DNA of 24,818 nt from an uncultured Candidatus Peribacteria bacterium. GTDB lineage: Bacteria > Patescibacteriota > Gracilibacteria > BD1-5 > JAGOOR01. The notes under the pieces were generated by a model. The model made no database searches. It was not told the DNA's origin and was given only the letters and a program-made list of their open reading frames with translations. Made by a program: the position numbers and the translations under genes. Where the stretch lies: contig CAZLKD010000001.1 of the NCBI GenBank assembly GCA_964560015.1, forward strand, positions 1 to 24,818, written 5' to 3'. Shown in pieces: positions 1-24,818 of this stretch (positions within the stretch are counted from its first letter, which is position 1; every line of letters begins with the position of its first letter).

Positions 1-125
1 AGACCGATGACAAGACTTGAGATGCCAAATCTTTTTGCAATTGAGACAGACCCCAATACGAGTATATCAGCGCCTTTTATAAGTATCGCAAGACCTGCGA
101 TAAGAAGAAGAATTGAGAAAATCAT
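1..125 (-). CDS. Ca2+/Na+ antiporter (YrbG/CaCA family), 5' part only; runs off the window
   Basis: ATG at 125-123 gives MIFSILLLIAGLAILIKGADILVLGSVSIAKRFGISSLVIG, near-identical to the N-terminus of the full antiporter at 23788-24741 (104/125 nt identical by manual count). Confidence 0.9.
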   Translation of the reverse strand, partial: MIFSILLLIAGLAILIKGADILVLGSVSIAKRFGISSLVIG

Positions 126-128
126 ACC

Positions 129-188
129 AGAATTATATGTATGATAGTCATAATTCCCAGCAAAGATCTGAAAAAGATCGAATAAGCT
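129..188 (-). promoter_or_regulatory. Conserved upstream element of antiporter paralog A (candidate riboswitch/leader or operator)
   Basis: Blocks AGCTTA, GATCTTTTTCAGATC, TGCTGGGAATTAT and ATATAATTCT are shared with 24745-24805. Pairings GAUCU/AGAUC, AGC/GCU and GAAUUAU/AUAAUUC are possible in both copies. Confidence 0.6.
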
Positions 189-336
189 GAAATCGATCTT
201 CATAGATGGGTATTAGTAGAAATCAGCGGGTGTGAAGCAACCCGTGTACTAGGGTAATAAAAACTCCAACTTTTCACCCCATTTTTGCTCTTAAAATACG
301 CTGAAAGCCTTATGGGGCTTGAAATGGATATTTGTC

Positions 337-363
337 AGGGTTCGAATCCCTTCTCCCCAACCA
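337..363 (+). pseudogene. tRNA 3' fragment (T-arm, acceptor strand, CCA); att-like remnant
   Basis: AGGG-TTCGAAT-CCCT-TCTCCCCA-A-CCA. No matching 5' half lies about 76 nt upstream. The acceptor implies a U1:A72 (Gln-like) tRNA, identity uncertain. Confidence 0.75.
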
Positions 364-384
364 AACGATACACTAATGATATAT

Positions 385-414
385 AGTGACTCTACTCCCT
401 AGAGTCACTTTTTT
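385..414 (+). terminator. Intrinsic terminator downstream of the tRNA fragment
   Basis: AGTGACTCTA-CTCCC-TAGAGTCACT 10-bp stem followed by a T tract. Confidence 0.8.
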
Positions 415-668
415 GTTTAAATTCAGCTATAAACCCTTTACGGGACTGATTAATGAGGGTAAGGGTGTGAGACCATTAGCCCTATGGAGAAGAGACACTA
501 ATTGAAGTTCTAAAGTATCTACATTATTCTTCTAAAAATAACCACTAAAAATTCATAAAATTAGTTAGAAATGGATCTAATATTTTTGGCATCTTTATAG
601 TTATATTTGATTGAAAAAGGGAATAAGATACATACAATTGAGATAAAGTTTTTAAAACGAAGTAAAAT

Positions 669-1199
669 ATGAATAATTTAGTTCCTCAAAATCTAAATAT
701 TGTTATTCTAGTAATGTCATTTATTACACTTTTAACCTGTTTGAGTCTACTCATATTATTTTTATACAGACGAAAACCAGTAGAGAATTCAGTTAAGTTC
801 GATGACCTGCTTTTAAAAATCTTGGCAGAAATTAAATCTTCTGTAACACCGAAGTTTATGAGTGTGTCAGTTGAGGCAAACGAGATTGCTGATCTTGCTG
901 TTGAAATATGGCGAATTGAACAACGTATTTCAAAGTCTTCTTCAAGTTTACCAGAGAATCAGCTCAAGGGTTTAGAAAATTCTACACTAAAATTGAGACG
1001 ATACCTTGAAAAGTACGATATTGAAATCGTAGACTACAAGGATCATAAGTATAACGAAGGTCTTAATCTCGACATTTTATCTGTGGAAAAAGACACTTCC
1101 TTGTTAGAACCAATTGTGAAAGAAACAGTTGAACCGACGATTATGCTTAAAGGCCAGCTCATTCGCAAGGCGAAGATAATTCTTCTAACCAATAGTTAA
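669..1199 (+). CDS. GrpE-like nucleotide exchange factor with N-terminal transmembrane helix (176 aa)
   Basis: Hydrophobic N-terminus, a helical segment, and a GrpE-type C-terminus (IVKETVEPTIMLKGQLIRKAKIIL). Ends 2 nt before the Hsp70 start. Confidence 0.7.
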   Translation: MNNLVPQNLNIVILVMSFITLLTCLSLLILFLYRRKPVENSVKFDDLLLKILAEIKSSVTPKFMSVSVEANEIADLAVEIWRIEQRISKSSSSLPENQLKGLENSTLKLRRYLEKYDIEIVDYKDHKYNEGLNLDILSVEKDTSLLEPIVKETVEPTIMLKGQLIRKAKIILLTNS

Positions 1200-1201
1200 T
1201 T

Positions 1202-3715
1202 ATGGCCAACCCACTAAACATACAAATAGGAATTGATCTTGGTACAACAAATTCATCTGTTGTCATAAATAACAATGGTAATATTGAAATTGTGAAAAAG
1301 CCCTGAGGCGTTGAGTATACAGCATCTATTTTTGGTTTTGATAAAGCAAAAAATAAAGTGGTTTGACAGAAAGCTTATGAAAATTATTACAAAGATGCAT
1401 CTGAAGATGAGATTAAAAACTACAAACCCGAAGTTAAGAGACTCATGGGTACTTCAGAAAAATTCCACTTTGAAAGAGGAGATATAGATATGGGGCCCGA
1501 AGAAATCTCAGCTGAAATTCTCAAAAGTTTAAAAGAGGATATTTTAAGAAAATATTCAGATTTTAATACTGTAGCAGCTGTAATAACAGTCCCAGCAGCT
1601 TTCTCAGTTCTTCAATCTGAGGCAACAAAGCGAGCTGGTAATCTTGCTGGATTTAAGCATGTAGTTTTATTGCAAGAACCTATCGCTGCAGCAATTGCAT
1701 CTGGCTTCACAAATACTAAGAATGAAAATTGGCTTATTTACGACTTTGGCGGTGGCACTTTTGATGTGGCATTGATCGCGTCAAAAGAAAGAGCACTTTC
1801 AGTACTTGGGCATAATGGTGATAATTTTCTTGGAGGGAAAAATTTTGATTTAGAGATCGTCGATAAAGTTATAGTACCAAAGATAATGGAAAAGTTTTCT
1901 GTTAAAAATTTTAACAGGTCAAATGAAAAATATAGAAGTGCTTTTTCACAATTAAAGTTTTTTGCAGAAACAGCTAAGATTGAACTTTCTGATTATGATA
2001 AGACTTCAATCGTCGTAGAAAATATTTGAATGGATGATGAAGGTAAAGAAATCTTCCTTACAATGAACTTCTCAAGAAAAGAATTTGAATCCTTGATTAA
2101 GCCAATGATCGATCGCACAATCGAACTTTCTAAAGCAACTTTGAAAGAGTCTGGCATTAAGAGCAGTTCTGTTGCAAAGGTGGTTTTAGTTGGTGGGCCA
2201 ACGCAGATACCTTATATTAGAGAAAGGATAGAGAACGATCTGAAAATAACTGTGGATTCGTCTGTTGATCCCCTTACTGTCGTTGCAAAAGGTGCTTGTA
2301 TATTTGGAATTAGCCAAAAGATTCCAAAAGAACTAATGGAGATCGATGAGAAAAAAGCTAATGAAGGAACTCTCTCTATAAACCTTAATTATGAATCTCT
2401 AACATCTGATACAGAAGAAACGATTAGTGGTGTTATAGAAAACCTTAAGGATTCAGAGGAAGAATTTTATATCCAAATCCAATCTGACAGCGGATTTTAT
2501 AATGGAACAAAAATTAAGCTAAAAAGTGGAAAATTCTTTGAAACAGTTGCTGTTGAGCCAAACAAACAAAATGTGTATTGGCTTTATCTTTTTGATAAAC
2601 AGGGTAATTCTGTTCCCATTGATCCTGATTCGTTCATTATTACCCATGGATTATCGGTATCTGGAGCTCCCCTACCTCATTCTGTGAGTATCATTGTTGC
2701 GCAAAAAGATTATACAAGAAACGTGGCCATGAATATTTGTGAGAGGGTTTTTGATAAAGGATCAATGTTGCCTGTAAAGAAAGTTCTTACAGAATATAAG
2801 ACCTCAAGAAAGCTAAAGAAAGGAGAAGAAAATGAATTAGGGATAGTTGTCGTTGAGGGTGAGTCTGAAATGCCCGATCGTAACGGATTTTTGTGTCAAA
2901 TTGGAATCAATGGTAAAGACTTACCACACGATTTACCAGAGGGAACTCCAGTAGAATTAACTGTCGTTGTAAATGAATCACGTGAAGTTTTTATCACTGC
3001 GTATATACCATTGATTGATTTAACTGTTAATGCCCGATCAACTTCTCATGATGAAACAATTGAACTTAAGAATATCGAGGAAGATTTAGAAACTCAAAAA
3101 GAAAGAGCCAAATTAGTTTCAGAAAGCTTATCACCTGATGAAAGAAAAGTCCTTGATAACAATATCCAGTCAGCACAAACAAGTGTTAGAAATGCATCAG
3201 TTGATGAGGATGAAAAGATGAAAGCAGATAAACAAATTAAAGATCTTAAAATAACACTTGATAATATTGAGAAAGAGAAAGAAATGCCCCAGTTGGTTAA
3301 GGAGTTTAAAGATGGGATCCAGGATACCCAATCAATTATCAATGACTATGCCGATGAGAAAGACAAAAGCACGAATAATGACCAATTGAGTAAACTTAAA
3401 ACTGAGGGAGAGAAAGCAATAGCAGATAATGATAAATCACTTCTGATTCGTATTAATGAACAAATTAAAGAACTCAGTTCTAAAGCGATATATTCAAACC
3501 CAGCTACATGGGTTCATCAGTTCAAAAAAATCATCGCTGGAAATCCAAATTTCATCAATGAAAAGGAAGCTAAATATTATATTCAGAAAGGAGAAAAGGC
3601 CATCGAGCTTGGAGATGTTGATGAAATAAAACGTTGTGTCCAAAACTTGTTAATGCTACTCCCTTCAGATCTACAAGAAACAATAAAAGATAATCTTTCT
3701 GGTATAACCCGCTAA
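1202..3715 (+). CDS. Atypical Hsp70/DnaK-family chaperone (837 aa, code 25)
   Basis: GIDLGTTNS, VITVPAAF, LQEPIAAA, DFGGGTFD, GDNFLGG, LVGGPTQIP, VAKGA. In-frame TGA at 1304, 1364 and 2027 read as Gly. Joins ORF-track fragments 1445-2029 and 2030-3715. Confidence 0.95.
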
Positions 3716-3718
3716 AAT

Positions 3719-5365
3719 ATGTCTCAAACACTTAAAAATAATGCTTATCATATTCTTGGTCTAGATACATCCGCTAGTGAGAAGGATATACTTAAACGTT
3801 CCAAGGAGATTATTAACCGTATCAAGGCTGACGAAAACCCTACCTATGAATTTGATATTGGATTATTCGAAGACTTTCGTACAGAAGATGCAGTAAAAAA
3901 TGCATTACAGGAGCTACAAGCCCCCAAAAAACGTATAAAAAATTACTTTTTCTGGTTTCAAATAGCAGACAGTATAGATGAAAAGGCTTTAAACTTCCTT
4001 AAGCTTAAGGATTTTTTAAACGCTATTCAAATTTGGCAAGATGCTTCTGAGGGACAGGGAACAAAAGCTTTCTTTTATAAAAAAAATCTGGCTATTCTAT
4101 ACTGTCTTATGCTTTCTGCAGAGGATAATAAAAAATATTTGAAAAATTCTCTGATTACCTGGAAAGAGCTTATTGATTCTGAAAAATTCTGGACTTCTTT
4201 TTCAAAAATTTATAAGCTACACGATGAACAAACAGCAAGTGAAGATATCATTCTTGATCTTAAAAATCATGCAATAAAATATCTGTCTGATATATATACA
4301 GAACTACATCATATTCATAAAAATAGTGGTTACGTTAATGAATTTCAACAAATATTTTCGATAAAAGGTGAAAAAATTGAGAAAAGTGTTTTATGACCAG
4401 CTTATCATGCTATCAATCAAGCTATTGAAGAACTTGAAAAAATGGAAGTAAGTAAAGACGGAAAATTTGATAAAGAAGAATCTGAATTAATAAAACGTCT
4501 TGTTGCCACCATACAAAAAGAGCTGAATAAATTGATTGATCTTGGGCTCTATGATGACAGTCAGACTAAAATAATGAGAGACCGTTCTGCTAATGCTTTA
4601 CGATCGATTGTTCTTGATCTGCATAACAACTTAGATGAACTGCATAAATCTCAGGGGTTATTGGAAGTAGCAATTAAATTAGCTGGTACGGAAAGTTTAA
4701 AAAATAAACTTGAAACTGAACTTCAACAGATTCACAAAAATATTAAAGATGAGGCTGACAATTCACTTGAAATAGAAATTCCTGGAACTTTTAAAAATAG
4801 TACTATTACTTTTAAAAATAATTTTGTTGAATATGAAAAAACAAAACTATATTTTAAGGATATTTCAGATATATCTTATGACTCAACGGCTACTACTAGA
4901 AAAATCTATGGTATAACAGTTTCAACAACATATACATATAGATATTCTATTAGTTCAGAGAAAGGGGATATAACAATCTCACTCTCTGCAAGTTATGATG
5001 AAAGTAAAGAAAAAGAAATTTGGGCAAAATTAATTGGATTATGATCTAGCCTGATAGAACCACTTATTGTAAAAAAAATTGTTGATCAAATATTTAATCG
5101 TGGAGAAACTGTACAAATTGGGCATATAGAGTTTACAAAAGAAGGATATTCAATAATAAAATATAAATTTTTTAGTAAAAATGAAAAACTCATGGTTTAT
5201 TGGTCAGACACAATATATATTCCAAAATTATATCAGGGGTCAGTAATTATTTGGAAAGATGAGAATGGTAAATGTGAGCAATTCACTAGTGTACCGATGT
5301 CGACTTCTAATTCAGTTCTACTGCCTGAGCTCGTCCAAGCTTGTTATAATAACCGAGAACAATAA
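3719..5365 (+). CDS. J-domain-like (no HPD) helical protein with beta-rich C-terminus (548 aa)
   Basis: N-terminus NAYHILGLDTSASEKDILKR resembles J helices I-II. Reads through TGA at 4394 and 5042 to TAA at 5363-5365. Confidence 0.75.
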
Positions 5366-5369
5366 AACT

Positions 5370-5963
5370 ATGAAAAATTCAAAAGACCATCTCAATATTG
5401 ATCTAGAATTCCTTGATAAAAAGGATCCACCTAAAGCTGTACATAAAAAAAACTCTAGTCCTGATAAACCAACTTCTAAACCCAATGGTTATAAATACAA
5501 ATGGGTAGTTATTCTGATTATTTGATACGCTATTTTTTTCTTTATAGGCCAAGAAAATTCTTCTAATAGTGGAACAAATTCATTGTCTACGACTACATCA
5601 CAGGACACTAGTGAGGACACTGTTAGAAATGGCCAATACCGATGTTCCAGTTATCATTCTAATCAGGCAGATTTGTTAAAAACAGACGAAAGTGAAGAAC
5701 ATATAACTCTTGCACAAAATTTACTAGAACAAAGAAGTAACGAACTGGATCGTCTAAAAAACGAAATTGATAATTCCTATGTAAACGATTCATCTCCACA
5801 GTACGAAATAGATAATTATAACGAAAAAATTGATACCTATAACGCAAAACTTGCTTCATATAAAAGAGACGCTAGCAATATGAGTGCTCGAATTGAAAAT
5901 TATAATGAGCAAATTAAGACGCATAATAACTACCTCATCACAAATTGTACTAAAGCTTATTAA
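5370..5963 (+). CDS. Single-pass membrane protein with coiled-coil C-terminal region (197 aa)
   Basis: ATG 5370, TGA 5523 within the TM segment WVVILIIGYAIFFFIG, a Ser/Thr-rich linker, Asn/Tyr heptad region and two Cys. Confidence 0.8.
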
Positions 5964-5969
5964 AATTCT

Positions 5970-7049
5970 ATGTCAGTACCTACAAAACCAATTTTACATA
6001 ACTGATTCCAAATAAGGGATGACCTTTCTGTAAAAAATCGTATCGAACGTATATTTTTCACAGAAATATACGAACTTTCTAACGGAAAATATCTATATCT
6101 TTTTACTAATATATGACCAGAGGAAGTAATTGATCGAGGGAAAAAATATGACTTAGTTACTATTAATCATGAGGGGAAAAAATACCTTAGTGTTATTATA
6201 AACACTCATTCACATGAAAAAATAACTGATATTATTGATGACCTGACTACTTTGAGTGGTTTTGATTGTGTTGCTGGTATGCAAGAATTAAAAGCTCTAT
6301 TGATTAGTGAAGTTATGGAACCTCTAATGAATCCAGAAAAGTTTCTAAAATTTAAACTCTCAATACCAAATGGTATATTGCTTTATGGGCCACCATGATG
6401 TGGTAAAACATTTATTGTAAAAAAATTAGCTGAAGAATTGAAATATAATTTCTTTGAACTCAGTCCTTCGTCCGTTGCTACTCCTTGGGTTCATGGTGCC
6501 GTGGGTAATATTGCAAAAGTTTTTGAAATGGCCAAAATGCAATCCCCAGCTATTATTTTTATTGATGAAATTGAGGGCCTTATACCAAAAAGAGAGGAAC
6601 TCTGATCCCAGGCTGATATTAAGAAAGAAGAAATAAATGAATTCTTGTTACAACTTAACAATGCAGGGGCAAATAAAATTTTGGTAGTTGGGGCAACAAA
6701 TAGGCCCCATATGATTGATACAGCAATTCTAAGATCAGGTAGAATGGATAAACGGATCTTTGTATGACCACCAGATTTTGAAGCTAGAAAAGATATGTTT
6801 AGAATTTTTCTTTCTGGACGGCCATATGATAAAAATATTGATTTCGATAAGCTCGCGACTATGACGGAGTTCTATGTCGGTTCAGATATTGAACTTATTG
6901 TCACTCAATCTGCTCGTATAGCTGTTGCAAAAGAAAAGAGTTTTATTGATGAAAAGATGATAATGGATGCATTGAGTAAATTTAAACCCTCAATTTCAAA
7001 AGAAGAAATTACATACTACGATCAATTTACAAATCTAGAACGATCTTAA
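5970..7049 (+). CDS. Classical-clade AAA+ ATPase (CDC48/FtsH-like single module, 359 aa)
   Basis: Walker A GPP(TGA)CGKT with TGA at 6396, Walker B IIFIDE, SRH ATNRPHMIDTAILRSGRMD. No protease domain. Confidence 0.93.
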
Positions 7050-7061
7050 CAACTTTATCTA

Positions 7062-7370
7062 ATGATTACTACTGAACAATCACAATATAGGATTTTATTT
7101 TCAAAGATTGCAACTATTGGATTATTACTTGCCATTGTTCCCATCTGGCCATACTTTTTTTATCAATTTCTCAAGCTGGTAGTATTCGGAACTGCAACTT
7201 TCTCAGTTTATTTATATCACAAGGAGAAAAATACTAAATGGATGCTAATAATGATAGTGATTGCTATCATTTTTAATCCAATTAATGCTTTATATTTTTG
7301 ACATTTTCTTTGGTCAATCGTGGACGGAATTGTAGCATTATTATTTTTCAAATCACCAAAAAGGAAATAA
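7062..7370 (+). CDS. Small multi-pass membrane protein, DUF6804-like (102 aa)
   Basis: WPYFFYQFLKLVV...IIFNPINALYF(TGA)HFLWSIVD pattern; stop TAA 7368-7370. Family assignment is from recall only. Confidence 0.7.
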
Positions 7371-7384
7371 ATTACATCGGAGCA

Positions 7385-8641
7385 TTATTGAATGCATGGA
7401 AGCCCCTCTTTCAGTACCATTTTCTCTCCAAATTGCCTCAGAACCTCCCCTTTGTCGCCGTCACTACCTCCTGTAAATATAAAATTCAAATATTCGGTCT
7501 TGGTTGTGATCTTGGCATTTTCTCCATGAATCATGTTTTGCATAGCGTTGATCTTGTCGACCTCTTTGGTGAGTTTTTTGTCGAGTAGTGGCTTGTAGCT
7601 CGTCATCGACTCACAGAGCTTCACAAGCCCCTCAATAAGGGCTTCTTCTCGGATATGTTTCTCATTACATGTTCCTTTACCTCCGTGGCGATTGCAACGA
7701 TAGTATATATACCTCTTTCCGTGTCTATTAAACTTCTCTTCTCCCGTGATTCCCGATCAACAACATCCACATTTGAAGATTTTACTGAAATAGAAGTGTT
7801 TACGACCCCAAACTCCTTTCGGTGGCACCTTTAACTTCTCTCTGGCTTGTTCGTATATCTCTTTCGTGATTAAAGGTGTGTGGTGACCCGTATAATGGTT
7901 ACCACTTCATTTTGGATACTCATAGTCTCAATAATAAAAGGTGCAGTCGAGCATCCGAAATATCATACTGAGAGTGAGCCGTTTCCCCCTCTTTGTTCGA
8001 AGTCACCTGTCATGAGCAAATTCCCATACCTGTCGACCACTGAATCCATCTTTTACAATCCACTCAAACATTTGTTGAACAATAGGAGCTCTAATGGGAT
8101 CGACAGCAACATGGCTCTTTTCAGAAACAATTCTACCTCGAACAACTTCATATCCTATAGGCACACCTCCTGGTCGCATACCAAGCTCACATTTTCGTCT
8201 CAATCCTCGTTTCACGTTCTTGGTTCGATTATCATTCTCCAGTTTTGCCTGGCTACAGAGAATCATCAGGAGAAATTTCTCATTGGGATTATTGGAAAAA
8301 GTTGATCCATGAGTGCGAATCTGTACAAGTACACCTTCATCCATCATATCTACAATAGACCCAAGATCTCCAGCATTCCTCGAAAGTCGATCAGGAGCCC
8401 AAGTAAGGATAGCATTGTAGCGTTGTTCTCTCAGACCGTTGAGAAGCTCCATATAGACCCTGCGTTGTCCTGAGGCTTTGGCTGATTTACTCTCGGTCAA
8501 TGTCTCAACAATTTCCAGTCATTCTTGTTCAGCGATCTTGTGCATCTCATTAATCTGAGAATCAATGGAAAGGGCCTGTTTTTCATCGGCTTCCGATGAT
8601 TTTCGTGCATACAGACAGTATTTGAGAGGTGTATCTTCCAT
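7385..8641 (-). CDS. Large serine recombinase (resolvase, recombinase and Zn-ribbon domains; 418 aa)
   Basis: KYCLYARKS catalytic motif, WAPDRLSRN, PIGY, KCGCCG...YYRC Zn ribbon. GAGAG upstream of the ATG at 8641. Confidence 0.93.
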
Positions 8642-8698
8642 ACTCTCATTAATGTATATTTCGACCCTCAAGTCTAGGCAAAAGTGCTAGAAAAGGCA

Positions 8699-10192
8699 CT
8701 AAATGATCCAAATTCCTACAGTATGATCCTTTTTTCCGAAAGCATGGTTGACCATAATGGTAAAAGCATCCACAAGGTCGTCATGTCGCTCTTTTCAGAA
8801 GCCCACAAGTTGTTCTACAAGCATGATTCATGCTTCTGTTTTAGGGAATTTGATTCTTCCAGTTTTGATCAAGTCAGTGACAAGGGCGAGACGTTCTCTT
8901 TTTGACCCATGAGGTTTAATGCCAACTATATCCATCCTCTGACCTTTTCGCAGATATTGCTCCATAGCAGCTTGATACCCGACCGTTTCTATGATAACCT
9001 CATGCTTGTTGTGTTTATGTATCCGTGATAGTCTTTGGTGATATTCCGCCAGTGTTTCGGCTGTTTCTGAAAAATCCATTTTTCGAGCGAAAGCGTCGAC
9101 AATGAAAAGGATTTTATGTTGCTTCCGTCACCATTCCCATCCTGTCACGAAAGCAGTGTAATCTGCAGCGGCACTTTCGGAAATAGCCAAGTCGACACCT
9201 GTATTGAGATCAAGAGGATGTGGTAAGCTATTACTATAACATCATCTGCGTTCATTAACCATAGCTGGAGCTGGCTCAGGAAAATTATCATACCAGCGTA
9301 TCCATTCTGGAAAAATTACTTGTCACTCTGCTCACGCATCTTCGAGCATATATTCAGTCCTCCAGGCGACCTCACTTCAGACAGTTCATTTGAGTTCGAT
9401 AATGTTTTCTTCTGAATATCTCTCTGGCCAGAGGCATTTTCCGTGTTCGTCCATCAACGGATATTTTCGGAAAACTCAATTTTTTTGACCGCTCTCGATT
9501 CGATCCTTCATCCTCATCAGGAGTGAATCACGGTGGAGCATATTCCCAACAAGGAATATACGTGTTTTTTTGAGATCACCGAGAGGGATGATTTCTTTGG
9601 TGAACCACTCAAATAATTTATCCCTTCCCTCTCTTGTTTTGATAGATTGTAGATCCTCGATGTCATCCGCAATAATCAATTGAGGTCTATTATTCCTATG
9701 TCTGATTCATCGGGCGGATTGATCCACTGAAACAACTGTAATGCGGGCTTGGGATTTAAGGAGAACGATAGATGAAGCGTTGAATTCGTCTCACTCTTCT
9801 CGAAAAGGTCAGAGGTCTTTGGAGAGAAGTTCATTGTTGATTATTTCCTCTTTCAAATTACGCATATACATCTTTGCCTGTGCTTGGGTCTGAGCAACGA
9901 TGACAATGAATTTGTAATTATTCTTACCCAGAATACCCCAGAGTGGAAAAGCAGTATTGATAATGGTCGATTTACCAGATCAACGAAATGCCATGATGGT
10001 AGTAAAGAGATTTGTCGGGTCTTCGATAAGATGAAACATCTCTTTATGAAACCACGCCATCGGTGAAGTAATGTAGTGGGCGAAATATATCTCGAAGAAG
10101 AGCTGGAAACTCTCACGAGCGAGTCCTCGTCGGATAGGAGCAGATTTTTCTATGGCTTTCATGTCTTTCGGATTTATAGGATTTTTTTTCAT
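8699..10192 (-). CDS. terL: Phage terminase large subunit (497 aa)
   Basis: Walker A FR(TGA)SGKST, Walker B LIIADD, nuclease motifs GVDLA, ADYTA and HDDLVDAF. Stop TAG 8701-8699. Confidence 0.9.
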
Positions 10193-10203
10193 AGTGTGAG
10201 GGA

Positions 10204-10599
10204 TTAAGATTTAGGATTGTAATTTTTGAGAACTCTGCGAATGACTTCTCTCTGTGCTTTGGTAAGGGCTTCTTTTTCTGGGGTATCAATAATCTCGATC
10301 TTGTTTCCATAGACCGAGTGTCTCGATTTAAGCCAGAAGATAATGGCTGTCATATTGCCGTCCTTCATGCCTTTCAGAAGCTGAGACTCAGCAACATCGT
10401 TCATAAGAAAAACTCATCTCTGAAGGGCTTTTTTCGCTTTCTTGGCAAAGACAGGATCACTTTGTAACCACCGATAATATGTGGATCTTCCAATGCCGCC
10501 TTTCTCACAAGCGATCTGAACAATGGGGGTCTTCTCAAGATGCTCTAAGAGTAGAGTTTTGTCCGTTTTGATACGGGAAATGATATTTTGTGTAGTCAT
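10204..10599 (-). CDS. Terminase small subunit-like HTH protein (131 aa)
   Basis: HTH ACEKGGIGRSTYYRW, then AIIFWLKSR. Lies directly upstream of terL. Two ORF-track fragments joined by TGA at 10414-10416. Confidence 0.7.
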
Positions 10600-10603
10600 A
10601 TTT

Positions 10604-11398
10604 TTAGGTTATTTTTTCAGCTAATTTACCTGTGTATTCTTGCCATCTGTGAATGATAGCACGACAGTAGACAGGATTGATTTCAACCGTCACACACTTT
10701 CTACCAGTCTGTTCTGAAGCCATGAGCGTACTTCCTGAACCCCCGAAAGGATCATAAACGGTGTCATCTCGTTTACTGGAATTGAGTATCAATTCTCTGA
10801 GAAGCGGAATTGGCTTCATAGTAGGATGGATCGTATTCTTTCTCACTCTCGCAAACGGAAGAATGCTCTTCGCTTTTCAACCATAGAAGGCATGTTTTCC
10901 ATACCATCCATAAGCAATGAGCTCGTGTTGAGGCAGATAATCAAGACGGCCAATGATTGCCGAGTCTTTTATCCATACCAAGAGCTGTGTAAACTTCATT
11001 CACGCCTGAAGCATTCACTCTCGAAGAGCAAATATCATTTTGTCGGCATTAAAGATGTACGATGCATTTTTTTCTGCAAAGTATGGGAGCATAGGAGTAA
11101 TCCAGTCTCGTGTGAACTGGGCATATTCTCTGTCAGTCTGTATTCCGTCTTGAGGGATATCTTCGAACTTCTCCGTTGTACCGGTGAATCATTTCTTTGA
11201 TTCGACATAATCGATTCAATATGGTGGATCTGTCAGGAGAAGATTGATTCTCTGTCCATCTCTCAAGAGTCGCTTCCATATATCTGGATGACGAGAATCT
11301 CCACAGAAGAGAAGATGGTCTCAGAGGAGAAATATATCTCCTTGAGCAATATTAAGCTCCTTTGATTTTGGTAGCTTTGGTGTTGGTGAGTGTTTCAT
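10604..11398 (-). CDS. Beta-class N6A/N4C DNA methyltransferase (264 aa)
   Basis: LLFCGDS, TDPPY, HPTMKP and DPFGGSGST in beta order; open frame in code 25. Confidence 0.9.
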
Positions 11399-12665
11399 AG
11401 CGTTTGATTATTAGGTCAAGAAATAAAGGTTCGTGTTCCATAAGGAGAGCCGTGCGTTTCATTTGCTCGCAGGCAATCAACGTGCTACCCGATCAACCAA
11501 AGAGATCGAGAACAATATCTCCAACTTTCGTACAGCGTTTAAGGGGCTTCTCGTGGAGCGTGGGTGGTTTTTCCGTAGGATGTTCGTAAGTACCTACTAC
11601 GAGTCTTTTTGCGAGCCACAGGTCAAATAAATCGATAATGTCTTCAAGAACTCGATTTCCTACTCATACTTCTTTATCAAGAACTTCCGTCAGATTTCTT
11701 AAGTCTGATGAAAGGTATGGTTTTCATCGTGTCCCATAGACACACGGTTCATAGCTCCTATTGAATGCGATCTGCGGTGTGGCATTCATATTGTTCTTAA
11801 CCCAGAGACATACTCTTCTCGGTTCGAGTCCAAGTGAGGAATATATATTTTGCAGGAGTCAGATGGAATTCGGATCGCACCAGCAAAAGATATGTGTGTC
11901 CTCGTGGGAATGTGCTAGACCATTCGAAAGTGTTGTAACAAGGAACTCTCTGTATGCTTCTCAAGTCTTTGCATCATTTGTTTTCTTACCTCCATACTGT
12001 TTGCTGTTATTCAGTCACTTGGAATAATCTAAACCTATGTTGTATGGCGGATCATAATAGAGCATCGACACTTTTCACGATCCTTCTGGTAGAGAATGTA
12101 TCAACTCAGATACCTGGTCGGCATTTGTAGAATCTCAGCACATAATTCTATGATTTCAGAGAGCATAGATATCTCAGAGTTTACTTTGTGGTTCTCCGAG
12201 AGCTTCAAGTTCTTTCTCTGTTTGAAAATTATCCTCTTCAACTCACAACATGGCATCCCACATGGAAGAGAGTTCTGCGTTATCAAATCCTACATCGAGG
12301 AGGAGTCATACATCGAAGTCTTTAAGAATATCGAAATCCCAATCTCACGTATTCTGATTGAGTCTCAAATTAAGCTCTTTCTCCCTTTCTAGCGGAAGTG
12401 CAAGATAGAGTACTGGTACCTCTTTCATTCCGAGGGCTTTGGACGCTTCTAGTCGAAAATGTCATCCAATGACTACCTGCTTTCGCTCTGGGGTGTTGTT
12501 CACAATAATTGGATCTACTAATCAGTAGCTCCTAATACTTTCCATTAACGCCTGCATCTGGCGTTCCGAGTGCTTCCGAGGATTGTAGGAGGCGGGATTC
12601 AGAGTGTCTATGGGAACATAGACTATTTTCTGACGCAGGTCTGAGACCTTGATTTTCTGAGACAT
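11352..12665 (-). CDS. ParB-like N-terminal domain fused to beta-class DNA methyltransferase (437 aa)
   Basis: YNPRKH...G(TGA)HFRLEA ParB motif, YDPPY, HPTEKP, DLFG(TGA)SGST. 15 in-frame TGA codons. Confidence 0.92.
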
Positions 12666-12822
12666 AATGTAAAAAGGTGAAAAATAAAGGATATTGCCTG
12701 GAGAGTCAGATATTTGTTTGAGATGTCATCTCTAACAAATGCGATTCCCAAGAGCAATAGATTGATTGTCTTCTTTTGCTATTACCTCTCCATGTCATTT
12801 GAAACCTGAAAGAGAAAATCGT

Positions 12823-12857
12823 AAAAAAACCGGCGTTCTCTTTTGGAGTTCGCCGGC
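12823..12857 (-). terminator. Intrinsic terminator between the 246-aa gene and the MTase operon
   Basis: CCGGCG...CGCCGG hairpin followed on the minus strand by a T tract (7 A at 12823-12829 on plus). Confidence 0.65.
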
Positions 12858-12925
12858 ACAATCTATCATAAAATTTATACTGTGGTTGCTAAGTTATACC
12901 CTCTAGCTTTGCAACTCATCGAGTT

Positions 12926-13666
12926 TTAAGAATCAGCTTCATCTAAATCCTGTACTAAAGAAAAGAATCCTCGACTTAATTTCGTCAGACGAGATCTTTT
13001 TGATTTATCCCATGACTGTATCTCCACTTCTTCCTTCTGAGTCAGAAATCCAAAAAGTTCTTTCTTCATAAGTAGACGAAGACCTACCTGATCAGCAAGA
13101 TACTTTTTCTCCATCTGTTCAGTATTTTTATATTTCTCAATAACCTCATTAGAATAACGACGAACACGAGACTTTCTAACAGGATATTCCTTGTTGAATT
13201 TTTCAATTTCTAGCCAGATATTATCGAAGTCCTTCTTTTTAATATTTCTATGAAGAGTGATAGTGTGACCATCTTCGCCTAATTGAAGACGATGGTGAAG
13301 AAGTGCATCTCCGAATCTGTTTTGTAAAACAAAATCTTTGAGAAGATCTAAAAAGTTTCTGAGTCGATACTTAAGTGCAATACTCTCAATATCTTTATGA
13401 AATTCTTCCCATAGTTTTTGGAGGTCAGGTCAGTAATATTTGACCGTTGCTACAGAGCTAATATCACGTTTCCAGTATTTCTGATTTAAGAGATGAATAG
13501 GGATATTATGAGTACCCGTTTTTGTTTTGGAAATACCATACTTAACACGGATGATTTCAATGTCATCTAAAAAACCCTGTTCAGACTTGAGATACTGAAA
13601 AAGTGGAGCAATAAGTCTTGCCCTCCTTTCCTGCTCTTCCTTGTCGATAGAATATCTTTTTCGCAT
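12926..13666 (-). CDS. Hypothetical basic protein (246 aa)
   Basis: Fragments 13430-13666 and 12926-13114 are in the same frame and continuous through one TGA; no motif recognised. Confidence 0.75.
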
Positions 13667-13768
13667 AGTTGAGAAATTATAAGCCCATACTTATATTTTA
13701 TCTAAATCATTACCTTCACCAAAGTTATAACTGAGCCATGTCATTGTTATGCTTTTGATATCAATAAA

Positions 13769-13960
13769 ATGAGTACTTTATTTCCTCACCATTTTTTTAT
13801 GGAAGAACCAGAATATTCAGAACCTGAGTACATTGGGAGTTTCAAATGCGGGAAAGGACGCAAGCAGACGGTAAAGATGTATGCAGTTTACAAAAAGATC
13901 ACGCCCGAAGAGCAGAAAGAGATAGACATACAAATTCTCAGAATTTTGGGATTCTTATAG
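13769..13960 (+). CDS. Small hypothetical protein (63 aa)
   Basis: ATG to TAG, divergent from the 246-aa gene; plausible composition. Confidence 0.5.
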   Translation: MSTLFPHHFFMEEPEYSEPEYIGSFKCGKGRKQTVKMYAVYKKITPEEQKEIDIQILRILGFL

Positions 13961-14005
13961 CGTTAGACAAATCGACATATTCTATTATTTCTTTACTTTC
14001 CCCAT

Positions 14006-14173
14006 ATGAAACAGCCATACAATCAAGAGGAAAACATCGTCGGTAGAGCTCTCTATGAGCTTATTAAAATACTTAACGAAATAGATTTAGATGCTAAGAA
14101 TACAGAAAAAGGCAGTCCTGACGAAATGATTATTAAACGTCGCAACAAAAAGGATATCAAGGTGAAACTATAA
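14006..14173 (+). CDS. Small hypothetical protein (55 aa)
   Basis: MKQPYNQEENIVGRALYELIKILNEIDLDAK...KVKL; below the ORF-track size cutoff; ends 5 nt before the csoR stop. Confidence 0.45.
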   Translation: MKQPYNQEENIVGRALYELIKILNEIDLDAKNTEKGSPDEMIIKRRNKKDIKVKL

Positions 14174-14178
14174 AGTTA

Positions 14179-14466
14179 TTATTTCCTCATTGAAACATCC
14201 CATATGCGAGCGAATTCTTCAACAAACTGCTCACCTTTCTTTGTATCTTTGTGAGAGAGATCCGTTTTCCCACAGCAGAGAAGATGATTTTTCATCAGTT
14301 CAGTATTTACTCCTCGAAGCAGACCCATAGCGGCATTGATCTGTTGACCAATATCTGCACAATAAGCATCCTCTTCAATCATCTGGGCAATCTTTCACAA
14401 AGTTCACTGAGATTTTTTGATGGCGAGAAGGAGTTTTTTCTGAAGAGTAGGATTAGAGCGGATCAT
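14179..14466 (-). CDS. csoR: CsoR/RcnR-family metal-sensing repressor (95 aa)
   Basis: IKKSQ(TGA)TL(TGA)KIAQMIEEDAYCADIGQQ...NHLLCC with the Cys/His/Cys ligand pattern; lies in the copper cluster. Confidence 0.85.
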
Positions 14467-14483
14467 AGAAAAGAAATTAGATA

Positions 14484-14879
14484 TTAGTTTACGTTGAGAG
14501 CGAAGGTATACATGCCCATGCCGCAAATTCATTGTATTTTTTCACCAGCTTTTGGCGAGCCGAGATCTATCTCCGTTTCTCCAGTAGCTGGGAGCATACC
14601 TCGGTAGTTTGCTGATTTTACAACGAGAGAGGAAGAGCAATCATAGGTATCATTGGTTTTTACAATGAGCTTGGTTGGTATACCTCCTCTGATTGTAGTA
14701 GAACGTGGACTGTACCCACCTTTAGCATTGATGGTAACATTTTGTACACCATTCACCATAGAGACATTTGTAGAAGCCTCTCCTGAAGTATCCGAAGGAG
14801 AACTGCCTTGATCTGTGAAAACAAATGCGAGCACGCCTACTAATAGGATGGTGACAATAATAGAAATGGTTTTTTTCAT
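14484..14879 (-). CDS. Membrane-anchored cupredoxin-domain protein (131 aa)
   Basis: N-terminal hydrophobic anchor, GGYSP, YDCSSSL, C-terminal (TGA)ICGMGM. Confidence 0.85.
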
Positions 14880-14897
14880 AGGAGAAAAGATAAAGAA

Positions 14898-15902
14898 TTA
14901 AATATTGATGATAGGGTTTATGATACCGAGACCTGCTAATCCCGCAAGAAGTGCAAAGACACCAAGACCGATCACAACTATGCCTGCCGATTTGAAGAAA
15001 AGAGGTGCGTATCGAGAGTGAGCAAATCATGCTGATCCAAATGAGAGGAGTGCGAGCATAGGAAAGGTGCCGAGAGAGAAAGCGAGCATGATGAGTCCTC
15101 CGCTGATAAAAGACCCACTAGAGAGAGCTGAAATCTGCATGGATTGAGTAAACCCACACGGAAGAAAGAAAGTACTGATTCCGATAATGAGAGGTGTTAG
15201 CGTTTTATGTTCTATTCTCCTGAGAAACTGAAATATTCAGGCAGGGAGAGTGATACGTGATTGAGTGAGTATGCCTACGAGATTAGCACCAAGGAGCATC
15301 ATGACAAGTGCAGCAAATATGCCCAAAAGACTAGTAAAAAGAGGATTGATACCTATAGCCTGTCCAAGTATTCCAAGAATGCCTCATAGAAGGGCAAAGC
15401 CAACAATTCTCCCAACATGAAAGAGAATAAAATTCTTCCTATCACTCACTCCATCCTGCGACACTTTTGCTGATAAGGAGAGTACCAATCATCCCACCAC
15501 TGCCAAACAGCTCGATACAGAGGCAATAAGACCCAAGGTAAAGCTCGAAGCAGGTGTAACTTGGCCTCATATTCCAAAGTTGAGTATCCCTGATTTTTGT
15601 AAGAGGAAGAAGAGTATAAGTATGGCGAGCCCCAGAGGAAGAGCCTGCCAGATAATTTCTCAGTCCTTCTCTTTCATAACCCGATCAACCGAAAGAACGT
15701 AACCGTTGTGTTTGATTTTTTCATTCAGCATCTCTGCAATGTTCTCTAGGCTATTATCGAGCGTCGTCTCAAGTGTAATGGTTTTCCTTTTCAAATCGAC
15801 ATAAGTATTTTCTATACCTATCTGCTCATTAATGATATCTTCGAGCAGTATCTTACAGGCAGGACAGTGGGTACCGGAAACATGGAGTGTATATGATTGC
15901 AT
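14898..15902 (-). CDS. HMA domain fused to DsbD_2/sulfite exporter TauE-like membrane domain (334 aa)
   Basis: N-terminal GTHCPAC, membrane motifs SSCLAVVGG and LPCGFTQ; continuous in code 25. Confidence 0.87.
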
Positions 15903-15912
15903 AAATTATATC

Positions 15913-16203
15913 TTAATACCAATTAAATATTTTCAGTAAGATTAGTAGTCCTATTAAAGCATAGAAGATTTGATAAGGCACCATCCTAAATCCATACTTT
16001 GGATCCCGTTGGAAATGAATGAAATAATTGTATAGGTGACCAAGTTCATCAATTACAGCTACTCCGAGTATTACCAACAGCGTGTCCTTGATTACCAGCC
16101 CATAAAACATAACCGTAAAGCTCACTACATGCAAAATAATGTTTACTGTGCCTTTATGAAAATCAGTAAAAAAGAATTTTGAATTTTGTAAGAAAGTTTT
16201 CAT
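15913..16203 (-). CDS. Small membrane protein (96 aa)
   Basis: Complete hydrophobic ORF with H-x-G-x-x-N-x-x-x-H and ELGH; sits tightly between copA and the HMA gene. Confidence 0.75.
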   Translation of the reverse strand: MKTFLQNSKFFFTDFHKGTVNIILHVVSFTVMFYGLVIKDTLLVILGVAVIDELGHLYNYFIHFQRDPKYGFRMVPYQIFYALIGLLILLKIFNWY

Positions 16204-16209
16204 AGAGTC

Positions 16210-18492
16210 TTAAAGTTTTACATTCCTAAGCCGTAGAGAGTTGCTCACAACGGTAATGCTCTCAAACGCCATCAACGCTCCTGCAATAGCTGGACTCAGT
16301 GTCCATCAAAAATATGGATAGAGTATACCTGCAGCAATAGGAATACCTAGGGAATTATACCCGAAAGACCAGATAAGGTTTTGCCAGATCGTCCTGTTCG
16401 TTTTTCGTGCGAGATTGATGGCTTCTGCGACCTTGGCAATATCTCCTTTGAGAAGGACAATATCGGAACTCTCGATCGCAATGTCAGAACCATTGCTCAT
16501 AGAGATAGCCACATCCGCCTGAGCTAGGGCAGGGGCATCGTTCACACCATCACCAATCATAGCTACTTTCAATCCTCGCTTCTGTAAATCGGTAATGATC
16601 GTGAGTTTATCCTCTGGCTTCACATCGCAGAATACTTCATCGATACCGAGTTCACGCGCGACGGCTTCACCTGTTTTTTTATGATCGCCTGTCGCCATGA
16701 TAATCTTGAGACCGAGTTTCCTTAGTTTCTCGATTTCACTCTTTGCATCAGCTTTCACAGTATCGTGTATTTTTATAAGCGAGAGGATTTCTTTTTTGTT
16801 GGCGAGATAGATTTCTCTTCCACTTTCGAAATACGTACTCTCAAACTGATTTTTGATTTTCTCAGACGTACTTCCTGTCATCTCGGATACATAGGAGAGC
16901 GAGCCGAAGAAGTAAGTATTATTATCCCACTGTGCAGTGACGCCCTTTCATGGCAATTCTTTCAGCTCAGAAAGAGGAAGAGTATTTTTTTGACCGCTTT
17001 CAAGGGACCGGGCAATGCTTTCGGAGATAGGATGCTTCGAGGATCGTGCAATGCTGTATATCAGTGGATCAAAATTTGTATCTTTATCAGCTCAATTTGG
17101 AGCAAAAATACCCTCGACAGAGAGTGTGTTCTCAGTAAGCGTTCCTGTCTTATCAAATACTACTGCCTGAACCTGGGCAAGTTTCTCAAGGCTCTCTGCG
17201 TTTTTTATCAATATACCACGACGAGCACCAGCTCCGACGCCTGTGATGATAGCTGTTGGTGTAGCCAAGCCAAGCGAACAAGGACATGCAATAACAAGGA
17301 CTGCCATAGTGCACGAAAGAGCGAGTGCAATAGATCGAGACCAGCCAAGCGACGCAGGTCAGAAAAATAGCCAACAGAGGAGTGTTATGAGAGCAAGACC
17401 AATAACCACGTACACAAAAATGCCTGAGATCTTGTCTGCTATCCTCTCAATAGGAGCTTTTGAATTCTGGGCATTTTCAACGATTTGGATGATATGGGCA
17501 AGAGTTGTATTTTTACTGTCTTTCTCAACACAGATTTTGAGAAGACCGTGAAAATTCTGGGTCCCAGAAAATACCACATCATTAATTCCTTTATCCACTG
17601 GAATGGACTCTCAGGTGAGATGAGACTCATCGAGTGTGCTTGATCAGAAGATGATAGTACCATCAAGAGGTATCCTCTCGTTTGGCTTCACAACAATAAT
17701 GTCACCTATTTTTACTTCGTCGATAGCCACTTCTATTTCTTTGCCATCTCTCTCAACTATAGCTGATTTACTGGTAAGCTCGGCGAGTTTTTGCAGTGCT
17801 TCATTTGTTTTCTTCTTTGCTCGCGCTTCGAGAAACTGTCCGAGAGCGATAAGACCTATGACAACTATAACAACATCATAAAAATTTGACCGAACATCAA
17901 GATAGGGAGCGAGTGGTTTTTCAAAAGCTGTCACAGCAAATGAATAAACGAAAGCAACGATGGTGGAAATACCCACAAGGACATCCATATTTGCTGTGCC
18001 TGTTCGTAAAAATAACCATACAGCACGAATATATTTTCTTCCAATTCCAAAGAGCACAAACGAAGCAAAAATAGGCATCAGATGATGAAATGCCTCATAC
18101 CATGTCTCGGACATCTCACCAATTATATTATTCTGGGCCAAGACTTCCCACCCCATCATAAAAAATGAAAAGATGATCATTGGTACCACGAATTTCATCT
18201 CAAATGCTGTCTGTTCAGGGTTACCGTGATCGTGCATATCGTGAGAAGGTTTCTCTGAGTGTTTTATATGAGACATTTCTTCTTGTTCTACGAGTGTATA
18301 CCCAAGTGGCTTAATAGGAGCATTCAAGTCTTCTGTGGGGATTGTCTTGTCTGAAAAGATGACCGTTGCCTTTTCCGAGGAAAGACCAACTGAGCAAGAC
18401 TCCACTCCTGGAATTTTAGAAATTTTGTTTTGTATGAGAGATACACAGCTTGCACAATGCATACCGCTTATTTTGTAAATCTTCTTATCCAT
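16210..18492 (-). CDS. copA: P1B-type Cu-transporting ATPase (760 aa)
   Basis: GMHCASC, His-rich linker, LT(TGA)[33 protein letters not shown] and MAFES. Confidence 0.95.
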
Positions 18493-18509
18493 AAATTATT
18501 CTATTTTTA

Positions 18510-18530
18510 ACCTGTACCATAGGTATAGGT
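18510..18530. promoter_or_regulatory. Candidate CsoR operator upstream of copA
   Basis: Inverted repeat ACCTGTACC-ATA-GGTATAGGT (8/9 match), 17 nt upstream of the copA ATG; TACC/GGTA core is typical of CsoR-type sites. Confidence 0.55.
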
Positions 18531-18600
18531 AATTATAGGCATATACTATAAAAATCAAATCTCTTTTTTAGGTGTGCCATTTGTCCCATTTTCCTCCTAA

Positions 18601-18627
18601 ATGGTTCTAGACCCGTTAGGTCAACCA
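18601..18627 (+). pseudogene. Degenerate tRNA 3'-like fragment
   Basis: ATGG-TTCTAGA-CCCGT-TAGGTCA-A-CCA has T-arm/acceptor/CCA spacing and is followed by a terminator. Confidence 0.45.
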
Positions 18628-18634
18628 AAAAATC

Positions 18635-18660
18635 AAACCCCTCCTTTTAGGAGGGTTTTT
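18635..18660 (+). terminator. Intrinsic terminator (possibly bidirectional)
   Basis: CCCTCCT-TTT-AGGAGGG stem with a T tract downstream and an A-rich run upstream. Confidence 0.7.
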
Positions 18661-18682
18661 ATTTTTTAATTGAGTTATGTAG

Positions 18683-18800
18683 TGGGACTCGAATAGAGAG
18701 CGATCTCTGCTCGAAGATATGCCCACAGGCATATCTGTCCCGAGCCGTCTCCGGCAGCGAGTGAAACGAGCGAGAGGAAAGAATCCCTCATTCCCAACCA
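18683..18800 (+). other. 118-nt multi-hairpin GC-rich element ending in a tRNA-type 3' end with CCA
   Basis: Hairpins GAGC/GCTC, AGATATGCC/GGCATATCT and GCCG/CGGC; ends GAATCCCTCATTCCCAACCA. Confidence 0.55.
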
Positions 18801-18822
18801 TTACGTACATTAATGTTACATT

Positions 18823-18850
18823 GTGACCCTATTACCTAGGGTCATTTTTT
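18823..18850 (+). terminator. Intrinsic terminator homologous to 385-414
   Basis: TGACCCTA-TTACC-TAGGGTCA followed by 6 T. Confidence 0.8.
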
Positions 18851-18919
18851 AGTGGGCATCTTCCCAGGGTTTCCATTTCCTCCATTTTTTATATACTAAT
18901 AATACTTTAACCTTTTGTA

Positions 18920-21265
18920 ATGCTCGATTTTTGAATACTAGGCATGAATGCGAGGAACCTCCTCTACATAAAAAAATTTAATAATAAAAAATCGATTTCA
19001 CTTGCTGACAGTAAAATAAAGACCAAGACATATCTCTCAGCTCGTTGAGTCCCCTTTGCAGAAACATTTGCCGTCATACAATCAAAGGCAGACCTACAAA
19101 ATTGGAAATTCTCGAGCATCACTTCTGACCACTTTGTTATAAAACCGAATGAGGGAAGTAAAGGTAACGGCATACTCGTACTCGAGAGAAAAGGAAATAT
19201 TTTTTTTGATCAAGAGAGATCATACAATGAGTCAGAGCTGAGAGCTCATATGACGGATATATTAGATGGTGCTTTTTCTATTTCTGGAGGCTACGATACA
19301 GTCTTAATAGAAGAGAAACTCTTACCTGACGAGTCATTTCGACATTTTTGTCAGTATGGATTAGCAGATATCCGTGTCATCGTATTTAATCTCGTTCCTG
19401 TGGCAGCGATGGTGAGAATGCCTACAATGATTTCAGGATGAAGAGCTAATCTCGCTCAAGGTGGAGCTGGTTTTGGGATAGATGTCACAACAGGTGAAAT
19501 ACATTCATTTTTCCAACATAAGACACTCCATCATAACATATTCCCAGAGAAATATAGATTTCTCCGAGGGAAAAAAATAGGATATTGGAATGATATCCTG
19601 CTCTTCTCTTCTCAGATTCAGATATTTGCAAATCTAGGCTATCTCGCTCTCGACTGGGTCATCACCCCCACATGACCGAAATTACTCGAGCTCAACGCCC
19701 GAGCTGGTCTCGAAGTGCAAAACGTCAATGGCATCGCTCTCCGATCTCGGCTACGAAAAGTAGAAAATTTACGCATTACTGACCCTGTAAAATGAGTCGA
19801 AATTGCTCATTCTCTTTTTCAAGAAGCCCCGATTTTTCATATTCAGGAAAATAAAATCCTCTATACAAAACAAAAATGATCTATTCGTCAGTGAGAGCAT
19901 AAATATGAAAACATAGATATACAGGTTGATCTCCAAACCCCCTCAGCAAGAGGTAATGGAGATTTCATGGATCCAAGCAATGGAGATACTTATAAGATAG
20001 CATCGTACGATGGTGCAGAAATAACACTTCCCTCAATAGTATTCGATGGAACACTCTCACCTCAAACACTTATACTCGGTACTGCAGACATCAGAGATTA
20101 CTATTTGAAACCCTCCACATCACCACACTACGATGTAGTGTATCGATATACTACATCTCATTGGCCTCAGATCATACTCGATATCGATGAAAATCTCTAC
20201 AAATTAAGCAAAAGGGTCAACCTCTCTTATTTCCTCAAGCCAACTAATTATTATCAAGAACTCGACACTTTTATCTCTGCACAAGGCCTCTATAATCCTA
20301 TCTTTCAGTATGATTTTCCAGAAAAAATATTTTTTGAAAAATGTAGTGCTGATATAAAAGAACTCCGCGCATCCTTGATAAAAATGGGCGCCGAATATAC
20401 CACTCTGGCTCAGATATTCTGAGAAAAACTAACGGAAATAGAGTTCAAGTGTGAGCTCCTCAGATGATACTCTCGAGAGAATCCAGCCATCATACATGAT
20501 GCAAATAATGCCCTCTTTGGCGAACTCGATGATACAATCATGGCACTTGCTCAGGAGAAAGTCCTGACACTGAGCGACGTCCAAAAAAACCAAAAGAAAG
20601 TCAGAGGGAAACTCCTCTCTCCGGATGAAATTTTTGAGGGAGTGACACAATATTGCCGAGAACACAATTTCTCTGATATACCTGTTGCATTTCGAGATAA
20701 AAACTTTGCACGCATATCCATCTCATATGGAAAACGTATACGGATCAACCTGTCAAAAAATGCACGCATATACGCAAGAGAGCTCCCCGCTATTCTCGCC
20801 CACGAGATATGAGTGCATCTCCAGAGGCATCTCTCGTGACAATCTGCTGGACTAAAAATATTTCAGTATTGAACTGGATTTTATATTCAAGACGAGGAAT
20901 GACTCGCTATCTATGAATCGCTCAAACACCTTCCAGAAGGATATGAAAAAAATGCTATGTATATCAAATACTACCTCGCTTTTACTGCAAAAACGATGAA
21001 TTTTTCTGATTTGGCACGTCTCATGCAGAGCCTCTATCCAGAAAAATCACAAGAACAAATTTTCTCAGATGCATGTCGTGTAAAACGAGGCATCAAACAC
21101 ACACAAAGAACTTGAATCCTGTGATATATGAAGGATACAATTTACCTCCCTGGATACCTGCGATTAAAAAAATGGATAGAGTCAGGAGAGGACCCCTATA
21201 TGCTCTTCCAGGCAAAAATAAAAATAGCTGATATACCTCTCGTCAAGCCATTTTTTAATTCTTAA
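18920..21265 (+). CDS. Fusion of alpha-L-glutamate-ligase-like (ATPgrasp_ST) ATP-grasp, degenerate retropepsin-like domain and DUF1704/MATCAP-like metallopeptidase (781 aa)
   Basis: GILGMNARNL, VIKPNEGSKGNGI, ADIRVI, ANLAQGG, LELNARAGL; then HEI(TGA)VH at 20801-20818, EE(TGA)LA at 20894-20908, RVKRG and KDTIYLPG. One continuous frame to TAA 21263-21265. Confidence 0.88.
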
Positions 21266-21275
21266 ATCATTCTAC

Positions 21276-22792
21276 ATGAAAAAAATAGCTCTCCTACTAT
21301 CCCTTTTCTCAATTATATGATCTTCTTGGGCTCAAGAAATACCAAAAAATAATGTAGATACAATTACTAGCTGTTCGTCCTCAAAGGCGATAAGCAAGTA
21401 CGACAAGAAACCTCTCGTGAGTATTTCGTAACTCCGTGAGATACGAGTATTGATATACCAAAAAAGGTAATCTACACTCTCAAAAAAAATAATAAAAAAG
21501 TTGAAATAGTTTCTCGAGAAAAATATACAATTTATTTTGATGTACCAGGTGACATGATACTAACAGCGGAGGTACAGTATGGTGATAATTGTCAGACAAC
21601 CCTCTCCAAGGATATAAAGGTATTCCCTTACGCAATCGCCTACATCGGTGACAAAAATTCAGTAAAAACACCGGCAACAGATGCCGATACTCCTGGCTTT
21701 GTCGCAGATACGTTGAAAAAACGAAACATACTTTTCTATGAGCTCACTCCTCCCCCATCACAAGCATCTATTTCGTTTCAGGAATTCGATGATTTTATAA
21801 CGAAAAACATCAAGACTATTGAAGATAGCGATGTCATTATCATTAACTCTGTCAATTTTTTATCTCTTTTTGATTCTCTCGCAAAAATCGTCAACATATC
21901 CGATATAAAATCTCTTTCATCAAAGCACATATTTGTCATTTCAGATACCAACGAGTCTTTTCTCGCAAAAATTCTTGGACAATCTATAGGACATCTCGGT
22001 ATTTCAGGGGTTTCGCTCGTTCAACCCTCGGCCCTGTTTGAATTGTTACTGCAGATTACTCCCGATAATCTGACTTTTGGGAAAATGGTATCCTACTCAA
22101 CAGAGACATTTTCTTATTCACTTTCTCGATTTCTTGAATTTCTCCTCTACTTTGGTTTTTGATATAGCTTTCTGTGATTGCTTCTCAAGGTCAGCATAGT
22201 CGTACTCGTGCTCAACTTCCTCAAACAAGTCATCTGAGTGCATATATTTAGCATCTATAACCCCCTCTTTTTGGCTCTTTGTTTTGCAATTTTTGGTATC
22301 GGACTCACTTCGATATTCCTCTTTATTGCTTTTCTTTCGACCCGTATTATCAATCTCATCACAACACATCTACCTCTTCTCTATAATACACGGAGGTCCC
22401 TCCTCATAACACTTTATGTCCTCTTATCATTGATTTTTCTCGGTCTAGATATCATATTCCATATCGAGCTGGTCGATTACGATATATTTGCAAATATATT
22501 TAGCATATTTCCATTTCTATTTCTCATCATGGTAGCTGATAAAATATTTCATGAGGATATCAATATATGGAGTCGACCAGGTTTCATATCATTTGTTCAA
22601 TTCATCATCATATCGCTGGTAACATACAGCATTTTATCTTCTGCAAATTTGCAAGAATTTTTGATTTCTTACCCCGATTCCCTCTTCGCGATTCTTATAC
22701 TGAATTTCCTCATTGGCAGATACACTGGACTCCAACTTTTCGAGTATATACGTTTCACGCCTCTCCTAAAAAAACTCCAAGAAGAAGAATAG
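21276..22792 (+). CDS. Signal peptide, extracellular domain and 7TM (7TM_transglut-like) membrane protein; apparent 1-nt frameshift at ~21370-21428
   Basis: MKKIALLL...WAQE signal-like start in one frame (stop 21429-21431). The main frame opens after TAG 21368-21370 and runs to TAG 22790-22792 with the C-terminal NFLIGRYTGLQLFEYIRF motif. Confidence 0.75.
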
Positions 22793-22815
22793 TATTTACC
22801 CTATAATTTTTTAGT

Positions 22816-23799
22816 ATGCGTCCCATGAATTACTTTTCGATATCGTCCCAGCTTTTGATAGAAGAGGCACAAAAATTCTCACTAAAAACAGAAATACTCG
22901 TCCCAGAAAAAAACCTTTTTATTATTTCACATCAAAATAAATCTGTGATGTTTAAAAGTGTAGATTTTTGAGAGAATTCTTTTCTTTGAGCCAGAATAGC
23001 AGACGATAAAGAGCTCACCTATGTGGTACTCGATCGTTTGGGATACCCTATTGCTTCGACAGTATATCTCGATGCAAAAGACTTCACTTCTACAGGCCTT
23101 GAAAATATACAAATACCTCCTTTCCCTCTTATTATCAAACCTATTGATGAAGCACATGGAAATGGAGTAATGATGAATATTAATAATAAGTTAGAATTGG
23201 AGCAAAAGCTCCATCAATCATTTCGAGCATACCCTCGTTTGATAATCCAGAGGCAAATCACTGGAAAAGAATTTCGCGTCCTCGTCTGTAAAAAGTCTAT
23301 TATCCTCGCCTTATTTCGTCATCCGCCTGTTATAAGGGGAGATGGTATATCAACTATTCTGTCGCTTATTAAAAAAGAAAATTCGACCCATCCTCTTCGC
23401 GGTGAGTGATACAATAAACCTCTCGGACTTATCAAAGTAGACGATGAGCTCCAAAATCATATAGCAAAGTATTGATATATCCTTGAGAATGTTCTCGAGT
23501 CTGGGAAAACTCTAGAGCTTCGAGGAAACTCTAACCTATGAACTGGAGGAACTATAGAAGAAATTACTGATATTCTTCATCCATCAATAAAGAATATGTG
23601 TCTTCATATTGCTGATTTTTTAAAGCTGGGCATCTGTGGTATCGATATTATGTCGACAGATCCGACACTTCCCCTTGTTGAGACTGGGGGTATTGTCTTG
23701 GAGGTGAATGCATCCCCAGGTATTGGGTGAGATCGTGAGCTCACCTCAGTTAATACGGCACAAGAGATACTCAAATGTGTTTTTGATTTACCTCACTAA
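22816..23799 (+). CDS. Stand-alone cyanophycin-synthetase/GshF-like ATP-grasp ligase (327 aa)
   Basis: DDKELT, IIKPIDEAHGNGV, GKEFRVLV, P.IRGDG.STI, SNL(TGA)TGG, CGIDI, LEVNASPG. Confidence 0.85.
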
Positions 23800-24741
23800 A
23801 AGATAGGTAATATAGGCGCTATACATCATCACGAATACGAGTCACTGCCATCTCTCGAGCTGGTTTTTTTGACCAATTAGGAGAGCGAGAAATAAGAGTG
23901 TTGATGCGCCAATACATACTCATATGTCTACAAAAGAGGCTGATTGTATTCGTACAGGACTAATAATAGCCGATGCTCCGAGGACCCAGAAAATATTAAA
24001 TATATTTGATCCGACGATATTACCAACAGCGATATCATTTTGTCCCTTACGTGCTGCAACAATAGAAGTGACGAGCTCGGGAAGAGATGTACCTATCGCA
24101 ACAACAGTAAGCCCTATAATTCTCTCAGACATTCATAAAAGCTCTGCCATATGAACTGCTCCATCAACAAACATATTTCCTCAGACAAAAAGTCCTATCA
24201 AACCACCTGCAATCAAATGAAATGTCATCCAATTTGTGTAGAGTTTTACGCCTTTGTCTTCATTCTCTTCGTCATGACTAATCTGAAAGACGTAATAGAG
24301 AAATATCACGAAAAAGAGAAGAAGCACCAGACCATCAGAGCGACTAATGAGATTATTATCACCCTGACCAAAATAAATATCGGCACCGAGGAGACCAACG
24401 GCAACGATAGCAAGGAGAGAAAATGGTATCTCCTTCCATACTGTTGAATCCCTCACGGGTATGGTAGAAAGAACACTGGTAAGCCCCAGAATCAGAAGAA
24501 TATTTGATATATTTGATCCGACGATATTGCCTAGAGCAATATCGCTATTATTTTTGAAGCTCGCGAAGGTGCTGACTATGAGCTCTGGGAGAGATGTCCC
24601 AAAAGCAACGATGGTAAGACCGATAACTAGACTTGAGATGCCGAATCTTTTTGCAATAGAGACAGAACCAATAACGAGGATATCAGCACCTTTTATCAGT
24701 ATCGCGAGACCCGCTATGAGAAAGAAAATAGATAAAAGCAT
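23788..24741 (-). CDS. yrbG: Ca2+/Na+ antiporter (CaCA family, 317 aa)
   Basis: Two alpha repeats GTSLPEL...GNIVGSNI; continuous through TGA to TAA 23790-23788. Confidence 0.93.
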
Positions 24742-24744
24742 GTG

Positions 24745-24805
24745 AGAATTATATTCACGAGAGCTATAATTCCCAGCAGAGATCTGAAAAAAGATCAGTT
24801 AAGCT
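24745..24805 (-). promoter_or_regulatory. Conserved upstream element of antiporter paralog B
   Basis: Same blocks and pairings as 129-188. Confidence 0.6.
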
Positions 24806-24818
24806 CGGATGGATTCTC

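What the first reader, a model, noticed from the sequence alone, without database searches (positions are those of the whole stretch)
129..188. Structured ~60-nt element conserved upstream of both cation-antiporter paralogs (candidate ion-sensing riboswitch or operator)
Seen: 129-188 and 24745-24805 share (sense strand) AGCUUA-N3-GAUCU(U4-5 C)AGAUC-UYU-GCUGGGAAUUAU-N13-AUAAUUCU-N5-AUG. AGC/GCU encloses an internal loop and a GAUCU/AGAUC hairpin, and a second GAAUUAU/AUAAUUC stem abuts the start codon. The blocks stay nearly invariant while the spacer and the synonymous coding sites have drifted. Established: Na+ (DUF1646) and Li+ (nhaA-I/II) riboswitches sit before cation antiporters. Inference: this is an ion-responsive RNA. 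Alternatively it is a DNA operator with a fixed 13-nt spacer overlapping a TATAAT box 6 nt before ATG (leaderless promoter).
Basis: partly seen in the sequence, partly recalled or inferred. Interest (0 to 1): 0.65.

Follow-up and report, generated by a model that had tools for sequence, protein, structure and literature searches.

The report
Leaderless promoter region of duplicated antiporter genes
The 60-base block shared upstream of two duplicated cation-antiporter genes is real and kept by selection, but it is most likely ordinary promoter and regulatory DNA for a messenger that starts at the ATG, not an ion-sensing riboswitch.

Summary
Window 126-188 and 24742-24805 (minus strand) share the stated blocks: 50 of 64 aligned positions are identical, against 50% identity at four-fold synonymous sites of the adjacent genes. 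So the block is under selection and is not duplication residue.

The riboswitch reading is not supported:
- A perfect TATAAT lies exactly 6 nt before the ATG in both copies.
- Genome-wide, -10-like boxes peak at that same spacing and there is no Shine-Dalgarno signal. This TGA=Gly genome therefore commonly makes leaderless mRNAs.
- That places the rest of the block at about -25 to -64, upstream of the transcript.
- Rfam gives nothing, even at E up to 10.
- All 14 proposed pairs are invariant, folds are weak (z -1.4 and -2.4), and the minimum-energy folds differ between copies.
- No other copy was found in about 520 related genomes, two large contig collections or viral contigs.

Best reading: a sigma-70-type leaderless promoter (weak -35 CTGGGA, 17 nt, TATAAT, 6 nt, ATG) with conserved upstream regulatory DNA.

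A divergent plus-strand promoter is not excluded, because the second "stem" is two back-to-back -10-like boxes.

Both copies lie in a tRNA-Gln-linked island region, and the window ends are assembly breaks inside this repeat.

The parts
1..125 (-). 5' part of CaCA (Na_Ca_ex) antiporter copy A. The gene continues on contig C86 and is 317 aa under code 25.
   Evidence: C86 overlaps the window start by an exact 55 nt.
132..137 (-). Copy A -10 box TATAAT, 6 nt before the ATG at 125-123.
155..160 (-). Copy A weak -35 hexamer CTGGGA (3 of 6 to TTGACA), 17 nt from the -10 box.
   Evidence: Read. Other TATAAT-N6-ATG promoters of this genome carry TTGACA/TTGAAA at 15-17 nt.
150..162 (-). Copy A invariant block TGCTGGGAATTAT (13/13), about -37 to -25 from the ATG. 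On the plus strand it holds a -10-like CATAAT at 149-154.
165..179 (.). Copy A inverted repeat GATCT-N5-AGATC: two GATC sites around a T-run, about -54 to -40.
183..188 (-). Copy A AGCTTA, the upstream edge of the conserved block.
189..235 (.). Poorly conserved linker (29/47 identical). It separates the promoter block from the next conserved segment.
236..337 (+). Conserved 100-nt arm (83/102 identical between A and B). It is also found in two sister species beside a tRNA-Gln-type or tmRNA-type 3' end.
338..363 (+). 3' end fragment of a tRNA-Gln gene (T-arm, acceptor 3' strand, CCA) with no 5' half.
385..409 (+). Intrinsic terminator hairpin with T-run. It is homologous to the terminator after tRNA-Gln genes of relatives.
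23788..24741 (-). CaCA antiporter copy B: 317 aa under code 25, 4 in-frame TGA codons, 90% aa identity to copy A.
24748..24753 (-). Copy B -10 box TATAAT, 6 nt before the ATG at 24741-24739.
24766..24778 (-). Copy B invariant block TGCTGGGAATTAT. It holds the weak -35 CTGGGA at 24771-24776. On the plus strand a TATAAT lies at 24765-24770.
24781..24796 (.). Copy B inverted repeat GATCT-N6-AGATC. The T-run is one T longer than in copy A.
24800..24805 (-). Copy B AGCTTA. The upstream region continues on contig C9, which overlaps the window end by 55 nt.

Best explanation
The shared block is the promoter region of a duplicated CaCA antiporter gene whose mRNA is leaderless.

RNA polymerase with the primary sigma factor would use TATAAT (A 137-132, B 24753-24748) and start at or next to the A of the ATG, 7 nt downstream. 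A weak -35 (CTGGGA) sits 17 nt upstream, inside the invariant TGCTGGGAATTAT block. The GATC-T-run-GATC inverted repeat and AGCTTA lie at about -40 to -64.

These upstream blocks are best read as DNA sites that set or regulate promoter strength, such as an UP-like T-tract or a site for an activator or repressor.

What is shown:
- The architecture and its exact spacing.
- Its genome-wide recurrence.
- Purifying selection on the blocks.

What is inferred:
- The transcription start at the ATG.
- That the upstream blocks bind protein. No regulator is identified.
For: 1. TATAAT-N6-ATG is present in both copies.
2. Genome-wide, -10-like hexamers before the first ATG of long ORFs peak at spacer 6. There are 73 cases against about 18 per position as baseline; exact TATAAT gives 12 against about 1.5. 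Spacers 7-10 are also raised, and GGAG-like words show no enrichment at any spacing.
3. Twenty-six TATAAT-N6-ATG gene starts are listed, several with TTGACA or TTGAAA at 15-17 nt. This is a normal sigma-70 promoter fused to the start codon.
4. A 6-8 nt distance from Pribnow box to start is the published signature of leaderless genes (PMC6028130).
5. Antiporter orthologues in sister species G006 and G016 have TATAAT-N6-ATG with otherwise unrelated upstream sequence.
6. The ATG is the conserved start: homologues of 317 aa align from residue 1.
7. Selection is evident: motif 50/64 identical against 50% at four-fold sites (binomial p 3.5e-6), with a near-neutral spacer and linker.
8. No sigma-70-type promoter is predicted upstream of the block on the gene's strand. 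A small terminator-like hairpin lies at 244-227 on that strand.
Against: - No transcription start data exist.
- The -35 is poor (3 of 6). The 13/13 conservation there is more than a weak -35 needs, so something else also constrains it.
- The loop of the GATCT/AGATC repeat differs by one T between copies. That suits a hairpin better than a rigid dimer operator.
- No second site of the same kind exists in the genome, so no regulon supports an operator.
- No regulator gene is adjacent.
- With only two copies, phylogenetic footprinting is thin.
Confidence: 0.65

Rival explanations
1. Compact divergent promoter. The arm GGGAATTAT is, on the plus strand, a second -10 box (CATAAT at 149-154 in A, TATAAT at 24765-24770 in B). 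It would drive a plus-strand non-coding transcript whose 5' end carries the GAUCU/AGAUC hairpin and which runs into the conserved arm, the tRNA-like end and the terminator. This can coexist with the leaderless antiporter promoter. The reader's second stem would then be two back-to-back -10 boxes.
For: - -10-like hexamers occur on both strands, each followed by TC.
- Conservation runs from the plus-strand box straight through the hairpin.
- The hairpin tolerates a loop-length change.
- A strong plus-strand terminator at 385-409 has no other plus-strand gene to terminate in copy A.
- Plus-strand folds of 158-290 have z -3.7 (A) and -2.0 (B).
- A short helix in the arm (alignment A3, columns 12-17 with 38-43) keeps pairing in four sequences, with wobble pairs that work only on the plus strand (read).
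Against: - There is no conserved -35 for it; that position overlaps the diverged bases around the antiporter ATG.
- The arm helix is weak (-2 to -4 kcal/mol) and is not the minimum-energy fold in every copy.
- RNAalifold on four sequences gives a positive covariation term.
- Copy B's terminator and tRNA-like end are decayed.
- In the two sister species the arm lies after a same-strand ORF and lacks this promoter block.
Confidence: 0.15
2. Cis-regulatory leader RNA (riboswitch, thermosensor or start-codon-masking hairpin) in a 5' UTR of the antiporter mRNA.
For: - The blocks can be drawn as AGC/GCU, GAUCU/AGAUC and GAAUUAU/AUAAUUC helices.
- Copy B folds with z -2.35.
- In copy A, AUCAUAC pairs with GUAUGAU across the start codon. 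Copy B keeps 4 of those 7 pairs, one through a change on both sides (read).
- Na+ and Li+ riboswitches are known before cation transporters (established knowledge).
Against: - Rfam gives no match, even at E up to 10.
- All 14 pairs are invariant, so there is no covariation.
- Copy A has z -1.4, and its minimum-energy fold lacks the third helix.
- The 3' arm of that helix is the TATAAT box at the leaderless spacing.
- There is no Shine-Dalgarno signal or terminator to act as an expression platform.
- No conserved upstream promoter is present.
- A covariance model finds nothing in 120 relatives.
Confidence: 0.06
3. Protein-binding sites of a site-specific recombination system. The block would be a distal part of the element-side arm next to the tRNA-Gln attachment core of a mobile island.
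For: - Both copies lie 150-210 nt from a tRNA-Gln 3' end fragment, inside a repeat that also holds a conserved arm. That arm is seen in sister species next to tRNA-Gln-type or tmRNA-type cores.
- A third tRNA-end-plus-terminator module lies at 18781-18850.
Against: - No integrase gene is found in the small islands examined.
- The arm occurs in G004 and G012 without the promoter block.
- The block is tied to the antiporter start at fixed promoter spacing.
- The features are inverted repeats, not direct arm-type repeats.
Confidence: 0.07
4. Neutral residue of a gene duplication, with no function.
For: Only two copies are known, both in one genome.
Against: - Four-fold synonymous sites next door are only 50% identical.
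- Third codon positions of the first 90 coding bases are 53% identical.
- The blocks are 13/13 and 10/11 identical, while the spacer between them is 6/12.
Confidence: 0.03

Closest known systems
Leaderless sigma-70-type promoters (GeneMarkS-2 'group C' pattern, as in Mycobacterium, Streptomyces and Deinococcus)
   Same: A Pribnow box lies 6-8 nt before the start codon with no Shine-Dalgarno sequence, and the pattern recurs genome-wide.
   Different: The host is a TGA=Gly Patescibacteria-type genome, for which I found no paper on leaderless starts. This promoter has a poor -35 and unusually conserved DNA from -25 to -64.
Na+ riboswitch (DUF1646 motif) and Li+ riboswitches (nhaA-I class)
   Same: The position before a cation transporter gene.
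   Different: There is no match to any Rfam model. No 5' UTR is predicted, there is no expression platform, no covariation, and no spread beyond one genome.
Operators formed by inverted repeats overlapping a core promoter (TetR/MarR/ArsR-type repressor sites)
   Same: GAATTAT-N13-ATAATTC has a fixed spacer length and half-site centres 20 bp apart, and it overlaps the -10 box.
   Different: One half-site is the -10 box itself and the other is a -10-like box on the other strand. No regulator gene is adjacent and no other site exists in the genome.
Islands accreted at tRNA/tmRNA genes, flanked by repeated 3' ends of the gene
   Same: tRNA-Gln 3' end, spacer and terminator modules repeat at 338-413, at 18781-18850 and on C9. 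An intact tRNA-Gln(CUG) lies at the end of C86.
   Different: No tyrosine integrase was found in the small islands. This bears on the surroundings, not on the promoter block itself.

Membership tests
Known ion riboswitches (Rfam: DUF1646 Na+, nhaA-I Li+, and all other Rfam 15 families) | Match to the family covariance model | tested here: not met
   No hit at gathering score. No relevant hit at E up to 10 on either copy.
Riboswitch or cis-regulatory leader in general | Lies in a transcribed 5' UTR, downstream of a promoter | tested here: inconclusive
   No promoter is predicted or conserved upstream. TATAAT lies 6 nt before the ATG at the genome's leaderless spacing. No TSS data exist.
Riboswitch or cis-regulatory leader in general | Structure supported by covariation across homologues | tested here: not met
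   All 14 pairs are invariant in the only two copies. No further homologues were found.
Riboswitch or cis-regulatory leader in general | Expression platform (terminator or ribosome-binding-site masking) | tested here: not met
   No terminator lies between the block and the ATG. The genome shows no Shine-Dalgarno use.
Leaderless sigma-70 promoter | -10 hexamer 6-8 nt upstream of the start codon | tested here: met
   TATAAT-N6-ATG in both copies. The published distance is 6-8 nt.
Leaderless sigma-70 promoter | The same arrangement is enriched at gene starts of the genome | tested here: met
   Peak at spacer 6 (73 against about 18) and a flat Shine-Dalgarno profile. Twenty-six exact cases are listed.
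Leaderless sigma-70 promoter | -35 element 16-18 nt upstream of the -10 | tested here: inconclusive
   CTGGGA at 17 nt matches only 3 of 6. The consensus scan did not call it.
Leaderless sigma-70 promoter | Transcript 5' end at the start codon | not testable with these tools
   Needs 5' end mapping.
Repressor or activator operator | Inverted repeat with fixed spacing at the promoter | tested here: met
   GAATTAT-N13-ATAATTC is present in both copies. GATCT/AGATC is also present, but its spacing differs by 1 nt.
Repressor or activator operator | Cognate regulator or further sites of a regulon | tested here: not met
   No other site exists in the genome. No DNA-binding gene lies next to either copy.

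The most novel reading that the evidence does not exclude
The block is transcribed on one strand or the other. Either it forms the 5' hairpin domain of a small plus-strand RNA made divergently from the antiporter promoter, or it is a lineage-restricted leader RNA that masks the antiporter start codon in response to ions or osmolarity. Either would be a new regulatory RNA in a TGA=Gly Patescibacteria genome.
Probability: 0.15. Interest if true: 0.5.

Novelty: new member of a known kind. Interest (0 to 1): 0.18.

Why it matters
For the finding itself, little: a riboswitch candidate turns into a promoter.

Two by-products are useful:
- This TGA=Gly genome shows a clear leaderless gene-start signature (TATAAT 6 nt before ATG, no Shine-Dalgarno signal). 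That affects gene-start calling and any search for 5' UTR elements in such genomes. One gene caller extended copy A by 26 codons through the promoter (P0004).
- The conserved -25 to -64 DNA is a defined candidate regulatory site before salt/osmotic-stress-type genes (antiporter beside otsA/otsB) in an uncultured lineage where no regulators are known.

Tried and rejected
- **Rfam.** I searched at gathering score and at E up to 10 on both copies. Only noise came back.
- **tRNA and tmRNA.** ARAGORN found no tRNA or tmRNA in the window. I first took the tRNA-like end at 338-363 for a tmRNA 3' end. The tmRNA model finds full tmRNAs in four relatives but they do not align with window 236-337. The end matches tRNA-Gln plus its downstream terminator in relatives.
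- **More copies of the block.**
  - BLAST in 40 relatives found none.
  - BLAST in 400 genomes of the class gave only short chance hits.
  - An exact degenerate pattern in metagenome and genome contigs gave 25 hits, all unrelated in their flanks.
  - Covariance model R1 in 120 relatives scored at most 25.5 bits.
  - A viral-contig pattern plus R1 gave noise only.
- **Coding explanation.**
  - An upstream ATG is in frame in copy A (P0004 carries the 26-residue extension).
  - The extra T in copy B shifts the frame and ends it at TAG after 18 codons.
  - The DNA stays conserved across that shift, so the block is not protein-coding.
- **Regulon search in the own genome.** I searched for GATCT-N3-8-AGATC, for the 12-mer GCTGGGAATTAT with up to 2 mismatches, and for AGCTTA-N3-4-GATC. 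Only the two copies combine them.
- **GATC frequency.** It is near expectation, so nothing can be said about methylation.
- **Structured RNA in the 100-nt arm.** RNAalifold on four sequences is unconvincing and the candidate hairpin is weak.
- **16S rRNA.** It is not assembled, so the anti-Shine-Dalgarno end could not be read.
- The contigs encoding the close homologues P0001, P0003 and P0025 (89-91% identical) could not be fetched.

Full report
**What is there**

The window is a whole 24,818-base contig (C1) of a 0.97-Mb, 154-contig, 82%-complete genome. Its genes are open only if TGA is read as glycine (code 25). Under table 11 the antiporter frame at 23788-24741 has four internal TGA codons before its TAA stop. 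They fall at positions where CaCA proteins have Gly, for example in LLGMSE and FVGGNMF.

The contig begins inside one CaCA (Pfam Na_Ca_ex) antiporter gene and ends just upstream of another. Both are on the minus strand. The ends are assembly breaks:
- The last 55 bases of contig C9 equal the reverse complement of the window's last 55 bases.
- The first 55 bases of contig C86 equal the reverse complement of the window's first 55 bases.

Joined, both genes encode 317 residues that are 90% identical.

**The observation**

In order they carry AGCTTA, GATCT, a T-run loop (5 nt in A, 6 nt in B), AGATC, TGCTGGGAATTAT, a 13-nt spacer, ATATAATTCT, three variable bases and ATG. Coordinates are given under parts.

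The similarity comes from duplication, so the real question is whether it exceeds neutral decay. It does.
- The genes are 82% identical in DNA, but only 56% at third codon positions and 72/145 (50%) at four-fold sites.
- The block is 50/64 identical (binomial p 3.5e-6 against 0.5).
- TGCTGGGAATTAT is 13/13 identical, and the interval 139-129 holding the ATATAATTCT box is 10/11.
- The spacer between them is 6/12 and the linker at 189-235 is 29/47, which is not significant.

The block is therefore a discrete element under selection.

It is not coding. An upstream ATG is in frame with copy A, and one gene caller used it (P0004). The extra T in copy B shifts that frame into a TAG, while the DNA downstream of the shift stays identical.

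**Why it is a promoter rather than a leader RNA**

In both copies a perfect TATAAT ends 6 nt before the ATG. I asked whether that is meaningful in this genome.
- For the first ATG of all long ORFs, -10-like hexamers pile up at a spacer of exactly 6 nt. There are 73 cases against a baseline of about 18 per position, with a raised shoulder at 7-10.
- Exact TATAAT gives 12 against about 1.5.
- GGAG-like words show no peak at any distance.
- The 26 exact TATAAT-N6-ATG gene starts include several with TTGACA or TTGAAA 15-17 nt upstream. These are ordinary sigma-70 promoters fused to the start codon.

This is the published signature of leaderless transcription, a Pribnow box 6-8 nt from the start (PMC6028130).

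The antiporter orthologues of two sister species also have TATAAT-N6-ATG, with otherwise unrelated upstream sequence. The ATG is the conserved protein start.

With the transcript starting at the ATG, the rest of the block lies upstream of it:
- TGCTGGGAATTAT lies at about -37 to -25 and contains a weak -35 (CTGGGA) at the canonical 17-nt spacing.
- The GATC-T-run-GATC repeat lies at about -54 to -40.
- AGCTTA lies at about -63 to -58.

**Tests of the RNA reading**

- Rfam gave nothing at gathering score and nothing relevant at E up to 10.
- The sense-strand folds are weak: A -13.2 kcal/mol with z -1.4, B -16.9 kcal/mol with z -2.35. The minimum-energy fold of copy A does not contain the GAAUUAU/AUAAUUC helix.
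- All 14 proposed pairs are invariant, which says nothing for a structure.
- No sigma-70-type promoter is predicted upstream of the block, and the linker where one would sit is not conserved.
- There is no terminator or ribosome-binding site to serve as an expression platform.

**Is it anywhere else?**

No copy was found in any of the following searches:
- 40 relatives including 18 species of the genus.
- 400 genomes of the class.
- 120 relatives searched with a covariance model built on the proposed structure.
- Exact degenerate-pattern scans of the metagenome and genome contig collections. All 25 hits were unrelated in their flanks.
- Viral contigs.

Inside the genome no other site combines the blocks. 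Close homologues of the protein exist in public data (P0001, P0003 and P0025, 89-91% identical).

**What remains open**

- The 13/13 conservation over a poor -35 needs more than basal promoter function.
- The inverted repeat GAATTAT-N13-ATAATTC consists of the antiporter's -10 box and a second -10-like box on the plus strand (CATAAT in A, TATAAT in B).
- A divergent plus-strand promoter is therefore possible. Its transcript would begin with the GAUCU/AGAUC hairpin, whose loop length differs between copies, as a hairpin allows. It would run towards the strong plus-strand terminator at 385-409.
- The genome has at least five sigma-70-family genes, so an alternative sigma factor or an activator is also conceivable.
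- These readings do not exclude the leaderless promoter. I rate the divergent-transcript reading at 0.15 and a true leader RNA at 0.06.

**Surroundings**

The A/B homology (81% identity) runs from the antiporter stop codon to window position 415 and no further. Beyond the promoter block it covers three segments:
- A 100-nt conserved arm at 236-337.
- A tRNA-Gln 3' end fragment at 338-363, with no 5' half (ARAGORN finds nothing).
- A spacer and terminator that in relatives follow intact tRNA-Gln genes.

The same arm occurs in two sister species. In one it sits beside a tRNA-Gln-type end, 5.6 kb from the intact tRNA. In the other it sits beside a tmRNA-type end, 3.6 kb from the intact tmRNA. In neither case is the promoter block or an integrase present.

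An intact tRNA-Gln(CUG) lies at the far end of C86.

Copy A is followed on the same strand by trehalose-6-phosphate synthase and phosphatase genes. The synthase gene has its own TATAAT 14 nt before its ATG.

Between the two copies lie the following genes:
- An Hsp70/AAA cassette.
- A serine recombinase.
- A terminase.
- Two DNA methylases.
- Copper-resistance genes.
- ATP-grasp genes.

So the two antiporter units sit in an island-accretion region at tRNA-Gln. That explains why the contig broke there, but not the promoter block.

**Verdict**

This is an ordinary kind of element, a new instance of a known kind, with an unidentified regulatory input.

Noticed in passing
window 1-55 and 24764-24818; G000 contigs C86 and C9: The window is a whole contig whose ends are assembly breaks in a diverged 1.25-kb repeat. 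C86 and C9 join it by exact 55-nt overlaps. This gives the order tRNA-Gln(CUG), otsB, otsA, antiporter A, window, then the upstream region of antiporter B on C9.
   Followed up: yes
whole genome G000: There is a genome-wide leaderless signature. TATAAT-like boxes peak 6 nt before start codons, often with TTGACA 15-17 nt upstream, and there is no Shine-Dalgarno enrichment. I found no paper describing this for TGA=Gly Patescibacteria.
   Followed up: partly
window 236-337; L132:4355-4504(-); L129:5724-5847; L130:1-125(-): A conserved 100-nt arm sits directly 5' of a tRNA-Gln-type or tmRNA-type 3' end in three species of the genus. A short helix (A3 columns 12-17 with 38-43) keeps pairing through changes that work only on the plus strand, but it is thermodynamically weak. 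No integrase lies in the 3.6-kb and 5.6-kb islands it bounds.
   Followed up: partly
window 338-413, 18781-18850, and the C9 end: There are three diverged copies of a module made of a tRNA-Gln 3' end, a spacer and a terminator. This suggests serial insertion of islands at a tRNA-Gln gene. Copy B carries a 26-nt hairpin insertion in the T-arm and a decayed terminator.
   Followed up: partly
G000 contig C86 981-3982: Antiporter A is followed on the same strand by a 739-aa GT20 trehalose-6-phosphate synthase with an N-terminal extension, and by a trehalose phosphatase. Together they form a salt/osmotic-stress-type cluster. The synthase has its own TATAAT 14 nt before its ATG.
   Followed up: partly
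G000 contig C16 about 2008-2950 (-): A third, more distant CaCA antiporter gene is present (71% aa identity to copy B over residues 158-315). It is interrupted by a run of N in the assembly, and it looks like the counterpart of the single-copy gene of sister species.
   Followed up: no
G000 contig C19 8603-8826: Three tandem 79-nt repeats each begin with the reverse complement of the 3' end of tRNA-Lys(UUU). The last repeat merges into the real tRNA gene.
   Followed up: no
G000 contig C65 1738-1900: tRNA-Gln(UUG) is followed about 75 nt later by a second copy of its own 3' end, close to an assembly break. No tmRNA or 16S rRNA gene is assembled in G000, although relatives have 430-450-nt tmRNAs.
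   Followed up: partly
window 199-201 (-) and protein P0004: A public gene call starts copy A at an upstream in-frame ATG and translates the promoter block as a 26-residue N-terminal extension. This is a likely start-site error caused by ignoring leaderless starts.
   Followed up: yes
window 7385-12665: A large serine recombinase, a terminase large subunit, a helix-turn-helix protein and two DNA methylases (one fused to ParB-N) lie together, with raised G+C (0.42 against 0.34). They look like a phage or satellite remnant between the two antiporter copies.
   Followed up: partly

Follow-up and report, generated by a model that had tools for sequence, protein, structure and literature searches.

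A foreign gene cassette with an atypical Hsp70, GrpE-like and J-like partners, an AAA ATPase and a tagged membrane protein in a bacterium reading TGA as glycine

The window analysed here, a DNA stretch of 24,818 nucleotides, comes from a tiny bacterium that reads TGA as glycine. Code 25 is both needed and correct for this DNA: reading frames are broken under table 11 and whole under table 25, and its correctness follows from the alignment of the TGA-encoded glycines of the Hsp70 (G35, G55 and G276) with conserved glycines of table-11 homologues. Re-calling the genes with table 25, as the initial annotation had proposed, left the frames intact and restored six ORFs between positions 669 and 7370 (g1 to g6; Table 1), the start of g4 being placed at the ATG 3' of the g3 stop. 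The tightly packed arrangement read earlier from the letters, with six co-oriented genes separated by 2–12 nt, is thereby borne out (g1/g2, 2 nt; g2/g3, 3 nt; g3/g4, 4 nt; g4/g5, 6 nt; g5/g6, 12 nt), and the six domain calls made at that stage hold as well, those of the GrpE-like and J-like proteins as predictions. The cassette is also as AT-rich as had been noted, with a GC content of 32.5% vs a mean of 41.4% over the genome (sd 1.8), the lowest of 154 genome windows of 6.7 kb. Glycine is less often encoded by TGA in the cassette (12 of 103 Gly codons) than in the neighbouring genes (79 of 342).

Table 1. Features of the cassette and of its carrier element (positions refer to the window).
Feature	Position	Strand	Assignment	Basis
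g1	669..1199	+	GrpE-like, 176 aa, N-terminal TM helix at about residues 10-32	PF01025, E=2.6e-3, under cut-off
g2	1202..3715	+	Atypical Hsp70, 837 aa	PF00012, E=1.4e-70
g3	3719..5365	+	Putative J-like adaptor without HPD, 548 aa	hhalign and AF2
g4	5370..5963	+	Tagged single-pass coiled-coil membrane protein, 197 aa	Tag alignment
g5	5970..7049	+	Classical-clade AAA ATPase, 359 aa	PF00004, E=1.2e-34
g6	7062..7370	+	DUF6804 small three-TM protein, 102 aa, optional accessory	PF20619, E=1.6e-19
Carrier-element backbone	7385..12665	-	Large serine recombinase, TerL, TerS, MTase, ParB-MTase	Pfam and PHROGs
tRNA-Gln 3' end remnant and terminator-like hairpin	338..417	+	tRNA-proximal end of integrative element	

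The Hsp70 encoded by g2 consists of a nucleotide-binding domain (NBD, residues 1–370), an extra beta domain (~394–482), a substrate-binding beta domain (SBD-beta, ~495–610) and a helical region (622–818), and it ends in an invariant SGITR sequence. The NBD is that of the Hsp70 superfamily, actin-like and with the signature motifs; DnaK NBDs in the PDB match it at E=1e-52, and PF00012 covers only residues 9–369, stopping short of the SBD. Foldseek aligns both NBD and SBD of the AF2 model (pLDDT 88.5) with DnaK and BiP at TM 0.71–0.83 depending on the target (5o4p, TM 0.83; full-length DnaK/BiP), and the predicted structure contains a beta-sandwich SBD and a helical lid, with the beta domain added and the helical region lengthened. 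The protein falls far below the equivalog cut-offs of both DnaK (253.7 bits vs 648 and 246.8 vs 822; NCBIfam NF001413 / TIGR02350) and HscA (205–213 bits vs 620–708), and its length and adjacent GrpE homologue depart from the traits of HscC (550–580 aa, GrpE-independent). The DnaK segment ‘ERIINEPTAAA’ aligns with ‘HVVLLQEPIAAA’ of g2, in which the position equivalent to R167, the J-domain contact arginine of E. coli DnaK, is occupied by V155, a residue invariant in the cassette Hsp70 family. No DVLLLD-like hydrophobic interdomain linker is found in the sequence after the NBD. Proteins of 830 aa make up the family, which numbers roughly 1000 sequence clusters. The earlier reading that g2 is not the housekeeping Hsp70 of this bacterium is supported by the presence of a canonical DnaK start, one GrpE and two DnaJ genes elsewhere in the genome.

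In cassette loci the GrpE-like gene always lies immediately upstream of the Hsp70 gene. The window copy, g1, scores 17.9 bits with PF01025 (gathering score 25.8), and 14 of 20 members of its family match this model at E<=0.01 (best 2.8e-9); a search of PDB sequences with the family profile returned no match, GrpE included. The J-like protein g3 contains a predicted degenerate J-domain (residues 4–72), a helical domain extending to residue 347 and two beta-sandwich-plus-helix units (350–547) that look PH-like by eye in the AF2 model. At the HPD position it carries K36-A37-D38, the family consensus being K-[IA]-D-D, and it thus lacks the HPD motif. Comparison with the J-domain profile of its relatives (hhalign) gives 83% probability and E=8.7e-6, vs 0.4–0.5% for control segments, and in the AF2 model (pLDDT 90.5) the predicted helices 9–12, 21–36, 56–67 and 69–77 would fit a J topology with a longer loop; a homologue in AFDB carries the name ‘J domain-containing protein’. 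PF00226 matches none of the 36 g3 family members, and a genome-wide search with this model passes over g3. When the g3 model is compared with the PDB by Foldseek, only weak helical matches of TPR and 14-3-3-like type appear, and none falls below E=1e-3. Across the family the C-terminal module can be exchanged for others, and many J-like variants carry a TM anchor of their own. Prediction of a complex between Hsp70 residues 1–640 and J-like residues 1–347 encoded on one contig (P0052, P0174) scored 0.26 vs a mark of 0.32, a value that speaks neither for nor against their contact.

The ATPase g5 has a conserved beta-rich N-domain (residues 1–95) and the features of a classical AAA protein, namely a Walker A motif (GPPGCGKT), a Walker B motif (D199/E200), SRH Arg fingers (R255/R258) and an aromatic pore loop ([WYF]-[VI]-H-G), all kept in 22 homologues. 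Its best NCBIfam matches are FtsH, CDC48 and PAN, all far under their cut-offs, and its single AAA module sets it apart from ClpB, which has two modules and an M-domain. The IetA models of PADLOC match g5 at E=3.5e-32, which is the level of the generic AAA fold; identity with IetA was rejected, the curated IteA cut-off being missed (104 bits vs 510) and no protease gene, IetS included, being present in the window cassette. The small protein g6 belongs to DUF6804 (70.3 bits with PF20619, gathering score 27). DUF6804 genes occur in 25 of ~63 loci, on either side of the core, and the six-gene unit originally described is therefore better seen as one of four to five genes.

The membrane protein g4 starts with a short N-terminal tag, HLNIDLEFLDK (~residues 7–17), followed by a polar linker, a TM helix (~45–60) and an outer coiled coil with two cysteines. 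In other cassettes the same tag is found at the start of RDD, Yip1 and Cys-rich membrane proteins, where it again precedes a polar linker and then the first TM helix. The membrane proteins of bacterial cassettes form four unrelated families that share one N-terminal peptide. When 25 tagged proteins from 19 sources (the window plus 18 loci) are aligned, residues F14 and L15 are invariant. Several cassettes encode two different tagged proteins, and g4 is the sole tagged ORF in this genome. The coiled-coil protein had been listed as a fixed part of the system; it belongs instead to a group of tagged membrane proteins that can stand in for one another, and which we read as putative clients or anchors of the Hsp70 machine. 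The PADLOC matches of g4 are weak (PD-Lambda-1, PbeC and DruC models; best E=4.3e-4, 17 bits), fall in the TM and coiled-coil region, and are taken by us as compositional.

Directly 3' of the cassette lie genes for a large serine recombinase, TerL, TerS and two MTases (Pfam, PHROGs), which confirms the recombinase/terminase module reported to adjoin it. This backbone shares 81% nucleotide identity with contig C7 of G401, a genome of the same genus, in which the slot beside the recombinase is filled by one unrelated 254-aa gene, the cassette being found in that slot here. A Cu-ATPase operon is also present in the window block. The tRNA-derived att-like site of the initial annotation stands in its first half: positions 338–362 correspond to the 3' end of a tRNA-Gln, of which the same-genus genome has an intact copy at this place, and the 338..417 region has an 80% match to L114 4865–5029, overlapping the intact tRNA-Gln(CTG) in G401. 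Neither ARAGORN nor Rfam calls a tRNA or other RNA gene in the window. As for the att-like half, a second, diverged copy of the repeat is located at 18781–18853, but the genus has multiple copies of the 72-nt repeat, for which reason the pair at 344 and 18785 is no proof of the element ends and was rejected as proven att sites. The cassette is foreign to this genome, as its outlying GC content, the lack of a match to its Hsp70 in 40 close relatives (0/40) and its location in the cargo slot of a tRNA-Gln-linked element indicate. Its mobility is supported by the patchy distribution in the phylum, the GC content, the lower use of TGA for glycine and the cargo slot that differs from that of the same-genus element.

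The core genes recur in the order GrpE-like, Hsp70, J-like, (tagged membrane protein), AAA at ~60 loci with 40–98% identity, in candidate phyla radiation (CPR) bacteria, other bacteria and archaea, complete archaeal chromosomes included. Bacteria and archaea thus both keep the set together as a unit, which supports the wide conservation of gene order, and the cassette appears to move between the two. Within the phylum only 3 of 400 sampled genomes contain it; they belong to three families, with identities of 84, 71 and 42%. Archaeal cassettes have neither tag proteins nor a membrane anchor, their GrpE-like copies missing the TM helix; the suggestion of a membrane-tethered machine would fit the window copy, with its GrpE-like TM anchor, and does not extend to the archaeal versions. 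Recombinase, TerL, TerS and MTase genes are found beside the cassette again in 5–11 other loci, and most cassette loci are devoid of a terminase. An alignment scan of viral contigs found the cassette in one IMG/VR contig, a single-sequence scan found no match, and no structural genes were seen in the 21 kb of sequence that surround this copy, which leaves a phage origin of the cassette unsupported. Some cassette loci sit amid housekeeping genes (e.g., dnaG, rpoD). At other loci conflict-type neighbours were seen, as anecdotal cases: SoFic, which lies immediately upstream in 4 loci; PDC-S19, E=4.7e-132; Schlafen/AlbA_2; HerA/mad8-like ATPases; and an island with TIR and PIN. The cassette core has no constant nuclease, protease or pore-forming effector, and none of its components matches a defence protein that has been validated. 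PADLOC-DB v2 contains no match for g1, g2, g3 or g6 and only generic AAA matches for g5, and a literature search found no published description of the cassette; the view that this is an undescribed system is upheld in that no matching system was found in PADLOC, NCBIfam or the papers searched.

The cassette thus codes for an Hsp70 of its own together with a GrpE-like protein, a J-like protein whose predicted J-domain is degenerate, and an AAA ATPase of the single-ring type in which the catalytic and pore motifs are intact. The explanation that we prefer, at a little under even odds with its tag/AAA model included, is that of a self-contained Hsp70 machine that was acquired horizontally and travels as cargo of a tRNA-Gln-linked integrative element, in whose variable slot it sits. 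In this model the tag would be a putative recognition peptide for the membrane-tethered Hsp70 set, which, anchored via the TM helix of the GrpE-like protein (or via that of the J-like protein in other variants), would hold or pull the tagged proteins, while the AAA ATPase may unfold or extract them from the membrane. The J-like protein would act as an adaptor through a rewired contact in which HPD has become K-A-D and the partner arginine on the Hsp70 has become valine. Because archaeal cassettes have neither tag proteins nor a membrane anchor, this membrane-client model is not the whole story. Neighbouring genes make a role in conflict or defence plausible. More specifically, the cassette could be a defence/abortive-infection or carrier-benefit module in which tagged proteins are regulated effectors or sensors, a proposal that we make tentatively and at lower odds, as somewhat less likely than not. 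Its most elaborate form, which is on the unlikely side, would be a fourth prokaryotic Hsp70 class working as an immune/conflict device: chaperone and AAA ATPase would restrain the tagged membrane proteins, themselves effectors or sensors, infection would lead to their release or extraction and thereby stop the invader or kill the cell, the rewired J/Hsp70 switch (HPD and Arg lost) would insulate the machine from the host DnaK, and the whole would be portable across bacteria and archaea.

Alternatively, the cassette could serve accessory quality control of envelope or membrane proteins, inserting, maintaining or removing them under stress and spreading to small-genome hosts by its usefulness rather than by fighting phage. 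The membrane tethering of the GrpE and J-like variants, the membrane nature of the presumed clients, the loci amid housekeeping genes, the Cu-ATPase operon in the window block and the closest known analogue, HscC with DjlB/DjlC, which is thought to chaperone membrane proteins (PMC8215388), all fit this idea. However, such a function sits poorly with the very patchy distribution (phylum and close relatives alike), with a cassette that brings its own presumed clients and whose tag occurs only once in this genome, and with the recombinases, terminases and defence-type genes often nearby, and we consider it unlikely. It is improbable that the tagged proteins are anchors or sensors rather than clients, the tag recruiting a soluble Hsp70/AAA set, the outer domains reporting envelope events and the machine acting elsewhere. 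Variable and swappable outer domains (coiled coil, Cys-rich, Yip1, RDD) behind a constant cytoplasmic tag do resemble a sensor-plus-constant-signalling design, and cassettes with two different tagged proteins would suit it, but the extra anchor seems redundant where the GrpE-like protein and many J-like proteins have their own, and no downstream substrate or effector is identifiable. Finally, a service to the life cycle of the carrier, in which the chaperones would help a capsid-less, terminase-bearing satellite to exploit a helper phage or to become established in a new host, is very improbable: viruses that code for Hsp70s of their own are known, and the recombinase and terminase neighbourhood and the IMG/VR contig speak for it, but the terminase is missing at most loci, archaeal chromosomes have the cassette without such genes, the same-genus element works with other cargo in the same slot and no structural genes were seen in the 21 kb around the copy on the viral contig.

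The HPD motif is supposedly essential in J partners, and the cassette therefore provides a natural test case of Hsp70 switching without HPD. It also offers a simple, genetically linked Hsp70/AAA pair suited to in vitro work, a clean example of cassette travel in the same-genus comparison of cargo slots, and a candidate chaperone-based conflict system spanning the bacteria-archaea boundary. Field reviews list three types of prokaryotic Hsp70, DnaK, HscA and HscC (PMC8215388). The cassette family would make a fourth, with its own GrpE, an HPD-less J partner, an Hsp70 without the matching arginine, a fixed AAA partner and a portable tag on clients or anchors.

The system shares with DnaK-DnaJ-GrpE and ClpB the combination of an Hsp70, a J-type and a GrpE-type protein (both putative in the cassette) and an AAA unfoldase, which are predicted to cooperate. 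In contrast to ClpB, g5 has one classical module and a small beta-rich N-domain; unlike DnaK, the cassette Hsp70 scores 253.7 bits vs a cut-off of 648, has Val for R167 and is without a DVLLLD-type linker; and the parts, unlike those of the bichaperone, are operon-linked, mobile and membrane-tethered. The mitochondrial PAM motor consists of mtHsp70, Tim44, Pam18/Pam16 and Mge1, Pam16 being a J-like protein without HPD, and pulls polypeptides emerging at the membrane. Like PAM, the cassette would combine a membrane-held Hsp70 with a GrpE-type factor and an HPD-less J-like protein, but homology is confined to the common families, there is no translocon, and the cassette adds an AAA ATPase and presumed clients with a cytoplasmic N-terminal tag.

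Resemblance to IetAS (Gao 2020) lies in the match of g5 to IetA models and in the anecdotal proximity of the cassette to defence genes; the match is to the general AAA fold only, there is no IetS protease, and the Hsp70, GrpE-like, J-like and DUF6804 proteins are without a PADLOC match. Hsp70/GrpE modules, sometimes with DnaJ-fused partners, occur in predicted conflict systems with GAP1-N2 GTPases (Kaur et al. 2020, PMC7159879), which are found in actinobacteria and firmicutes and are built around the GTPases, accompanied by tubulin or FNIII proteins. The cassette contains no GTPase or tubulin, whereas its AAA and tag proteins are foreign to GAP1-N2 systems. HscC with DjlB/DjlC likewise represents an Hsp70 additional to the housekeeping one; it has J partners that are dedicated to it and have evolved with it, a sporadic spread suggesting horizontal transfer and a suspected role with membrane proteins (PMC8215388). 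HscC, however, has 550–580 aa and works without GrpE (Mayer 2021, PMC8215388), whereas the cassette Hsp70 has 837 aa, an extra beta domain, a 200-residue helical extension and its own GrpE homologue, and is encoded in the same operon as a J-like partner without HPD, an AAA ATPase and tagged membrane proteins.

The cassette of six genes, g1 to g6, is classed here as a specialised Hsp70 system in which the AAA partner is constant, the J switch has degenerated and membrane proteins are marked by a tag, a short peptide at their N-terminus. The window, which is the entire 24.8-kb contig, comes from a genome of 0.97 Mb (82% complete) in which TGA encodes glycine: long genes are all broken under table 11 and whole under table 25, so that re-calling with the latter, as advised in the initial annotation, restored them, and in the Hsp70 gene all three TGA codons align with conserved Gly columns of homologues from standard-code genomes. 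The closely spaced, co-oriented arrangement described initially (gaps of 2-12 nt) was recovered, the genes running head to tail with gaps of 2, 3, 4, 6 and 12 nt once the start of g4 was reset to 5370, the ATG immediately past the g3 stop. The block is indeed AT-rich, with 32.5% GC against a genome mean of 41.4% (sd 1.8), the lowest of all 6.7-kb windows in the genome, and TGA makes up 12 of its 103 Gly codons compared with 79 of 342 in the window's other genes. This low GC content and TGA usage are evidence of recent arrival. The contig ends (1-175 and 24617-24791) are direct repeats, 82% identical, that span the starts of paralogous genes and their upstream regions and may have caused the assembly to break there.

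Genes of the cassette and the adjoining mobile-element module in the window
Feature	Position	Strand	Description
g1	669-1199	+	176 aa, TM helix at N-terminus, GrpE-like C-terminal part
g2	1202-3715	+	837 aa, Hsp70
g3	3719-5365	+	548 aa, J-like
g4	5370-5963	+	197 aa, single-pass membrane protein, outer coiled coil, 2 conserved Cys
g5	5970-7049	+	359 aa, classical AAA ATPase
g6	7062-7370	+	DUF6804 protein, three TM
Large serine recombinase/TerL/TerS/two MTases module	7385-12665 (6117-11417 in L114, the locus with the same element in a same-genus genome)		beside tRNA-Gln in same-genus genome

The cassette Hsp70 is distinct from the housekeeping copy, since a typical DnaK start (where contig C110 breaks off), a canonical GrpE gene (C13) and two canonical J-domain genes (C30 and C56) are found on other contigs of the genome. 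Hsp70 profiles match g2 across the NBD only, and its scores are far under the cut-offs of the DnaK and HscA equivalog models. The AF2 model of g2 (pLDDT 88.5, pTM 0.81) contains an NBD, an extra beta domain (~394-482), and an SBD-beta (~495-610), followed by a helical stretch of 200 residues and a flexible tail with an invariant C-terminal SGITR; in Foldseek, its NBD and SBD superpose on full-length DnaK and BiP. The C-terminal part of g1 matches the GrpE profile weakly (E=2.6e-3, under cut-off). PF01025 is matched by 14 of 20 g1 orthologues (best E=2.8e-9), so that the family is probably a divergent form of GrpE; together with the N-terminal helix this agrees with the initial description of g1 as a membrane-anchored GrpE.

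No Pfam match was obtained for g3, which had been described as a J-like protein devoid of the HPD motif of J-domains. A profile of its residues 1-85 matches the J-domain profile of the genome's relatives with 83% probability (E=8.7e-6), against 0.4-0.5% for two control segments, and K-A-D is aligned to HPD, as that description would have it. In the Hsp70 alignment, the equivalent of DnaK R167, the partner of the Asp in HPD, is a Val invariant in the family; both sides of the classical J/Hsp70 switch are thus changed. The AF2 model of g3 (pLDDT 90.5) consists of helices alone up to residue 347; two beta-sandwich-plus-helix units make up the rest. A PDB structure search with this model gave no clear match; in AFDB, a homologue of 36% identity is annotated 'J domain-containing protein', and many proteins have only the C-terminal unit in common with g3. 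This C-terminal module is exchangeable among cassettes, occurring as soluble beta units (the form in the window), as a helical module with a terminal TM helix or as a short TM module. In addition, a CxxC...CxxC zinc ribbon of ~50 residues is inserted in the archaeal J-like proteins of loci L039, L041, L063 and L065 and is absent in the alignment from that of archaeal L040.

In g5, Walker A, Walker B, Arg fingers and the aromatic pore loop are all intact and conserved, as is a beta-rich N-domain. The membrane proteins whose genes lie between g3 and g5 were compared in the window and 18 loci, and all 25 carry the tag [KH]-L-x-[IFL]-[DN]-[LFT]-[DEN]-F-L-[DEK], with invariant Phe and Leu, which starts after 3-9 residues and is followed by a polar linker of 25-50 residues and a TM helix. 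Past the tag these proteins are unrelated, being of the g4 type, of a type with a Cys-rich ectodomain, or members of the RDD (E=1e-15) or Yip1 (E=3e-9) families, and several cassettes encode two different ones. In the source genome the motif occurs only once, in g4. In the compared archaeal loci (including L039-L041, L063 and L065), no tagged membrane protein is encoded and the GrpE-like proteins have no TM helix.

Full-length homologues of the Hsp70 fall into more than 120 clusters (64-98% identity, almost all 834-839 aa) and those of g3 into ~500, while the C-terminal 468 residues of g2 as query retrieve ~1000 clusters at 50% identity, with proteins usually of 815-845 aa. Among species-representative genomes, the family occurs in many CPR lineages, in Omnitrophota, Bdellovibrionales, Pseudomonadota, Bacteroidota and Melainabacteria, and in archaea (Woesearchaeota, Nanoarchaeota, Micrarchaeota, Methanoregulaceae and Nitrosopumilaceae), complete chromosomes included; taxon labels of some bins may be wrong, but not those of complete chromosomes. 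The six-gene order proposed initially is conserved in part: the core g1-g2-g3-(membrane protein)-g5 is kept across loci (Hsp70 in 63, g3 in 60, g1 in 57 and g5 in 52, with contig ends accounting for most missing core genes), but DUF6804 is present in only 25, on either side of the core. Of 400 genomes sampled from the phylum, 3 have the cassette, in three families and at 84, 71 and 42% identity, and it was not found in the 18 other same-genus and 22 same-order genomes examined. Remoter Hsp70s that share this architecture, with C-terminal parts 25-30% identical, have other partners, e.g., Ser/Thr kinases or a TIR/PIN island. In loci L010 (4657-11694) and L012 (250-4417) such members adjoin a Ser/Thr protein kinase, and in L010 also 548-aa and 184-aa proteins in a different order, an arrangement that suggests a sister system under kinase control.

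The recombinase/terminase module noted initially does adjoin the cassette. The same element is present on contig C7 of the same-genus genome G401, next to an intact tRNA-Gln(CTG), with 81% nucleotide identity over recombinase, TerL, TerS and both MTases (proteins 71-96%) and, ahead of these genes, an 80% identical counterpart of window 338-502. No portal, capsid or tail genes were found in the module, which resembles a satellite-type element whose cargo slot varies. In G401 this slot, measured from the tRNA end to the 3' end of the recombinase gene, is 1.1 kb long and has one gene for a 254-aa membrane protein; in the window it is 6.9 kb long and contains the cassette. Since the contents differ, the cassette is cargo in the variable slot of an integrative element, which has genes for packaging and none for a capsid. 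The same cassette-recombinase junction is seen on a metagenomic contig whose Hsp70 is 94% identical, and within 3 kb of the cassette a large serine recombinase is found in 11 loci, ParB-MTase in 8, TerL in 7 and TerS in 5. The proposed tRNA-derived att-like site stands insofar as the window retains the 3' part of the tRNA, and no more of it. However, the ~72-nt repeat formed by the tRNA-Gln 3' end and a terminator-like hairpin has a second, ~78% identical copy (72 nt, 18781-18853) and is dispersed across the genus in several copies per genome (83-93% identity; including contigs C65 and C86 of genome G000), and because it is multi-copy, the second copy does not fix the far end of the element. 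The dispersed copies may have been left behind by related integrative elements, or they may be a small repeat that is itself mobile. Further along, window 18920-22792 encodes a 781-aa fusion of ATP-grasp (ATPgrasp_ST) and MATCAP-like peptidase followed by a 7TM_transglut protein, a pair whose synteny is shared by four or more genomes of the genus (~77% protein identity).

Taken with their conservation, the parts suggest a functioning Hsp70 cycle with exchange factor, adaptor and AAA ATPase, in which g1 would serve the cycle as its own exchange factor, g3 would be an adaptor whose J contact has been rewired and g5 would thread substrate. A constant cytoplasmic tag on otherwise unrelated membrane proteins is most readily explained if one of the constant parts recognises this peptide. 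From this we infer that the tagged proteins would be clients, i.e., held, pulled or extracted, or else anchors or sensors. A role of the cassette in conflict is plausible, as it is mobile and rare, supplies its own putative clients and occupies a mobile-element cargo slot. At individual other loci, its flanks include SoFic (4 loci), PDC-S19, Schlafen/AlbA_2, HerA-like ATPases, nucleases and toxin-antitoxin genes. However, none of its components corresponds to a validated defence protein, no effector stands out as fixed and housekeeping genes surround some loci. The SoFic neighbour is a Fic-domain protein (PADLOC SoFic model, E=1.5e-41) that adjoins the cassette in different lineages, directly upstream in L018, L022 and L074 and downstream in L078. 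In eight loci, including L017, L029, L037 and L048, the GrpE-like gene is preceded at 5-43 nt by a small XRE-type HTH gene, likely the operon regulator, which the window does not have.

Full-text literature searches returned no description of the cassette, which had initially been rated the best candidate in the window for an undescribed system; a 2026 review mentions many uncharacterised 'DnaK derivates', the cassette not among them (PMC13580251). The window contributes a code-25 host, GC and TGA evidence of recent arrival, a within-genus cargo-slot comparison, a four-family tag census and a test of the J-domain at profile level. Hsp70/GrpE modules are also found in GTPase-centred conflict systems, with partners that differ from those of the cassette (PMC7159879), and the DnaK/ClpB bichaperone shares its logic but not its architecture. 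Among described systems, HscC with DjlB/DjlC comes closest as an analogue; HscC has 550-580 aa, is GrpE-independent and works with normal J partners (PMC8215388).

Follow-up and report, generated by a model that had tools for sequence, protein, structure and literature searches.

A single gene of the window, that is, of the whole stretch of 24,818 nucleotides analysed here, encodes at positions 18920..21265 of the plus strand a protein of 781 aa in which an ATP-grasp ligase, a decayed retropepsin domain and a MATCAP-type metallopeptidase follow one another. The three-domain enzyme is cytoplasmic, and neither a signal peptide nor a transmembrane segment was detected in the 781-aa protein. The fusion is widespread, has a 7TM membrane protein as partner and is also present as split versions of ligase and peptidase; therefore, it is a CPR variant of the Rlo system of Pseudomonas and of the RimK-RimB ligase-peptidase systems, the closest studied system being the Pseudomonas rlo operon. 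The data suggest, as the best reading of its function, an add-and-remove cycle on a C-terminus, in which residues are added to and trimmed from a protein tail. The more specific proposal of a cytoplasmic Rlo-like enzyme that adds and trims residues on the tail of the 7TM protein has, in our judgement, a little less than an even chance of being right. To our knowledge, the only cases in which reversible addition of amino acids to a C-terminus is well understood are tubulin and, among bacterial proteins, ribosomal protein S6, and MATCAP-type peptidases are known only from the tubulin field.

When the region was translated with table 25, a single ATG-to-TAA frame of 781 aa was obtained (18920-21265, +) with 15 in-frame TGA codons read as Gly, whereas table 11 produced only fragments of 63-151 aa, as had been anticipated in the original prediction, where the frame was described as invisible in code 11. 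Ten of the 15 TGA positions fall on columns that hold Gly in the relatives, or 'W' where the database used code 4, and this justifies the glycine reading; conserved glycines encoded by TGA include G661 of the EEGLA motif, G252 beside the E-x-N motif and G640/G651. The host is a tiny-genome bacterium in which TGA is read as glycine, and every other long gene in the window likewise requires TGA read-through. In standard-code relatives the same gene is an uninterrupted frame of ~800 aa. Contigs of three other studies, spanning both domain junctions, showed zero differences to the gene, so that the frame is no accident of assembly. A stop between the domains, foreseen earlier as a possible objection, was found neither in the other populations nor in the relatives, and the three-domain fusion gene is confirmed as real.

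The ligase domain comprises residues 1-300 (18920..19819, +) and is ATPgrasp_ST / TIGR02291-like (RloC/RimK type). The Pfam model PF14397 (ATPgrasp_ST) matched residues 12-283 with an E value of 4e-52 and 177.4 bits (cut-off 31.4), covering positions 2-278 of the 278 of the profile, and K75, E131-E132, D150, R166, D245, E257-x-N259 and R261 were invariant among 51 full-length homologues; this score and these active-site residues bear out the intact ATPgrasp_ST ligase that had been proposed. The E257-L-N259 tripeptide (19688..19696, +), invariant in the 51 homologues, is the Mg/ATP-binding E-x-N motif, and we take K75, D245, E257 and N259 to be ATP/Mg-binding residues from general knowledge of the ATP-grasp superfamily. 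The score for TIGR02291 (alpha-L-glutamate ligase-like) was 206.8 bits, under the cut-off of 314.2, and as judged from sequence the domain is a relative of this family and not an equivalog. The name that Pfam gives to the ligase family points to sugar-transfer operons. Its nearest solved folds were RimK (including the RimK-RpsF complex), ArgX/LysX and CphA1, enzymes that all lengthen their substrates at a C-terminal carboxylate, and the TTL/TTLL model PF03133 had no match to the 781-aa protein at E<=0.1. The domain belongs to the RimK/RloC type (alpha-L-glutamate ligases) and is not TTL-like; therefore, the tubulin cycle is only an analogy for the ligase half.

The C-terminal domain (residues 421-781; 20180..21262, +) was assigned as a MATCAP/DUF1704 (TIGR02421 QEGLA-like) metallopeptidase by Pfam, NCBIfam, phmmer and Foldseek. 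PF08014 (MATCAP/DUF1704) matched residues 450-779 with an E value of 5e-22 and 78.8 bits (cut-off 27), and human MATCAP (7z5g) was matched both by phmmer (E 8e-8) and by Foldseek (E 1.5e-10, TM by target 0.62-0.71). The HExxxH motif H628-E-I-G-V-H633 (20801..20818, +), which provides metal ligands and the catalytic Glu, corresponds to HEIGTH in the human enzyme, and E659-E-G-L-A663 (20894..20908, +), in which G661 comes from a TGA, aligns to the human EEGLA with its 'EEG' third-metal-ligand motif; H628, E629, H633, E659, E660 and A663 were invariant in the 51 full-length homologues. Both residues essential in human MATCAP/TMCP1, E281 (in HEIGTH) and E316 (EEG) (PMC10499314), have their counterparts kept in the 781-aa protein. 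Carboxypeptidases of the MATCAP/TMCP group act sequentially, taking off C-terminal Tyr and Glu and shortening polyglutamate chains, with sensitivity to the penultimate Glu (PMC10499314). The TIGR02421 QEGLA-motif model gave 91 bits against a cut-off of 338.65, the motif being EEGLA and not QEGLA. Thus, the C-terminal zincin with HEIGVH and EEGLA was correctly recognised, the PF08014 match and the MATCAP fold agreeing with it, and the intact motifs speak against an inactive peptidase as far as sequence can tell. The tubulin parallel drawn in the original prediction holds for the peptidase, which is a true MATCAP homologue, but not for the ligase, of RimK/RloC type and without a TTL match.

Between both enzymes lies a third domain, missed when a two-domain architecture was proposed. 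This middle domain (residues ~301-420; 19820..20179, +) is, according to its AF2 model (pLDDT 81.5) and to fold searches, a predicted RimB/RloA-type retropepsin-like beta-barrel that is catalytically decayed. With VIA-align, the best match was 2pma_B (Lpg0085/DUF785; Z 7.8, rmsd 3.3, 85 aligned) and the second 9g59_B (RloA2; Z 7.3, rmsd 3.3, 87 aligned), followed by retropepsins and pepsin lobes, the Z values being modest if taken alone; with Foldseek, the top matches were all aspartic peptidases (E about 6e-3). The fusion of locus L008 matched, over the same residues, both the profile of the window clade (1e-8) and the DTG-bearing domain of L002 (1e-17). Identification from sequence only failed, as PF05618 had no match at E<=10 in the 40 middle domains scanned, Pfam at E<=10 gave scattered chance matches only in these 40, and a profile search of PDB sequences with the middle domain found nothing; a split relative (P0149) matched PF05618 weakly (E 0.016), and with hhalign the DTG-bearing domain of P0149 was aligned in the right register, but at a probability of only 31%. 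Therefore, the assignment depends on the fold search and on the transitive HMM link through L008.

By alignment, the catalytic signature of retropepsins corresponds to V336-D-L-Q-T340 (19925..19939, +), where the split relatives have RIDTGE or RIDTGA, and the catalytic D-T-G has become D-L-Q in the 781-aa protein. D-T/S-G was lost in 47 of 50 diverse fusions and kept in three, and it was kept in all four split genes seen; the consensus of the window clade at the signature is VDLNK, with the Asp conserved in less than 90%. Without D-T-G, the middle domain would act as a scaffold, dimerisation or tail-binding module, and in the fusions the metallopeptidase appears to be the successor to the job of the RimB/RloA aspartic peptidases. 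Binding of polyglutamate by the middle domain, as by RloA, was considered and dropped, as its net charge of -5 in the 781-aa protein argues against it.

The gene of an RloB-like membrane protein adjoins the fusion at 21276..22792 (+), with a signal peptide (ATG at 21276), a beta-rich extracellular part, a 7TM_transglut domain (PF14402, 33.6 bits vs. a cut-off of 25) and a cytoplasmic tail. In the window protein no transglutaminase domain was matched and the outer part had no Pfam match, this part being made of PKD domains in the standard-code relatives. In the assembly, the 7TM gene is interrupted by a 10-nt deletion after 21373, and the downstream frame has its first in-frame ATG at 21554 and 412 aa. 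Three other metagenome populations carry the 10 nt, with which the gene reads 508 aa, and an intact 508-aa orthologue is present at locus L118. The sequencing run that may be the source sample has no coverage at position 21373, and the deletion may be real in the population of the window or an assembly error; if real, the system may be crippled in that population. A second ATP-grasp ligase of 327 aa (22816..23799, +) starts 24 nt after the 7TM stop. Its closest resemblance is to cyanophycin synthetase, in the ATP-grasp region (G domain), with GshB-like and RimK-like ligases coming next, and its orthologue stands directly behind the 7TM gene at L118 and L120. A promoter scan found 16 candidates vs. 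18.7 expected, which is near chance.

The 7TM protein of the window ends in three Glu residues (...LLKKLQEEE-stop; 22781..22789, +), which come after the conserved juxtamembrane motif GRYTGLQLFEYIRF. Since its topology includes an N-terminal signal peptide and seven TM helices, the tail is placed in the cytoplasm, alongside the enzyme. The C-terminus was -EE, -EEE or -EEEE in the window, L118 and L120, and HMM-anchored extraction of tail ends revealed an -EE(E) end in 16 of 23 genomes with the fusion, 3 of 36 with a separate MATCAP gene and none of 52 without MATCAP. Counted by taxonomic family, the proportions were 10/26 vs. 0/18 (Fisher p 0.003), although one class holds six of the ten EE-bearing families, so that perhaps five independent lineages underlie the association. 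The remaining 7 of the 23 fusion genomes (families f47 and f33 and one f7 genome) end in KSS, KSA, KSH, HRA or NLD; with -EE ends missing from these genomes, the tail can be neither the sole nor an obligatory acceptor. The terminal Glu residues are a candidate acceptor for the ligase and a candidate end-point of trimming. The earlier suggestion of the 7TM protein as substrate is substantively strengthened by this conserved end, which tracks MATCAP.

Complex prediction was carried out with an orthologous pair, the ligase plus retropepsin part (1-440) of L012 and residues 285-512 of its 7TM protein. The score was 0.56, with 0.00 for the best of three controls, at least 88% contact agreement between runs and a partner pLDDT of at least 74. 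Of 80 solved complexes, 58 reach the mark for this score, as do 2 of 110 mismatched pairs; however, both of these mismatches and just 7 of the 80 complexes reach it at 0.60 or under, so the model lends weak support to a docking of the ligase on the 7TM protein.

The fusion is neither unique nor rare. More than 120 homologues of 760-830 aa with both Pfam domains were found, and the fusion is present in hundreds of Gracilibacteria/Absconditabacteria and other Patescibacteria, where databases annotate it automatically as 'DUF1704 / tyrosine-phenylalanine carboxypeptidase domain-containing protein'. Stand-alone bacterial DUF1704 genes do have ATP-grasp genes as neighbours at the loci examined, as had been stated. 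MATCAP was detected in 76 of 401 sampled genomes of the phylum, about a fifth, and 7TM_transglut in 70 of the 76 genomes with MATCAP vs. 6 of 272 without it; the genes for both were adjacent or overlapping at every locus examined. Neither PF08014 nor PF14402 had a match in 14 named control genomes. An independent fusion in reverse order, MATCAP-ATP-grasp, was found in P0198. A putative true split at L005 (a 363-aa ATP-grasp gene plus a 402-aa MATCAP gene) was rejected, since its two frames overlap, with the break falling within the middle domain, and therefore reflect a frameshift and give no evidence of separate genes. These ATP-grasp and 7TM families were reportedly defined by Iyer et al. 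in 2009. Literature searches yielded no paper characterising the fusion, a possibility raised beforehand, and none on DUF1704 or MATCAP with ATP-grasp in bacteria, but only tubulin papers and incidental mentions.

In Pseudomonas, Rlo affects antibiotic tolerance, biofilm and cell shape. The window genes resemble RloABC of P. aeruginosa in the clustering of an ATPgrasp_ST/TIGR02291-type ligase (RloC), a 7TM_transglut protein (RloB) and a RimB/RloA-type retropepsin, the link between ATP-grasp and 7TM_transglut genes being found at all loci examined, and probably in their glutamate-oriented chemistry. They would also share opposed roles of peptidase and ligase, which in Pseudomonas are shown genetically: loss of the peptidases is harmful and is rescued by deletion of the ATP-grasp or the 7TM gene, and RloA cleaves polyglutamate (Lormand et al., 2025; PMC11957051, also PMC12239564). 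In contrast to RloA, which is secreted and active, the retropepsin module is here internal to a cytoplasmic protein, fused to the ligase and without DTG; the fusion also includes a MATCAP-type metallocarboxypeptidase, which rlo lacks, and there is an extra cyanophycin-synthetase-like ligase. RloB is an inactive transglutaminase with 7TM, whereas the 7TM protein of the standard-code relatives has PKD domains instead, and that of the window scored 18.8 bits with the RloB model NF052267 (cut-off 900), so it is no RloB equivalog.

RimK-RimB shares with the fusion a cytoplasmic ATP-grasp alpha-L-glutamate ligase, which extends a protein ending in -EE (bS6/RpsF), and a cytoplasmic retropepsin-type partner, RimB, which binds and regulates RimK and trims the Glu tail; among solved folds, that of RimK also comes closest to the ligase domain. 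The ligase belongs, however, to another subfamily (18-21% identity to RimK in fold matches), the trimming enzyme is here a metallocarboxypeptidase, the partner is a membrane protein and RpsF has no support as target. Tubulin TTL/TTLL with MATCAP/TMCP (and CCP) likewise pairs an ATP-grasp writer with a MATCAP-family eraser; their substrate is an acidic C-terminal tail that has -EE at its end once trimmed. The MATCAP peptidase is truly homologous to the one described here, with the HExxxH and EEG residues and the fold in common; but the ligase is here outside the TTL family, there is no tubulin, both activities are in one polypeptide and the microtubule-binding elements of MATCAP are irrelevant. 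The TIGR02421 and TIGR02291 proteins of Proteobacteria are the best NCBIfam models for the peptidase and ligase halves, with scores far under the equivalog cut-offs, and differ in the EEGLA motif and in the fusion. LysX/ArgX-LysW, with ATP-grasp ligation to the C-terminal Glu of the dedicated protein LysW, and cyanophycin synthetase, with C-terminal elongation of a poly-amino-acid primer by the CphA G domain that the second ligase resembles, are comparable in chemistry, although here carrier-protein and biosynthetic pathway genes are missing, as are the M and N domains of CphA.

From these comparisons, we infer that the N-terminal ATP-grasp domain would attach amino acids, most likely glutamate, to a free carboxylate at a C-terminus at the expense of ATP, and that the C-terminal MATCAP-type metallocarboxypeptidase would remove them stepwise, one residue each, the length of the chain being set by the balance of both activities. 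The acceptor would most likely be the -EEE terminus that the neighbouring RloB-like protein (signal peptide plus 7TM) has in the cytoplasm. Lengthening or diversification of the chain may fall to the second ligase, the one resembling cyanophycin synthetase. The physiological role would probably be in envelope or membrane signalling, as for Rlo.

Alternatively, the system could serve the metabolism of a free peptide or polymer, the two ATP-grasp ligases building a poly-alpha-amino acid (poly-Glu or mixed, cyanophycin-like) that the 7TM protein exports or anchors and MATCAP trims or recycles, with no protein tail being modified. This is rather unlikely but has arguments in its favour, such as the production of free poly-alpha-L-glutamate by RimK, the proposal of polyE peptides or polyglutamylated proteins as the physiological RloA substrate, the likeness of the second ligase to the cyanophycin synthetase G domain, the two to four extra ATP-grasp genes at many loci (L008, L009, L010) and the fusion-bearing families without an -EE tail. 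However, it leaves unexplained a clade-conserved -EE(E) end confined to MATCAP genomes, if a polymer destined for export were made by a synthetase that carries a cytoplasmic exopeptidase, the cycle would be futile unless tightly regulated, and 7TM_transglut proteins have no demonstrated transport function.

Decoration of an envelope glycan or peptidoglycan, in which the ligase would amidate a surface polysaccharide or muropeptide precursor and the peptidase would edit it, appears improbable. The 'sugar-transfer associated' name of the ligase family, the glycosyltransferase genes after the cassette in L002 and the cell-shape, envelope and vesicle phenotypes of rlo mutants agree with it, but no glycosyltransferase genes flank the cassettes of the window, L118 and L120, the nearest solved ligases work on peptide C-termini and MATCAP enzymes are protein or peptide carboxypeptidases. 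Finally, an artefact of TGA read-through or a decaying gene, with separate genes or a pseudogene and an inactive peptidase, to which the fifteen table 11 stops and the frameshifted 7TM gene could point, is already contradicted and has a negligible probability, given the Gly columns (invariant motif glycines included), the read-through in all other long genes of the window, the unbroken ~800-aa frame of standard-code relatives, the identical sequence in three other studies, the invariance of both catalytic motifs and the frameshift inside the middle domain, with no gene boundary, of the sole apparent split relative, L005.

ATP-grasp ligases of bacteria commonly have MATCAP-type peptidases as partners, and roughly one in five sampled Patescibacteria genomes carries such a peptidase despite having few genes to spare. 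Ligase and putative eraser are here in one polypeptide, beside a membrane protein whose encoded end resembles a trimmed state, and the 7TM tail offers a concrete substrate hypothesis for Rlo-like systems. A speculative extension, which we consider rather unlikely, is a CPR 'tail code', in which one cytoplasmic enzyme would write and erase a short chain of Glu (or another amino acid) on the -EE end of a membrane receptor, the protein with signal peptide, PKD and 7TM. If true, such a code would tune a transmembrane signal or the contact response of episymbiotic cells, and would parallel, in prokaryotes, the tyrosination/glutamylation cycle of eukaryotic tubulin, being possibly also the evolutionary source of its MATCAP half.

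Read with the standard bacterial code, positions 18920-21265 (+) of the window gave only short fragments; under table 25 (TGA = Gly) they form a single frame, opening with ATG and closing with TAA, that encodes 781 aa and contains 15 TGA codons, and TGA read-through is likewise required by all other long genes in the window. The genome is small, at 0.97 Mb (154 contigs, completeness 82%), and the nearest named homologues of the 781-aa protein are from Candidatus Gracilibacteria, followed by Absconditabacteria/SR1. Glycine as the meaning of TGA was checked directly by aligning 51 full-length homologues: of the 15 TGA positions, 10 fell in columns with Gly in the relatives or with 'W', the latter from genes called under code 4 by the source database. 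The EEGLA glycine is among these TGA-encoded Gly columns, and the same residue is Gly in human MATCAP.

The ATPgrasp_ST and MATCAP/DUF1704 families were both detected above the Pfam cut-off, at residues 12-283 (E 4e-52) and 450-779 (E 5e-22), respectively, and human MATCAP was the only solved structure matched by sequence. As contigs of three other studies were identical over the gene, with zero differences and spanning both domain junctions, the frame, motifs and coordinates of the original prediction, which proposed a writer-eraser in one polypeptide, were confirmed. In the ligase, K75, E131-E132, D150, R166, D245, E257-x-N259 and R261 are invariant, and we take D245 and E257-x-N259 to be the Mg/ATP-binding triad of ATP-grasp enzymes. 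The invariant residues of the peptidase half, H628-E629-x3-H633 and E659-E660-G-L-A, include the counterparts of E281 (catalytic) and E316 (the 'EEG' metal ligand) of human TMCP1/MATCAP, each of which is needed for activity (PMC10499314). In the full-length AlphaFold model (mean pLDDT 85), the C-terminal part best matched human MATCAP, and the N-terminal part best matched RimK (including the RimK-RpsF complex), ArgX/LysX and cyanophycin synthetase. Because of these modelled matches, the ligase is assigned to the C-terminal alpha-amino-acid-ligase kind (RimK/RloC), and not to the relatives of tubulin tyrosine ligase.

Residues ~300-420 lie outside both family models, yet are conserved. In L002, a split relative, the last ~120 residues of a 421-aa ATPgrasp_ST protein (...ARIDTGESLGLID...IGRRDLRGYLIDP) bear a retropepsin signature and weakly match Asp_protease_2/PF05618. 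Four lines of evidence point to the same fold in the middle domain of the window protein. Profile-profile comparison placed both domains weakly in the same register. For an AlphaFold model limited to this domain (pLDDT 81.5), an exhaustive structural search ranked Lpg0085/DUF785 (Z 7.8) and P. aeruginosa RloA2 (Z 7.3) highest, followed by retroviral proteases and pepsin lobes. The top Foldseek rows were aspartic peptidases throughout. In L008, a standard-code fusion, one and the same stretch of residues matched the profile of the window clade (1e-8) and the L002 domain with its DTG (1e-17). The catalytic D-T/S-G was kept in all four split ligase-retropepsin genes seen (DTGE, DTGA, DTGV and DTGT) and in just 3 of 50 diverse fusions. 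As the window protein carries V-D-L-Q-T at this position, its retropepsin is predicted to be dead, and the domain order is ligase, retropepsin, metallopeptidase.

The fusion gene is followed by a 7TM_transglut (RloB-like) gene and by the gene for a second ligase of the ATP-grasp kind, whose top match is the G domain of cyanophycin synthetase. This order recurs, there with 3-nt spacers, in L120 and in L118, the closest recoded relative with gene context. In standard-code Patescibacteria the 7TM gene is instead directly upstream of the fusion (L006, L007, L008, L012, L013, L016, L017), and split arrangements were found in L002, L011, L009 and L010. An expanded cassette is present in an Absconditabacteria-like relative (L119:6001-14448), in the order fusion, 510-aa second MATCAP-like gene, AstE/AspA-type (M14-like) gene, GSH-S-like ATP-grasp, 349-aa gene of unknown kind and 7TM gene. 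Upstream, L118 (1-5790) and the window (14898-18919) have metal-homeostasis genes in common (HMA-DsbD_2, P-type ATPase); directly upstream of the fusion, L118 has genes for an ECF sigma factor and a 490-aa protein, where the window has 427 nt of spacer in which two hairpins (18639-18655, 18823-18845) resemble terminators.

In this assembly, the RloB-like gene is split over two frames. The first, from ATG 21276, ten bases past the fusion gene stop, encodes a textbook signal peptide and closes at 21429-21431; the second, with the 7TM part, runs open from 21371 to 22792 but has its first start codon at 21554. Ten additional bases (TTCTTACGCT) follow 21373 in contigs of three independent studies, and with them the gene encodes one homologue-sized signal-peptide/7TM protein of 508 aa. 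The deletion may be genuine or may stem from assembly, as the run possibly from the source sample has no coverage at the site. Opposite the start of the 7TM gene, a 156-aa table-25 ORF on the minus strand (21297-21767) had no family match and is probably spurious.

Of 401 genomes sampled evenly across the phylum, 76 had a MATCAP-family gene and 129 a 7TM_transglut gene. The latter was also present in 70 of the 76 MATCAP-bearing genomes, and only 6 of the 272 genomes lacking it gave MATCAP matches, all six weak. An exhaustive profile search found 4,463 MATCAP-family clusters, including stand-alone (~350 aa) and fused (~780-860 aa) forms. To our knowledge, this type of peptidase is otherwise known only from tubulin biology. 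One protein (P0198, 891 aa), with N-terminal MATCAP and a different C-terminal ATP-grasp (ATP-grasp_3), is an independent reverse-order fusion. MATCAP is also C-terminal in bacterial STAND NB-ARC plus TPR proteins of 1,090-1,275 aa (P0191, P0210, P0211, P0283, P0199) with TIR, EAD11 or DUF4062 N-termini, an architecture like those of conflict or immunity. A divergent 491-aa MATCAP paralogue is convergent with the fusion gene in L006 (9347-10819, -) and occurs in G076 too; these genomes, of family f47, are also fusion-bearing genomes without a Glu-ending 7TM tail. On an unrelated metagenome contig (L003:2889-6083, and L004) a stand-alone MATCAP gene adjoins an Hsp70-family gene; in the window, an accessory Hsp70 cassette lies 12 kb upstream, which is probably a coincidence.

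The 7TM proteins share a near-invariant juxtamembrane motif, G[KR]WTGLRLxEYxRFR, and the ~10 residues after it end in ...KKLQEEE in the window, identically in L118, and in ...NEEEE in L120. Tails were also extracted for 110 other sampled genomes, HMM-anchored and with TGA treated as a stop since 7TM genes have no in-frame TGA. A tail of -EE or longer was found in 16/23 genomes with the fused enzyme, in 3/36 with a separate MATCAP gene (one of the three probably a frameshifted fusion) and in 0/52 where no MATCAP was found. By taxonomic family the figures were 10/26 vs. 0/18 (Fisher p 0.003), with six of the ten EE-bearing families in one class, so that independent events are nearer five. From the signal peptide and seven helices, the tail is predicted to be cytoplasmic, as is the enzyme, in which neither a signal peptide nor a TM segment is present. 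RimK extends an acidic -EE end on S6, MATCAP leaves an acidic -EE end on alpha-tubulin, and TMCPs are sensitive to a penultimate Glu.

A complex was predicted for a standard-code orthologous pair, the L012 ligase plus retropepsin with the 7TM half. Of 80 solved complexes, 58 attain the mark used, as do 2 of 110 mismatched pairs; the L012 score was 0.56 (best control 0.00), and scores up to 0.60 included only 7 of those 80 complexes and both passing mismatches. Runs shared at least 88% of contacts, with partner pLDDT of at least 74, and the prediction weakly supports docking.

The likeliest mechanism, proposed tentatively, is an add-and-trim cycle on a C-terminal carboxylate, in which the ligase would act as writer, the MATCAP domain would trim the additions as eraser, and the 7TM tail would be the leading candidate acceptor. 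It is rather unlikely that the two ligases make a free peptide or polymer that the membrane protein exports or anchors, and it is improbable that an envelope glycan or muropeptide is being decorated. An artefact or dead gene is effectively excluded.

The closest studied system is the rlo operon of P. aeruginosa, where RloA is a secreted retropepsin cleaving polyglutamate, RloB a 7TM/inactive-transglutaminase protein and RloC an ATP-grasp; losing the three RloA peptidases is harmful, and is rescued by rloB or rloC deletion (PMC11957051). In contrast to rlo, the window cassette fuses the RloC-like and RloA-like parts, both cytoplasmic, has a decayed aspartic site and adds a MATCAP carboxypeptidase and a further ligase. 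RimK-RimB, which targets ribosomal protein S6, is a cytoplasmic cousin. Our literature search for the fusion found no paper, and databases label it by domain only. The fusion is a variant of the Rlo/RimK-RimB ligase-peptidase systems rather than a separate category.
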